Positions 1 through 64,000 of a stretch of DNA of 64,000 nucleotides are shown in pieces. The stretch lies in assembly GCA_963662405.2 (NCBI GenBank), contig CAXXKT010000001.1, positions 1,792,001 through 1,856,000 of the forward strand, in the 5' to 3' direction. Position numbers and translations under genes: made by a program. The first letter of the stretch is position 1, and each line of letters begins with the position of its first letter. Source of the stretch: Syntrophales bacterium (GTDB lineage: Bacteria; Desulfobacterota; Syntrophia; Syntrophales; UBA2210). Under the pieces are notes generated by a model. The model ran no database searches. It was given only the letters and a program-made list of their open reading frames with translations, and had not been told where the DNA came from.

Positions 1-2
1 CC

Positions 3-3000
3 GGCGGAGACGTCGACCTGAACGGGCATGTCCTGACGCTGCATGGCTCCGGGCTGGTGAGCGAATCGGATGGCGCCACGGTCAAGGGGACGTCCGGTTA
101 CATCACCACCACACGGGATCTCGATGCGCCGGCCGGCGTCGATGTGGCGGGGATGGGGGCGGTCATTACGTCGTCGGCCGACCTGGGGGGCACGACGATC
201 CGGAGAGGACACGCTCCGCAGACGGGGGGTGGAAACAGCTCCATCCTCAGGTATTACGATATCACGCCCACCAATAATGCCGGTCTCGATGCGACATTGG
301 TTTTTCATTATGATACCTCGGAACTCAACGGTCTGACGGAGGGTAACTTTGCGCTCTTTCAGTCGACCGACGGCGGGACCACCTGGACCAACCGGGGGGG
401 GACCGTGGCGGCCGAGAGCAATACGGTGACAAGGACAGGCATTGCCGGTTTTTCGAGGTGGACACTCGGGGATGAGGACGATCCGCTTGACGCCCCCGAT
501 ATGGATGTTCGGGGGAAGGGGGTGTCCATCTCGGACGGCGATACCACGCCCGGCACGGCGGATGACACGGATTTCGGATCGACAGGCCTTGCCGGCAGCA
601 TCACCCATCCCTTCACCATTGCGAACATCGGTACGGATACCCTGACCCTCACCGATCCGTCTCCCTCCGTGTCGATCTCGGGGACCCATGCCGGGGACTT
701 CTCGGTGACCTCCATCCCTTCCACCAGTATTGCGGCAGGAGGCGGGACCACGACCTTTGCCGTCACCTTTACACCGGGCGCACTGGGGGTGCGCGAGGCG
801 ACCGTCGGCATCGCCAGCAACGATTTCGATGAGAACCCCTATGACTTTGCCATACAGGGGACCGGGATCGCCTTCCCTGTGGTGACGACCCAGGCAACAT
901 CGGATGTTGCCACGACAACGGCGACGGGGAACGGGACCATCGTGAACCTGGGATATCCGAATCCCACGCAGCATGGTGTCTGCTGGGGCACGTCGGCAGA
1001 TCCCACCACGGCGGATAGCAAGACAGAGAAAGGCGCGACCGGTTCAACCGGTGCGTTCACGAGCGGCATGACGGGCCTGAGCCCGAGCGCGACCTATCAC
1101 TGCCGCGCCTATGCGACCAATACCATGGGGACCGGGTACGGTGAGGATGTAACCTTCTCCACCCTGCCGGATCCACCGAGCACCCCGGACCTGCATATAG
1201 ACAGCGACACGGGGACCTCCGGTACCGACAACATCACCAACGACGCGACCCCCACCTTTGCCGGGACGGCAGAGGCCCATGCCACGGTGACGGTGATTTC
1301 CAGCATCGACGGGACCCTGGGCACCACGACGGCCGACGGTGCTGGGGACTGGAACTATATACCCGGTGCGGTTCTCACCGAGGGGACGCACAGCATGACA
1401 GCAACCGTCACCAACACCACGACGGGCAAGACCTCGGCTGCCTCCTCGGCCCTGTCGATCACCATCGACACCACGGCACCAACGGTCCCTCAGGAACCGA
1501 CGGGCGGCCTGGACGTATTCGAGAACGCGACGACCGGCACGAGTGCCGGCACGGTGACCAGTACCGATGCGGCGACCGTTACCTGGTCCCTCGATGCCGA
1601 CGGAGACGGCCGCTTCGGCATCAACGCCGGGGCCGGTGAGGTCACCGTCCAGGCGGGGGCGACCTTCGACACCGAGACCGAGCCTACAATAATCATCACC
1701 GTGCGCGCCACCGACACGGCGGGGAACGCTTCGACCGCCGCACTTACCGTTGACATCGGCAACGTCAACGAACCGCCGGTGATCGGCGGCGTATTCGGCG
1801 ACACCTCTTCCCAGGTAATAGCCGGATCCGGGGCCCAGAACGTTACAGGGCTCGACGACGCGACCGTGAGTGATGCCGACTCCGTCGATATGAACGGCGG
1901 CATCCTGACGATCACGCAGTCCGGCGGAACAACGAACGGCAGCTGGGGCGTCGACGGGACGATCGCCACCTCGGGGGGTGACGACACCGTGGCCACGGGT
2001 GAGACCATCGCCGTGGGGGGGATTGCGGTCGGCACGGTACACGCAACCGACAACGGCCAGGGGGGCAACTCCCTGCGCATCGGTTTTACGACAGCCGACG
2101 CCACCCCGGCCCGGATCCAGACCCTGCTGCGGACCCTGACCTATGCGGCGCCCACCGTTCTCGACACCCGCACCTTCACCCTGACCCTGAACGACAACGA
2201 CGGCACCGCCGACGGGGGTGACCAGGACACCGCCGGCGCCTTCACCATAACGATCACCTCCAACCCGCCGGTCGTCTCCAACCTGAACGGCGACGGCGTC
2301 ACGACGCGGATCACCATCTCCGTCAATATCGATGATGGAAGGGATGCAAGCGTAAGCGATCCGGACAACGTCGACTTCGATACCGGCAATCTGCTGATTA
2401 CGGCATCCGGTGTTGCCGGCAATTTCGAGGTGGACGGCACCGGTGTGACCTCCGGAGGAGATGCGACCATTGCCGCCGGTGAGACGGTCTCAGTAGGCGG
2501 CGCTGCCATCGGTATCGTCGGAAACGACGGCCAGGGGGGCAATGATCTGCGGATCGACTTCAACGGTAACGCCACCCCGTTGCTGGTACAGACCTTTATC
2601 CGAGACCTCATATGGACCAGCAGTAATCCGGGAACAGCCACCTTCGGTCTGACTGTTACCGATGCCGGGGCGAGCGGGGCGACGAGCACGGCCTGTTCCT
2701 TCACTGTCACGGCGATCGCTCCCGAGATGGATGTCCGGGGGAACGGGGTGTCCATACCGGATGGCGACACCACCCCCGACACGGCGGACGATACGGACTT
2801 CTCGTCAGGCCTTACCAGCGGCAGCATCACCCATACCTTCACCATTGCGAATACCGGCACAGATACCCTGACCCTCACCGGTCCGTCTCCCTTCGTATCG
2901 ATTGGCGGGACCCATGCGGCGGACTTCTCGGTGACCTCCGTACCGTCTGACAGTCTGGCGGGAGGGGGGGGGATCACGACCTTTGCCATCACCTTTACCC

Positions 3001-3968
3001 CCCCGAGTGTCGTGGGGGTGCGAGCGGCGACGGTCAGTATTGCCAACAACGATTCCGATGAGAATCCCTATGATTTTTCCATACAGGGGACCGTTCTGCC
3101 CGATGTCACTATCTCGGGGACGGTGACGGACGGAGTGAACCCCATTGAAGGTGCGACGATCACCTTCTCCCACAACGGGCACACGGAGCAGACCACCGCC
3201 GACGGGACCTACTCGTATGTTGTCTCCGCCGCGATCACGACGACCGTGACCCCCTCCCATCCGGGGTACGCCACGTGGGACCCGGCAAACCGAGAGATTT
3301 CCAACATCCTGGCCGACCAGCCCGGGCAGGACTTCACCGCCACCTCAGATTCGGACGGTGTTCCAACGACGGAGGAAAACGGTCCGGACGGGACCGATCC
3401 TGCCTATGACGGGAACAGCGACGGCATTCCCGATGGCAACCAGCCTCATGTGGCCTCATTCCATACGGCGGACGGAGAGAACTATGTCACCCTTGCCGCC
3501 CCGGACGGGACACTGCTCTCGGGTGTTCAGGCCCTCCCGGAGCCGGTTTACGGGATGTTTTCGAGTCGTATCTGTTTCCCCTACGGCCTGTTCCGGTTTA
3601 CCATCACCGGTGTGACGCTGGGGGGAGCGGCGGAGGTGCGGCTTTTCCTCTCCGGTGAGACGACGATGGAGTCATACTGGCGATACGGTCCGGAGCCGGG
3701 CAATGTCTCGCCGCATGCCTATGAGTTCATGCTGTCAGGGGAGACGGGTGCCGAGATTGCAGGGAACGTGGTAACCCTGCACTTCATCGACGGCCAGCGG
3801 GGGGACGATGATCTTGACGGCGGAAACGGGGTGATCGTCGACGACGGCGGCCCCACCGCTCCCGCTCCGGTAATTCCCGTTCTCACAAAGAGTGGAATAG
3901 TCGTCTTTGTGATTCTCCTGTCCGTCTGTGCCTGCCTGCTGATGCGGGCACAGAAACGGTCGGTGTAG
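3..3968 (+). CDS. Large multi-domain surface/adhesin protein, 5'-truncated (choice-of-anchor D x2, FN3-like, bacterial Ig-like, cadherin-like, choice-of-anchor U, IPTL-CTERM-like anchor)
   Basis: Frame is open from position 3 ([13 protein letters not shown]...), so the true start is off-window. T/G/D-rich beta repeats; 'NDxDENPYDFxIQG' twice; '[16 protein letters not shown]'; '[10 protein letters not shown]...DGQRGDDDL'; C-terminus IPVL + TM + RAQKR. Confidence 0.85.
495..3092 (+). repeat. Intragenic domain duplication, copies at about 495-863 and 2721-3092
   Basis: Near-identical DNA and protein: [19 protein letters not shown]...[12 protein letters not shown] versus [19 protein letters not shown]...[12 protein letters not shown]. 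Confidence 0.9.
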
Positions 3969-4013
3969 AGGCAGATTGTGGTAATAATGGTCGTACCAGA
4001 TGATAGAGACAGA

Positions 4014-4044
4014 AACGGCGCAGCCTTTTTGGGGCTGCGCCGTT
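4014..4044. terminator. Probable terminator hairpin between convergent genes
   Basis: AACGGCGCAGCC - 7 nt loop - GGCTGCGCCGTT, a perfect 12-bp stem between stops at 3968 (+) and 4088 (-). Confidence 0.7.
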
Positions 4045-4087
4045 CGGTGTTTATCGACGAGATATCATGAAATATCGTACGTTATTG

Positions 4088-4795
4088 CTACTTATGTAAC
4101 TTTCTTCTGCTCAAACCCGCGAGACCGGCCAGACCGAATCCCAGGAGGAGCATCGTCCCCGGTTCGGGTACGGGCTCTCCCCCTGTGGGTGTGTAATCGT
4201 AGGCAACCACTACGCTTCCCGAATAGGTGCTCGGGTCGTATTGTACGGAGACCTCATCACCATCAAAGGAAATATCCGGATCGTTCGAAACATGGAACGT
4301 ATAAGTGCCGGTGCCGATGTAATAGGATATGAGAGAGCTGTCAACCGTTCCGATGGTGGAATCGATAAATTGCTCACCGCCGAAGCTCGTCGATGCGCCG
4401 TCGGCAAGTCCGTAGGTGTAGCTCTCGGAACCCGTTAATTCATCACCCTGCGATCCGATGTAGGTGTTAGAGGGGAAACCAACTGCGGAAATAAGATACG
4501 GTGTGCCGGATGAGGTCAACTCTGAGGTCATTGTGTATGTCGCCGTCCCCGAGGCATAGGCACCGGTGTTGTTGGTCAAGTCAAAGCCCCCGGTAGTCAC
4601 GTCCATGGAAAAGGTGACGGTTATGCTGTTCAGTGTCCCGAGCGACGAATCAAAATAGTTAAACGTCAAGTCTTCGTTGGCGCTGCTGAAGGTGTCGCTG
4701 GTCTCCAGTATCGTCGCCATCCCCGATGGGACCCACAGGAAGGTTACCATCCCGGCCACCATCAACATACACGCCAAACGTTTTAATGTCTTCAT
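4088..4795 (-). CDS. PEP-CTERM sorting-domain protein (choice-of-anchor E-like)
   Basis: Signal peptide MKTLKRL..., 'FDSSLGTLNSITVTF', C-terminal VPEPGTMLLLGFGLAGLAGLSRRK. ATG 4795 preferred (GAGGT RBS upstream). Confidence 0.9.
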   Translation of the reverse strand: MKTLKRLACMLMVAGMVTFLWVPSGMATILETSDTFSSANEDLTFNYFDSSLGTLNSITVTFSMDVTTGGFDLTNNTGAYASGTATYTMTSELTSSGTPYLISAVGFPSNTYIGSQGDELTGSESYTYGLADGASTSFGGEQFIDSTIGTVDSSLISYYIGTGTYTFHVSNDPDISFDGDEVSVQYDPSTYSGSVVVAYDYTPTGGEPVPEPGTMLLLGFGLAGLAGLSRRKLHK

Positions 4796-4904
4796 GATAA
4801 ACCTCGCTTTGCTTTGCAACAAACTGCGTAAATTTCACTTCTCATTTTAAAAGAAGTCTAATGATTCTCACCAAATCAGTCAATACGAAAGGGAGCTTAA
4901 TATG

Positions 4905-4974
4905 TACGTATTTTTTAGGTAATTTCACCTACGCAAAAAGTAGTAAAAAAAACACCTCTAGTACTTTTTGCGTA
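4905..4974. promoter_or_regulatory. Cluster of 16-bp TA...TA quasi-palindromic boxes upstream of the PEP-CTERM gene; candidate operator
   Basis: TAGGTAATTTCACCTA (4916-4931), TACGCAAAAAGTAGTA (4930-4945), TAGTACTTTTTGCGTA (4959-4974). 4930-4942 and 4962-4974 form a perfect 13-bp inverted repeat. Confidence 0.5.
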
Positions 4975-5016
4975 TTCGCTTTCCCCGTCTCCTCTTTTTC
5001 GATTCCGGCTCTTGTT

Positions 5017-5349
5017 CTACATTTCTGCGGGCGTAATCCGGTATTTCTTATCGAAACAGATCGCCATGCCCTGCTTCCCCGTCCGGATCACCGCCCCCTT
5101 CACCCTGATCTTCGCCTTTTTCCCCTTGACCTTCTTCAGCTCGTCGAGGGGGAGTACCAGATCCACCTGCATCTGGGTCCCCACGGGGAGCGGCGTATCG
5201 GTATAGAAAAAGGCGCCGCCCGCGGAGATATCGCTGGTGATCGCATCCAGTGAGCCGTTCTCAGCCCCGTTCCCGTTGTCGTTGACAACAATACGGGCGG
5301 GGAGCTTGAGAGAAAACCGTTCCAGCTTTCTTTTTCCGAATTCAGGCAT
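5017..5349 (-). CDS. Single-domain PilZ protein (c-di-GMP receptor)
   Basis: RKLER (RxxxR) and DISAGG (DxSxxG) motifs; ATG 5349 preferred over TTG 5430. Confidence 0.85.
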   Translation of the reverse strand: MPEFGKRKLERFSLKLPARIVVNDNGNGAENGSLDAITSDISAGGAFFYTDTPLPVGTQMQVDLVLPLDELKKVKGKKAKIRVKGAVIRTGKQGMAICFDKKYRITPAEM

Positions 5350-5570
5350 CTGTATGCATCCCTTAAGTGGAAGACCGGGCTTGTGATTTCTCGGCGGCAT
5401 ATCCCGTTTGCCTTGGTTGCACTGTAGCAAGTCGATTCCGTCAATTCAATACGAAAAGGGTCTGATTTTTATCTCATCATTCCGGTGTCAACAGGTACGA
5501 CAAAGGGGCTATGCCGATCTGTTTCGTTATTGATGAAGGTTTTGCCGGGACCTGGTGAAGGTCTGATGGG

Positions 5571-6308
5571 TTACAGATACTTCGCCACCCACAACATCGC
5601 TTGGAGGCGATTGGTGGTGTTGATCTTCTTGTAGATGTTGTAGATATGGGTTCTGACCGTATGGGGGCTGATAGAGAGATCGCTCGCTATGTCCTCATTG
5701 CTGGCGCCGGACGCGATCCCGACGAGGATCTCCTTTTCCCGTGAGGTCAGGATGTCGGCGGCCGCAAGGGAGGCTGCGCTCCCCTTTCCGGGTTCCATGA
5801 TCCGCTTGGAGAGTGCCTTTCTCGAATACCACATCTCGCCGTCCAGCATGGCCTTGACACCCCGGGGAAACATCTCCAGTGAGTCGCCCTGGTAAAAAAT
5901 CCCATGAATGTCCCGGTCCATGATTTCCCGTTCTTTCCCCGTCTTTCCGTCAAGGTTGAAGAGGGCGATACAGGTGGTGGTCGGATGGATGGTCGGATTC
6001 CGCTCAATCATCGCCCAGAGGTGCCCCAGGTCGGTCCCCCGGCAGTCAAAGAGGAAGAGTGATTGGGAGAGTGAATCGACCGTGGCGGTCTCCCCGTTGG
6101 GATCGGTCGTGAAGGTGCACACAAGACCCGTTTCCTGTTCGAGAAAGCGTGCCAGGAGTTCGTTCTGCAGCGTATTGGGGCCAACAATGATGACCCGCGG
6201 TCCTGCCGTGTCCTGTTTGTTTAAGGCCTTCCTGTTCAAGTTTTCGATTACCATCCACTGCGGCGCGACCGATCGGATACGCTCCCGGTCGGTAGAGTAT
6301 CCCCACAT
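5571..6308 (-). CDS. LuxR-family regulator with atypical receiver domain (CsgD/VpsT-like)
   Basis: C-terminal HTH 'LTSREKEIL...GASNEDIA..L.IS.HTVRTHIYNIYKKI...NRLQA'; 'GEMWYSRK'; start uncertain (6308 or 6254). Confidence 0.85.
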   Translation of the reverse strand: MWGYSTDRERIRSVAPQWMVIENLNRKALNKQDTAGPRVIIVGPNTLQNELLARFLEQETGLVCTFTTDPNGETATVDSLSQSLFLFDCRGTDLGHLWAMIERNPTIHPTTTCIALFNLDGKTGKEREIMDRDIHGIFYQGDSLEMFPRGVKAMLDGEMWYSRKALSKRIMEPGKGSAASLAAADILTSREKEILVGIASGASNEDIASDLSISPHTVRTHIYNIYKKINTTNRLQAMLWVAKYL

Positions 6309-6479
6309 TTTCCCTTGCGCATCCTTTTATATTCACGGAGAAAATACGAATATCACCATGCCCGCCGTATGTCAAATGCAGATTGCACCGTGGGATGCCG
6401 ATCTCACCCAATTCACCTCCGGAGCGAAGATAAAGATGATTTCCCATTGGTTCGTTTCGTCCTAGTTTCCCGAAATCCA

Positions 6480-6507
6480 TTGACAATTATTAAGACATGT
6501 GTAGTAT
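6480..6507 (+). promoter_or_regulatory. Sigma70-like promoter
   Basis: TTGACA (6480-6485), 16 bp spacer, TAGTAT (6502-6507). Confidence 0.55.
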
Positions 6508-6755
6508 CAAGCAGTCCGCGTTTGAGCGGGAACGATGATCGCCCTTTGGAGGGAGACTCGGGAAAACGATCCGGTCGACGGGGAGGGACTCAACCGGACC
6601 TGCGACGATTGCGGAAGACCGATGAAGATCTGCAGTATCCGGACGATTATGGAAAAATCCTTTCCGCCGGGATGGATAACGGTGGTCCTGATCAACCGGG
6701 ACCAGGGGCTGTGACGTACCTGTGATACCCCGGGGGAGAATCGAGGTGCTGTGTC

Positions 6756-8051
6756 ATGGAGCGTGACAACCGGAAGTCGATTATCAGCTGGGCCTTGTAC
6801 GACTGGGGGAACTCGGCCTTTGCCACGACGGTGATGGCTGCCTTTTTCCCCATCTTCTTCAAGCAGTTCTGGAGCGCTGGGGTCGATCCCGTCGTGAGCA
6901 CGGCAAAGCTCGGCATGGCGAATTCGATTGCCGGGATGGTGGTGGCGCTCTGCGCCCCCGTCCTGGGGGCCATCGCCGACCGGGGCGGGGCGAAAAAAAG
7001 GTTCCTTTTCTTTTTCGCTTTTATGGGCGTGGTGATGACGGCCTCTCTCTTTATGGTCTCGCAAGGAAACTGGATTACGGCCATCGCCGTCTATGTCCTG
7101 GCGACGATAGGTTTCTCGGGGGGGAATATCTTCTACGATTCACTTCTCCCGGAGATCGCGTCGGATAAGAAGATGGACTTCGTCTCCGCACTGGGTTTCT
7201 CGCTGGGGTATCTCGGGGGCGGTCTTCTCTTCGCCCTCAATGTGACGATGACCCTCAAGCCGGCCCTGTTCGGACTCGCCGACGCGGGGGAGGCCGTGCG
7301 TATCTCATTCCTTACCGTTGCCGCCTGGTGGGCACTCTTCTCGATCCCCGTCTTTCTCTTCGTCAAAGAACCGATCGGAGAGGAGGGTATCGCGGCGGGG
7401 GCCGCCGTCACGGCGGGGCTTCGCCAGCTCCGACGGACATTCGCTGAGATCCGGCACCTGCGGGTGATCTTCCTCTTTCTCATCGCCTACTGGCTCTATA
7501 TCGACGGCGTCGATACGATCATCCGGATGGCCCTCGATTACGGGATGTCGATCGGGTTCGACTCCAACGACCTGATCCTGGCACTCCTCATCACCCAGTT
7601 CGTGGGGTTCCCGTCGGCGATCGCCTTCGGATACATGGGGGGGAAAATCGGGACCAAACGTTCCATCTACATCGCCATCGCAGTCTACCTCTGCGTCACG
7701 ATCTATGCCTCCTTCATCACCCGTGCCTTCGAATTCTACGTCCTCGCCATTGTCATCGGGCTGGTCCAGGGGGGAATCCAGGCCCTGAGCCGGTCCCTGT
7801 ACGCCCGGATGATACCGGTCGAAAAGTCGGGTGAATTTTTCGGGTTCTACAACCTCATCGGCAAGTTTTCCGTGGTGGCGGGGCCGATCTTCATCGGTGT
7901 CACGGCCCTCCTGGTCAGGGCGATGGGGTATTCGAGCGACGTCGCCTCCCGCGTGAGTATCACCTCGATCGCGATCCTCTTCGTGGCGGGGGGTATCTTG
8001 CTGTATTTTGTCGATGAGGAGACCGGCAAGAAAGAGGCACGCTATCTCTGA
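6756..8051 (+). CDS. MFS transporter (UMF1/Atg22-like)
   Basis: 'SWALYDWGNSAF', 'PVLGAIADRGG', about 12 hydrophobic segments. Confidence 0.9.
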   Translation: MERDNRKSIISWALYDWGNSAFATTVMAAFFPIFFKQFWSAGVDPVVSTAKLGMANSIAGMVVALCAPVLGAIADRGGAKKRFLFFFAFMGVVMTASLFMVSQGNWITAIAVYVLATIGFSGGNIFYDSLLPEIASDKKMDFVSALGFSLGYLGGGLLFALNVTMTLKPALFGLADAGEAVRISFLTVAAWWALFSIPVFLFVKEPIGEEGIAAGAAVTAGLRQLRRTFAEIRHLRVIFLFLIAYWLYIDGVDTIIRMALDYGMSIGFDSNDLILALLITQFVGFPSAIAFGYMGGKIGTKRSIYIAIAVYLCVTIYASFITRAFEFYVLAIVIGLVQGGIQALSRSLYARMIPVEKSGEFFGFYNLIGKFSVVAGPIFIGVTALLVRAMGYSSDVASRVSITSIAILFVAGGILLYFVDEETGKKEARYL

Positions 8052-8084
8052 TGAAGGTCCGGCGGGGACACCGGTGAGGGAACG

Positions 8085-8477
8085 ATGACGGATTCAGTCC
8101 TTCTGCAGAAGGTCAGGCGTGAGCCCTACGCCGCCTCTCTCGGGATCCGGGTCGATGCCGTCGAGGAGGGGTATGCCTCCTGCTCGGTAACCGTCACGGG
8201 GGAGATGCTCAACTTCCTCGGGGTCGTTCACGGAGGGCTCATCTTCAGCCTGGCCGATGTGGCCTTCAGCGCCGCCTCGAACAGCGACCATTTCCCCTCG
8301 TACGCCCTCGACGTAAGCGGCTCATTCCTCCGGGCACCCCAGGTCGGTGACGTCCTTACCGCCGAGGCCCGGCGGGAGCACGGCACGAAACGGACGGGTG
8401 TGTACCGGATCGAGGTCACCGGCGGTGATGAGCTGATCGCGACCTTCAACGGGACGGTGTTCAGGAAACGGTTTTGA
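8085..8477 (+). CDS. PaaI-family hotdog thioesterase
   Basis: 'MLNFLGVVHGGLIFSLADVAF'. Confidence 0.9.
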   Translation: MTDSVLLQKVRREPYAASLGIRVDAVEEGYASCSVTVTGEMLNFLGVVHGGLIFSLADVAFSAASNSDHFPSYALDVSGSFLRAPQVGDVLTAEARREHGTKRTGVYRIEVTGGDELIATFNGTVFRKRF

Positions 8478-8588
8478 TGCGGACGTTGTAATCGGACGCC
8501 CGGTGGTTTGTCTTGTACGTCCTCAATGGATCATGATTGCAGGCCTGCGCCACCGGCCATCGAAAACAATTCAAGGGGGGAGAAAGAG

Positions 8589-10349
8589 ATGAAGCGGAGA
8601 AACGGGAGGGTGAAGGGGTGGAGGGTATCGCTCGTCGCAATGATCGTTGCCGGATTTGTCCTGTGGGCTGTGAACGGCTTGTGGGATGGGGCCGTGGCCG
8701 TGGCGGAAGATTCGATGAGGCTGGAGAGGAATACCGCCTAGGGAATCGTGATCGGAACGGAGGACAAGGTTACCAACACGCTTTCATGGAAGGGGATTCC
8801 CTACGCGAAGGCGCCCGTCGGGGATCTCCGCTGGAAGGAACCGCGGGATCCTGAGATGCGGCCGGAGCCCTTCACGGCATCGGTTTTCTGTGAGATCTGT
8901 CCCCAGTACACCGATCATGACGCAGATCGGACGACGCCGCAGGTCATTCTGGGCAATGAGGATTGTCTTTCCCTGAACATCTGGCGTCCCAAGTCTCGTG
9001 AGGACAAGCTTCCCGTTTTCTTCTGGATCCATGGCGGGGGAAACAGCATTCAGTGGCCCCGCCTCTCATGGCTTGACGGGAGCGTCCTAGCAAACCGGTC
9101 CAACCTGGTTGTCGTGTCGGCTAATTACCGTCTCGGTCCCATGGGATGGTTCAGTCACCCGGCCCTTCGGAGCGGGAAGGAAGGGGACGAACGGACCGAT
9201 TCCGGGAATTTCGGCACCCTGGACCTGATCAAGGCCCTGTCGTGGGTCCGGGACAATATCGAGGCCTTCGGGGGCGATCCGGCGAAGGTGACCATTGCCG
9301 GGGAATCGGCGGGAGGACAGAACGTGATAATGCTCATCGCCTCCCCCCTGGCGCGCGGTCTCTTTCACCGGGCCATTTCCCAGAGCGGTGTGGTCAGGGC
9401 AAAGACCCCCGCGCAGGGAGAGGAACACGTCAATACCGTCATCAAAAAACTCCTGGTCAGAGATGGTTCCGCCCCGGATGAAGAGGAGGCCGCGGCCAGA
9501 CTGAAGAGAATGTCCTCCGAAAAGATTGCCCGGTACCTCAGATCGAAGAGCGCCGGGGAACTGCTGGAGCTGTACCCGGAGGGCCCCTCACGGGGGATGA
9601 TCGATTTCCCCAACTGGTTCGCCGACGGTACGGTCGAACCGGTTGGTTTCTACGCCGCCGTGAAGACGGGAAATTACAACAAAGTGCCCGTGATTCTGGG
9701 AACCAACAAGGAGGAGGTGAAGCTGTTCCTGTTGGCCGATCCCGTTTTTGCGCCGGAGGTGGCAAGTGGTTCGATCTTCATGGACCTCGCCCGGGGAGAA
9801 CTTTATGACCTGGTCGCCCGGTATCGGACGGAGGGTTGGAAGATCATGGCGGTGGACGGCCTGGCGCGTATCATGCGATCCCACGCCGATCAGCCTCCCC
9901 TTTACACCTATGAATTTCTGTGGGGTGCGGGAGGTATGGAGAAGAGCGTCATACCCTTTCCCTACGGCATGTTGATGGGTTCATGCCATGCCATGGAATT
10001 GGATTTTATCTTCGGTACGGAAGCCGCGTCACTCGGCGGGTTTGCCTTCGACAGGCAGAACCGGCCGGGGAGGATCGCCCTGTCAAATGCCATGATGACC
10101 TACTGGGCCCAGTTTGCCCGAACCGGAAATCCGAATGAGGATGGGTCTTTCCTCCCCGCGTGGAAACCCTGGTCCAATGAGCCGGGGGCACCGAAGGGTA
10201 TCCTGCTTGATGCGGGGTTCACCGATCTCAAGATAGCGATGTCCGATCGGGAGCTGACCGCGGAGATCTCAAAGAAGGCACTCGCGGCGGAGCCGAGGGC
10301 GGCGGAACTGGAACAGCTGGTCGGGATGCCTCCGGTAAAAAAAGATTAA
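8589..10349 (+). pseudogene. Type-B carboxylesterase with signal peptide, interrupted by one in-frame TAG (8739-8741)
   Basis: ATG 8589 signal-peptide ORF is in frame with 8748-10349: ...ERNTA*GIVIG...GIPYAKAPVGDLRW; EDCLSLNIW; GESAGG catalytic motif intact. Confidence 0.75.
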
Positions 10350-10475
10350 TGCCAAGATAAATAAGCTTTTTTATGGAAGGAACAGTTGATTTGCAAAAGG
10401 CCGCCCCGGCTGCTTTCATCTATTCGCAGACGGTACGGAGCGGCCGATTGGTTAAAATGACTGGCGTGGTTGCTG

Positions 10476-10949
10476 CTATTGATCCTTCGGCAGCGGTATG
10501 ATGAAGACCGGTTTGTGGGCGCGTCTCAGGACCCGCTCGGCGACGCTTCCCAGGAAGGTATAGCTCAACAGTCCCTTCCCGTGGGTCCCCATGATGATCA
10601 CGTCGCAGTCCTGGTCATCCGCGATTCTGAGGATCACTTCGGCGGGATACCCGCGCCTGACCTCGACCGCCGTAATCCTCTTTATGTATTCCGGCCGCTC
10701 CCGGAGTTCCTCCCTGCAGAAATCATCGAGGCGCCTGCTCAGCTGTTCTATGGTTCCCTCATTGATGTCACCAACATCCCAGTCGAGCATGCCGTAAGCC
10801 CGCATGGCCTGAGGGATATTCTCGATGACGTGGAGGACGATCATCTCCGCATCATGCTTTTCCATGGTGTTGACGGCATAGCGAAAGGCATACATCGAAT
10901 TTTCTGAAAGATCTGTTGCATAAAGAACCCTCTTGATCTTCGGTATCAT
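10476..10949 (-). CDS. Universal stress protein
   Basis: 'VLYATDLSE', 'IIMGTHG...LGSVAERVLR'. Confidence 0.92.
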   Translation of the reverse strand: MIPKIKRVLYATDLSENSMYAFRYAVNTMEKHDAEMIVLHVIENIPQAMRAYGMLDWDVGDINEGTIEQLSRRLDDFCREELRERPEYIKRITAVEVRRGYPAEVILRIADDQDCDVIIMGTHGKGLLSYTFLGSVAERVLRRAHKPVFIIPLPKDQ

Positions 10950-11122
10950 GATGCGTTCCTCCCATACGGCATTTTCACCATCTTACCCTATCTTATCGCA
11001 TGATTCGATGCATGAAAGCAACAAGAACCGTGTCCCATGAGATTATCCGGTGACTCCGGTGATGATGTTGGCTTTTGGATGGTGTCGATATACGGAGCGC
11101 TGGGATCATGAGAGCTGATGAA

Positions 11123-12205
11123 TTATTTCTGAGACATCTCTGTCACGGAATTGACGATCCGGACGCTGGTGCTCTTGATCATTGCGTAGACGGTATCACC
11201 CGGTGTGAGAGAGAGGCGTTCGAGAGAGTGGTTGGTAACGAGCACGTCAAAGGGTGTTTCGCCGGCGTTGAGAGAAAGGAGGGATGTTTTCCCTTCGTAC
11301 GAGATCTTTGAGAGCGTGGCGCGGATATGATTTTGAGCGGAGGTCTGCGGTGACGGTTGAGTTCCGACGATTATGTCTTCCGGGCGGACGGCGAGACTGA
11401 CCGTCGTCCCGATTTCCGCGGGATCGATCGTCTTCATCGTGAAGCCGTTGACGTTGACGGTGGAGATGCCGTTGTCACATCCGACGACGGTCCCTTCCAT
11501 GAGGGTCGCCCCCACGAAATCGGCGATGAAGGATGTCCGGGGCCGGGTAAAGACCTCTTCAAGGGGGCCGAACTGCAGGAGATGCCCGTCCCTGATGACA
11601 GCGACCTTGTTGGCGAGGGTCCACGCGTCACCCAGGTCATGAGTGACATGCATGACCGTGGTATTCCGCTCGGTGATCGCCTGTTTGAGGAGCGTTCTCG
11701 TGTCGCGCCGCGTCTGCGGATCAAGGGCGGAAAATGGTTCGTCCATGAGGAGCATCCTAGGCTCAACGATGAGGGCGCGCGCCAGGGCCACCCGCTGTTG
11801 CTCTCCCCCTGAGAGGGTCGCCGGTTTCCGGTGGAGCAGATGATCGATATACAGAGCGCCAGCGATTTCGTGGATCCTGTCCTTCATCCCGCGGGGTTTC
11901 TTTTTTTTCAGTCCGTATTCGATATTCTTGTAGACGGTGAAGTGGGGGAGGAGGGCGTAATCCTGATAGACGATGCCGATGCGCCGTCTCTCCGGCAGTT
12001 CTCTCGTGATATCGATATCTTCAAGGTAGATAGTTCCCCGGTCGGGTGTCCAGAAGCCGATGAGACTCTCCAGAAGGATCGTCTTTCCCGCCCCGGTGGG
12101 TCCGATGATGGTGAGGTAGTCGCCCCGGTCGAGGTCGAACGAGACCCCGTTCAGGTAAAACTCACCCAGATCGATGTGGAGGTCTTTTACGGCAAGGAAA
12201 CTCAC
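11123..12205 (-). CDS. modC: Molybdate/tungstate ABC transporter ATPase with TOBE-like C-terminus
   Basis: Walker A GPTGAGKT, LSGGEQQ, MDEPF; GTG start at 12205 overlaps the permease stop. Confidence 0.85.
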   Translation of the reverse strand: MSFLAVKDLHIDLGEFYLNGVSFDLDRGDYLTIIGPTGAGKTILLESLIGFWTPDRGTIYLEDIDITRELPERRRIGIVYQDYALLPHFTVYKNIEYGLKKKKPRGMKDRIHEIAGALYIDHLLHRKPATLSGGEQQRVALARALIVEPRMLLMDEPFSALDPQTRRDTRTLLKQAITERNTTVMHVTHDLGDAWTLANKVAVIRDGHLLQFGPLEEVFTRPRTSFIADFVGATLMEGTVVGCDNGISTVNVNGFTMKTIDPAEIGTTVSLAVRPEDIIVGTQPSPQTSAQNHIRATLSKISYEGKTSLLSLNAGETPFDVLVTNHSLERLSLTPGDTVYAMIKSTSVRIVNSVTEMSQK

Positions 12206-12975
12206 AGGCTCACCTCCGTTCGTTCGAAGACATAGATTGCCGCGAATGAGACGACCATGAGGACGATGCCGCTGGTGAGCGCCATTCCCATGTTTCCGTA
12301 GGAGATGTTGAGATACAGAGTGATCGGAAGGACCTCCGTCTTCATGTAGGTCCCGCCGGCAAGAATGAGAACGGTCCCGAATGTCCCGATACAGCGCGCG
12401 AAGGCGATGACCGTCGATGCGAGGATGCCGTTTCGGGCGAGGGGGAGCGAGACGTTGAGAAAGGTCTCGAACATGGAATACCCCAGCGATCGTGAGACGA
12501 ATTCCATTCTCGGGTCGATATAATCGAAGGTCGATTTCATGATGCGACAGGCGTAGGGGAGGGCTGTAAAAAACTGGGCGGCGACGACACCCTCTATGGT
12601 AAAAACGAAGTTGAGCCCCATACTGCCGAAGAACTTTCCGACGAAGGTATTGCCGAAGAGGAGCAGGAGACAAAGCCCCAGGACCAGTTCGGGAAAGGCG
12701 ACGGGGAGATCGATAATGGTTTTAACGAACCCCTTTCCCATAAACTCGAATCGGGAGAGGGTATATCCGACGGGGAGGGCGAAGAGTGCCACGAGCGCCG
12801 TCGATAACAGCCCCGTCCAGAGGGAGAGCCTGAGGGAATACATCATCTCTTTGCTTTTGAGGCTCTCCCAGACATCTTTCAGATCGGGGACCATAAAGAG
12901 CGCCCCGATCGCAAGGACGAGTACGGCGGTGATGAGAAATGATATGAAAATCAACACTGCCTTGAAGGCATTCAT
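12202..12975 (-). CDS. modB: Molybdate/tungstate ABC permease
   Basis: 'IIDLPVAFPELVLG', 'FARCIGTFG'; lies between modA and modC; ATG 12975 preferred. Confidence 0.85.
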   Translation of the reverse strand: MNAFKAVLIFISFLITAVLVLAIGALFMVPDLKDVWESLKSKEMMYSLRLSLWTGLLSTALVALFALPVGYTLSRFEFMGKGFVKTIIDLPVAFPELVLGLCLLLLFGNTFVGKFFGSMGLNFVFTIEGVVAAQFFTALPYACRIMKSTFDYIDPRMEFVSRSLGYSMFETFLNVSLPLARNGILASTVIAFARCIGTFGTVLILAGGTYMKTEVLPITLYLNISYGNMGMALTSGIVLMVVSFAAIYVFERTEVSL

Positions 12976-12998
12976 CTGCTCCGTGCGTTGATGCGCCG

Positions 12999-13757
12999 TT
13001 ACTGCCCGCACGGTTCAAACCCCCATTCCTGCCAGATAGCGAGACCTTCCGGTGATGAGACATAGGCATTGAACTGCATCGCCATGTCTCTATGGGGCGC
13101 CGTGGTGCAGACAGCGGTGGGGATGGTCTTGATGATATTTTTGCCGTCGGCGATTCGCACGACATCGAGCTTTCCCTTTCCTTCCGCCCAGGTAACGAGA
13201 TCCCCCCAGATAATGGCGGCATCGACCTGTTTCAGGGCCACATAGATCAGAAGCTGGTTGACGGTCGGGGCATAGACGCCGATATTCGGGGTTATGCGTT
13301 CCCACAGATTCTGTTTTTGAAGGATCTTCTTGGCGACACGCCCGATGGCGGGGGCCTTGGGATCGCCGATGGCGACGCGCACACCCTCCCGCGCGAGATC
13401 TGCCAGGCAGGTGACCTGTGCGGGATTCCCCTTCGGAACGGCGATAACGGGAACGTGAAGGACGAGAGGACGGATGGTTTCTCCGTTGACCCAGCCGTTT
13501 TTCAGGGCGTCGTGCATATATTTTTCGGCCCCCGGGATGAGGACGTCACAGGGCTGACCGGCCGCCACCTGGGCGAATATTTCCCCCGAACTTCCGTAAT
13601 GCACCTCTACTTTGAGGTGATGTACCGATTCGAAATTTTTTCTCAGTTCCTCCATGGGCTTCATGAGGCCGGCGCCGCTGAAAATGATGAGGTCTGCTGC
13701 GAGACATTGCCCTGTCCAGAGGATCAACATGGTAAAAATGATCAGAAATTTCTTCAT
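12999..13757 (-). CDS. modA: Molybdate ABC substrate-binding protein
   Basis: Signal peptide; 'GAGLMKPM', 'YGSSG', 'AIGDPKAPAIG'. Confidence 0.88.
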   Translation of the reverse strand: MKKFLIIFTMLILWTGQCLAADLIIFSGAGLMKPMEELRKNFESVHHLKVEVHYGSSGEIFAQVAAGQPCDVLIPGAEKYMHDALKNGWVNGETIRPLVLHVPVIAVPKGNPAQVTCLADLAREGVRVAIGDPKAPAIGRVAKKILQKQNLWERITPNIGVYAPTVNQLLIYVALKQVDAAIIWGDLVTWAEGKGKLDVVRIADGKNIIKTIPTAVCTTAPHRDMAMQFNAYVSSPEGLAIWQEWGFEPCGQ

Positions 13758-14022
13758 TATACAATCCTTTCTGCTATGAAGATGATTTGTCCGTACCGTG
13801 TGGGCTCTATATCGTATCCCCGGGTAATTGTCAAATTAGGGTACTATCAATCAATATTAGTAATCCCCGGTTTTTTATTGGCAATATGTATCAATTTATT
13901 GCCGGATGACCTCGTGTTGGACAAGCGATCAAATCTCTGTTTGACTTTTTGGTGTTAATTCGGACAATGATAGAGAGCAAGAAGGGGGGACCCCGCCGGA
14001 AATAACGGGAGAGTCCGGGGAA

Positions 14023-14949
14023 ATGACGAAGGCCCCTGTTGGCCGGAAGGGGTACTGCAGGATTTCAATTATGGGTCGAGACAGTCTCTATTCCGTAGAG
14101 GATATCCGAAAGGCCTACGAGGCTGTTCGGGATCACGTAGAGACACGCCGTCTGATTTCCCGATATTCCGTCAATCGGCAGGATATCCGCGAGCGCGCCC
14201 TGGAGGGGCTCGACCTGAGCGGTTTCGCGGATGTCCTGGATCTGGGCTGTGCCTATGGGTTTTTTACCGAACGGCTTGCCGGATGCCTGAGGGAGGGAGC
14301 CGCGGTCACCGGGCTCGACCTGATCGACGACGCCAACCGGAACCTCTTTCTCAGGACCGTGGATTCGATGGGATATCGGGGGCGGTTCATCGCGGGGAGC
14401 GCCGAACTGATTGCGGATATCGTCTCGGACAGCATTGACCTTGTCGTGGCCAGTTATTCTCTCTACTTCTTCCCCCATCTGATCGGAGAGATCGCACGGA
14501 TCCTGAGACCGGACGGGGTCTTTATCGCCATCACCCATGCCGAATCTTCGCTCCGGGAGATCATCCGCCTGATCCCGGGGTGTATGGTATCGGCCGGCAT
14601 CGATGCCCCCCCGGAGGAACCGGCCATCGCACAATTATTACGGGTCTTTTCCCTGGAGAACGGCGAGGCACAGCTTGAAGAGCACTTCGGCAGGATCGAA
14701 CGGATCGACTTCGACAACGACCTCCTCTTTCCCCTGGACAGTATCGAGGATTGTATCGATTATCTGGGGAAAAAACAGACCCTCCTCTTCAAGGAGCTGT
14801 TTGACACCTGTCCGCAAAGGGCCGGTGAGGCGCTGTCCTGTTTTTATCGCGCGATCCATGAAAACGCCCGCCGGGAGGGGAAGGTGGCCATTACCAAGGA
14901 CGACTGTATCTTCCGATGTTTTACTCCCCGAAGAGGGGGTGTGTCGTGA
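14023..14949 (+). CDS. Class I SAM-dependent methyltransferase
   Basis: 'VLDLGCAYG', 'IARILRPDG'; start may be 14071. Confidence 0.85.
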   Translation: MTKAPVGRKGYCRISIMGRDSLYSVEDIRKAYEAVRDHVETRRLISRYSVNRQDIRERALEGLDLSGFADVLDLGCAYGFFTERLAGCLREGAAVTGLDLIDDANRNLFLRTVDSMGYRGRFIAGSAELIADIVSDSIDLVVASYSLYFFPHLIGEIARILRPDGVFIAITHAESSLREIIRLIPGCMVSAGIDAPPEEPAIAQLLRVFSLENGEAQLEEHFGRIERIDFDNDLLFPLDSIEDCIDYLGKKQTLLFKELFDTCPQRAGEALSCFYRAIHENARREGKVAITKDDCIFRCFTPRRGGVS

Positions 14950-15965
14950 AGAAGGAACGGCGATACTGCTGTCACTGCGGGAATGTATTGGATAAACGGA
15001 TGATTGAGGGGCGGATGAGGGGGTATTGCCCCCGTTGTGACACCGTCTTTTATGAAAATCCGCTCCCCGTTGCCGGCGCCATTGTGGTCAACAAAAAGAG
15101 GGAGATCCTCCTGGTGAGGCGGAAGAATGATCCCTACCGGGGGATGTGGTGTCTCCCCATCGGTTTCGCCGAGACGGGGGAGGCGGTGCGGGAGGCCGCC
15201 CTGCGGGAATTGCATGAAGAAACGGGGCTGCAGGGGGAAATCGTCAGGTTGGTCGATGTCGATACCGTGGATGATTCCTATTACGGGAGCATGGCCATTA
15301 TCACGTACGAGGTCCGCCGGACCGGGGGAAAAGTCGCTGCCGGGGACGATGCCGTTGAGGCCCGGTTTGTCCCTATTGACGAACTCCCGCCCCTGGCGTG
15401 GGAGGCGAACCGGAAGGCCATCGACCGATATCTCGCCCTCTACCGGGACGCCTGGGCCATGGCGGATTCCTACCGGCACCTCTTTTCCGATATGGAAGAA
15501 AGCGAGGTCCCGCCGGCCGGACCGCATGAGGAACACGCCTTTCTCTCGGATGTGATGGTGCGGGCCATCGACCGGTACCAGGATGAGATCGTGCAGCATT
15601 GGCAGGATGATGTCAGACGAATTGTTCCGGATGTGGGCTCGCAGATACGATTGATTTCGAGAATGCACCTCCGGGTCCTGGAGGAAGTCAAACAGTTTCT
15701 GCGGGGGAGAGGAGGACCCTTCGATCCCGGCTATTTTATCAAAGCGGGGATGGATCTGCGCAGGCGCGGGATCTCACTTCCTTCCATTCTCAGTATGATG
15801 GCGTTGAGCCGGAAGGCGATCTGGACCCAGGTGATGAAACGCCGGATTTTCGGATCACCAATTCAGATCTATACGACCCTGGAGTTGAACAACCGGATCA
15901 TCTTTCTCTATGACCGGATGGATTACCACCTTACTGCTGGCTGGTCGCAAGGGCTGACGCCGTGA
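14946..15965 (+). CDS. Zn-ribbon Nudix hydrolase with C-terminal helical (RsbRD-N-like) extension
   Basis: CCHCG...CPRC; Nudix box 'GFAETGEAVREAALRELHEETGL'; GTG 14946 overlaps the upstream TGA. Confidence 0.85.
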   Translation: MKKERRYCCHCGNVLDKRMIEGRMRGYCPRCDTVFYENPLPVAGAIVVNKKREILLVRRKNDPYRGMWCLPIGFAETGEAVREAALRELHEETGLQGEIVRLVDVDTVDDSYYGSMAIITYEVRRTGGKVAAGDDAVEARFVPIDELPPLAWEANRKAIDRYLALYRDAWAMADSYRHLFSDMEESEVPPAGPHEEHAFLSDVMVRAIDRYQDEIVQHWQDDVRRIVPDVGSQIRLISRMHLRVLEEVKQFLRGRGGPFDPGYFIKAGMDLRRRGISLPSILSMMALSRKAIWTQVMKRRIFGSPIQIYTTLELNNRIIFLYDRMDYHLTAGWSQGLTP

Positions 15966-16000
15966 GGGTAAGAAACGATTGAAAGGGATGAGGAACAAGC

Positions 16001-16720
16001 ATGGAACACCGTACCACTGAAAAACATTCTATTTATCTCTGTTCTCCTGCGAATGCCCTGGTCGAGGGTATCTACGAAGAAAAGATCCCCTTTACGGAGA
16101 TCAAAAAACACGGTGATTTCGGTATCGGCACCTTTGACCATCTGGATGGAGAGATGATTATGCTCGACGGGACCATATACCAGATAACAGGGGATGGTCA
16201 CGTCCATGAGGTCGATGAGAAGGCCCTGACCCCCTTCGCCTGTGTTATCTTCTACCGTCCTCTCACCCATGATGAGATCAGCCGTGAAATGGCGTATCCG
16301 GATTTTCTGGAGTGGCTCGAGACGTTGATGCCCTCCCCCAATCTCTTTTATGCGATTCGAATCGACGGTCTTTTCGCGCATGTGGCGGTCCGGTCGGTAC
16401 CGAAACAGGAAAATTACCGTCCCCTGGTCGAGGTCGCCGCCGACCAGCCCGTCTTCAGCTTCGACGATGTGGCGGGCTCTCTGGTGGGGTTTTTCACCCC
16501 TTCCTTTATGTCATCGGTGAATGTCCCGGGACTTCACCTCCATTTTCTTTCCGCCGACCGGCGCCGCGGGGGACATCTCCTGGAATGTGTGCTCCGCGAA
16601 GGGCGTGTCGGCATCCAGTTTATCCACACCTTGGAGCTTTCCCTCCCCATGAGCCTGGATTACCTCACCCTGGATTTCCAGCGTGATGCCGGGCAGGATC
16701 TGGCGAAGGCGGAGAAATAG
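16001..16720 (+). CDS. budA: Alpha-acetolactate decarboxylase
   Basis: 'HGDFGIGTFDHLDGEMIMLDG', 'PGLHLHFLS...GGHLL'. Confidence 0.9.
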   Translation: MEHRTTEKHSIYLCSPANALVEGIYEEKIPFTEIKKHGDFGIGTFDHLDGEMIMLDGTIYQITGDGHVHEVDEKALTPFACVIFYRPLTHDEISREMAYPDFLEWLETLMPSPNLFYAIRIDGLFAHVAVRSVPKQENYRPLVEVAADQPVFSFDDVAGSLVGFFTPSFMSSVNVPGLHLHFLSADRRRGGHLLECVLREGRVGIQFIHTLELSLPMSLDYLTLDFQRDAGQDLAKAEK

Positions 16721-16741
16721 CGTTTCCACGCGGGGGAACGG

Positions 16742-18355
16742 TTATCTCTTGTTGTTGGCGATATCCTGGGAGAGGAGCCGGGCGTAGCGGCCCAGCGTCC
16801 AGACGGACCGTTCAAAGAGGTTGGTCACGTAGAGGATCAGTGAACGCTCATCGGTGCCGAGGCTTGCTTCCGATGCAAGGTAACTGCCTCGAATCTTCTC
16901 CATCAGCTGACCTTTGTCCGCGGTGAGTGATGTAAGGATGTCCAGATCGGTCCGGTCGGTGCTCTCCGTCGCATCAATAGCGGTCAGTACGATGGCATCG
17001 AGACTCTCAACGATGTTCATGGCAAGGCCGGCGACCTTCCCCTCGACGGAGGTGTTCTTCAGTGTTTCGACCAGGTTGTAACAGTTATCCTCCAGGGCGG
17101 CGACCAGGTTATGGCGGTCCTGCACGTTGAGGAGCGACTCCGATGTCCTCAGCGAGAGATCCTGACGAAAGACGTCGGCGGTAAAGGCGTGGATCTCAGC
17201 GGAAACCTCGGCAAAAGCGGCATGATGGGCTTCGAGGGAGGGGGGCTGATCGGAGGCGATGTCCCCGCGCACCTTATCCAGGTAAGAGGGGATCCGACGC
17301 AACAGGCGGTGTACCTCTTGTTCGGCCAGCAGAACGGCGGTTTCGGGTTCACTGACGGCATGTTCATTGATGAATTGTATCTTGGATAACTCTTCTTCTT
17401 CCAGTGGCGGCCAGAAATGTTCGAGGAACCGATAGAGGGGGTCCAGGACAAAGGAGAGGACGACGGGTACCAGAAAATTGAAGATCAGCACCACCAGGGC
17501 TGCCTGCCGCGCGATGTCATCGGAGAGAAGCCCGATGAATGCCTTGACCAGTGGGATATCGGTATAGAGCTCGACATAAAAGAGCACCATGAAGATGGGG
17601 ATGCCGAATACGTTAAAGAGAACCTGCCCCATCACCGACTGTTTGGCGGAGCCCTTGAGGCTCGATGAGAGGACATAGGTGGTCACACTCGATCCCAGAT
17701 GAGCGCCGTAGATAATCATCAGGGTCTGATCGATGGTAAAAAGACCCGATTTGGTCATTGCCACGGCGATGATAATGATCCCCAAAGCTGCCTGTGAAAC
17801 GAAGGCCAGTACCGCTCCGATCAGAAAGGTGAGGAGGTAGGAACTCCTCGTGTTATAGAGAAGAGTCTTGATCCAGGGGGTCTCGGCGACAGGGGATGCC
17901 CCGGAACCCACCATGTGCAGGCCGAGAAAGAGGAGCGATATGCCGAAGAGCGTGCCCAGTACATGATGAAACTCCTTCGGTTTTTCAAAGGCATAACAGA
18001 TCCCCGAGATGCCCAGGAGGACCAGGACGATATTCTGGATGTCAAGGACGGCGAGAAGGACCAGCGTGGAACACCCCGCGTTTGCCCAGAAGACAATGGG
18101 GAGGGATTTGCGCACCGTCAGGAGTCCGCTGGAGATCAGGCTTGCCACAATAAAGGACGAAACCGATGTGCTCTGGGTGACGAAGCCGGAAAGGGCCCCC
18201 CAGAAGCCGGCAACGATGCCCCGATCGGTGAAACGGGCGATCGTCAGTTTGAGCCGCCTGCTGGTCATCAGCTTGAGGTTGCTGCTGACCATCCGGATGC
18301 CGACGAAGAAGAGCCCGAGACCTCCAAGGAGCAGGGCGATAGAGTTGTTAATCAT
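16742..18355 (-). CDS. Na/Pi cotransporter family protein
   Basis: 'GGLGLFFVGI', 'TQSTS', repeated N/H-x-G-S motifs, PhoU-like helical C-terminus. Confidence 0.8.
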   Translation of the reverse strand: MINNSIALLLGGLGLFFVGIRMVSSNLKLMTSRRLKLTIARFTDRGIVAGFWGALSGFVTQSTSVSSFIVASLISSGLLTVRKSLPIVFWANAGCSTLVLLAVLDIQNIVLVLLGISGICYAFEKPKEFHHVLGTLFGISLLFLGLHMVGSGASPVAETPWIKTLLYNTRSSYLLTFLIGAVLAFVSQAALGIIIIAVAMTKSGLFTIDQTLMIIYGAHLGSSVTTYVLSSSLKGSAKQSVMGQVLFNVFGIPIFMVLFYVELYTDIPLVKAFIGLLSDDIARQAALVVLIFNFLVPVVLSFVLDPLYRFLEHFWPPLEEEELSKIQFINEHAVSEPETAVLLAEQEVHRLLRRIPSYLDKVRGDIASDQPPSLEAHHAAFAEVSAEIHAFTADVFRQDLSLRTSESLLNVQDRHNLVAALEDNCYNLVETLKNTSVEGKVAGLAMNIVESLDAIVLTAIDATESTDRTDLDILTSLTADKGQLMEKIRGSYLASEASLGTDERSLILYVTNLFERSVWTLGRYARLLSQDIANNKR

Positions 18356-18580
18356 GGGATGTCACCGTGGCTGTTTCAAGTACAGAGCGGATCTTTAAGC
18401 AATTTGCCCCTCACCGATTCTTCTACTATATCTTTGTTTCAATTGCAAAACCGCTTTCCCCCTCCGACGGCCTCGCGCAAAGGCTCACACGAGGATCGCG
18501 AGCCCTCATCGTGAGATGGGCATTCATCGGACAGACACATATGGCGGCGCTGTTTGTCAGGCTGGTGACTGAGAAGGCAC

Positions 18581-19771
18581 CTATTCTGACCGGAGGGCAT
18601 CGATGGGGTTGAGCCGTGCCGCCTGCCGCGCAGGATAGAAACCGAAGAAGACTCCCACCACTCCCGAGACGATAACACCGAGGAGAATGGCATGATACGA
18701 CAGGAAGAAGTGCCACTGCGAAAGGGCCGAGATGCCATAGGACGCCCCGATTCCCAACCCGATACCGAGGATTCCCCCCACCATGCACAGCAGCATCGAT
18801 TCGACAATGAATTGGAGCTGTATGTCGTTTCTCTGGGCGCCGAGCGCCCGGCGGATGCCGATTTCTTTTCTCCTCTCCGTCACGGAAACGAGCATGACGT
18901 TCATGACGCCGACCCCCCCCACAATGAGTGAAATGCTCCCGATGGCTCCCAGGAGGATCGTAAAAAGACGCATCTGTTTCTGCATCTGATTGATGATCTC
19001 TTCCGCGCTTTTGACGCGGATTGCCATGTTCCGTACCATCCTCTTGAAATACTGTTTTGCCTGCATTGCCGCAGTGAGATGGTTGCCTTCCGGCCGGATC
19101 CTGCCGATGATGTTTCGTATGGATCCTCTCTGATCGAGACGCTGGCTGGTGGTCAGCGGGACCATGGCGCATTCACTGATCTCGTAGGGGCGCATTCCTC
19201 CCGCGGGAACACCATCTACCGCGCCGATGATCGTGAACAGCTTGTCCTCAAAAAAGATCCGACCGCCTATCATATCCTTCATTCCCAGGGACCGCAGCTT
19301 TCGCGCCATGGTGTCACCAACAACGCAGAAATAAGACCGCTCATCGAGATCGGAAATAAATCGTCCCTCTTTGAGGCGGAGTTTATTCAGATCCATGAAA
19401 CTCTCCGTGACGCCCATTACCGGGCCGTCCCACTTTTTCCCTTGGTATTTATACCTTCCATAGGTTGAGGTATAGGGAGCGACCGCTCCAATCTCCGGAC
19501 AATAGCGGGGAATCGCCAGTGCATCGGTCAAGGCGATCTCATTACTCTTGGTCGAACTACTCCCACCTCTGTGATCCTTGCTGATGGTCAGGATATCCGT
19601 CCCCATCTCTCTGAATTGACGAAGTGCCTCATTCTGAACGATTGTTCCGATCGATACCATGGCGATGACCGAACCGATACCGACGAATATGCCGATGAGG
19701 GCCAGCAACGTGCGCTGTTTGGACGCCAAGAGGCTGACCGTGGCCTCCTTTATATTTGCTCTGATGATCAT
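18581..19771 (-). CDS. MacB/FtsX-type ABC permease
   Basis: 'RTLLALIGIFVGIGSVI', 'VGGVGVMNVMLVSVTERRKEIGIRRALGA', 'PARQAARLNPIDALR'. Confidence 0.92.
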   Translation of the reverse strand: MIIRANIKEATVSLLASKQRTLLALIGIFVGIGSVIAMVSIGTIVQNEALRQFREMGTDILTISKDHRGGSSSTKSNEIALTDALAIPRYCPEIGAVAPYTSTYGRYKYQGKKWDGPVMGVTESFMDLNKLRLKEGRFISDLDERSYFCVVGDTMARKLRSLGMKDMIGGRIFFEDKLFTIIGAVDGVPAGGMRPYEISECAMVPLTTSQRLDQRGSIRNIIGRIRPEGNHLTAAMQAKQYFKRMVRNMAIRVKSAEEIINQMQKQMRLFTILLGAIGSISLIVGGVGVMNVMLVSVTERRKEIGIRRALGAQRNDIQLQFIVESMLLCMVGGILGIGLGIGASYGISALSQWHFFLSYHAILLGVIVSGVVGVFFGFYPARQAARLNPIDALRSE

Positions 19772-19885
19772 ACCGGTTCGTACACCACCTTCCGTGTCTT
19801 TTTCAGGATCTCCCTGTTTCCACAATAACAACAGTATGCCGCTTCGTCTTGCGTGCCGATTCGTATGGTATCACCAGGGTCCCTC

Positions 19886-20560
19886 TTACAACACCGTGTC
19901 CTCCAGCAGCCCGTCGTTCATCCTCACGGTCCGCTTGCATTGTCTGGCAATGCCCGGATCGTGGGTAATAATGACGACAGTGACATCCTCTTCATCATTG
20001 AGGGTGAAGAAAAGATCCATGATTTCTCGCCCGACCTTGGTATCCAGGGCACCGGTCGGTTCATCGGCGAAGATAATGGAAGGATTTCCGACGAAGGCCC
20101 GCGCTATGGCCACTCGTTGTTGCTCCCCTCCCGAGAGTTCCGTCGGCCGGTGGTGCTGCCGGTGTGCCATTCCCACTTTTTCGAGCATCCGTTCCGAACA
20201 CTGCCGCTGCTCCTTCTCCCCTGCTCCTCGATAGATAAGAGGAAGCGCGACATTGTCGAGGGCGGTCAGGCGCGAAAGGAGATAAAAGTGCTGGAACACG
20301 AATCCTATTTTTTGGTTTCGTGTGGCCGACTGTTCTCTGTCACTGAATTGAGACACGTCTCTCCCTTCGAGGAGATAGGATCCGGAACTGGCAACGTCCA
20401 GGAGTCCCATGATATTCATCAATGTCGATTTCCCGCATCCAGACGTACCCACGATTGAGAGCAGTTCGCCCTCCTCAACGGTCAGATCGATCCCCTTCAG
20501 GATCTCCATTTCCAGGGGACCGATGTGATAGGATTTGCGAAGATCATGTATCTGAATCAT
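19886..20560 (-). CDS. ABC ATPase (MacB/LolD-like)
   Basis: GTSGCGKS, LSGGEQQRVAIAR, ADEPTGALD. Confidence 0.93.
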   Translation of the reverse strand: MIQIHDLRKSYHIGPLEMEILKGIDLTVEEGELLSIVGTSGCGKSTLMNIMGLLDVASSGSYLLEGRDVSQFSDREQSATRNQKIGFVFQHFYLLSRLTALDNVALPLIYRGAGEKEQRQCSERMLEKVGMAHRQHHRPTELSGGEQQRVAIARAFVGNPSIIFADEPTGALDTKVGREIMDLFFTLNDEEDVTVVIITHDPGIARQCKRTVRMNDGLLEDTVL

Positions 20561-20570
20561 AGGCGTTTTC

Positions 20571-22364
20571 TCAGGGTATGGCCGTCGTTTGTGGTTGATC
20601 CGTATCGAATGTGTCCGGGGAAGGGAGAGAGATCACCGAGGACCCCCGGGGCACTGCGACTCTATCGCCTGCTACAATCCCTCGCGTGATTTCTACCGAA
20701 TCGAGGGTGGTAATGCCGGTTTCGACTTCCGTTTCTCTTCGCTCCCCGCTTGAGGGGTCCCAAACAAAGGCAAAATGCCTTCCTTCAGAGGTCCTTATCG
20801 CCCCGATGGGGACCAGGACGGCTTGGGGATTGTTGTAGACCAGAACCTGGAGATTGGCCGACATGCCCAATCTGATGATCTCTTTTTGCTCCGGCGTCAG
20901 GCTTTTCACTGTTACATGGAGGCTGAACAGGGGGATTCCGAGCCCGGTCATGCTTTTCTGGGCCTGAGCGGATATGTGTGTGATTTCGCCGTGCAGGGGG
21001 GTGGAAAGGAAGGCGTCACCGGTGACGATGACCGTCTGACCGATCTTGACCCTTCCGATATCAACTTCGTCAACGGTTGCCCTGACAGTCAGACCGCTGA
21101 GATCGCCGATTGACAGAAGGAGGTCTCCTTGTGCCACGGATATCCCCCGTTCGATTGTCTTTGCCTTATCCTCACCTCTCTGGGTCGGCTTGATAACGAT
21201 ACCGCTCACCGGAGCCTTGACAACAGACTGCGCGACCTGCTGTCTCATCCTCTCCAACCTGCTTCTGGCATTTTCAAATTCCAGACGCAGAACCTTCACA
21301 TTTTCTTCGCTCCCCTTTTTCAGGACGGTCTGGAGTTCCTCTTTCTGGTTGATATATTGCTCCCGGGCCGATTCGTACTCATTGCGGGAGACGATCCCTT
21401 TCTCATAGAGAAGTTTGTTTTCCTCCATCTTGTTTGCGGCACTGGCAAGGGAGCGTCTGGCTTTGAGCACTTCGGTACCCCCGGACCATCCTTCAAGTAT
21501 TTCCAACTCCTTCCGGGCTTTGATATATGCGGACGTAGCCTCCCGGAGCTTGATCTCTATCTCGTTTGTGTCCATCAAAAGGAGCGGAGTTCCCCTCTTG
21601 ACGAACGCTCCGTACGTGAAATATCGCTCTTTTATATGGCCTTGAAAGGGGCTGATTACATTGATTTCACCAAGGGGTTCAATGGCTCCCGCCAGTGATA
21701 CGCTGGAGGAAAGGGGGCGAGGGGTCACCGTATAGGTGTCGAATTGTCCTGGTGCCGTCGTCCCGGTTGTCGCTCCGAGGGGGAGCGATGTTTTTTTCAG
21801 AAACCCGTCGCTCCATGAGTAGAATCCGATCCCGACGAAGAGCAGCACGACGCAGATGGTCACGACGACCCTGATAACCTGCACCTTCTTGAGCGCCGTG
21901 TTCAGGGTTTTATTCGATTCCTCAAGATCTCGGTAGGCGTCACGAAGCTGCCGGTTGAGTTCCTGCTCTGCGATTTGTAATTCTTTGATTTTCGTAACGT
22001 CATTGAAAACGACGATGACCCCCGTGTGCCCTCCGGCATCTTCCTCCGCCGATCTAAGGTATGACGACGTCACGGAGAGGGTGAGAGAGACATTGTCCCT
22101 GCGCCGAAATGAAACGGTTGCCTGATGGCCTGCAACGGACTCATAGATTGCATCGAGAATGGTCTGATTGAATTCGTCATTGCCCTCCATTTCCATCATA
22201 AAAACTTCGGCAAATGACCTGCCGATGACCTCATCGCCGGAAAAACCGAGGATTATGGATGCCGCTGGATTAAACATGATAATCCGTCCGCTGAGATTCA
22301 GGGTCATGACCCCGTCACTCATATTATCCAAGACATTCTTGTAAAATACCTCTGCCTTATCCAT
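20571..22364 (-). CDS. PAS domain fused to a MacA-like periplasmic adaptor (membrane fusion protein)
   Basis: N-terminal PAS ('VLDNMSDGVMTLNLSGRIIMFNPAA...VFNDVT'), coiled coil, one TM, then MFP motifs 'KAPVSGIV', 'VDEVDIGRVKIGQ', 'VETGI'. Confidence 0.85.
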   Translation of the reverse strand: MDKAEVFYKNVLDNMSDGVMTLNLSGRIIMFNPAASIILGFSGDEVIGRSFAEVFMMEMEGNDEFNQTILDAIYESVAGHQATVSFRRRDNVSLTLSVTSSYLRSAEEDAGGHTGVIVVFNDVTKIKELQIAEQELNRQLRDAYRDLEESNKTLNTALKKVQVIRVVVTICVVLLFVGIGFYSWSDGFLKKTSLPLGATTGTTAPGQFDTYTVTPRPLSSSVSLAGAIEPLGEINVISPFQGHIKERYFTYGAFVKRGTPLLLMDTNEIEIKLREATSAYIKARKELEILEGWSGGTEVLKARRSLASAANKMEENKLLYEKGIVSRNEYESAREQYINQKEELQTVLKKGSEENVKVLRLEFENARSRLERMRQQVAQSVVKAPVSGIVIKPTQRGEDKAKTIERGISVAQGDLLLSIGDLSGLTVRATVDEVDIGRVKIGQTVIVTGDAFLSTPLHGEITHISAQAQKSMTGLGIPLFSLHVTVKSLTPEQKEIIRLGMSANLQVLVYNNPQAVLVPIGAIRTSEGRHFAFVWDPSSGERRETEVETGITTLDSVEITRGIVAGDRVAVPRGSSVISLPSPDTFDTDQPQTTAIP

Positions 22365-22433
22365 AAGAAAAATCCTTTCGGAAAGACCCTGATTGATGTT
22401 GTTCAGACGGCCGTTTCTGTCCCGCACGAAGGA

Positions 22434-23993
22434 TCATCGATACTCAAACAATTCGTGTTCCAAGGCTTGATAGTCGTCCCGTAATTGTATCTTCCATGTG
22501 TCGAGCGTTGTTCCCAGAAGTTGATCGAGGGTCGTCAGCGATGTCAGATAGGATATGGTCTGATTCACTTCCGCCTCCTGCCTTTCCACCAGGGTATTCT
22601 GAAAGCTCACCACCTGGAAGAGAGTGGATCTGCCCGCGTTGAGCTTGGTTTTTTCAACCTCCAGTTTTTGCCTGGCGAGTTCGAGACTCTTGCGTGCTCG
22701 CTTGAGGAGCGCCAGTTGGGTGTGCACATTGCGGACGGCATTCCGTACGTCGGTCTCGAGATCGCTTCTGGCCTCCTCCAGGTTTAACCGCGCGACCTTG
22801 AGGGCCTTCTTCGCGAGCAGGAGGTCCTGTCTCTTGACGAGCCGGTCATTTCCATAGATTTCAAAGGGAATCGTGAGGTTGAGACCGATATACCACTCGC
22901 GCTCCTTGTCATCATCGGCAGCGTCTTTTACGAGGGCATCCTCGTAGTCCTCCCCGTATCGTGCGGAAAGACCGAGATCCCAGAGTCGGCTATTTTCTTC
23001 CTCCATCAGTTCAAGCTCACTGCGCGTCACGTTGTTCACCTTCTGTGCGTAGGCGCCGTTGTTTTTCAAGGCGATTGTCAGGCAGTCGTCATAGACGGGT
23101 TTCACTTCCCGGAGAAAGACCTCATCGGCCGGGGTAATGGAGATGTTCCTCTCGATATCGAGGACGTCGATCAGGGTCAGAAGGTTTGTCTCCACGATGT
23201 TGACGGCCTCTTCGTAGCTGAATTCCTGGTCGGCGACCTGGGCCTCCGATTGGATCAGTTCATTGGCCGCCATTCGTCCTGTTTCAACGAGGATTTTATT
23301 CGTTTCAAGCTGATGTTTTGCCTCTTCCAGCGCCGCCTCCCTGATCTTGAGATTCCGGGATGACTTGTAGAAATTGTTGTATCCGGATATTACCGAGGCA
23401 ATGATGCCGCCGATATCGTCCCTCAGGTTCAGGAGGTTTTCTTGTTCCGTGAGTCGTGCCTTGATGAGCGATGCCCGATTATATGTGATTCCTCCCCCTT
23501 TCAAGAGTGGTTGCGTCAACGTTACCGACCACCCTGAAGGGAGTGTTGATTCGGAATCGGAGGCTCCGTCCGTCTTTGTCCGTATGGTGGTGTATTGCTG
23601 CTCCCATCCGAAGGCGATCTGAGCGCCAGTGGGAAGTTTCTGTGTGGCACTGGCGGTTACACCGGTCTCCAGAGATTCGGTGCGCGTTTTATCCTTCTCT
23701 CCCACCGCTGTCGCGTAGGCGTCCGTATAGGTCCCATCTGCGATGATATCAACCCTGATATTGGGAAGGAATTCTGCTTCTGCAATCTGAAGGTCGTATT
23801 TCTGGGTGACCCGATTGAGATAGGTGATCGCGATACTTCTGTTGGAGCGAAGTGCCAGCGAGACGGCGTCAGACAGGGTCATCTCGATCGTCTTACCGGA
23901 TTCCTTTTTTCTCTGCTCCTGAGGCGTTTCGCCCGCCCAGACAGTGAGTGCCATCAGGAGTATAACCACAACAAGATAAAGTCGACTTTTCAT
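22434..23993 (-). CDS. TolC-family outer membrane protein
   Basis: Signal peptide, 'MTLSDAVSLAL', 'TLTQPLLKGGG', long heptad helices. Confidence 0.85.
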   Translation of the reverse strand: MKSRLYLVVVILLMALTVWAGETPQEQRKKESGKTIEMTLSDAVSLALRSNRSIAITYLNRVTQKYDLQIAEAEFLPNIRVDIIADGTYTDAYATAVGEKDKTRTESLETGVTASATQKLPTGAQIAFGWEQQYTTIRTKTDGASDSESTLPSGWSVTLTQPLLKGGGITYNRASLIKARLTEQENLLNLRDDIGGIIASVISGYNNFYKSSRNLKIREAALEEAKHQLETNKILVETGRMAANELIQSEAQVADQEFSYEEAVNIVETNLLTLIDVLDIERNISITPADEVFLREVKPVYDDCLTIALKNNGAYAQKVNNVTRSELELMEEENSRLWDLGLSARYGEDYEDALVKDAADDDKEREWYIGLNLTIPFEIYGNDRLVKRQDLLLAKKALKVARLNLEEARSDLETDVRNAVRNVHTQLALLKRARKSLELARQKLEVEKTKLNAGRSTLFQVVSFQNTLVERQEAEVNQTISYLTSLTTLDQLLGTTLDTWKIQLRDDYQALEHELFEYR

Positions 23994-24602
23994 AGCGCAA
24001 TACTGCCTCAAGGCCTGAGAGATGATCGTTTACCGTTGCTGAAGCAGCACTCTAGCCCAATCCATGAAATAAGTCAAAAAGTATCGGTACATGCGCCGCA
24101 CAGTTCCGTCTGACGGGTACGATCCTGAAACTGACGGTGCGCAATGACGCCTCCCTCCTGTTGGAATTGCGAATCAGGGACAGTATGGGACATATCGTGC
24201 GGAGATGGAAGACGGCGCACGGACGATCGTCGTGAAGGCCGGCAGCGGCCGTACGTGATCTTGCCCATTCCTGCTGGTGGAACCCAGTACCCGTCGCTCA
24301 GGATTTCTCAGTACGAAAATAGTGAGTGTACACAACGGCTTTGACCTCAAACGCGGCTTCGTTATACCCTGTCTTATCAGAGCCGAAGGACAAATGATCG
24401 CATGCCAACCGCCGGCATGAGAACCCTGGTCGCCACGAGCATCTGTTTCTTCATGCAGAATATCTCCTGTGATTCTCCGTCAGGTTTCCAAGAAACTCCA
24501 AGATAAAAAGAGTGGATACACGAGGACATCTCTGAGATTCCCCTTGCATTTTTCCACATATGTTATTACATCGGAGCTGAGATAGAAATACAGGAGGGTG
24601 TT

Positions 24603-24935
24603 ATGGAGATATCCGCGGAAAAGGGTGAAAAGGGCCTGATGGTTCACGTGGCCGGTCGAATGGATGCTGTTTCGTCTCCGGAATTCGAGAAGGCGATGGA
24701 CGCCTGGCTTGAAAAGGGGGAGACGATTCTTGTCGTCGATTGCAGCAACCTTGAGTATATCAGCAGTTCGGGGCTCAGGAGCGTCCTGACCATCGCCAAG
24801 AAGTTGAAGGCGCGGAACGGAAAGATCCTCCTCGTCTCCCTGACGAGTGTTGTCAAAGAGGTCTTTGACATCTCCGGATTCAGCGCCATCATTCCGGTCT
24901 ACGATTCGCTGCAGGTTGCCGTTGCCGATCTATAG
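24603..24935 (+). CDS. STAS-domain anti-sigma factor antagonist
   Basis: 'GRMDA', 'DCSNLEYISSSGLR' phospho-Ser motif; GGAGG RBS. Confidence 0.92.
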   Translation: MEISAEKGEKGLMVHVAGRMDAVSSPEFEKAMDAWLEKGETILVVDCSNLEYISSSGLRSVLTIAKKLKARNGKILLVSLTSVVKEVFDISGFSAIIPVYDSLQVAVADL

Positions 24936-24995
24936 GCGGACAGGTACGTATCGAAACAGGGGGAGGCCCCTGCTCTCCTGTAGGAGGAAGCGTCG

Positions 24996-25403
24996 ATGGA
25001 GACATTGCAACTGCCGGCAATTCTTGAGAACCTGGATCCCTTTATCGGATTCGTGCATTCAGGTGCGGCATCTTTTGGCCTGAGCGACAAGAGGATCCTG
25101 GAGGTTGAGTTGGCGTTGGAGGAGGCCCTGGTCAATGTCTTTCAGAATGCCTATCCGGGGGGGGACGGATGGGTGGAGGTGCGTTTCGGGTCCCGGGATA
25201 CAAACCAGTTTGTCATAGAGATCATCGACGAGGGGATTCCCTTCGACCCTCTCGCACGTCCCGATCCGAATGTCGACCGGGGGATCGAAGAGCGGGAGGT
25301 AGGAGGGTTGGGGATCTTCCTGGTCAAAGATATGATCGACCACGTGGAATATCGCCGGGAGGGGGCGATGAATATCCTGACCTTCCAGGTGTTCAGAGAG
25401 TAG
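24996..25403 (+). CDS. RsbW/SpoIIAB-like anti-sigma Ser kinase
   Basis: 'LALEEALVN', 'DEGIPFDP', 'GGLGIFLV'. Confidence 0.92.
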   Translation: METLQLPAILENLDPFIGFVHSGAASFGLSDKRILEVELALEEALVNVFQNAYPGGDGWVEVRFGSRDTNQFVIEIIDEGIPFDPLARPDPNVDRGIEEREVGGLGIFLVKDMIDHVEYRREGAMNILTFQVFRE

Positions 25404-25410
25404 AAGGACT

Positions 25411-26394
25411 ATGGTCGAAAAGAAAAAGTTGTTTATTGTTGTCATCTTTTTTGTTTGTTTCTCTTTCCCCGCGATGGCTGTTTCCGGGACGCCGGCAAAG
25501 ATGTCGTTCATCCCGCAGTGGGTCCCCCAGGCGCAGTTTGCCGGATATTACATGGCGTACGAGAAGGGGATCTATGAGCGGTACGGGATTGATTTGACCA
25601 TCATCACAGGTGGTCCCGATCGGCCGCCGTCGGACCTCCTTGAAGAGGGGACCGCTGATTTCGCTACCCTCTGGCTGACAACGGGGATTCAGCTGCGTGC
25701 GAAGGGCGTCCCGGTGGTCAATATCGCCCAGATGCTGAAGCGCTCGGCGCTGATGCTGGTCGCAAAAAAATCCAGCGGCATCGAGCGTCCCGAAGATATG
25801 AACGGCAAGAAGGTCGGTCTGTGGGGACCGGTCTTTCAGATCCAGCCCCGGGCCTTCTTTAAAAAATACAAACTTGATGTCCGGGAGGTTCCCCAGTCGT
25901 ATTCCGTCAACCTCTTTCTCCGTGACGGTGTCGACGTCGCGTCGGCCATGTGGTACAACGAATATCACACGATCCTGAACTGTGGCCTCAATCCCGATGA
26001 ACTGACCACCTTCTTTTTCCACGAACACGGTCTCAATTTTCCTGAAGACGGCATCTATGTCCTCGAAGAGACGTATCGAAAAAATCCGGAATTGTGCAGT
26101 TCTTTTGTACAGGCATCGCTGGAAGGATGGCAGTATGCATTCGAAAATCCGGAGGAAACGATTGCCGTTGTCATGAGTAACCTGGAACGTGAGCATATCC
26201 CGGCCACGGCGGTACACCAGAGATGGATGCTGAACCGGATGAAGGATCTCATGTTGCCGGACGGAGGTACCGATGGATCGCCAGGAAGCCTGCGTCCTGA
26301 GGATTATCACCGTGTCGCCATAGGGTTGAAGACAAACGAGTTGATAGAGACGATCCCCAGCTTTACCTCCTTCTATCGGGGGAGTGCCAGATGA
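25411..26394 (+). CDS. NMT1/THI5-like periplasmic substrate-binding protein
   Basis: Signal peptide; 'QWVPQAQFAGYYMAYEKGIY..YG'. Confidence 0.88.
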   Translation: MVEKKKLFIVVIFFVCFSFPAMAVSGTPAKMSFIPQWVPQAQFAGYYMAYEKGIYERYGIDLTIITGGPDRPPSDLLEEGTADFATLWLTTGIQLRAKGVPVVNIAQMLKRSALMLVAKKSSGIERPEDMNGKKVGLWGPVFQIQPRAFFKKYKLDVREVPQSYSVNLFLRDGVDVASAMWYNEYHTILNCGLNPDELTTFFFHEHGLNFPEDGIYVLEETYRKNPELCSSFVQASLEGWQYAFENPEETIAVVMSNLEREHIPATAVHQRWMLNRMKDLMLPDGGTDGSPGSLRPEDYHRVAIGLKTNELIETIPSFTSFYRGSAR

Positions 26395-28319
26395 TACGGA
26401 AAAAAGGAATTGCCTTTAAACTGATCGTTTCTATTCTTGCCGGTGTCTCTGTTATATTCTTGGCTATCTTCGGATATAACTATCTCTATTCACGGAATCT
26501 GATCGTCAAATACGTGGAAGAGAACGCCAAGAATCTCGCGGGGAGGACGATCGGCCAGATAGATAAGGTGCTCGGTTCCGTCGCGAAGGTTCCTCAGAAT
26601 GTTGCCCATGTCCTCGAGGATACCTCCTGCACTGCTGATGAGCTGGAAACCTTTCTCCGGTCGGTCGTGCGTGAAAATGATGAGATTTACGGTGCAACCC
26701 TTGCCTTCGAGCCCTATATGTTTGATTCCGGAAAAGAACGATACGCACCCTATTTTTATAAGGATGCCGATGGAGATATTCGGTTTTCCAATCTTGCAGG
26801 AGAGTCCTACAACTATCTCAACGCGGACTGGTATCAGATCCCGCGGGAACTTCAGCATCCTGTATGGACTGAGCCCTATTTCGACGAAGGGGGAGGGAAT
26901 ATCGTCATGTCGACCTATTCCGTTCCCTTCTATCGAGTCAGGGATGGGAAAAGAATGTTCGCCGGAATCGTCACCGCGGATATATCTCTCTCATGGCTCC
27001 AGCAGATCGTTTCGTCGATCCGAATCGCCCAGACAGGATATGGCTTCGTTATCACGAAAAACGGAACCTTTGTCGTTCATCCCGACAAAAAGATAGTCAT
27101 GAACGAGACTATCTTCAGCCTCGCGGAGGGGCGGGGCGACCCCGCACTTCGCGAAGTGGGCCGAAAGATGATTCACGGCGGGTCCGGCTTTGTTGCTTTC
27201 CGGAGCACCGTCACGGAAAAGATGTGCTGGATGGTCTATGCTCCCTCGAAGGCGAGCGGGTGGTCGGTTGGTGTCCTTTTCCCGCAGGATGAACTGATGT
27301 CGGATGTGACCCGAATGAACCGGACGGTTCTGATTATCGGGTTCGTCGGGTTGCTCTTTTTGTGTTTCGTCATTGTTCTCATAGCTCAGACCATCACCCG
27401 ACCCCTCCGACTCCTGGCCGGAGCGGCCCGCACCATTGCGACGGGTGATCTCGATGGTCGCATCCCCCGTGTGAAGGCACGGGATGAGGTCGGTGAGCTT
27501 GCCGAATCGCTTGATTATATGAAGGTTTCGCTGAAGAAATATATCGAAGACCTGACCGAAGCGACGGCGGCGCGGGAACGCATAGAGGGTGAACTTAAGG
27601 TCGCGCATGATATCCAGATGGGTATTCTCCCCAAGGTCTATCCGCCCTTTCCCGACAGACCGGAATTCGAACTCTATGCCATGCTCCAGCCGGCGAAGGA
27701 GGTGGGAGGAGACCTGTATGACTTCTTCTTTCTGGACGATGATCACCTCTGTTTCCTGGTGGGGGATGTCTCGGGGAAGGGCGTGCCGGCGTCCCTTTTC
27801 ATGGCCATCACCAAGACGCTGATCAAGACGAAGGCTACAAAGGGCATCTCCCCGGAGGCGATCCTGGGGAGCGTCAATCAGGATCTTTCCGTGGACAACC
27901 CGTCTCTCATGTTTGTCACCCTTTTCCTGGGGATCCTGAACATACGGACGGGAAAACTGATCTATTGCAACGGCGGGCATAACCCGCCCTACGTCATCCG
28001 CTCGGACGGTACCCTTGAAACGATTGAGACGACCAACGGTATGGCCCTCGGTGTCATGGAGGACTTTCTCTATCAGTCGAAGACACTGACACTTGGTATG
28101 CATGACACGCTTATGCTTTATACCGACGGAGTGACAGAGGCGATGAATGAGCGCCACGAGCTTTTTTCGGAACAAAGGCTGGAAGATATCCTGTTGACCT
28201 CGGTGGACACTTTACCTCAAGAACTGATCCGAAAAGTCCTGGAAATGATCCTGGAATATTGCCGTGATGTTGAACAGACGGATGATATCACCATGCTGGC
28301 GATTCGTTTCAACGGATAG
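26391..28319 (+). CDS. Cache-HAMP-SpoIIE (RsbU-like) membrane phosphatase
   Basis: Two TMs, Cache motif 'DWYQIP...WTEPYFD', HAMP 'DEVGELA', PP2C motifs 'VGGDLYD','GDVSGKG','YTDGVTE','DDIT'. Confidence 0.93.
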   Translation: MIRKKGIAFKLIVSILAGVSVIFLAIFGYNYLYSRNLIVKYVEENAKNLAGRTIGQIDKVLGSVAKVPQNVAHVLEDTSCTADELETFLRSVVRENDEIYGATLAFEPYMFDSGKERYAPYFYKDADGDIRFSNLAGESYNYLNADWYQIPRELQHPVWTEPYFDEGGGNIVMSTYSVPFYRVRDGKRMFAGIVTADISLSWLQQIVSSIRIAQTGYGFVITKNGTFVVHPDKKIVMNETIFSLAEGRGDPALREVGRKMIHGGSGFVAFRSTVTEKMCWMVYAPSKASGWSVGVLFPQDELMSDVTRMNRTVLIIGFVGLLFLCFVIVLIAQTITRPLRLLAGAARTIATGDLDGRIPRVKARDEVGELAESLDYMKVSLKKYIEDLTEATAARERIEGELKVAHDIQMGILPKVYPPFPDRPEFELYAMLQPAKEVGGDLYDFFFLDDDHLCFLVGDVSGKGVPASLFMAITKTLIKTKATKGISPEAILGSVNQDLSVDNPSLMFVTLFLGILNIRTGKLIYCNGGHNPPYVIRSDGTLETIETTNGMALGVMEDFLYQSKTLTLGMHDTLMLYTDGVTEAMNERHELFSEQRLEDILLTSVDTLPQELIRKVLEMILEYCRDVEQTDDITMLAIRFNG

Positions 28320-28400
28320 TACACTATAACGGGGGAACGGTCTTGCCCGCATGTTTCGGTAAGAGACGAGCCATTCCCGGCATACAATGGAGGGTGTGGT

Positions 28401-29285
28401 ATGCAGGCGGTACGCCGGAGACTGAAGATATTCCTGGCCCTCTTCGTTGTGGTTACGGCGGCGGGGACGGTCGGGTTCATGGTCCTTGAGGATCTCTCGT
28501 TTCCTGAGGCCCTCTACTATAACATCGTCACCATGTCCACCGTCGGATACGGGGATATCCACCCGACGAGCAACGCCAGCCGCCTCTTCGCCGTCCTCCT
28601 CATCATCATGGGGGCGGGGACCTTTATCGGGGTGATCGCGAACGCGACCGAGATGGTCCTTCTCAAGCGGGAAGAGCAGCACCGGCTCCGCAAGATCAAT
28701 ATGGTGCGGGGGATCTTCTTCAATGAGGTGGGGTATGACCTCCTCAGTCTCCTTGCCTCCTACGACCGTGATATAGAAAAGACGAGAGACCGATTCATCG
28801 TCGAGACGGACTGGTCGGATCGGCACTTTGCGTCCGTTCAGAAGGTGCTCAAGCGACATGCCTTTCATGTGGATGCCGATCGTGTCGATGTCATAGGCCT
28901 CTTTGATTTCCTCGAGGACAAACAGAGATTCCTCGCCCGGCTGCTGGAGAATCCGGTCCTGATAGAGCACGAGGAGTTCACGGAGGTCCTCCTGGCCGTT
29001 TTTCACCTGACGGATGAACTGGCCAGTCGTGACCAGCTCACGGTCCTCCCCCGGTCGGATATAAAGCACCTCGTGGGGGATATCAACCGCGTCTACGGGC
29101 TGCTGATCGGGCAGTGGTTTGTGTACCTGCAGCACGTGAAGAGCCAGTATCCGTATCTGTATTCCCTGGCCGTCCGGAAGAACCCCTTCGACGAGGATGC
29201 GACCCCGGTGGTCATTGATACCGATTCTGAAGAGGAGACGGTCGTCCTCGCGGACGAAGATAGAGAAGAAAAGGAAAAACAATGA
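28401..29285 (+). CDS. 2-TM potassium channel with non-RCK C-terminal domain
   Basis: Selectivity filter TVGYGD. Confidence 0.85.
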   Translation: MQAVRRRLKIFLALFVVVTAAGTVGFMVLEDLSFPEALYYNIVTMSTVGYGDIHPTSNASRLFAVLLIIMGAGTFIGVIANATEMVLLKREEQHRLRKINMVRGIFFNEVGYDLLSLLASYDRDIEKTRDRFIVETDWSDRHFASVQKVLKRHAFHVDADRVDVIGLFDFLEDKQRFLARLLENPVLIEHEEFTEVLLAVFHLTDELASRDQLTVLPRSDIKHLVGDINRVYGLLIGQWFVYLQHVKSQYPYLYSLAVRKNPFDEDATPVVIDTDSEEETVVLADEDREEKEKQ

Positions 29286-29491
29286 TGAACATCAAAATGA
29301 TCATCAGTCTTGTCTTGGCTGGCCTGGCCGTGATTTTCATCATACAGAACGTTACGGTCGTCGAGGTACGGTTCCTCATCTGGACCCTGCCGATATCGCG
29401 AGCGCTCCTCATGTTCTTTACCCTGGCAATCGGGATCATCGTCGGGTGGACGCTCCACAGCATTTCACGATCCCGCCGGGACAACGAATAG
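29282..29491 (+). CDS. LapA/DUF1049-like small membrane protein
   Basis: 'IFIIQN...VEVRFL.W', two TMs; ATGA overlap with the channel gene. Confidence 0.75.
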   Translation: MMNIKMIISLVLAGLAVIFIIQNVTVVEVRFLIWTLPISRALLMFFTLAIGIIVGWTLHSISRSRRDNE

Positions 29492-29535
29492 GCAGGTTGT
29501 CATCCCATAACCGATAAAGCAGGGGAAAGATCACC

Positions 29536-30717
29536 ATGAAACAATCATCGTATGGAACGGTTGTCATCTTCATTGGATTGATTGTCCTTGTGGTTGGATT
29601 ATCGTTCCTTTCCGGAGAGATATGGAGCGAAAAGCCGGAAAAGCTGCCGAAGGCCGATGCCCTGGTCGTCGAAAAAGGAATGACCTTGGGGCAATTCGGC
29701 GAGGCGAACGGCCTGCCGAACCAGGTCTTGAAGGAGATATTCGGCCTGCAGACGAAATCCGATCTGGATAATACGCTGGAGCGGTACGGCACCCCGGAGC
29801 AGGTTTCGGCACTCGTGCTGAAGAAAATGGCGCTGGCCTCGGAGCACGCCTCCAAAAACTGGATCAAGATCCTGGTCAAGTTCTGTCTGTGGGTGGCCTT
29901 TCTGGTGTCTGTGTTCCTGATCACCAGGGGTCGAAAGGTGACCCCGCGGCTGAGGAAGGTGATGCTCCTCGCAGCCGTCCTGATCTTCGGTGTCGCCCTC
30001 GGCTCCGATCCCAGTCCGATGGGGACGGTCAAGGATGCCATTCATCTCTACGGCGTGGCGGGGGCAATCTTTCTCCCGCGAATGATCGCCCTGACGGTCT
30101 TTCTTGTGCTCGTATTCCTTGTGAACAAGTATATCTGCGCCTGGGGCTGTCAGGTGGGGACACTGCAGGACCTTATATTCCATCTGAACCGGACGGATAA
30201 ACTGAAGGCCGTTCTGGGGAGGCAGGTCAAGCTCCCCTTTGTCCTGACCAATACCATCCGAATCGTCTTTCTGGCCCTCTTTACAGTCGCCGCCTTCATG
30301 TGGGGGCTCGATTTGATAGAGCCCGTTGATCCCTTCAAGCTCTTCAGCCCGGGCCATGTGGCGCCGGCGGCGGGGATCTTCATCGGCGTACTCCTTGTGG
30401 CGTCCCTCTTCGTCTACCGTCCCTGGTGCCACCTCTTCTGTCCCTTCGGGCTGGTGGGGTGGCTGGTCGAAAAGATCAGCCGTGTCCGGGTGAGTGTCGA
30501 TTATGAGACGTGCATCGCCTGCCAGAAGTGCGCTGCCGCGTGCCCCTCGACGGTCATGGGGGCCATCCTGAGGCGTGATACGAAGACAATACCGGACTGT
30601 TTCGCTTGCTACACCTGCCGTGACGTGTGTCCCACCGGTTCGATACGATTCTCGGCGGAGAGGCTGACAATGCCGCCTGCCGGGCACTTTGATAAACCAG
30701 GCAAAAAAGAGGGTTAA
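29536..30717 (+). CDS. Membrane 4Fe-4S protein (NapH/MauN-like)
   Basis: CAWGC, WCHLFCPFG and two CxxCxxCxxxCP motifs. Confidence 0.88.
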   Translation: MKQSSYGTVVIFIGLIVLVVGLSFLSGEIWSEKPEKLPKADALVVEKGMTLGQFGEANGLPNQVLKEIFGLQTKSDLDNTLERYGTPEQVSALVLKKMALASEHASKNWIKILVKFCLWVAFLVSVFLITRGRKVTPRLRKVMLLAAVLIFGVALGSDPSPMGTVKDAIHLYGVAGAIFLPRMIALTVFLVLVFLVNKYICAWGCQVGTLQDLIFHLNRTDKLKAVLGRQVKLPFVLTNTIRIVFLALFTVAAFMWGLDLIEPVDPFKLFSPGHVAPAAGIFIGVLLVASLFVYRPWCHLFCPFGLVGWLVEKISRVRVSVDYETCIACQKCAAACPSTVMGAILRRDTKTIPDCFACYTCRDVCPTGSIRFSAERLTMPPAGHFDKPGKKEG

Positions 30718-30858
30718 GGATATCATTGTTGGCAACGGACGAGAAACGGATGAAAAAACACGGAAAGGCGATCAACGATCCCTGCGGGCAGGGTATGCCG
30801 CGTAACGTGCTCGGTAAACCGGGATTCGCGGAGCGTATCCGGGGGAAGGAGTAAGAAG

Positions 30859-31713
30859 ATGGCTATCTATCCGGATACTGCCCTTGTGGTCGAGGGGGGC
30901 GCCATGCGGGGCGTCTTTTCCACGGGGCTCCTGGACGGTTTCCTGGAGCGGGGATTCGATCCGTTCGCCATGGGGGTTGGTGTCTCCGCCGGGGCGGGAA
31001 ACCTGGCCGCCTACCGGGCACGGATGCACGGCCGGAACCTCAGGATCTACACCGACTATTCCCTGCGTCCCGAATTTATGAATCTGGGGCGCTTCCTCCA
31101 CGGCGGCCATCTGATGGATCTTGACTGGCTGTGGCGGACCACCATCGCCGAGCTCCGTCTCGACCTGGACACCATCTACGCTGATCTCGGCAGGCCCTTG
31201 ATTGTCTGTCTCACCGATGTCGGCACGGGAGAGGCGGTCTACCGGAGGACCGAGGCCGCTGATCTTGAACCCCTTCTGAAGGCCTCCAGCGCCATGCCGA
31301 TCCTCTACCGCACATTTCCCCGGATCGACGGCCGTCCCATGGCCGATGGGGGGCTGGTGGATCCCCTCCCCGTGGGGGAGGCGATCCGCCGGGGAGCCCA
31401 TCGTATCATGGTGATCCGTTCCCGCCCCCGCGGCTACCAAAAAAAAGAGAACCTCCTCCAGCACATCCTGAACTGGCAGCTGCGTCGCTTTACACTCCTG
31501 AAACAGGCAATGGCGGGCCGCGTCAAGCGATATAATGAGATGGTTGATCTCATTCGCCGGCCCCCGCCGGGCGTATCGATTACCGAGATCTGTCCCCCCG
31601 ATGGATTCCGCTCGTCGCGCCTCAGCCGTGACCCCCGGATTCTCCACGAAGGATACGAGCAGGGGCGCGCCCTTGCCGATGAGGCTATCGCCGCGTGGGA
31701 ACGGAACTCTTGA
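30859..31713 (+). CDS. Patatin-family phospholipase
   Basis: EGGAMRG, GVSAG, DGG motifs. Confidence 0.9.
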   Translation: MAIYPDTALVVEGGAMRGVFSTGLLDGFLERGFDPFAMGVGVSAGAGNLAAYRARMHGRNLRIYTDYSLRPEFMNLGRFLHGGHLMDLDWLWRTTIAELRLDLDTIYADLGRPLIVCLTDVGTGEAVYRRTEAADLEPLLKASSAMPILYRTFPRIDGRPMADGGLVDPLPVGEAIRRGAHRIMVIRSRPRGYQKKENLLQHILNWQLRRFTLLKQAMAGRVKRYNEMVDLIRRPPPGVSITEICPPDGFRSSRLSRDPRILHEGYEQGRALADEAIAAWERNS

Positions 31714-34081
31714 ACCATCTCCGGTAGACAGCCGCCGCCAGGAGGTAGAGCATCAGGGCGGTGATGACCACCGACCGGAAACCCCAACCAATGGCGACAA
31801 GGACGGCCGCCGACGCCCCGATGACGGAGAGGAACCCGTTGATCCCCCACGCCCATGGGATGAGGGGGGCACTATTCCCCGTAAGACGGTCCAGACCGGC
31901 GGGGAAGGGGACCCCCATCGGGAGGGCAAGAGGGGCGATCATGAGGCTGCAGACCACCATGCGAGCCCCCAGCGGAAGGGCAAAGAGCATCCTCTTCAGC
32001 AATGGATCGGCGATGAGGTAGAGGGTTGCGACCACCGCGATCCAGAGGACGGCGATCATGACCTGTCTCTGTGTGCCGATTTTTCCGGCAATCAGACTCC
32101 CAAGCCCCGAATAGACCAGGAAGGAGCCGATGACGACGATGGCGGAGAAGACGGGGTCGTACAGATACCGGATGAACTGCTGGAGACACGCCATCTCCAG
32201 GAGCATATAGGCCAGGCCGAGGGAACCGAAATAGAGCAAGACGGGGACCTTCCCGCGCGTTTTCTCCCCGCCTATCCCGATGGGAAGGATAATCAGGGTC
32301 AGACTCAGGATGGCCAGAACCACGAGGGCCGTCCAGAGGAGGAGGTACCCCCAGTCGATCAGGGCAATCGAGACCCGCCCGTAGGGGATGAGATACTTTT
32401 TAATGATATCCTTCTTGAAGGTATGGGAGAAGAAGGGGCGGTCGTCGGTGGCGGGGCGGACGAAGAAAGGGTACGCGTCGTAGAAGCGCTGTCTCTCTCC
32501 CGCGAGAAGCCGTGTCGCGGCGGTGAAGAAATAACTCTCGTCGAGCCGGTTGACGAGATTCGTCTCCTCACGTGTGATCCCGGGGTAGTAGCAGAGGTCG
32601 AAGAGGCGCTCCCTGCAGAAGATTTTCACGGTTTCTAGCTGTTCCGGTGTGAAGGGGCCCTCCTTGACCAGGATGGTCGCCGTCTGCCAGCTCCTGATCA
32701 TGACGATCGACCCGCAGGCCTTTGCGGGCCCGAGGGCGGCGATCGCCGTTGCCAAGATCTTGATCGAGTCGCGGGGCGGATTCTTGATCCACCGCGATAT
32801 GCAGAGGATACCTCCCGGCGCAAGCCGCTCCCGTGCGGTCCGGAGGGCGTCGGTCGTGAAAAGGTAGTTTTCATTCAGCGAGTAAACACCCGCCGCGGCA
32901 GACTCCATCGATTCGAGGAGGCTCATCTGGATCAGATCGAACCGCTTCTCCGTCCGTTCCAGGTATCCCCGGCCGTCCTCGACTATGATCCGGGCGCGTG
33001 TCGGGTCGTAGAGGCCACCACTGAAGGCGCGGTACTCTCCCTGCATGAGGCGAACGATCTCCCGGTTCATCTCCACAATGGCTATCTCCCGCGACCCGTG
33101 GTGGCGGGCGCTGATGACCTCCGTCCCCCCACCCCCACCGATGACGAGGACCGAAGGCCTGTCCAGAAAACAGTAGGGGAGGGAAGTCGTACGCCATTCC
33201 ATAGAACGCGTATCACCGCCGGTTGCGTTGATCGCTCCAGCCATGTCTCCGTTCAGGAAGAGGCCCTTCTGCTCGGGCAGGTCGAAGGGACAATTCAGAC
33301 TCAGGTCCGGGAGGTAGTGGTACACAGGGCTGCCCAGGACGGTGACGAGACCGAGGGGACCGAAGACCTCCGTCTCTACCCTCGCCCCCGCCTGGCTCCG
33401 GGCAACGGAGAGGTCTTTGAATTCGCTCATCCCCACCGGCCTGCCGTGCAGGAAGGTGAAATAGAAGGGTATCGTTGCGATCAATGCGATTGTCGTGACG
33501 ACAATCCCCCCGCGGCCCTCCGCTGCCGCAAGAGAGGCGCAGAGGATGATCAGCGAGAGGATCAGGATAATCTCGTACGGTCCCAGGCCGAAGAAGGAGA
33601 GAAGGATCGGGAGGGTCCCGACGCCCGAGCCGGCCAGATTGGCGAAGTAGATCCGGTGGATCTCGCCGGTACAGACCGCGAGACTGAGGTCCACGCACAG
33701 GGCGCCGATAAAGAAGGGAACCAGGAGGGAAAGGCTCAGGGCGAGGAGACCGAGCACCTCCCGTGGCTCCCAGATGATCATCAACGGGTTGAAGGCGATC
33801 ACCTCTCCCAGGAAGACGGAGCCCCAGAGGGCGATGACCAGCACGAAGGGAACACAATACAGGATTGTCTTGAAATGTCGCTCCAGCCACTCACGGAAGA
33901 GGAAGATAAACGAACCGCTCGCCCCGAAGCCGATCAGGGCGATACTGACGATCAGGGAGGCAAAGTGGTGCCAGTAGCGGATGGCAAAAATCTTGAAAAG
34001 GAGGATCTCATAGGCGATCAGGGCGGCCGAGACGAGGAATACGACGGTCTGGACCCGTCTGATGGAGAGGGAGGAATCCAT
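31685..34081 (-). CDS. Polytopic membrane protein with central spermidine-synthase-like SAM-binding domain
   Basis: N- and C-terminal TM bundles; 'VLVIGGGGG', 'EDGRGYL', 'PATDDRPFF', 'WAWGING'. Confidence 0.8.
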   Translation of the reverse strand: MDSSLSIRRVQTVVFLVSAALIAYEILLFKIFAIRYWHHFASLIVSIALIGFGASGSFIFLFREWLERHFKTILYCVPFVLVIALWGSVFLGEVIAFNPLMIIWEPREVLGLLALSLSLLVPFFIGALCVDLSLAVCTGEIHRIYFANLAGSGVGTLPILLSFFGLGPYEIILILSLIILCASLAAAEGRGGIVVTTIALIATIPFYFTFLHGRPVGMSEFKDLSVARSQAGARVETEVFGPLGLVTVLGSPVYHYLPDLSLNCPFDLPEQKGLFLNGDMAGAINATGGDTRSMEWRTTSLPYCFLDRPSVLVIGGGGGTEVISARHHGSREIAIVEMNREIVRLMQGEYRAFSGGLYDPTRARIIVEDGRGYLERTEKRFDLIQMSLLESMESAAAGVYSLNENYLFTTDALRTARERLAPGGILCISRWIKNPPRDSIKILATAIAALGPAKACGSIVMIRSWQTATILVKEGPFTPEQLETVKIFCRERLFDLCYYPGITREETNLVNRLDESYFFTAATRLLAGERQRFYDAYPFFVRPATDDRPFFSHTFKKDIIKKYLIPYGRVSIALIDWGYLLLWTALVVLAILSLTLIILPIGIGGEKTRGKVPVLLYFGSLGLAYMLLEMACLQQFIRYLYDPVFSAIVVIGSFLVYSGLGSLIAGKIGTQRQVMIAVLWIAVVATLYLIADPLLKRMLFALPLGARMVVCSLMIAPLALPMGVPFPAGLDRLTGNSAPLIPWAWGINGFLSVIGASAAVLVAIGWGFRSVVITALMLYLLAAAVYRRWFKSSVPTRR

Positions 34082-34084
34082 GGG

Positions 34085-34807
34085 TTATTCATGACTCCCG
34101 GTGAGGGGGACGAAGCGCACCGCCATCAGGTTTTGGGTGGTGATCCTCCCGGTCCGGTCCTTTTCCACGAGGACAAGACTCTGGACCATAAAGGGACCGC
34201 CGACCGGGATCACCATTCTCCCCCCCGGTTTGAGCTGCCTCAGGAGGAGGGGCGGGATGTGCCCGGCCGCGGCGGTCACGATGATCGCGTCGAAGGGGGC
34301 ATGTTCTTCCCAGCCGTAGTAGCCGTCGGCATGCCTGACCGTGACGTTGGTATACCCCAGATCCTCCAGCCGGTGTGCGGCCGTCTTCGCGAGCTGGGGT
34401 ATGATCTCGATTGTGTAAACGCTCTTCGCAACGGCCGAGAGGACCGCGGCCTGGTACCCCGACCCCGTTCCGATTTCGAGGACCGTGCTCTCCCTGCTTA
34501 CCCCGACGATCTCCGTCATATACGCCACGATATACGGTTGAGAGATGGTCTGCCCGAAACCGATGGGGAGGGGCGTATCGTCGTATGCCTCGGCCACTAA
34601 TCTCTCGGGGACGAACCGGTGGCGGGGGACGGTGCTCATCGCCAGGAGGACCTCGTGGTTCGTGACCCCCCGCCGGGCGATCTGATATTTCACCATTCGC
34701 TCCCGCATGGACGCAAAGGCGGTCTCATCCGGCTCCGCTGCGGGTACATCCCCCGTAATGAGTAGTATCAGGAGCAGTATGACGCCTGTCGTTCGAATCA
34801 TATGCAT
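34085..34807 (-). CDS. pcm: Protein-L-isoaspartate O-methyltransferase with N-terminal signal-like peptide
   Basis: 'VPRHRFVP', 'GQTISQP', 'VLEIGTGSGYQAA', 'VRFVPL'. Confidence 0.93.
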   Translation of the reverse strand: MHMIRTTGVILLLILLITGDVPAAEPDETAFASMRERMVKYQIARRGVTNHEVLLAMSTVPRHRFVPERLVAEAYDDTPLPIGFGQTISQPYIVAYMTEIVGVSRESTVLEIGTGSGYQAAVLSAVAKSVYTIEIIPQLAKTAAHRLEDLGYTNVTVRHADGYYGWEEHAPFDAIIVTAAAGHIPPLLLRQLKPGGRMVIPVGGPFMVQSLVLVEKDRTGRITTQNLMAVRFVPLTGSHE

Positions 34808-35011
34808 CGGTTTGTGGTGGGTCGCGCTGTTAGCCCCGCTTTATATCCGTCACGGGAAGGAGAGAAGATGCGTGCTGCGCTGAACGATTGTAGTCGATGG
34901 GCGGGGGGAGTTTGAACCTGATGACCAGTATAACGCGTACGGTCGTTATTTCAAGTCATAAAAAGGCGACCTGACGGCGAAGCCGATTCACTTTTGTTTC
35001 GAAATTACGTA

Positions 35012-35040
35012 TTGACAAACAAATATCCCCCTCCTATACT
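35012..35040 (+). promoter_or_regulatory. Sigma70-like promoter
   Basis: TTGACA - 17 bp - TATACT upstream of ATG 35102. Confidence 0.65.
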
Positions 35041-35101
35041 CCCCTTCCTTAAAGAAAGGCCGTTATTAAGGATGGCCTCTGAACAGTTGAAGGAGTTATT
35101 C

Positions 35102-35746
35102 ATGGATGAATATTCACAAGCCACCGCTGCCATAGAATCCCAGCATCCGCTGATCGTGGCGAAGGCCGGCGAAGTGGTAGGGGATTCAGCCACGGATCGT
35201 GACAAGGTGGTACGCCTCTTTGCATTCGTGCGCGACCGGATTCCCTATAACCTCTTTATGATCTCGATGCACCCGGACGATTTTCGGGCGTCATTCATAC
35301 TGGAGTCGCAGAAGGGGTACTGCGTACAGAAGGCCGTCTTGCTGTGCGCCCTTGCCCGGGCAGTCGGGGTCCCCTCCCGACTGGTACTGGCACGGATCCG
35401 CAACCATCGCGTTCCTCCCGCGCTTCGAGCCCGTCTGGGGCGCAACGAATTTCCCGGTCACGGCTACAATCAGTTCTACATCGACGACCGCTGGGTATCC
35501 GCGGCCGCCACCTTCGACGCCGCCCTGTGCGCACGGATCGGTGTGCCGGTGGTGGAATTCGACGGTTACAAAGACGCTACCTTGCCGGATAAGGGCCTGG
35601 ACGGAGAGCCATATATCGAGTATCTTGAGCAATACGGGTACTTCGCCGACCTCCCTCTCGATTTTATCACCGAGCGTACCTCAAAGATCTGGGGATGGGA
35701 GAAACGCTCCTGGCTCCGTCCCGAGGATGATACCGGTTTCCCGTGA
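35102..35746 (+). CDS. Transglutaminase-like family protein
   Basis: 'GYCVQKAVLLCALARAVGVPSR', 'HGY', 'W...TFD'; AAGGAG RBS. Confidence 0.85.
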   Translation: MDEYSQATAAIESQHPLIVAKAGEVVGDSATDRDKVVRLFAFVRDRIPYNLFMISMHPDDFRASFILESQKGYCVQKAVLLCALARAVGVPSRLVLARIRNHRVPPALRARLGRNEFPGHGYNQFYIDDRWVSAAATFDAALCARIGVPVVEFDGYKDATLPDKGLDGEPYIEYLEQYGYFADLPLDFITERTSKIWGWEKRSWLRPEDDTGFP

Positions 35747-35812
35747 GTTAGAGACCTTGCGATTTGTGAAGGATGTGCGCTATTGAAAGTCCCTGCCGGT
35801 GCGGATCGCCGG

Positions 35813-36793
35813 TCAGCCGGTGTGCTGTGCCTGTAGGTGTCCCTCGGGCTTTGCCCCGTCGGAGGTCTGTCGCTGAAGGGGCTCTGCCGTCACCCCGTTC
35901 TTCAGGAGATACCCTTTCAGTCCGCGGATGCTGTTACCGATGAATTCCTCCTCCCTGACCTTGATGTCGTCCGGGAGGAGAGGATAGCTCTGCATGCAGG
36001 GGTCCTGGGCAAGGATATCGTTAAAAACGTCTTCCTCGCTGAATTCCCCATTCCTCCGGAGACGTGTTTCCATGATGTCGAGCCAGAGGGGGATCTGCGC
36101 TCGGGCGTGCCGGAACAGGTTTTCAGGGTCGCGCCGGAGCCCGTAGTGGGCGAAGCAGACCGTTGCAATGTCGAGAGAGGCAAGCTTCTCGAAAGAGTCG
36201 CGCTGTATCTCAAGGTTGAAGACGGGCGGTGTGGCCGGACGCAGGTACAGGCCCTCCCCGACGGGGCAGGTAACGCCGATGGTTTCACCCGCGAAGAGAC
36301 AGTCCCCTTTCAGAAAAGACAGGTGGTGGGGTGAGTGCCCCGGCGTCTGAAGGACCTTGACCGGCCCGGTCTCCAGTTCTATCGTTTCGTGAAAGGCAAC
36401 ACGCTCTTCCGAAATCGAGGCGATATTTCCGTACAGCTCCGCGACGGACCCCAGGACCTCCTGCGATGCCTTCCACAGTTTTTCCGGGTGCACTACATGG
36501 GTGATACCCTTTGGGTGACAGACGACCTTAGTTCCGGGATAGTCATCCATGATGAGTCCCGCTCCCCCGGCGTGATCGATGTGGATGTGTGTCAGCAGGA
36601 TGTACGATATTTTTGTGACCCCCAGCCTTCTCAGGGCCTCTTTCAGGACGGGGATCGTCGACCGAGGGCCGGGATCGATGAGGATGACCCCGCCCTTTTC
36701 GCGAATCACCCAGCTGCTGATGAAGTACCGGAACCCCTCCCGGGGCTGGTCAAGGTCGATGAGAAACAGACTGTCGCCGCAATCGTGAAGCAT
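35813..36793 (-). CDS. MBL-fold metallo-hydrolase
   Basis: THIHIDHAGG, TPGHSPHH. Confidence 0.9.
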   Translation of the reverse strand: MLHDCGDSLFLIDLDQPREGFRYFISSWVIREKGGVILIDPGPRSTIPVLKEALRRLGVTKISYILLTHIHIDHAGGAGLIMDDYPGTKVVCHPKGITHVVHPEKLWKASQEVLGSVAELYGNIASISEERVAFHETIELETGPVKVLQTPGHSPHHLSFLKGDCLFAGETIGVTCPVGEGLYLRPATPPVFNLEIQRDSFEKLASLDIATVCFAHYGLRRDPENLFRHARAQIPLWLDIMETRLRRNGEFSEEDVFNDILAQDPCMQSYPLLPDDIKVREEEFIGNSIRGLKGYLLKNGVTAEPLQRQTSDGAKPEGHLQAQHTG

Positions 36794-37045
36794 GGAGGGC
36801 CTTTCTGATGTGTCCCGCGCGTGATATCGTTCTGTGAAGAACGAACAGTGCCCCTATAACACGTGTCGGGAAGGCAGACAAGGCCGACTTCCAAAAACTG
36901 TGTGGGTTTTTGATGGAGAGCAGGATACCTCCCGCAATTTTCAAACTTCCGCCGGGCTTTGTTTGAAAAAAATCGTTTTTGTTCGTTGTATGTTTGTTGA
37001 AATTATTTGAGAGTCAGGTGGTTATAATTTCACTGAATATTTCTT

Positions 37046-37078
37046 TTGATAATCATTTGATAATCATTTGATAATCAT
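37046..37078. repeat. Tandem repeat, 3 x TTGATAATCAT
   Basis: Three exact 11-bp copies read directly from the sequence. Confidence 0.9.
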
Positions 37079-37126
37079 TAACGTCGCCATCTGCCGCGGC
37101 ACGTCGGCAGTATGGCATTGTTGGGT
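37076..37126 (-). mobile_element. attC-like integron recombination site (short, 51 bp)
   Basis: Minus strand ACCCAAC-aat-GCCAT-a-CTGCCG-loop-CGGCAG-ATGGC-gac-GTTAATG: RYYYAAC...GTT ends and a stem with one extrahelical base, 25 bp after the kinase stop. Confidence 0.6.
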
Positions 37127-37151
37127 TCTGGTTATCTAATTGTGCAGACGG

Positions 37152-38744
37152 TCATGCGGTTGTCTCTGGTGAGTCCGGTTCCACAAAGTGATCCCTTGCG
37201 CTGATCCAGCGCTTGCGTAAACTCTCCAACTGGGGTTCCTGGGGCACTAATTTCCGGACTTCGTCCAACAGATTACAGGCTTGGGAGTACCGCCCCGCCA
37301 GCCACGCTCTGCTCGCGTCGTTCAAAACACGACATGCTTGGATCACTTTACCCCCATCGTCAACCTGCTCTTTCATTTGCCCGTCATAGGCACCCAATAG
37401 CCGTAGCCGTTCAATACTGGTGTTGAGGATTTCCGCCTTCGCCTCAACGTCACTGAAGAGCTTCTTGGGTTCCGGGTCCCAAAATGAGAAAGAAGGCCAT
37501 AGGCAGTCCGCTGTGATGCTCTCGTGGTGGCCTAGGACGAACCTGACGACCAATCTGGACGCTTCGACCAGTAGATCCGTGTCCTCTCGGGTGCAGTCCT
37601 TCCTGCACATTCGGTGAAGCGCTTTCGACAGGTGGTGCACACGAAGAGTGCTTTCGAGAGAAGCCACGCCCGCTTCTACCGTGTCTTTGAGGCGTTTTCT
37701 AATGTCTGCTTGTACGGACTCTCGTTGGCCAGGTATTACGGCAAGTCTCAACTGTCTGCCAATTTCATCTTCTAACTCACAGTATGTAGAGAGGTAATCG
37801 AAATATCTAAAGAGGAGTTCGAGTTGTTCAAGAGTGTTGGGGTTTAATGTCTTAAGGATACTCGCCAGTCGATCGTAACAACGCTGAAACGGGGGACGCT
37901 TACTTGGGTCAGCAGCCAACATTTGTGTTACCAAACTCACCAGTTCTTGAGCCTGGGGGACTACTTGTGCAGGAGCAAAATGTCTTTCCCCTTCAATGGT
38001 CCATTTCTTCAGCTTTGAGCCTTTCCATTTCCACACCTTTGGACCTGAGCCTTTCACTGCAGGATGATAGCCCTGATACAGCTCTGCGATCACCAGCCCT
38101 ACCCCGAATATGTCAGGAGCGAATGCGTCGTACAATTTGGCGTCATGCTGTTCGGGACCTTTGTAAGCATTGCTTCCACCCAAATGGCTGTCGTGCCAAG
38201 CGTTTGCAACCCCAAAGTCTGCAATTCGGACGGAGTACTTCACCGAGGGATCAACACCCGGAGGTGGAAACCCTTGGAATTTCCGACTCAGGTCTATGTA
38301 AAGCAGATTCTCGGGTTTCACGTCTTGATGGTGTTCCATGCCACGATTATTCGCAACTATCATTCCCTTCACTATCTGCAAAGCCAGGCAAACCACACCT
38401 GTCAGACTTTGTTCTTGTCCCACCAACCTGCTGAGGTCGCCATCACAATACGGCATACAGATTAGCGGAACACCATCCCAGCTTTCGACGAAGATCGGCT
38501 TGATTACAAGCGGATGGCCCGCAAAATGGAACCAGCTTCGAGCCTCCCGCTCGATCCGTTCGGTGTCAATGGAAACGTTGCTTTCGAATTCCTGGATGGT
38601 CTTATAGGCGACGCGTTTGGGATAGACGTTCTGTTTGTGTTCGACAATATAGATCAATCCACCTCTTCCTTTCCGCCGCTCTATTACCTTGCCCTTGAAG
38701 ACCGTCATCTCTAGCAACGTCTGAGTGTGCTTATTCCAAGGCAT
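37152..38744 (-). CDS. Hanks-type Ser/Thr protein kinase with helical C-terminal region
   Basis: 'GRGGLIY', 'VAYK', 'HQDVKPENLL', 'IADFG', 'YKGPE', 'DIFGVG'; start 38744 (AAAGGA RBS) or 38822; visibly AT-richer than host genes. Confidence 0.88.
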   Translation of the reverse strand: MPWNKHTQTLLEMTVFKGKVIERRKGRGGLIYIVEHKQNVYPKRVAYKTIQEFESNVSIDTERIEREARSWFHFAGHPLVIKPIFVESWDGVPLICMPYCDGDLSRLVGQEQSLTGVVCLALQIVKGMIVANNRGMEHHQDVKPENLLYIDLSRKFQGFPPPGVDPSVKYSVRIADFGVANAWHDSHLGGSNAYKGPEQHDAKLYDAFAPDIFGVGLVIAELYQGYHPAVKGSGPKVWKWKGSKLKKWTIEGERHFAPAQVVPQAQELVSLVTQMLAADPSKRPPFQRCYDRLASILKTLNPNTLEQLELLFRYFDYLSTYCELEDEIGRQLRLAVIPGQRESVQADIRKRLKDTVEAGVASLESTLRVHHLSKALHRMCRKDCTREDTDLLVEASRLVVRFVLGHHESITADCLWPSFSFWDPEPKKLFSDVEAKAEILNTSIERLRLLGAYDGQMKEQVDDGGKVIQACRVLNDASRAWLAGRYSQACNLLDEVRKLVPQEPQLESLRKRWISARDHFVEPDSPETTA

Positions 38745-38825
38745 GTGACTAATTCCTTTTAATCCTGTGTGACAGGAAGTCAGTGCCCTTGAGTAGGCGG
38801 GTATCTGCATCTTCGTTTGCATGAT

Positions 38826-38995
38826 GCCCAACCTGCTTATATAGTTTCTGTATAAAAACCGAACACATCGATTTCACCGTATAAAACCCCTCGAAGACTT
38901 GTTAAGGATACCGTCGTATGCAATTGCCATAGGTACACATCTATAGAAATCTCCCATTTATGAGGGGGTGTTATGCGGAAACCGCATAATACCCC
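38826..38995 (-). mobile_element. attI-like region: GTTGGGC core plus related 19-bp palindromic boxes
   Basis: Minus-strand GTTGGGC at 38832-38826; TTATATAGTTTCTGTATAA (38837-38855); TTATGCGGAAACCGCATAA (38971-38989); half-site CCGTATAA at about 38877. Confidence 0.45.
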
Positions 38996-39409
38996 TTTTC
39001 GAGGGGTGCAGTCATGATATTAATCCGGCAGTTCACGAAAAACAAAAGCCCCATCTCTCGTTTTGAGAAACCGGGCTTTGATGACCAGACCATAATCACT
39101 CCCATGGCTATAGCTGTTTACAAGCAGTTGAAAATTGCATAGAGATCAAAACTAATAGGCAAATAACGCTATGATGATGTGTTGTCAAGAGATTTTGCCG
39201 GGGAATTAAGAGGACGTAACACCTGATCCCCAACCTTTCATACGCGAGAACCTACGATCTTCAGGAATCCAGAGAGAACAATGACGATTGTGTCTCATCG
39301 GCAAATTAATGAAAAAAAGAGAAACAACAGCGCTCCTGATTAAGAAATGAAATATTTCATACCCTGTGCTATAAATCTTGCAACGCAGTACTGAGGGAGG
39401 GCTTCAAAG

Positions 39410-39619
39410 ATGACCAGAGAATTCAATGTGGTAATCGAACGTGATGAAGACGGTTATTTTGTCGCGTCCGTCCCCGAGTTGCGGGGATGTCATACTCAGG
39501 CCAAATCTCTCGATACGCTGATGGAACGTGTGGAAGAGGCCATAGATCTCTGTTTTGAGGTCGAGGAACCTGTATCGAACGAATTCATCGGTATTCAGCG
39601 TGTCGCCATCTCCTCATGA
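39410..39619 (+). CDS. hicB: HicB-family antitoxin
   Basis: 'VVIERDEDGYFVASVPELRGCHTQA'. Confidence 0.9.
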   Translation: MTREFNVVIERDEDGYFVASVPELRGCHTQAKSLDTLMERVEEAIDLCFEVEEPVSNEFIGIQRVAISS

Positions 39620-39840
39620 GTAAATTCCCTCCGCTTACCGGGTCCCAACTTGTCAAGGCCCTTCGAAAACATGGTTTTGAAGTGATCCGAACAAAGGGCA
39701 GTCACCATTTCCTGCGTTATCCTGATGGTAGGAGAACCGTCATACCGGTGCATCGCGGTGAGGCGATCGGGTGCGGACTCCTCGCTCCAATCCTGCGGGA
39801 TTGCGAACTTTCCCGGGACAAGTTTCAGGGACTTCTTTGA
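39616..39840 (+). CDS. hicA: HicA-family toxin
   Basis: 'GFEVIRTKGSH', 'TVIPVH'; ATGA overlap with hicB. Confidence 0.9.
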   Translation: MSKFPPLTGSQLVKALRKHGFEVIRTKGSHHFLRYPDGRRTVIPVHRGEAIGCGLLAPILRDCELSRDKFQGLL

Positions 39841-40036
39841 AAAAAAGTAGCAACATTCAACTCATCTTCTGACACCTCTTCAACCCCGGTCTTGTCATTC
39901 CTTGGGATAAGAGGCATAATAGGCTATCCTACAGATTACAGGCTCAGATCGAACGCGAAGCGGATTCTGACCTCACCGTGCCGGACCGTATAACAACGAT
40001 ACCTCCGCTCCAACGGCGGTAGAAAGGAAACAGGAG

Positions 40037-41608
40037 GTGCATATCGTGAAAGGGCGTGAGCAAAAATTCCGTTTCAGGATAGTCATCCCGGCCTACCCGG
40101 CCTTCAATATCTACTCCCGGATTGCGAAACAGACAACGGCCCTGGGGCCTGTCTGTGTGGCCACGGTCGTCAGCACAATGGACGGGTGGGATGTCGAGAT
40201 TATTGATGAGAACAATTACCGCAAGTTCGGTCCGCGGGATGAGACCGGTCGTCCCGATCACAACACCCTCCACACCATCAGGCACGCTGATGTAGTGGGC
40301 CTGTACGGGGGGCTGAGCAGCACGGTCCCGAGGCTCTATGAACTGGCCCGATTTTACCGAGGACAGGGCGTCACCACGATTGCCGGCGGCCAGCATTTCA
40401 TCGGCGAGAATATCCGTGAAGCGCTCGACAACGGAGTCGATTTTGTCGTTCTGGGTGAGGGGGAGGATACCGTGCGTGAGCTGCTCCAGGTGCTGCGGGA
40501 GGGTGGTTCCCCCGATCGGGTTGCCGGTATTGCCTATCGAGAGGACGGGCGGGTCGTGCAGACCGCACCACGGGGGGACATCACGGATTTCGACAGTCTG
40601 CCCCTCCCCGATTTCAATCTCCTTCGCTACGCGAAGATCAAGCTGTATCCGATCAGTTGGGTCCGTGGTTGTGGGATGAACTGCGAGTTTTGCACGGTGA
40701 AGGGAAAAGCACGCCCCTCTTCGGTCGAGCGCGTTGTCGAGCAGATCAGTTCTCTCCTGGAGAAGCGCGGCGCGCGGCATTTCTTTATTGTCGACGATCT
40801 GTTCGGCTACCGGCGTGCCGAATCCCTGCGGCTGTGCGAGATGCTGGCCCACTATCAGAAGGCCGTCGGGACGCGGCTGGATATCACCGTGCAGATCAGG
40901 CTGGACCGGGCCAAGGACGCGGAGCTGCTCCAGGCCATGCGAAGCGCGGGGATTACCATGGTCTGTATCGGCTTCGAGTCGCCCATCGGGGAGGAACTGG
41001 CGGCCATGAACAAGAAGATCAATCCGGAGGAGATGCGCGCCATGACCGCGCTGTATCACAAGGCCGGGTTCCTCGTGCACGGCATGTTCATCTTCGGGTA
41101 TCCCCTCCCGAAGGGCGTGGGGGTGACGATGCCCGCCAGACAGCAGGTACGACAGTTCCGGTCCTTCATCAGGAAGACCCGGATCGATACCATCCAGGTC
41201 CTGCTTCCCGTTCCCCTTCCCGGTACGGAGCTGACCGAACGGCTCCGGGCGGATAACCGGATCTTTCCGAGAGACTGCATCGGATGGGAATACTACGACG
41301 GGAATTTCCTGCTCTTCGAGCCGGACGAACCGCTCACGGCGGAGGAGATGCAGACCGCGATCGGAAAGATCATGGGCCGGTTTTACCGGTTCCGGTATAT
41401 GTTCGCGATCGCGGGGAACGTGCTGATCTTTCCGGCCATGGTGTTCTCGCTGTGGAATATCAAATTCGGCTGGGGCAAGTGGTATCGGGCCTGGCGGAAC
41501 GATCTCATGCGCTTCGGCGGCTGGATCATACTCAGGCGCTGGCGGTCCGAGTTCAAAAGAAGCGCGTTTTTTGGAAAAGCTCAGGGAGGCCGAGCAGAGG
41601 CTTCGTGA
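40037..41608 (+). CDS. B12-binding-domain radical SAM protein
   Basis: 'RGCGMNCEFC' CxxxCxxC; N-terminal 'IIDEN','AGGQH','GEGE'. Confidence 0.88.
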   Translation: MHIVKGREQKFRFRIVIPAYPAFNIYSRIAKQTTALGPVCVATVVSTMDGWDVEIIDENNYRKFGPRDETGRPDHNTLHTIRHADVVGLYGGLSSTVPRLYELARFYRGQGVTTIAGGQHFIGENIREALDNGVDFVVLGEGEDTVRELLQVLREGGSPDRVAGIAYREDGRVVQTAPRGDITDFDSLPLPDFNLLRYAKIKLYPISWVRGCGMNCEFCTVKGKARPSSVERVVEQISSLLEKRGARHFFIVDDLFGYRRAESLRLCEMLAHYQKAVGTRLDITVQIRLDRAKDAELLQAMRSAGITMVCIGFESPIGEELAAMNKKINPEEMRAMTALYHKAGFLVHGMFIFGYPLPKGVGVTMPARQQVRQFRSFIRKTRIDTIQVLLPVPLPGTELTERLRADNRIFPRDCIGWEYYDGNFLLFEPDEPLTAEEMQTAIGKIMGRFYRFRYMFAIAGNVLIFPAMVFSLWNIKFGWGKWYRAWRNDLMRFGGWIILRRWRSEFKRSAFFGKAQGGRAEAS

Positions 41609-41735
41609 CTTCGCCCACACAAATGTGACGGACAGCCGGTAGTGGCCTGCGGCGGACCGATAGGGATTTACACCGGGAGCCCGGTTTCTTTCAAAAAACC
41701 GGTGCACCACAACCATGTGACGGAGGATTAATACG

Positions 41736-42557
41736 ATGACATTGCGAGCTGAGATGAGAAACATGGCCCTTTTCTGTGACTTCGAAAATATCGCCCTGGG
41801 CGTCCGCGACGCGAACTACGCGCAATTCGACATCGACAAGGTACTTGAGCGTCTCCTGCTCAAGGGGAACATCGTGGTGAAGAAGGCCTACTGCGACTGG
41901 GCGCGCTACAAGGAATTCAAGGCGGCGATGCACGAGGCCTCCTTCGAACTGATCGAGATCCCCCACGTGCGCCAGGCGGGGAAAAACTCCGCCGATATCC
42001 GGATGGTCGTCGATGCCCTCGATCTCTGCTACACGAAGGAACATGTGGATACCTTCGTCATCATCAGCGGCGATTCCGATTTTTCCCCGCTTGTGAGCAA
42101 GCTGCGGGAGAACAACAAGATCGTGATCGGTGTCGGCGTCAAGAACTCGACATCGGACCTGCTCATGGCAAACTGTGACGAGTTTATCTATTACGACGAC
42201 CTCGTCCGCCGCCAGCCAGCCCGCAAGAAGCCCCCCGCCAAGGAGGGGGCGCGAAAACCGGCCCGGAGCGCGGCCGCCAAGGCCGCAAAGGCCGGGGAGG
42301 ACAGGAAGCAGGAGGCATGGGATCTGATTGTCGAGACTTACGAGGCCCTTGTTGAAGAACGCGGGGAGGAAGAAAAGATATGGGGTTCCATGATCAAGCA
42401 GACCCTGAAGCGTCGCAAACCCGGCTTCAGCGAGTCCTACTACGGGTTCCGCTCCTTCGGACAGCTTTTGGAAGAGGCGGAGGCACAGGGGATCCTCGAT
42501 CTGGAACGGGAGGAAAAGTCGGGTGGCCTGATCATCAAGAGCTTCCACGTTTCATGA
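41736..42557 (+). CDS. NYN (LabA/DUF88) domain protein with C-terminal OST-HTH/LOTUS
   Basis: 'DFEN', 'GKNSADI', 'SGDSDF', 'FSESYYGFRSF'. Confidence 0.9.
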   Translation: MTLRAEMRNMALFCDFENIALGVRDANYAQFDIDKVLERLLLKGNIVVKKAYCDWARYKEFKAAMHEASFELIEIPHVRQAGKNSADIRMVVDALDLCYTKEHVDTFVIISGDSDFSPLVSKLRENNKIVIGVGVKNSTSDLLMANCDEFIYYDDLVRRQPARKKPPAKEGARKPARSAAAKAAKAGEDRKQEAWDLIVETYEALVEERGEEEKIWGSMIKQTLKRRKPGFSESYYGFRSFGQLLEEAEAQGILDLEREEKSGGLIIKSFHVS

Positions 42558-42675
42558 CGGCCACTGTTCGGACAGAAGGGCTCCACGAGGAGGGAAAGAG
42601 ATTTCCCCGTGCGGGAGAACATTCGTCGGATTTACGAAAGAGGGTCTTATGGGGCGGCAGAAGTGTGGAATACCG

Positions 42676-43656
42676 TTATTCCGGCGGATACCGGCGCAGG
42701 ATCTCGCTGATGATCCCTTTTTTGTAAAGTTGTTCAAAGGCGTCCACGACCTGGGGATCGAAAAAGGTTTCTTTCCCCGCCATGACCTCGGTAAGGGCCG
42801 CATCTTCAGGCCATGCGTCCTTGTACGGTCGAGCGGTGGTGAGGGCGTCGAAGACATCGGCGACACTGACGATCCGTGAAGAAAGCGGAATCTCTTCGCC
42901 CTTCTTTCCGCTCGGGTAGCCGAACCCGTCCCACCGCTCGTGGTGATTCCCCGCGATATCACGCGCCATCCGGTAGAAGGATTTGTCACGGAGGATGGTA
43001 ACCCCCTCCAGGGGGTGTTTCCGCATCTCCTGCCATTCTCCCGCCGTCAGTTTCCCCGCCTTCATGAGGATGTCGTCCGGGACATGGAGCTTGCCCACGT
43101 CGTGCATCATGCTGGAATATCCGATCTCGGCAACCTCTTCTTCCGGGAGCCCGAGCTGTCCGGCAATGGCCTCGGAATAGCTGCGGACACGCTGGAGGTG
43201 ACTGCCGGTGATGTTGTCCTTTGCCTCCGCCGCCAGGGAGAGCATGAAGATGGCCTCAAGGCTCATCTCGTAGAGCCGCTGCTCCAGGCGCTTCATCTCC
43301 GTGATGTCCCGCGCGATCCCGATATAGGCGACGGGTGTCCCGTCTCTGTCACGGATCTGGGATATGGAGAGGAAGGAATGCCACTGTTCGCCGGATTTCT
43401 TCAGATTGATGATTTCGCCGCGCCACCAGCCGCCGGCCAGGATGACCGACCACATCTCCTTGTAAGTGTCAAGGGTCGTATGAGGCGATTTGAGGATACG
43501 GGGCTTCTGCCCGACCGCTTCTTCCGAGGTGAAACCGGTAATGGTGGTGAATGCGGGGTTGACGAAGAGGATGACGCTGTCGAGATCGGTAATGACAACA
43601 GAGTCAACCGTGTTTTCAAGGGCAAAGCGGAAATAGTCCTCAACGATCATGCTCAT
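42676..43656 (-). CDS. PAS + HD-GYP cyclic-dinucleotide phosphodiesterase
   Basis: PAS 'FVNPAFTTITG', 'HDVGK', 'HHERWDGFGYP'; ATG 43656 with GAGG RBS. Confidence 0.9.
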   Translation of the reverse strand: MSMIVEDYFRFALENTVDSVVITDLDSVILFVNPAFTTITGFTSEEAVGQKPRILKSPHTTLDTYKEMWSVILAGGWWRGEIINLKKSGEQWHSFLSISQIRDRDGTPVAYIGIARDITEMKRLEQRLYEMSLEAIFMLSLAAEAKDNITGSHLQRVRSYSEAIAGQLGLPEEEVAEIGYSSMMHDVGKLHVPDDILMKAGKLTAGEWQEMRKHPLEGVTILRDKSFYRMARDIAGNHHERWDGFGYPSGKKGEEIPLSSRIVSVADVFDALTTARPYKDAWPEDAALTEVMAGKETFFDPQVVDAFEQLYKKGIISEILRRYPPE

Positions 43657-43804
43657 GCGATTACCTCTTTTCGTCCCGGATGTTATCTGCCGGTTCCTGA
43701 CGTAAATATTAAACCATAACGCTATCTTCCTGTCAAAATTATTGTACCGCCGGTTTTTGTGCTTGGTCTTGCTGATGCCTTTGGCAAAGCGTTCTGTCAT
43801 TTTG

Positions 43805-43832
43805 TTGACATTCCGGCACCACGGTGTAAGAT
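43805..43832 (+). promoter_or_regulatory. Sigma70-like promoter
   Basis: TTGACA - 16 bp - TAAGAT upstream of the racemase. Confidence 0.5.
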
Positions 43833-43884
43833 GAACGGCGAATCGCTCCCTGGGGGGAGCGTTATCGCACATCAGAGGGGTATT

Positions 43885-44583
43885 ATGAAGACCATCGGTA
43901 TGATCGGCGGAATGAGCTGGGAGTCGACGGTGTCGTACTACCGGCTTGTCAACGAACTCGTCAAAGAGCGGCTCGGCGGTCTCCATTCGGCGCGGGTTGT
44001 CCTGTACAGTGTCGATTTCGCGGAGATCGAGGAACTTCAGGTCGCCGGCAGGTGGGATGAGGCCGGGAAGATCCTGGCGGGTGCGGGGAGGATTGTCGAG
44101 GCCGCCGGAGCGGATTTTCTGGTCCTGTGTACCAACACCATGCACAAGGTGGCGGATGCCATCGAGGCGGCGGTCACGATACCGCTCATCCACATTACCG
44201 ATGCGACGGCGGCCGAGGTGCGAACAGCGGGGTTGTCGACGGTCGGATTGCTCGGTACGCGGTTCACGATGGAGCAGGAGTTTTATCGGGGGCGGCTGGA
44301 GAAACAGCACGGGATCAGAGTTCTGGTGCCGAATGAGCCGAATCGTGATACGGTCCACCGGATCATCTATGACGAACTGTGCGCGGGGATCATTGACGAT
44401 ACCTCCCGGGGCCGATACCGTGAGATTATCGGCAGGCTGGTGAAAGAGGGCGCTCAGGGTATCATCCTCGGGTGTACGGAGATAGCGCTCCTGGTATCGC
44501 AGGCGGACTCTCCGGTTCCGCTCTTCGATACAACCGCTATACACGCACGCAACGCGGTCGATTTCGCCCTTGGGGAGAGGTGA
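43885..44583 (+). CDS. Aspartate/glutamate racemase family (YgeA/RacX-like)
   Basis: 'MKTIGMIGGMSWEST', 'CTNTMH', 'LGCTEI'. Confidence 0.92.
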   Translation: MKTIGMIGGMSWESTVSYYRLVNELVKERLGGLHSARVVLYSVDFAEIEELQVAGRWDEAGKILAGAGRIVEAAGADFLVLCTNTMHKVADAIEAAVTIPLIHITDATAAEVRTAGLSTVGLLGTRFTMEQEFYRGRLEKQHGIRVLVPNEPNRDTVHRIIYDELCAGIIDDTSRGRYREIIGRLVKEGAQGIILGCTEIALLVSQADSPVPLFDTTAIHARNAVDFALGER

Positions 44584-44600
44584 CGCCTCGGGAGAGATGC

Positions 44601-44963
44601 ATGGCCGATCGGGATGCCGTTCTTATTGGTGTGGTCATTATCTGTGTCTTCCTCTGGCGGTGCGCGCGCACCCACTAACTCTATCTGACATCCCTCCACG
44701 TCCACACGCGGGGCCTGAATCCCATACGGTTCAAGCCCCACGACCTTCGCAGCTTTCTTGAACAGACCCTTCTGGGAAGACGCAGCGTAAAACCCGGATC
44801 TTTTTTTGTCCGGGGCATTGTCCCGACGGTTGTTGCGGTTTCTCTCTTTCCCTTTAAAGACTGTGCGCCGCTCCTCTACCGGACCGTTATCGTCATGATT
44901 GTGCTCTATATCCCGTGGTGCATCGTGCACGGCATCCTCTTGAAAAAAAGGCTTTCTCAGTAA
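44601..44963 (+). pseudogene. Small membrane protein gene interrupted by in-frame TAA (44676-44678)
   Basis: GGAG RBS, ATG 44601; frame resumes after TAA to a stop at 44963, giving about 120 codons with three hydrophobic segments. Confidence 0.5.
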
Positions 44964-45311
44964 ACGGCACTTGTTCTCAGGTGGCTTTCTATAAGGTTCA
45001 TTATCACTGAAGCCGAGGTATCTGCGGTGAATCACCATGGATGGAATGATATCTGTATTGCCGTCTGTGGCGTGCTTCGTAAGCCATATGTGAGGAATGA
45101 AGGAATCGGATCTGGTCCGGCAACAAATGAAACGAAGTTAAGGTTTGATTGTGTTTGTCCGATAAAGATAATAGCAGCTTCTAAATGTGTCTTGCCGGTA
45201 TTGAGATAATGGTAAGGCCGGACCGGACCCATGGAGGAGCGAGGCATTATCAGGTACCAGCAAATGGAAAGCTGGTGATTGTCAATGGACGGAACGGGAA
45301 CAGGGATTGCG

Positions 45312-48300
45312 ATGATTTCGAGAGCTGAAAAAGAGCGGATGCGGCAGATTACAGATGCCTTAACGCAGGCGGCGGAAGGACGGTACGACGTGAGACTCAA
45401 TTTCGCATCGGAAGGCGGCCCGCTCGGTTTCGTGGCGAGCGCCGTCAACAAGTTGATCGAGAGAGCCGGTCAGAGTGTTTCCTCGATGGACAGGCCGGTG
45501 GATGATCAGATGCTTGACGTCCAGCGCTACCGGAATATTCTCGACAGTCTCGAAGAGACCTATTTTGAGACCGACCTCGCGGGTCGTCTCCTCTTCTTCA
45601 ACGGGAGGGCACTCAGGGACCTGGGGTATGCCCAAGAAGAGTTCCAAGGTATGCATTTTCAAGACCTCGTGGATGAAACCAATGCCGCCGTGGTGTACGC
45701 GGCGTTTCACGAGGTCTTTGTGACGGGCCGACCGAACAAGGGCTTTGAATGGGAGGTGTTAAAGAAAAACAAGGAAATCATAGAAGTCGAATCATCGGTT
45801 GCCTTGCTGCGTGGTAACAAGGGCGAAGCCGTCGGTTTCCGTGGCGTGGTTCGCGACATCACCGCGCGCAGACAGACCGAGCGGGATCTGCAAGAGCAGG
45901 AGAAGAAATACCGCGAGATCCTGGAAAACATGGAGGACACCTACCTGGAGACGGACCTGAGGGGCAACTTCACCTTTTTCAACGACTCGTTGTGCCGGGC
46001 CCTCGGCTATTCTCGCGAGCAGCTTCAGGGTATTCATTATCGTCTCGTCACCCCACCGGAACGTGTCCGCGAGGTATACCGTGCCTTTCGCGAGATCTAC
46101 ACTACCGGTCGGCAGAAGACCTTTATAGAAAGCAGGGTGATCGCTGCTGATCGTTCGGACGCGTATCTCGAATTTTCCATGTCTCTCCTGCGGTCTTCCG
46201 CAGGTGAACCGATCGGTTTCTGCGGTTTTGGTCGTGATGTTACCGAAAAGATCAAGGCACGGCAGAAGATTCAGGAAAGCGAGAGGCGACTTCGACTCAT
46301 CACCGACAACATCAGCGACATCATCTGGACGATGGACTTCAACCTGCGTTTTACGTACCTGAGCCCGTCAGTCTTTCGCGTACTCGGCTACACGCCGGAA
46401 GAGCTCATGAACCTTCCGCTCAGTCTGATGGTGCCGGAGGATACGTATACGATGTTTCGGCGGCGTCTGGACAACGAGCTGGTTCAGGAACGAAGCGGGG
46501 CTGTTCTTGAAAAGGGGAGAATCCTGACCATTGCGATACCGCTGATACACCGGGACGGAAGCACGCGGTCGATGGAGATCAACATTACCTTCAACCGTGA
46601 CGAGCATGGAAGCCCCTTCGAAATTGTCGGGGTAACACGCGATATCAGTGACCGCAGGCAGATTGAAGAGGCCCTAAGAGACAGCGAACAGCGCCATCGG
46701 GTGATCGTCGAAAACGTCAATGAAGTTGTCTGGACATTCGGCATGGATCTTGGATTCATATCAACCAGCCCGGCAAGTGCCCGTGTAACCGGGTATCCCA
46801 ACGAAGAGATGGTGATGATGAAAGCACAAGATTTGCTCTCACCGGCATCCTTTGAACTGGCCGCGCAGATACTGGACGAAGAGCTTGCAGTGGAAAACAG
46901 CGGACAACCTTTTGACCCGCATCGTTCCCGAACCCTGGAGCTGGAAGTCCGCCGCAAGGATGGCGAGCATATCTGGGTGGAAGTAAATACCAAATTCAAT
47001 CGCGATGCGGATGGCAATCCGACGAAGGTCCTCGTCGTCGGACGGGACATCACCGAACGCAAACAGGCCGAGGAGGCACTGGAAGAGAGCGAGAAACGGT
47101 ACCGGATGATCGTAGAAAACATGCAGGATATCATCTGGACCATGGATCTGAATTTCAACTACGCTTACCGCAGCCCGTCCAACATCCAGATAACCGGCCA
47201 CACCCCGCACGAAATCAGCGAAATTTTACCAAGGGATCTGCTTACCCCGGAATCCTCCGCCCGGGTGGGGCAGGCCTTGACGGAAGAATTGGAAAACGAG
47301 TTCGGCCCCAATCCCGTTGATCCTCACCGGTCGAGGACGCTGGAACTGGAGGCATATCACAAGGACGGCGGAACGGTCTGGATCGAGGTAACGGCGACAT
47401 TCCTCCGCGATGACGAGGGCAACCCCGTTGAAATCCTGCTTGTCGCTCGGGATATGACCGACCGCAAGCGGATCGCGGGTGAGCTGGAAGCAAGCGAACA
47501 GCGCTATCGGATGATTGTCGAGAATATGTCGGATGTTATTATGGTTATGGGCCTCGATTTTACGGAACAGTACCGCAGTCCCTCCGCGGCGCACCTGACC
47601 GGTTACACCCTTGAGGAACTGAGCGCTATTCCCACGCAAGAACAGGTCACCCCGGAGTCCTACGCCCTGGTGGAACAGATACTGATGGAGCAGTTGGAAA
47701 AAGAATCAGATCCTGATGCCGTGGACCTACACTGGTCGCGGACACTGGAAGTGGAACTGTATCACAAAGACGGCGGAACGGTCTGGGTTGAGGAAACGGC
47801 GACGTTCCTCCGTGATGCCGACGGCAGACCTGAGGCAATCGTGCTCGCCATCAGGAATATTACCGAGCGCAAGCAGGCAGAGGAGGAGAAGGAAAGACTG
47901 GAAGGCCAGTTAATCCAATCCCAGAAGATGGAGACCGTTGGTCGCCTGGCGGGGGGCGTGGCACATGATTTCAACAACATGCTCAGCGTTATCCTGGGGT
48001 ATGTAGATCTGGCCAAACTGCGTCTGGTCAAGGAGCATCCCGTCCTCAAGGATATTAACGAGATAGAAAAGGCCGCCGTCCGCTCCCGCGACATTACCTC
48101 GCAACTTCTGGCCTTTTCCCGGAAACAGATTATCACCCCCACGGTCGTCAACCTCAATGACCTGGTCGTCAACACGGAAAAGGCTCTGTCCCCCCTTATC
48201 GGTGAGGATATCCACCTGAAGGTCCGGATTGAAGAAGAACCCTGGATGATCAAGGTTGATCCGTCCCAGATCGAACAGATCCTGATCAACCTGGCGGTGA

Positions 48301-49046
48301 ATGCCCGTGACGCGATGCCTCATGGCGGAAAGTTGACGATCGAAACCCGGAACGTTACCATCGATGAATTCTATTGTCGGGGTCACCTCGACTTTACCCC
48401 CGGTGATTACGTTCAGTTGTCGGTCAGTGACAATGGCACAGGGATGGACCGGGAAACGATGGGGCATATCTTTGAGCCCTTTTTCACCACCAAAGAGATG
48501 GGAAAGGGAACCGGTCTGGGAATGGCCACCGTATACGGAATCGTGAGGCAAAACAGGGGTGTTATCAACACTTACAGCGAGCCGGGACACGGGACGATCT
48601 TTAAGGTCTATCTCCCGCGGACCACCGAGGAAAGAGAGGTCTGGAAAGAGACCGATGAAAAGTCGATTACCGCCGAAGGGGGAACCATCCTTCTGGTGGA
48701 GGATGACCCCATGGTGCTTGAAATTACCAGGGGAATGTTGGAATCCATCGGCTATAACGTGATTGCGGCGGATACGTCACAGGATGCCATGAATCTCTGT
48801 CGTAAAGATGACACGCCGTTCAGTCTGGTTATTACCGATGTGGTGATGCCGGCCATGAGCGGCAAGGAACTGATAGACGAAATCAAAAAGGTCCGACCCG
48901 GCATCAAGGTGCTGTTCATGTCCGGTTATACCGCCGATGCCATCGCTAATCACGGTATATTGGAAGAGGGCATACAATTCTTACAGAAGCCCTTCGGGCT
49001 CAAGGAACTGGCGCGGAAGGTGAGAGAGGTCATGGCGGTCGATTGA
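45312..49046 (+). CDS. Hybrid histidine kinase: 6 PAS-HisKA-HATPase-REC
   Basis: '[11 protein letters not shown]', 'NARDAM', 'FFTTK..GKGTGLG', C-terminal REC; start 45312 or 45279. Confidence 0.93.
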
Positions 49047-49269
49047 CCCGGTCCGAACGGATATCTCCGCACCTTCTCTTTCTGAGGAATGATGTATGAA
49101 AATCAATATTATCATCGCAAATCACGACTACCTTGCCACATGCACCATGGGACGGCTATAAAATCGTTGTTGCAATAAAGGGTCGTCGGGGAATAAAAAC
49201 AAGGATGGTCTCACCCTCGACCGGATTTTTTTATGATACGGATTAAGCAACAGGTGACACTACGGAGGA

Positions 49270-52200
49270 ATGATGCGTGAACACGTTCTGATCGTTGACG
49301 ATGAAAATGCCAATCTCTATATGATAGAAACACTGCTGAAGGGACATGGCTTTCAGGTGACTTCAGCTGAAAACGGAAAGGATGCCCTAGAGAAGGCCCG
49401 TCTTGTCCCCCCCGACCTGATCGTCACCGACATCCTGATGCCGGTAATGGACGGTTACGCCTTGTGCCGGGAGTGGAAATCGGACAATACGCTGAAAGAG
49501 ATCCCTTTTGTATTTTACACCGCAACCTATACCGATCCCAAAGACGAGGTCTTTGCCCTCGGCCTCGGAGCGGACCGATTCATTCTCAAACCACAAGAAC
49601 CCGAGGTATTGATCAGTATACTGCACGAAGTCCTGCAACAGACCGGTACGGAAAAAGAGCGGAACACGAAACCCCTCGGTGAAGAGATGGAATTTTTCAG
49701 GCGGCATAACGAGATCCTCTTTAAAAAACTTGAGAAAAAGATGGCGGATCTGGAAACCGTGAACAGGCAACTCAGGGAGAGTGAAGAATGGTACCGGATG
49801 ATTGCCGAGAAGATAACCGATATCGTGTGGCTGGCCGACATGGACCTGCGGACGACATACGTTACCCCCTCGGTACAGGGGGTACTGGGTTTTACCCCGG
49901 AAGAATGGATCCATCAGGCCGCCGATCAGCAGTTTACCCCCGAATCGCTGGCCTATGGGATGGAGGCCCTGACCCGGGAGTTCGCGCTCGAAGAGGAGGG
50001 AAATGCGGAGCCCGACAGGGTCGCGCACCTTGTCCTGGAATACTACCACAAGGACGGATCGACCCGCTGGATGGATACGGACATAACCGGTATTCGTGAC
50101 GACAGGGGGACCCTGACGGGGTTGTACGGTGTGTCGCGTGATGTCACTGCCCGCAAACAGGCCGAGGATGAACTCAAAGGTACGAAGGCATTGTATCAAT
50201 TGCTCTTTGAAGATGCACCCCATGGCGTGGTGATCCTGGACCCCGAAACGGCCCGAATCGTGGGATTCAACGAAAAGGCATGCCTGCAACTGGGCTATTC
50301 GCGCGAGGAATTTGCGGAATTGAACGTTTCCGATATTGAGGAAATCGAATCGCTCGATGAAATCAAAGCGACGATCGCACAAGTTATCCATAAAGGCAGA
50401 GCCGATTTCGAAACACGCCATCGGACAAAACAGGGTGAAGTCAGGGATGTCAAGGTAACGGCGCAATATGCGGAGATTCAAGGGAAGCACGTTTACCACT
50501 GCGTGTGGCAAGACATCACCGAGCTCAAGAAGGCCGAGGAGGCCCTCAGGGACAGCGAACAGCGCTATCGTTTGATTGTCGAAAACGTGAACGATATCGT
50601 CTGGATTGTGGGGCTGGATCTCCAGTTTGTCTACGTCAGCCCTTCAAACACACGCGTCTCCGGATACACGCGTGAAGAGATCATGAAAATGGCATTGAGT
50701 GATGTGGTCATTCCCGAGTCCTTTGAACTGGCATCGCAGATTCTTTCAAAGGAACTCGCCCTGGAGGCCTCCGGACAGTCCTTCGACCCGAACCGCTCCA
50801 AGACCTTAGAGCTTGAAGTCTATCACAAGGACGGCAGGCAAGTCTGGCTGGAGGTGAGTGCCGCTTTTAATCGTGACGATGAAGGTCGTCCGATGGAGAT
50901 CCTTGCCGTGGGAAGGGATATTACCGACCGCAAACGGGCCGAGGGGCAGCTCCGGGAGAGCGAGAAAAAGTACCGGACCATTCTCGAAGAGATGGAGGAA
51001 GGATACTGGGAAGTGGATCTTGCGGGGCGTTATATCTCCTGCAACGATGCTTTGTGCAAGATCCACGGTTTTCCGCCTGAGAAATTGATGAAGATGACCT
51101 TTCGTGATTATACCGACCCCGAGACGGCAGAGAGGATAGCCACGGTTTGTAATCAGGTCTATCGAACAGGGAAACCCTCCCGGATTAGCGATCACGAAAT
51201 CATACGGGGAGACGGTACCACGGGGAGGGTCGAGTTCAACGTCTCCTTGATGAGGGAGGATGAAGGGAGCCCGATCGGGTTCCGGGGCATTACCCGTGAC
51301 GTCACGAAACGAATACAGGCCGAGCAGAACCTGCGGGAGAGCGAAGAAAAGTACCGCACCATCCTCGAATCCATTGAAGACGGATACTGGGAAGTAGATC
51401 TCAAGGGGAGATACACCTTCTGCAACGATGCCCTGTGCGCATTGATGGCACGTTCTCGTGAAGAGATCATCGGGATGAACAATCGTTCATATGTCGATCC
51501 TGACGTGGCGGAGAAGGTCTATAGGATTTTCAACGCGGTCTACCGGACGGGAATCCCGGCAAGCGTAATGGATTATCGATTTGAGAGAGTTGACGGCCGC
51601 ATGGTAACGCACGAATTATCCGTTCATTTGCGAAGAGATGCCGCAGGGGCCCCGATCGGATTCCGGGGCATTTCCCGTGACGTGACCGAGCGACGTACGA
51701 TGGAGGAAGCACTGGCGGAGAGTGAACGGCGCTACCGGATGATCGTGGAGAATATGCATGACAGTATCACGCTGCTTGATCTCGATCTGAACTACGTCTA
51801 TCAGAGCCCTTCGGGAACTCGGTCTGTCGGGTATGCCCCTCAAGAGATCAGGAATATGCCCGTACAGGATCAGATGACCCCCGAATCATATCGCCTGCTG
51901 GAGCAGGTGCTGGTGGAAGAATTCGCGTTGGAATCCAGCGGAAAACCCGTCGACCCTCACCGGTCCCGCACTATGGAGCTGGAGATCTATCACAAGGACG
52001 GCGGGACGGTCTGGGAAGAAACCACGGCGAGTTTTCAACGGGACGAACAGGGAAGACCGGTCGGTATTCTTTTGACCAGTCGTGATATTACTGATCGCAA
52101 ACGAGCCGAGGAACGGTTGCGGGAGAGTGAAGAGAAATACCGTACGATCCTCGATTCCATAGAGGAGGGCTACTGGGAGGTAGATCTCAAAGGGAGCTAC

Positions 52201-54060
52201 ACGTTCTGCAACGACGCCCTCTGTACCCTAACGGGGTTTTCCCGTGAAGAGCTTCTCGCGAAGGACAGATTCAGATATACCGATCCTGAAACGGCAAAGA
52301 AGACGTATAAGATCTTCAACGAGATCTACCGGACAGGAATACCGGCGAATGTACATGAATATCAATTTACGAGGAAGGACGGCAGCAGGGCGATTCACGA
52401 ACTGTTCGTTTCCCTGCGAAGAAATGCCGAGGGGAGCCCGATCGGGTTCCGGGGTGTTTCCCGTGATGTGACCGAGCGACGTACGATGGAGAAAGCCCTG
52501 GCGGAGAGTGAACAGCGCTACCGGATGATCGTGGAGAACATCCACGATGTGATCATGGTAGTGGGGGTCGACCTTACAGAGAAATACCGCAGTCCGTCCG
52601 CGGCGTGGCTCACCGGTTACAGCCTTGAAGAGCTGGCCGGTGTTCCATTGCAAGAACAGGTGCCTCCGGAATCGTACGCCTTGGCGCAGCAGGTCCTGGG
52701 GGAGGAACTGGAAAAAGAATTCGGACCAGAACCTGCTGATCCGCATCGGTCGCGGGTGCTGGAGATGGAGGTATATCACAAAAACGGTGGAACCATCTGG
52801 GTCGAGGAAACGGCGACTTTCCTCCGCGATGACGAAGGTAAACCGGAGGCGATTCTTCTTGCCGTCAGAGATATTACCGAGCGCAAACGGCTCGAGGAGG
52901 AAAAGGGCAAGCTCGAGGGGCAGTTGATACAGGCGCAGAAGATGGAGACTGTCGGCCGCCTGGCGGGAGGTGTGGCGCATGACTTCAACAATATGCTCAG
53001 TGTTATCCTCGGATACGCGGACCTGGCCAAACTCAGCCTGGTCAAGGAGCATCCCGTACTGAAAGACATTGTCGAAATTGAAAAAGCCGCCATCCGATCC
53101 CGGGACATTACCTCGCAGCTCTTGGCCTTTTCCCGCAAGCAGATTATCGCCCCGACGGTCCTCAATCTCAATGACCTGGTTATCAATACGGAAAAATCGT
53201 TGATTCGTCTTATTGGTGAGGATATTGATCTGAGGGTTCATCTCGAGGAAGAGCCGTGGATGATCAAGTTTGATCCGTCTCAGATTGAGCAGATCATGAT
53301 CAACCTGGCGGTAAATGCCCGGGACGCGATGCCCGGTGGAGGAACACTGACGATCGAAACAAAGAATGTCGTTGCCGATGAATCATATTGCCGGGGTCAT
53401 GTCGGCTTTACCCCCGGTGATTACGTTCAGTTGTCAGTGAGTGACAATGGCACGGGAATGGACCGGGAAACAATGGATCATATATTCGAACCCTTTTTCA
53501 CGACCAAGGAGGTGGGGAAAGGGACCGGTCTCGGGATGGCCACGGTCTACGGCATTATCAAGCAAAATAACGGGTATATTACCCTATACAGTGAACAGGG
53601 TCATGGAACGACATTCACCATCTATCTGCCGCGTACCACACAGGGGAAAGAGGTTCGGGAAGAGGATGAGAAGGAAGCCTTGCTGAACGGGGTCGGGAAT
53701 ATTCTTTTGGTTGAGGATGACCCCATGGTTCTCGAAATCACCAAGGGAATGCTGGAGATCATTGGCTATGGCGTCATTATTGCGGAAACACCTCTCGACG
53801 CCGTCAAGCTCTATCAGGACCATGATACACCTGTCAGTCTGGTCATAACCGATGTGGTGATGCCGTCCATGAGCGGGAAGGAGCTGATAGACCGGCTTAG
53901 AGAGATACGGCCGGACACCCGGGCGCTCTTCATGTCGGGGTACACGGAAGATGCCATTGCCCATCATGGTGTCTTGGAACAGGGTGTGCATTTCCTGCAG
54001 AAACCCTTCAGGCTGGGGGAGCTGGCTCGCAAAGTGAGAGAGGCCATGGTGATCGATTGA
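49270..54060 (+). CDS. Hybrid histidine kinase: REC-8 PAS-HisKA-HATPase-REC
   Basis: N-terminal REC 'LIVDD...TDILMP', repeated PAS units, same kinase motifs as the upstream paralogue. Confidence 0.93.
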   Translation: MMREHVLIVDDENANLYMIETLLKGHGFQVTSAENGKDALEKARLVPPDLIVTDILMPVMDGYALCREWKSDNTLKEIPFVFYTATYTDPKDEVFALGLGADRFILKPQEPEVLISILHEVLQQTGTEKERNTKPLGEEMEFFRRHNEILFKKLEKKMADLETVNRQLRESEEWYRMIAEKITDIVWLADMDLRTTYVTPSVQGVLGFTPEEWIHQAADQQFTPESLAYGMEALTREFALEEEGNAEPDRVAHLVLEYYHKDGSTRWMDTDITGIRDDRGTLTGLYGVSRDVTARKQAEDELKGTKALYQLLFEDAPHGVVILDPETARIVGFNEKACLQLGYSREEFAELNVSDIEEIESLDEIKATIAQVIHKGRADFETRHRTKQGEVRDVKVTAQYAEIQGKHVYHCVWQDITELKKAEEALRDSEQRYRLIVENVNDIVWIVGLDLQFVYVSPSNTRVSGYTREEIMKMALSDVVIPESFELASQILSKELALEASGQSFDPNRSKTLELEVYHKDGRQVWLEVSAAFNRDDEGRPMEILAVGRDITDRKRAEGQLRESEKKYRTILEEMEEGYWEVDLAGRYISCNDALCKIHGFPPEKLMKMTFRDYTDPETAERIATVCNQVYRTGKPSRISDHEIIRGDGTTGRVEFNVSLMREDEGSPIGFRGITRDVTKRIQAEQNLRESEEKYRTILESIEDGYWEVDLKGRYTFCNDALCALMARSREEIIGMNNRSYVDPDVAEKVYRIFNAVYRTGIPASVMDYRFERVDGRMVTHELSVHLRRDAAGAPIGFRGISRDVTERRTMEEALAESERRYRMIVENMHDSITLLDLDLNYVYQSPSGTRSVGYAPQEIRNMPVQDQMTPESYRLLEQVLVEEFALESSGKPVDPHRSRTMELEIYHKDGGTVWEETTASFQRDEQGRPVGILLTSRDITDRKRAEERLRESEEKYRTILDSIEEGYWEVDLKGSYTFCNDALCTLTGFSREELLAKDRFRYTDPETAKKTYKIFNEIYRTGIPANVHEYQFTRKDGSRAIHELFVSLRRNAEGSPIGFRGVSRDVTERRTMEKALAESEQRYRMIVENIHDVIMVVGVDLTEKYRSPSAAWLTGYSLEELAGVPLQEQVPPESYALAQQVLGEELEKEFGPEPADPHRSRVLEMEVYHKNGGTIWVEETATFLRDDEGKPEAILLAVRDITERKRLEEEKGKLEGQLIQAQKMETVGRLAGGVAHDFNNMLSVILGYADLAKLSLVKEHPVLKDIVEIEKAAIRSRDITSQLLAFSRKQIIAPTVLNLNDLVINTEKSLIRLIGEDIDLRVHLEEEPWMIKFDPSQIEQIMINLAVNARDAMPGGGTLTIETKNVVADESYCRGHVGFTPGDYVQLSVSDNGTGMDRETMDHIFEPFFTTKEVGKGTGLGMATVYGIIKQNNGYITLYSEQGHGTTFTIYLPRTTQGKEVREEDEKEALLNGVGNILLVEDDPMVLEITKGMLEIIGYGVIIAETPLDAVKLYQDHDTPVSLVITDVVMPSMSGKELIDRLREIRPDTRALFMSGYTEDAIAHHGVLEQGVHFLQKPFRLGELARKVREAMVID

Positions 54061-54581
54061 GCCGGTGAAGGGGGTCGATTCCAGACGATCGATGCGCGAC
54101 GGTCAGTCTCATGCATCTCTTCATCCCTCCGGGTATCAGGACCCCGTTTGTAAAAACCCTCCCAAAATTATTGACAACCCGTGCCGAAGATAGTGTATGA
54201 TCATCGGAAAAGGGGGTTTCTCCCCATACGGAAAGAAGGAACGGGTCGAATCGCCGTTTGACGGAAGAATGCGATAAGCAGGAAAACCCCGTACAGCGGT
54301 CGATCTGTTTGCCGTTGACCCGGGGTATGATCTCTTTTTCGGTTGTGAGAATACAATCAAACGAAAAAACATACTGCAATTCGGGAACGATCACTACCGC
54401 TTATTCTGCCCCGGTGACGAATTGAGGAGTGCTGCAGTGGCGTACAGAGCGTGTTGTGTCGAGTGAGGTGTTGTGATATGAGAGCAATTCGCCGGCGGGG
54501 ACCGACAGGACCGTCGGGTGTTGTATGTGTTCGGCAACGAAGAGCAGAATTCGCAAATAATCAGACAGAAGGAGGCGTTCT

Positions 54582-55544
54582 ATGGCCACGGAGATCACCG
54601 CGCAGGAACTGAACACGGAGGCGTTCATCAACGAGAAAGTGAAAGAGATCAGGGAGGCCGTCGGGGATGACATGGCGATCAATGCCCTCTCCGGGGGGGT
54701 CGATTCGTCGGTGGTCACGATGCTCGGACACCGGGCTCTGGGGGATCGTCTGAGGACCATCTTCGTCGAAAACGGGATAATGCGTGAAGGAGAGGCCGAA
54801 CAGGTCGTCGGGTTTTTTCGTGAACTTGGCGTGACGGTCGAAGTGGCCGATGCGCGTGATGAATTTTTCGCCGCCATGGCCGGGATCACGGACCCGGAAG
54901 AGAAACGCGAGGCGATTACCCAGACCTTCTACCGTGATGTCTTCGGTCGTATCGTCAAAGAAAGCCGGGCGAAATGTCTCCTCCAGGGGACGATCCTGAC
55001 CGATATCGACGAGACCGTCGCGGGGATCAAGCGGCAGCACAATGTCTTCGAACAGCTCGGGATCGATCCGCAGGCCACGTTCGGTTACCGGATTCTCGAG
55101 CCCCTCATCCAGCTCCGCAAGGATGGTGTCCGGAAGGTCGGCGAGGCCCTCGGCCTTCAGACCGAGCTATTCAAGCGCATCCCCTTCCCGGGGCCGGCCC
55201 TCGCGGCGCGCGTGATCGGGGGGGTGACACCGGAACGGATCGAGGTGGTCAGGAAGGCGAATATGATCGTCGAGAAGAGGCTCAAGGACAGCGGAGCCTT
55301 TCAGTACATGGCGATTCTCCACGCGGACCGCGTGACCGGTATGCGCGACGGGAAGCGCGACTTCGGCCGGCAGATCGAGGTGCGATGCTGGGACAGCGTC
55401 GACGCGCGGACCGCGTCCCCCACCCGGCTCCCCTTCGAGACCCTCGAGGCGATTGCCGCCGAAATCATCGGCGAGATCCCCGGTGTCGTCAGCGTCACAT
55501 ACAATATTGCAACGAAGCCGCCATCAACGATCGAGGCGATCTGA
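54582..55544 (+). CDS. guaA: GMP synthase ATP-pyrophosphatase subunit (no fused glutaminase domain)
   Basis: PP-loop SGGVDS, 'ITDPEEKR', 'PFPGP.LA.R', 'KPPSTIE'. Confidence 0.85.
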   Translation: MATEITAQELNTEAFINEKVKEIREAVGDDMAINALSGGVDSSVVTMLGHRALGDRLRTIFVENGIMREGEAEQVVGFFRELGVTVEVADARDEFFAAMAGITDPEEKREAITQTFYRDVFGRIVKESRAKCLLQGTILTDIDETVAGIKRQHNVFEQLGIDPQATFGYRILEPLIQLRKDGVRKVGEALGLQTELFKRIPFPGPALAARVIGGVTPERIEVVRKANMIVEKRLKDSGAFQYMAILHADRVTGMRDGKRDFGRQIEVRCWDSVDARTASPTRLPFETLEAIAAEIIGEIPGVVSVTYNIATKPPSTIEAI

Positions 55545-55640
55545 GGAGAACGGGCCGAGCCGCGGTATTATGTTTCGTGCGTGTTCCCGGTAAACGGTTG
55601 GGGCGTATCTTCTTATAAGCGGTACTCAGAGGAAATGTTT

Positions 55641-57596
55641 ATGGCAAAGACGCTCACGCAGAAGATGCTGGAGGGACACTTAGTCGTGGGTACATATAAC
55701 CCGGGGAGCGAGATAGGTGTCCTCATAGACCAGACCCTGACGCAGGATGCCACCGGTACGATGGCCTACCTGCAGTTCGAGGCCATGGGGATCGGCAGGG
55801 TAAAAACGGACCGTTCGTTGAGCTTTATCGATCACAATACCATACAGATAGGGTTCGAAAACGCGGATGATCATCGATACCTCCAGGACGTGGCCGCCCG
55901 CTGCGGTGTCTATCTGTCCCGGGCGGGAAACGGTATATGTCATCAGGTGCACCTTGAGCGGTTCGGAAGGCCGGGAGCGACGCTGCTGGGCTCCGACAGC
56001 CATACCCCCACGGGTGGTGGTATCGGGCAGATCGCCATAGGTGCAGGCGGTCTGGATGTGGCGCTGGCTATGGCCGGTGAGCCTTTTTACCTGACCTGTC
56101 CCACGGTGATCGGCATTAATCTGACAGGAAAATTGCAGCCATGGGTTAGTGCCAAGGATGTTATCCTCAAGGTCCTGGAGGTATTCGGAACGAAAGGGAA
56201 TGTGGGATGCGTGCTCGAGTACGGCGGGCCGGGCGTGGAGACACTGACCGTTCCTGAACGGGCGACGATCACCAATATGGGGGCGGAGTGCGGCGTCACT
56301 ACCTCCCTCTTCCCCAGCGATGGCGAAACAAGAAAATTTCTCAGAGCTCAGGGGAGGGAAGAAGACTGGGAGGAACTGGCCGCGGACCCGGATGCCGTAT
56401 ACGCAAAGGTGGTTAATATTGACCTGTCCGAACTAGTTCCCCTGGCGGCGACCCCTCACAGCCCCGGTAACATAGCCACCGTTAAAGAGTTGGAAGGCAT
56501 GGAGGTGCACCAGGTCTGCATCGGGTCCTGTACCAACTCGTCGTACCGGGACCTGATGGTGGTCGCGAAGAGCCTGAAGGGGAAAAAGGTCCATCCTGAT
56601 GTCAGTTTTGTCCTGGCGCCAGGCTCGAAACAGGTGGTTGAAATGCTGGCTCGGAACGGCGCCCTGGCCGACCTCATTGAGACGGGGGTCAGGTTGGAAG
56701 AGAACGCGTGCGGATTCTGCATAGGGAACAGCCAGTCTCCACAGACCGACGCCGTCTCTCTCAGGACCAGCAACAGAAACTTTCTGGCCAGGTCTGGAAC
56801 CAAAAGTGCGAACGTTTATCTGGTAAGCCCGGAGACGGCGGCTGCGGCTGTGATAACGGGGAGGATAACGGACCCGAGGAAGATTGGGATCCCCTATCCC
56901 GAGATAGCAATGCCCGATGTCTTTATCATAGATGATTCGATGATTCTTTCACCATCCGATGACCCTGAAAGCGTTGATATCCGCAGGGGGCCGAACATAG
57001 GGGCGCCCCCCGCCACCGAGCCACTCCCCGAACGGGTTGACGGCGTTGTGACCGTCAAACTGGGAGACAATATCACCACGGACCATATAATCCCCGCCGG
57101 CGCAAGGATGAAGTACCGATCCAACATTCCGGCATATTCCGAGTTTCTGTTTGAGGTTGTCGACCCCGAGTTTCACAAAAGGGCCGGAGAAATACAGGCC
57201 TCCGGCAGGGACAATATAATCGTGGGGGGGCTCAGCTACGGGCAGGGTTCTTCCCGTGAACACGCCGCCCTCTGCCCAATGTACATGGGCGTCAAGGCGG
57301 TCATCGCAAGGTCCTTCGAGAGGATACATACGGCAAACCTGATAAACTTCGGCATTGTTCCTCTGACCTTCAAGACCGAGGATGATTACGATATGATACA
57401 ACAGGGCGACTCCCTGGAGATTCCCGGTATTCGTGATAAGATTCGAGAGGGAGAGCCCCTGATGGTGAGGAACACCACCCGTGGCAATGAATTCGAAGTA
57501 GGCTATGATCTTTCGGGGAGGGCGAAGGATATTCTCCTCGCTGGCGGGATGCTGTCATTGATTAGAAATAAAAAAGTTCAGGAGAGGAATGAATGA
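55641..57596 (+). CDS. acn: Aconitate hydratase (about 650 aa type)
   Basis: 'QDATGTM', 'DSHT', 'GSCTN', 'CGFCIG', 'TTDHI', 'GSSREHAA'. Confidence 0.9.
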
Positions 57597-58810
57597 GTGA
57601 AAAGATCGGAGTGAAGACCCCGATAGTAGAACTGGACGGGGATGAGATGACCAGGATCATGTGGTGGATGGTCAAGGATAAGCTGCTGCTCCCCTATCTC
57701 GATATGGATATCGATTACTACGATCTTGGTCTCAAGATGAGGGACGATACTGGCGATCAGGTTACCATTGACTCGGCCAACGCCATTATGAAGTATAAGG
57801 TGGGGGTCAAGTGCGCGACCATTACGCCTAACGCCGAACGGATTGAGGAGTATGATCTAAAGAAACAGTGGAACAGCCCTAACGGCACCATCAGGGGGAT
57901 GCTCGATGGGACGGTATTCAGGGCGCCGATCCTTGTGAAAAACATACAACCCGCAGTCTCGGGTTGGAAAAAGCCGATCCATATCGGGAGGCATGCGTAC
58001 GGCGATGTGTACGCGAACAGGGAGATAAAGGTGCCGGGGCCCGGCACCGCGGAACTGGTATTTACTCCGACCGGCGGAGGCCAGCCGGTACGAGAGGTTA
58101 TTCATGAGTTCAAGGGGCCGGGTATTATCCAGGGGGTTCACAATCTGGATTCTTCCATCCGGGACTTTGCCATCGCATGCTTTACGTATGCCCTGGATCA
58201 GAAGATAGATGTGTGGTTCGGGACGAAGGATACCGTTTCCAAGACGTATGACGCTTCGTTTCGCGAGATCTTCCAGGAGGAGTACGAGGCGAACTGGAAG
58301 GGCGCCTTTGAGGCCGCCGGCATCGAATATTTTTTCACCCTTATCGACGATGCCGTTGCACGAATCATGAAGTCCGATGGGGGGATGCTCTGGGCCTGCA
58401 AGAACTACGACGGAGATGTCATGTCGGACATGCTTGCCTCGGCGTACGGAAGCCTGGCGATGATGACCTCCGTACTTGTCTCTCCGAAGGGATATTTTGA
58501 ATATGAGGCGTCTCACGGCACCGTTCAGAAACATTATTACAAGCACCTCGCGGGAGAGAAGACCTCCACGAATTCCACGGCGCTGATATTTGCCTGGACG
58601 GGCGGTCTGAAAAAACGGGGGGAGCTGGACGGCACCCCCGAGGTCTCCGCCTTCGCGCAGAAGGTCGAAGACGCGGTCATAGAGACGATTGAAGGCGGAG
58701 TCATGACCGGAGACCTTTTGAGACTTGCCGACCCAGATCCGAAGAACCGTCAGGTCTTGACGGAAGACTTTATAGATTACATACGGGAGGTTCTGGAGGG
58801 AAAAATGTAA
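57593..58810 (+). CDS. icd: NADP-dependent isocitrate dehydrogenase
   Basis: 'LDGDEMTR', 'KCATITP', 'SPNGTIR', 'KNYDGDV.SD', 'EASHGTV'. Confidence 0.95.
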
Positions 58811-58819
58811 AGGAGGACC

Positions 58820-60097
58820 ATGGCGCAGAGGGCTATCAGAGAAGCGGACGGCAAGGGGATGATGGCACGTCTCTTTGCGGGATATACCGGCGGGAGGTAC
58901 CTGATCCGAAACAGGTTCGTGTCGGTGGGTCCTGAGACCGACCTGAAGCGGCTTCCTGACAGGCACCCATGGATCCTTAAGGAACGATTGGCGGTAAAGA
59001 TCGATCAGTTGATAAAGCAGAGAGGAAAAAATGAACTGCTGCTCCTCGATGCCGACTGGAGGGATGTCCGGCAGTGGATCCGGGACCGGATGAACGCCGA
59101 GGTGACGCTGAATGGCGTTACCGGGGTGCTTGATCATTGTATTGTAGAACCATTTGTTCCGCACGATGCGAAGGACGAATACTATCTCGCCGTTATCTCT
59201 CAGCGGGCGGGGGACGATATTCTCTTCCATCACGCTGGCGGGATTGATGTCGGAGATGTCGATGCCAAGGCCGTGAGGCTGTCGGTACCCATCGGAAAGT
59301 TTCCGACGGCAGGGCAGATCGAAAAGAGGCTCCTCGGCAGGGTCCCGGAAGAGCAAAGGGCCCTAATCGCGGGCTTTACCGAAGTGCTCTTCAAATTCTA
59401 TGCAGACCTGAACTATACCTACCTTGAGATAAACCCATTTATTGTTCGTGGGGCAGGTGTCCTTCCCCTGGACCTGGCGGCGAGGCTCGACGATACGGCC
59501 ACTTTTGCCAGCGGGAAAAAATGGGGGAAGATACGGTTCCCCGCTCCGTTCGGTCGGATACTTACGAAGGAAGAGGCGTACATAGAAGAGCTGGATTCCC
59601 GGACGGGATCTTCGCTCAAACTGACCGTCCTCAATTCCGAGGGGCGCGTCTGGACCATGACCTCCGGAGGGGGTGCTTCGGTGGTCTACGCGGACACTAT
59701 CACCGATCTGGGGTTTATGGGGGAGATGGCCAATTATGGCGAGTACTCCGGGAACCCCAATGAGGAATTCACCTATCTCTACGCGAAGACGATCCTTGAC
59801 CTGATGACACGGAAAAGAGATCCCAAGGGTAAGTTTCTCCTCATCGGGGGAGAGATCGCAAATTTTACCGATGTTGCCGTTACCTTTCGGGGCATCAGCA
59901 GGGCCCTCAGGGAATACCGTGACAAGCTCAGGGAGGGGAAGGTGACAATCTTTGTCAGGCGCGGCGGTCCCAACTACAAGGAAGGGCTGGATAGCGTGAA
60001 GTCTCTGGCGGAAGAACTGGGCCTCCCCATCTCCGTGTACGGTCCGGAGACCCATATGACAGGGATCATATCGATGGCGCTCAAGGGGGACAGATAA
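58820..60097 (+). CDS. aclB: ATP-citrate lyase beta subunit homologue
   Basis: 'AQRAIREADGK', 'DQLIKQRGK', 'GGGASVVYAD', 'NYGEYSGNP', 'IANFTDVA', 'RRGGPNY'. Confidence 0.9.
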   Translation: MAQRAIREADGKGMMARLFAGYTGGRYLIRNRFVSVGPETDLKRLPDRHPWILKERLAVKIDQLIKQRGKNELLLLDADWRDVRQWIRDRMNAEVTLNGVTGVLDHCIVEPFVPHDAKDEYYLAVISQRAGDDILFHHAGGIDVGDVDAKAVRLSVPIGKFPTAGQIEKRLLGRVPEEQRALIAGFTEVLFKFYADLNYTYLEINPFIVRGAGVLPLDLAARLDDTATFASGKKWGKIRFPAPFGRILTKEEAYIEELDSRTGSSLKLTVLNSEGRVWTMTSGGGASVVYADTITDLGFMGEMANYGEYSGNPNEEFTYLYAKTILDLMTRKRDPKGKFLLIGGEIANFTDVAVTFRGISRALREYRDKLREGKVTIFVRRGGPNYKEGLDSVKSLAEELGLPISVYGPETHMTGIISMALKGDR

Positions 60098-61945
60098 ATG
60101 GCACGAAAGAAATCAGAAATCATAGAGTACGAACTCTTCAACAGAGAAACCCAGGCGTTCATCTATAACATACAGGCCAATCCCATACAGGGGATGCTGG
60201 ACTTTGACTACGCCGTGGGGAGAAAAACGCCCTCGGTGGCTGCCATCGTTAATACGACGGGGAGTGAATATCTGCAGAAGTTCTTTTTCGGTTCCGTGGA
60301 GATCCTGATCCCCGTCTACACATCCCTGGCTGCAGCCGCCCGCAGGCACCGAAAGGTGGATGTCCTGATCAGTTTCGCATCCTTCCGTTCCGCCGCCCAG
60401 TCCGCCGAGGAGGCTTTTGATCTGAAACAGATCAGGACAATCGTCCTGATCGCCGAGGGTGTTCCCGAGCGGCGGGCCAAAGAGTTGATCGCGAAGGCCA
60501 GGAAACTGGGGAAGATGATTATCGGACCGGCCACGGTGGGGGGTATCCGGGCAGGTGCCTTCAAGATCGGTAACACCGGGGGGACCCTGGAGAATATCAT
60601 AGAGGCGAAGCTCCACAGACCGGGCTCCGTGGGTTTTGTCTCCAAGTCCGGCGGTCTTTCCAACGAGGCGTACAATATAATTGCCCGGAATACAGACGGC
60701 CTCTACGAGGGGATCGCCATCGGCGGCGACCGGTACCCCGGAAGCACCCTCCTGGATCATCTGCTGCGCTATGAGAAAAACCCCGCCATCAAGATGCTCG
60801 CTTGCCTCGGTGAGGTGGGGGGTATGGATGAGAATGAGATCGCCCTTGCCCTCAACAGAAAGGAGATCAGAAAGCCCCTGGTCATGTGGGTGACGGGGAC
60901 ATGCGAAAAGGCATTCAAGACGGATATCCAGTTCGGACACGCCGGGGCAAAAGCGGAGACCGGTATCGAAGGTGCGGATGCCAAAAATGCCGCGTTGAGG
61001 AAGGCAGGGGCAATTGTTCCCGACTCGTTCGATGATTTCGCCGAGAAGATCCACGATACCTATGAAAAGCTGGTCAAGAAGGGGAAGATACAGCCTGCGC
61101 AGGAGGTGGCGGCCCCGCAGGTTCCGGTCGACTTTGCCACGGCCCTGAAGACGGGTTCGATCCGCAAAGCGGCGAGCGTCATCTCCACCATATCGGACGA
61201 CCGGGGAGAGGAAATGCTGTACGGGAACCTGCCAATATCACAGGTTTTCAAAAAGGATATCGGCATCGGCGGGGTTCTCAGCATTCTGTGGTTCAAGAAG
61301 CTGCTCCCCCGGTACGCTACGAAGTTCATAGAGATGATTATCATGGTACTTGCGGATCGCGGTCCGGCGGTATCGGACGCCCACAACACCATAGTGGCCA
61401 GCAGGGCGGGGAAGGACCTGCTACCCTCCCTGATATCCGGACTGCTCTGTATCGGGCCGCGGGTCGGTGGAGTCCTGGATAGCGCCGCCCTGGAGTTTTC
61501 CGACGCCCTTGACAGGGGGCTTGCCCCCCTCGAGTTTATCGATTCGATGAAACGAAAGGGCTCAAACATCCAGGGGATCGGTCATCGGACCAAATCCGTC
61601 CACAACCCCGATACGCGGGTGACCATCATAAAGAACTATGCAAAAAGGAATCTTAAGAGTACGATGCTCTTGGACTATGCCTTGGAAGTAGAAAATATTA
61701 CGACCTCAAAGCGGGACAATCTGATCCTGAGCGTGGACGGCTGCATCGCCGTCTGTTTCGTGGACCTTCTGCGATCCGAGTTCTCCCGGGAGGAGGCGGA
61801 CGAATATATCCGGATGGGCTCGCTCAATGGCCTCTTTGTCCTGGGGCGGAGCATCGGTCTTATCGGGCATCACATGGATCAAAAACGGCTCAAACAGGGT
61901 CTGTACCATCATCCCTGGGAAGATATTGCCTATCTTAAGGAATAG
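60098..61945 (+). CDS. aclA: ATP-citrate lyase alpha subunit homologue with altered citryl-CoA lyase site
   Basis: 'IIGPATVGGI', phospho-His 'QFGHAGA', 'GIGHR.KS..NPD.RV', 'DQKRLKQGLY.HPW'. Confidence 0.9.
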   Translation: MARKKSEIIEYELFNRETQAFIYNIQANPIQGMLDFDYAVGRKTPSVAAIVNTTGSEYLQKFFFGSVEILIPVYTSLAAAARRHRKVDVLISFASFRSAAQSAEEAFDLKQIRTIVLIAEGVPERRAKELIAKARKLGKMIIGPATVGGIRAGAFKIGNTGGTLENIIEAKLHRPGSVGFVSKSGGLSNEAYNIIARNTDGLYEGIAIGGDRYPGSTLLDHLLRYEKNPAIKMLACLGEVGGMDENEIALALNRKEIRKPLVMWVTGTCEKAFKTDIQFGHAGAKAETGIEGADAKNAALRKAGAIVPDSFDDFAEKIHDTYEKLVKKGKIQPAQEVAAPQVPVDFATALKTGSIRKAASVISTISDDRGEEMLYGNLPISQVFKKDIGIGGVLSILWFKKLLPRYATKFIEMIIMVLADRGPAVSDAHNTIVASRAGKDLLPSLISGLLCIGPRVGGVLDSAALEFSDALDRGLAPLEFIDSMKRKGSNIQGIGHRTKSVHNPDTRVTIIKNYAKRNLKSTMLLDYALEVENITTSKRDNLILSVDGCIAVCFVDLLRSEFSREEADEYIRMGSLNGLFVLGRSIGLIGHHMDQKRLKQGLYHHPWEDIAYLKE

Positions 61946-62115
61946 AACCGAGGGGAGATTCAAGGAATTGTGCAATTCCCTCCCGACCTTCCCTGTACCG
62001 GGTGAGGCGGGGATGATCTCCGCAGCTCCTCTCTTTTTTAGCGTTGCACACCTGTCACTTCCATACCGGTTTTGCCAACAAGTGGAACCCAACAGACAAT
62101 TGTAAGGAGATCAGG

Positions 62116-64000
62116 ATGAAGAAGATCAAGATTACGTGTATAGGGAATTACCCGCCGCGGGAATGCGGGATTGCGACCTTTACAAGGGATCTGGTCGAAT
62201 CGATGGAACTGACCGATCGGGTCGAGTGCTCCGTTGTCGCGATGAATGATGAGGGTCAGGATTACCCGTATCCCGAGAAGGTACGATATGTCGTTCGGCA
62301 GAACCATCAACGGGATTATCTCAAGGCGGTCAAATTTATCAATTACAGTGATGCCGATGCCTGTGTGCTGGAGCATGAATTCGGGATATTCGGCGGCGAC
62401 AGCGGCATTTACATCCTTCCGTTCATCCATCGGCTGAAGATTCCCCTTGTTGCTACCCTTCATACGATCCTTGAGAAGCCTTCCTATAACGAAAGGGCCA
62501 TCATCCATGAGATCGGTGATAAGGCCGAGAAGGTGGTGGTGATGAGCCATCGTGCGATCAAGTTCCTGACCGAAATCTATGATGTCCGACCGGATAAGAT
62601 TGAGCTTATTGAACACGGTGTCCCCGACCTCGATCTTGTTCAGAGAAATCAGTATAAAAAGAAGTTTAATCTGGAGGGCAAAAAGGCCATCTTTACCTTT
62701 GGCCTTCTAAGCCGAAGCAAGGGGATCGAAACAGTAATCCAGGCCCTGCCGCAGGTTGTTCTGAAACATCCGGAAGTTGTATTCATCATATTGGGAAAAA
62801 CACATCCGGCCGTGTTGCGTACTTCGGGCGAGGAGTACCGGAATTATCTGCGACGCCTGGTAGAAAAAAATAAGCTGAGAGAAAACGTCTATTTCTATAA
62901 TAGATTTGTCAGCGCAACGGAACTGTTTGAGTACCTGTCCGCCATCGATATCTACATAACCCCCTATCTGAATGAGGCCCAGATCACCAGTGGGACCCTG
63001 GCCTATGCGGTCGGAGCGGGGGCGGCCGTCATTTCTACGCCTTACTGGCACGCGCAGGAGCTCCTGGCGGATGGGAGAGGAAGGCTGTTTGATTTTCACG
63101 ATTCAAACGCGCTGGCCGGTATTCTCAACGAACTGCTGGACAACCCTTCAGTTCTGTCCGAATTACGGCGCAAGGCGTACACCTACGGACGGCAGATGAC
63201 ATGGCCCGTTATCGGGGAGAAATATGCCAATCTCATGTATGATGTGGCGCAATCCTATCAGGAGGTGAGCGCCAGAGAGGATGCTATCGTCGATCCGCTG
63301 GTTCTCCCCCCATTCGATCTGGCCCACGTCAGGCAGCTCACCGACGATACCGGTATCATCCAGCATGCGAACTACAGCGTGCCGAGCCGGAAAGAGGGGT
63401 ATTGCCTGGACGACAATGCCCGGGGACTGTTGATGGCAACCATGGCCTACCACCAGAAGAGAGACCCGGCGCCCCTGGGTCTTCTGCCCACGTATCTCAG
63501 CTACATCGATTACATGCAGCGTGATGACGGCCTGTTCAGGAACTTCTTGAGCTATAATAGAAGTTTTCTGGATGAGGTCGGATCGGATGATGCGTTCGGA
63601 CGAACCATATGGGCCTTGGGATTCCTTATCCGTTTCTCCCCCCACGACGCCTTCTTTCAACTGGCTAACCAACTGTTCGCCAAGGCATATCCGCATTTCC
63701 GGAACATCCGTTCTATTCGGGGGATTGCCGACACGATCATTGGTGTCTGCCATTATCTCCATCGCTATTCGAGTGATGAGGGGATGAATGAAACCCTTAA
63801 GGAGATGGTACGGCGGATCGTTGCACAGTACGAAGACGAGGCCGATGGCCAGTGGCACTGGTTTGAACCAACGGTGACCTATGACAACGGCATTATTCCC
63901 CTGGCTTTGTTCCATGCCTGTGAAATAACCGGTGATGAGAAGGCCCTGGCCGTCGCCCGTGAGATGACGGACTTTCTCGAGGGGATTGTCTTCAGAGACG
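62116..64000 (+). CDS. GT4-family glycosyltransferase with C-terminal extra domain, 3'-truncated (absent from ORF track)
   Basis: AAGGAG then ATG 62116: MKKIKITCIGNYPPRECGIATFT...EHEFGIFGG...KGIE...SGTLAYA...LTDDTGIIQHA...GYCLDDNAR; open to window end. Confidence 0.88.
   Translation, partial: MKKIKITCIGNYPPRECGIATFTRDLVESMELTDRVECSVVAMNDEGQDYPYPEKVRYVVRQNHQRDYLKAVKFINYSDADACVLEHEFGIFGGDSGIYILPFIHRLKIPLVATLHTILEKPSYNERAIIHEIGDKAEKVVVMSHRAIKFLTEIYDVRPDKIELIEHGVPDLDLVQRNQYKKKFNLEGKKAIFTFGLLSRSKGIETVIQALPQVVLKHPEVVFIILGKTHPAVLRTSGEEYRNYLRRLVEKNKLRENVYFYNRFVSATELFEYLSAIDIYITPYLNEAQITSGTLAYAVGAGAAVISTPYWHAQELLADGRGRLFDFHDSNALAGILNELLDNPSVLSELRRKAYTYGRQMTWPVIGEKYANLMYDVAQSYQEVSAREDAIVDPLVLPPFDLAHVRQLTDDTGIIQHANYSVPSRKEGYCLDDNARGLLMATMAYHQKRDPAPLGLLPTYLSYIDYMQRDDGLFRNFLSYNRSFLDEVGSDDAFGRTIWALGFLIRFSPHDAFFQLANQLFAKAYPHFRNIRSIRGIADTIIGVCHYLHRYSSDEGMNETLKEMVRRIVAQYEDEADGQWHWFEPTVTYDNGIIPLALFHACEITGDEKALAVAREMTDFLEGIVFRD

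Follow-up and report, generated by a model that had tools for sequence, protein, structure and literature searches.

This study provided comparative evidence that a partner switch lacking a sigma factor is associated with one kind of exporter much more often than chance would give, and that this holds in separate lineages. In the 64,000-nucleotide stretch of DNA analyzed here (the window), a pump of the MacAB-TolC type stands beside such a switch. We infer, for every step, a mechanism in which the pump would be gated by dephosphorylated STAS protein docking on the PAS domain of its adaptor, and we give this mechanism slightly less than an even chance.

For most STAS switches that work without a sigma factor, the target has yet to be identified (PMC8256260), and our analysis names for them a small soluble candidate target, a 130-residue PAS domain with a mutable surface stripe. 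If the proposal is true, protein phosphorylation in the cytoplasm would gate a tripartite pump by way of its adaptor. The data also suggest that anaerobic Desulfobacterota and marine Proteobacteria have many small secreted proteins that lack annotation.

Gene content of the exporter-switch locus

Open reading frame calls, matches to Pfam and equivalog profiles, and motif inspection identified nine genes, all intact, in the arrangement first described (Table 1). The gene order, strands, and domains of the leftward run and the rightward operon, standing back to back, were verified, and the intergenic region, put at about 600 bp by the initial annotation, measures 591 bp. A promoter and terminator scan of this gap returned 9 promoter-like sites versus 7.5 by chance, with no sigma-70 site above chance, and a search of the gap for a sigma-54 site found none.

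Table 1. Features of the locus, with positions in the window.
Feature	Position	Strand	Basis
Na_Pi_cotrans, divergent Na/Pi-cotransporter-like protein	16742..18355	-	PF02690; NF037997 above cut-off; TIGR00704 below
MacB-type permease (MacB_PCD+FtsX)	18581..19831; likely start 19771	-	PF12704+PF02687; four hydrophobic segments
Separate MacB/LolD-type ABC ATPase	19886..20560	-	PF00005; Walker A, signature, Walker B, H-loop intact
PAS - coiled coil - TM - MacA-like periplasmic adaptor (PAS+HlyD; P0001, 597 aa)	20571..22427; database start 22364	-	Pfam
PAS subfamily domain of adaptor, candidate switch docking site	21975..22364	-	Alignments, conservation, helix angles
TolC-family outer-membrane channel (OEP)	22434..24011; ATG at 23993	-	PF02321; TIGR01844 below cut-off
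Divergent intergenic region	24012..24602	.	591 bp
STAS protein	24603..24935	+	PF01740; TIGR00377 above cut-off; alignment
RsbW/SpoIIAB-like serine kinase (HATPase_c_2)	24996..25403	+	PF13581; N-box, G1, G2 motifs
NMT1/THI5-like periplasmic binding protein	25411..26394	+	PF09084
Membrane sensor phosphatase TM-dCache-TM-HAMP-SpoIIE	26391..28319	+	Pfam; metal-binding Asp motifs, two TMs

The permease has four transmembrane segments (residues 43-61, 289-307, 337-355, and 381-399) with a large periplasmic domain between the first and the second, and the ATPase, the MacA-like adaptor, and TolC are encoded together with it. By this predicted topology and by its ATPase, adaptor, and TolC, the exporter is of the type VII ABC (MacB-like) tripartite kind. 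Of 63 adaptor loci from GTDB, 60 include TolC. The adaptor, for which 105 homologues were found, has MacA of MacAB-TolC as its top fold match, and in its AF2 model (pLDDT 87) the helix spanning residues 124-184 is uninterrupted.

On the other strand, the catalytic motifs of the PP2C phosphatase and the GHKL serine kinase are intact, and the STAS protein keeps the conserved phospho-Ser, Ser55, which is invariant in the alignment (YISSSGLR). The RsbW-like kinase is the sole strong copy in the genome. The earlier statement that no sigma factor is present holds for the locus; the four sigma-70-family genes found in the genome (PF04542 matches) are RpoD, RpoH, FliA, and one ECF factor, with none of the SigB/SigF/SigG class among them.

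The NMT1 gene overlaps the start of the phosphatase gene and lies directly upstream of PP2C in 14/14 intact loci. Its product has ThiY-like PDB matches, and its N-terminal motif is QW..AQF, versus DW..xxH in those matches and in the thiamine-operon copy of the genome. As described initially, the binding protein has no cognate importer at the locus, where neither a permease nor an ATPase gene of an importer adjoins it, and the importer of the thiamine operon has its own binding protein (C1:473-476 kb). Assignment to a ThiXYZ or NitT-TauT importer was rejected on the lack of adjoining permease and ATPase genes and on the differing ThiY-like motif. Because the gene is upstream of PP2C in all 14 of these loci and the thiamine importer is already served, the NMT1 protein goes with the phosphatase and not with an importer, and it is likely a co-receptor.

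Linkage of exporter and switch, and origin of the layout

The neighborhood survey covered 59 adaptor clusters with at least 12 kb of flank, in loci retrieved by a search pattern of which the conserved PAS stripe is a part, and a switch gene was scored within 10 kb. STAS or RsbW was found in 14 of the 59 clusters, or 15 counting one PP2C-only case, versus an expected rate of about 1% per locus by our own estimate. A STAS gene just beyond 10 kb from the adaptor (L055) stayed uncounted, and an RsbW-like match within a 557-aa protein (L042) was left out of the final count. The other 44 clusters, those of the closest homologues of the pump included, lack any switch gene in that range, and in G172 RsbW lies on a different contig. 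The tie of switch and exporter suggested initially is real in the 15 clusters, in scattered lineages, but does not extend to the other 44 or to the nearest kin, in which the two halves are unlinked. One of the linked loci (L025) belongs to a cultured bacterium, Trichlorobacter thiogenes.

The linked pumps are scattered over the tree: placing the 17 positives on its 61 rows takes 14 changes, compared with 15.1 after shuffling. The full STAS-RsbW-NMT1-PP2C set occurs in five clusters in five gene orders, and the grouping of these five pumps as one clade was rejected (p-AU 5e-23). At the genome level, RsbW is present in 25/28 pump-bearing versus 91/222 other genomes of the class, and the same STAS type in 33/34 pump-bearing genomes, including 11/11 gamma- and betaproteobacteria, versus 11/150 sampled Gammaproteobacteria, counts in which kin are not independent and the pump-bearing genomes are larger. 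A fresh draw of 150 genomes fits the link: its single new PAS match (G641) belongs to a pump, and the genome concerned is among the 11 that have the STAS. Most switch genomes, namely the 91 RsbW-positive ones of the class, have no pump, and therefore the switch has other outputs.

The presence of RsbW alongside the pump in those 25 genomes, together with canonical partner-switch logic (PMC8256260), would also suit the kinase as effector, with RsbW binding the PAS like a sigma factor and STAS pulling it off. However, STAS abuts pump genes without RsbW at L024, L034, L119, L143, and L144 and in the L131 order, whereas loci with RsbW in which no STAS was detected are rare (L005), and we regard this variant as highly improbable.

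The Na/Pi gene bears on how the present layout arose. Na/Pi cotransporters of the NptA/NaPi-II type carry two QSSS repeats. The protein encoded here has the motifs QSTS and QAAL, and a distant paralogue in the genome has QSSS twice; membership in that type was rejected on the missing QSSS pair and a score below the TIGR00704 cut-off, although the NF037997 cut-off is exceeded. Among 127 adaptor loci, Na/Pi lies near the adaptor only in the window, a correction to its earlier grouping with the pump genes, and it adjoins RsbW in 5 of the 10 other class genomes that have Na/Pi. In relatives, Na/Pi faces STAS-RsbW-NMT1-SpoIIE with no pump; here the pump occupies that gap, and only the last ~70 bp of the divergent gap match a relative without the pump. 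A status as mere bystander (near 0/80 adaptor loci) was dropped, since Na/Pi is linked to the switch operon.

Rather than a pump component, the Na/Pi-like gene is a long-standing neighbor of the switch operon, and the pump probably entered between them; the back-to-back layout suggests that this happened recently and that the block of Na/Pi and STAS-RsbW-NMT1-SpoIIE is older. With this insertion layout and nearest kin that have no switch nearby, the nine genes are not one inherited unit, which leaves the single sense-and-secrete module supposed initially unsupported. The same insertion, and the conservation of Na/Pi as a switch neighbor in the family, would fit a pump without any functional link, a mobile cassette that landed beside a switch acting elsewhere (on the Na/Pi-like transporter, FlgM/FliA, or a K+ channel-like gene); FliA is present in the genome, and in Pseudomonas STAS has a known connection to FlgM (PMC8256260). 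We consider this unlikely, as it leaves unexplained about 12 separate pump-switch adjacencies, the STAS co-occurrence in 11/11 versus 11/150 genomes, and the contrast between cyclases described below.

The PAS subfamily, its proposed role, and candidate cargo

The N-terminal PAS of the adaptor forms a distinct subfamily of ~120-130 aa, followed by a coiled coil of ~40 aa. The same PAS is also fused to cyclase, GGDEF, HD, SpoIIE, and SucA domains, so that six or more types of output protein, spread over several phyla, carry it. PAS-cyclases have a switch gene nearby in 9/13 clusters versus 1/22 control cyclase loci, the controls being from Clostridia only, and another fresh draw, which fits as well, gave a PAS-HD protein (G440) with PP2C, STAS, and RsbW within 7 kb. 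Because pump adaptors adjoin switch genes in unrelated bacteria and the same PAS on other enzymes tracks switch genes, the switch likely controls small-protein secretion via the PAS and not via a sigma factor.

Alignments, conservation, and helix angles showed a conserved polar helix stripe, D63/Q67/L70/D71/Y74, which is a candidate docking site for the switch. As a tentative proposal, somewhat more apt to fail than to hold, the subfamily may be a plug-in receptor for phospho-controlled STAS: fused N-terminally to a pump adaptor, class III cyclase, GGDEF, HD, SpoIIE, or 2-oxoglutarate dehydrogenase E1, it would put the output under a sigma-less switch, and here it would open MacAB-TolC-type secretion of hypervariable small Cys-rich proteins.

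PAS domains usually bind ligands, and this one may likewise sense a small molecule. Without touching each other, the pump and the switch would then share a signal, or the switch would act indirectly: a second messenger made by PAS-cyclases or by GGDEF/HD proteins, or transcription via a sigma-54 activator whose N-terminus is HAMP-like, would carry the effect. PAS-SpoIIE fusions suggest that the PAS could be an input sensor, which counts against the receptor reading. In addition, 10/59 adaptor clusters have a protein with a HAMP-like domain nearby, in most cases a sigma-54 activator, a -24/-12-like site was found at 13/71 cargo-like genes versus a 4.5% background, and a partial Mantel test of PAS-STAS co-evolution over 19 loci gave no PAS-specific signal (partial r 0.15, p 0.14), the STAS distances agreeing with those of the PAS no more closely than with those of the periplasmic part or of TolC. 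Against this, the HAMP-like-domain activator is absent from this genome, the divergent gap has no sigma-54 site, and the most conserved polar PAS residues are predicted to lie on the face away from the hydrophobic helix face, an arrangement more in keeping with a docking surface than with a pocket. We judge a sensor role rather unlikely. No PAS-STAS fusion occurred among 47 single-PAS representatives from the best 150 (the other 103 were mostly multi-PAS or already seen), the PAS profile, run against PDB sequences, yielded weak generic PAS matches only, and the ESM Atlas gave only leads <0.9 and, for the PAS, generic PAS clusters.

In the docking mechanism that we prefer, a periplasmic ligand would be bound by the NMT1 protein and relayed to the dCache-HAMP-SpoIIE phosphatase, which with the RsbW-like kinase would set the phosphorylation of STAS Ser55. 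Unphosphorylated STAS would bind the adaptor PAS, probably at the stripe, and the uninterrupted PAS-to-membrane helix would alter the stimulation of the MacB ATPase by the adaptor. The pump would then move small Sec-exported Cys-rich proteins from the periplasm out through TolC, and the PAS, as a portable receptor, would bring cyclases and GGDEF, HD, SpoIIE, and SucA proteins under the control of this switch as well. In the available parts of previous reports, cytoplasmic regions of MacA and DevB are required for pump activity (PMC5985334), and SiaC in its unphosphorylated form interacts directly with SiaD and activates it (PMC8457831).

Concerning the cargo, small Sec and Cys ORFs occur at 2.27 per 10 kb beside related pumps versus 0.12 in this genome (19-fold), and the candidates are orphan Cys-rich families. 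Judging from these neighbors of homologues, the small Cys-rich Sec proteins flanking related pumps are likely the cargo. No cargo-like gene flanks this pump copy, and a profile of 16 cargo-like proteins gave nothing significant in this genome. A candidate at C3:139211-139600 does not resemble any of the 16 in sequence, and DsbA, DsbB, and Thioredoxin_4 have no match in the genome.

Comparison with known systems

Literature searches returned no paper matching a PAS-adaptor pump linked to a partner switch. MacAB-TolC of E. coli, AatPABC/CexPABC, and DevBCA (type VII ABC) have the same 4-TM permease with a periplasmic domain, TM-anchored adaptor, and TolC channel, and known members export small Sec-exported proteins such as STII and dispersin, according to the available part of a type VII ABC review, in which the term "PAS" occurs 0 times (PMC5985334). 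In MacAB proper, the NBD and TMD are fused in MacB, whereas the ATPase and permease here are separate genes. The scores of 207-228 versus a cut-off of 966 bits for MacB, and 59 versus 342 for MacA, together with the split genes, led us to reject the locus as MacAB proper (macrolide/STII exporter). Unlike the adaptors of MacAB, Aat, and DevBCA, the present adaptor adds a PAS and a coiled coil, and the cargo candidates are orphan Cys-rich families.

The RsbU/RsbP-RsbV-RsbW-SigB and SpoIIE-SpoIIAA-SpoIIAB-SigF switches of Bacillus comprise the same three protein families, whose catalytic motifs and phospho-Ser are intact here. In contrast, this locus scores below the RsbW and SpoIIAA equivalog cut-offs, and a canonical SigB/SigF switch was rejected since the cognate sigma factor is absent from the genome. 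BtrU-BtrV-BtrW (Bordetella), SypE-SypA, HmpUVW, and HenR-All4160 are likewise switches with non-sigma outputs, Btr including secretion control; they act on type III secretion or polysaccharide, their targets are mostly unknown or a STAS fused to an enzyme, and the available parts of the sources describe neither a PAS receptor nor a MacAB-type pump for them (PMC8256260; bioRxiv 10.64898/2026.04.08.717354).

SiaABCD of Pseudomonas aeruginosa has the same membrane PP2C, kinase, and small phosphorylated partner without a sigma factor, and its SiaC binds the helical stalk of a diguanylate cyclase through Thr68, as far as the available part of the source describes it (PMC8457831). The locus was rejected as SiaABCD, as the phosphatase scores 75 bits against a SiaA cut-off of 700 and the operon has no GGDEF gene. 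It differs from SiaABCD by a canonical Ser STAS, an added NMT1 protein, and a proposed output that would be the PAS on the pump adaptor.

Gene content and probable history of the locus

All nine ORFs lie at the positions and on the strands proposed in the initial annotation, and Pfam and NCBIfam returned the families that it had named. Motif inspection found the Walker A, signature, Walker B and H-loop motifs intact in the ATPase, as well as the N and G boxes of the RsbW-like kinase, the serine loop of STAS and the four PP2C Asp motifs of the phosphatase; the permease, adaptor and phosphatase have four, one and two transmembrane segments, respectively. The genome (3.8 Mb, completeness 100%) contains one strong RsbW, two SpoIIE-family genes and one canonical STAS protein, that of the window, besides two further STAS-domain proteins. 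The sigma-factor absence noted earlier extends genome-wide to SigB and SigF in the PF04542 search, since its matches were RpoD (assigned by length and sequence, without a family scan), RpoH, FliA and one ECF factor.

In G146, a genome of the same family, a contig (L228) matches window positions 16133-18376 at 80% and 24535-25649 at 70%, and these two blocks are spaced ~175 bp apart there versus 6.2 kb in the window. The pump-less Na/Pi/STAS-RsbW-NMT1-SpoIIE block also occurs in three other genomes (G121, G137 and G170), and in G034, of another family, a Na/Pi gene of 30% identity adjoins the switch. This Na/Pi-switch link was found in five of the 10 other Syntrophia genomes that carry a Na/Pi gene of this type; the contigs of the remaining five do not show it. 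The pump-less relatives keep the Na/Pi-switch block, and switch genes are missing within 10 kb of the nearest pump homologues (G172, G045 and L114); insertion of the pump into the divergent gap of an older Na/Pi-switch block is therefore the simplest explanation. Na/Pi is close to the adaptor in the window alone among 127 adaptor loci; this and the switch-less pump homologues speak against the single nine-gene module first proposed, although its pump-switch part stands insofar as that adjacency recurs. The Na/Pi repeats read QSTS/QAAL in the window versus QSSS/QSSS in a distant paralogue.

Locations of the features (L, comparison loci; G, genomes; G000, this genome; C, contigs)
Feature	Location	Remarks
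Na/Pi-cotransporter-like gene	window 16742-18355 (-)	
Four-gene pump	window 18581-24011 (-)	
Switch operon	window 24603-28319 (+)	
Acetolactate decarboxylase	window 16001-16720 (+)	flanks block; also adjoins switch operon in G146, G172
Two-TM K+ channel-like gene	window 28401-29285 (+)	flanks block; beside switch operon in G146 (fragment match)
NMT1 gene in two pieces	L227:382-1645 (G146:C51)	~170 bp extra sequence between, in this MAG
PAS-SucA fusion	L066:3169-5948	STAS nearby
PAS-SucA fusion	L067:660-3401	
PAS-SucA fusion	L070:6493-9438	STAS nearby; also REC-SpoIIE-RsbW fusion
PAS-SucA fusion	L152	STAS nearby
5'-nucleotidase/metallophosphoesterase ORF with C-terminal STAS	L071:11394-13439	candidate fusion or read-through; adjoins SpoIIE-RsbW and PAS-cyclase
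HAMP-like-domain protein (alignment A4)	L018:8790-10019	
HAMP-like-domain protein (A4)	L005:2605-3837	
HAMP-like-domain protein (A4)	L025:6828-7754	
HAMP-like-domain protein (A4)	L002:7253-8329	
HAMP-like-domain protein (A4)	L014:4699-6030	
Small Cys-rich secreted paralogue array beside pump	L005:3904-6640	
Same	L047:3784-8162	
Same	L134:6425-7825	
Same	L142:5616-7769	
Six-cysteine secreted orphan, 129 aa	G000:C3:139211-139600	abutted by convergent second Na/Pi-like paralogue, 73% identical (both genes together L225:7514-9601 = G000:C3:137513-139600)
Lcl_C-like secreted protein	G000:C1:1520098-1521222	resembles Lcl_C flanking Geobacteraceae pumps
Lcl_C-like secreted protein	G000:C1:2707988-2709094	same

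Association of the pump and its PAS domain with partner switches

Of 8000 candidates scored, 105 were homologues of the adaptor at E<=1e-20, and almost every one of them has both PAS and adaptor domains. In its AF2 model (pLDDT 87, pTM 0.53), the PAS domain (residues 1-122) is followed by an unbroken helix (124-184) that enters the membrane; after a flexible linker comes the adaptor part, whose best fold match is MacA of MacAB-TolC. TolC lies within the locus in 60 of 63 GTDB adaptor loci; the four pump genes thus form a stable set. No description of a PAS-adaptor pump was found in the literature searched, largely outside subscription journals, and a term search for PAS in a MacB review (PMC5985334) gave zero mentions.

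At 85% identity the adaptors fall into 80 clusters, of which 59 have 12 kb or more of flanking sequence. STAS or RsbW lay within 10 kb in 14 of these 59, PP2C alone in one, and no switch gene in 44, so that the co-occurrence expected initially was borne out in scattered clusters on the tree but not in most. The full STAS-RsbW-NMT1-PP2C set occurs in five clusters (the window, L030, L131, L134 and L195), in divergent, convergent, tandem, single-operon and split layouts. On the IQ-TREE tree, the 17 positives, counting in two short-flank loci, correspond to 14 changes among 61 labelled rows versus 15.1 when shuffled, and a clade of the five full-set pumps was rejected (p-AU 4.6e-23, on a quick tree whose topology was seen before the test, with labels from neighbourhoods). 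In an even sample of the class, 4 of the 28 pump genomes, belonging to two lineages, had RsbW within 10 kb versus 0.2 by chance, an estimate based on numbers of matches and on rounded genome sizes. Anywhere in the genome, RsbW was present in 25/28 pump genomes versus 91/222 others, the pump genomes being larger and kin non-independent. A profile of this STAS type matched 33 of the 34 pump-bearing genomes chosen, among them 11/11 gamma/betaproteobacteria, versus 11 of 150 sampled Gammaproteobacteria, and the single new PAS match in that sample was a pump, in one of the 11 STAS-positive genomes. Set against the 44 switch-less clusters, this recurrence makes it unlikely that pump and switch are without any link.

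The same PAS subfamily is N-terminal on class III cyclases, GGDEF, HD, SpoIIE and 2-oxoglutarate dehydrogenase E1 (SucA) proteins and also stands alone; this genome encodes a single member, which scores 166 bits versus 57 bits for the next PAS with a profile containing the window's own sequence. Of the 13 PAS-cyclase clusters with sufficient flank, 9 had a STAS, RsbW or PP2C gene no more than 10 kb away, compared with 1 of 22 other clostridial cyclase loci (Fisher p 9e-5; the control comprised all 22 from a 300-genome sample of one class, and the PAS-cyclases come from several phyla). The sole new PAS match in this clostridial sample was a PAS-HD protein that has STAS, RsbW and PP2C genes all inside 7 kb.

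In PAS helix 63-75, D63 (88/90), Q67 (83/90), L70 (85/90), D71 (80/90) and Y74 (75/90) are conserved and lie at 80-180 degrees, on the side opposite the hydrophobic face near 337 degrees; the loci were retrieved by a pattern overlapping part of this helix, and in a pattern-free alignment these columns likewise reach 90% or more. From these residues, we read the stripe as a putative docking surface. Direct docking of STAS on PAS is our tentative preference, at somewhat less than an even chance; docking by RsbW instead seems quite improbable. Two results count against docking: STAS distances correlate with PAS distances no more closely than with those of the other pump parts, and the scan for PAS fusions turned up none with STAS. 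An indirect or shared-signal link between switch and pump is considered rather unlikely.

Beyond the pumps, the PAS-SucA fusions make switch control of the TCA cycle possible. A HAMP-like domain of ~75 aa without a Pfam match, which precedes sigma-54 activator, HD, cyclase and histidine kinase domains, was found near 10/59 pump clusters, and RsbW was present in 23/23 class genomes carrying it; the domain, which is absent from this genome, may serve as a second input module tied to the switch.

Input protein and cargo candidates

In all 14 intact loci, chosen via RsbW, PAS or Na/Pi, the gene immediately upstream of PP2C is NMT1 (one more row is a split fragment and another a contig end), and no paper on this pairing was found in the literature search. 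The NMT1 motif is not that of ThiY-like proteins, and the genome separately encodes an importer in a thiamine operon. LuxP and TorT act as co-receptors; by analogy, the NMT1 protein is likely a co-receptor in the same manner.

MacAB-TolC and its relatives export small Sec-exported proteins, e.g., STII and dispersin, according to a review (PMC5985334). Cargo-like ORFs (90-200 aa, with a ribosome-binding site, a Sec-like signal and two or more cysteines in the mature part, a heuristic that some false ORFs pass) are enriched within 2.5 kb of the pumps, where 71 were found (2.27 per 10 kb; 33/52 loci with enough flank) versus 0.58 per 10 kb at greater distances, 0.12 for this genome and 0.10 at switch- or Na/Pi-centred loci. 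Many are tandem paralogues (L005, L047, L134 and L142), and 47/49 scanned proteins had no Pfam match. The arrays at these four loci have 3-7 diverged members without a Pfam match, several with a -24/-12-like site upstream. No cargo-like gene was found beside the window's pump; the best in this genome is the six-cysteine orphan, which showed no sequence link to the other cargo-like proteins. Searches of this genome for DsbA, DsbB and Thioredoxin_4 gave no match. The two Lcl_C-like proteins are possible unlinked cargo.

Proposed mechanism and comparison with known systems

In the mechanism that we favour, ligand binding would be relayed on the input side to the switch, STAS would contact the PAS domain of the adaptor, and this contact would gate the pump, the cargo-like proteins being its presumed exports. 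For the last steps, two sources provide precedent: ATPase stimulation or export is blocked when MacA or DevB is without its cytoplasmic part (PMC5985334), and SiaD is bound and activated by unphosphorylated SiaC (PMC8457831). SiaABCD and BtrUVW are described as sigma-less switches (PMC8256260; bioRxiv 10.64898/2026.04.08.717354). The locus is a member of neither these named switches nor MacAB-TolC: it would work as a sigma-less switch like SiaABCD and BtrUVW, but here the switch is joined to a MacAB-TolC-type protein exporter.
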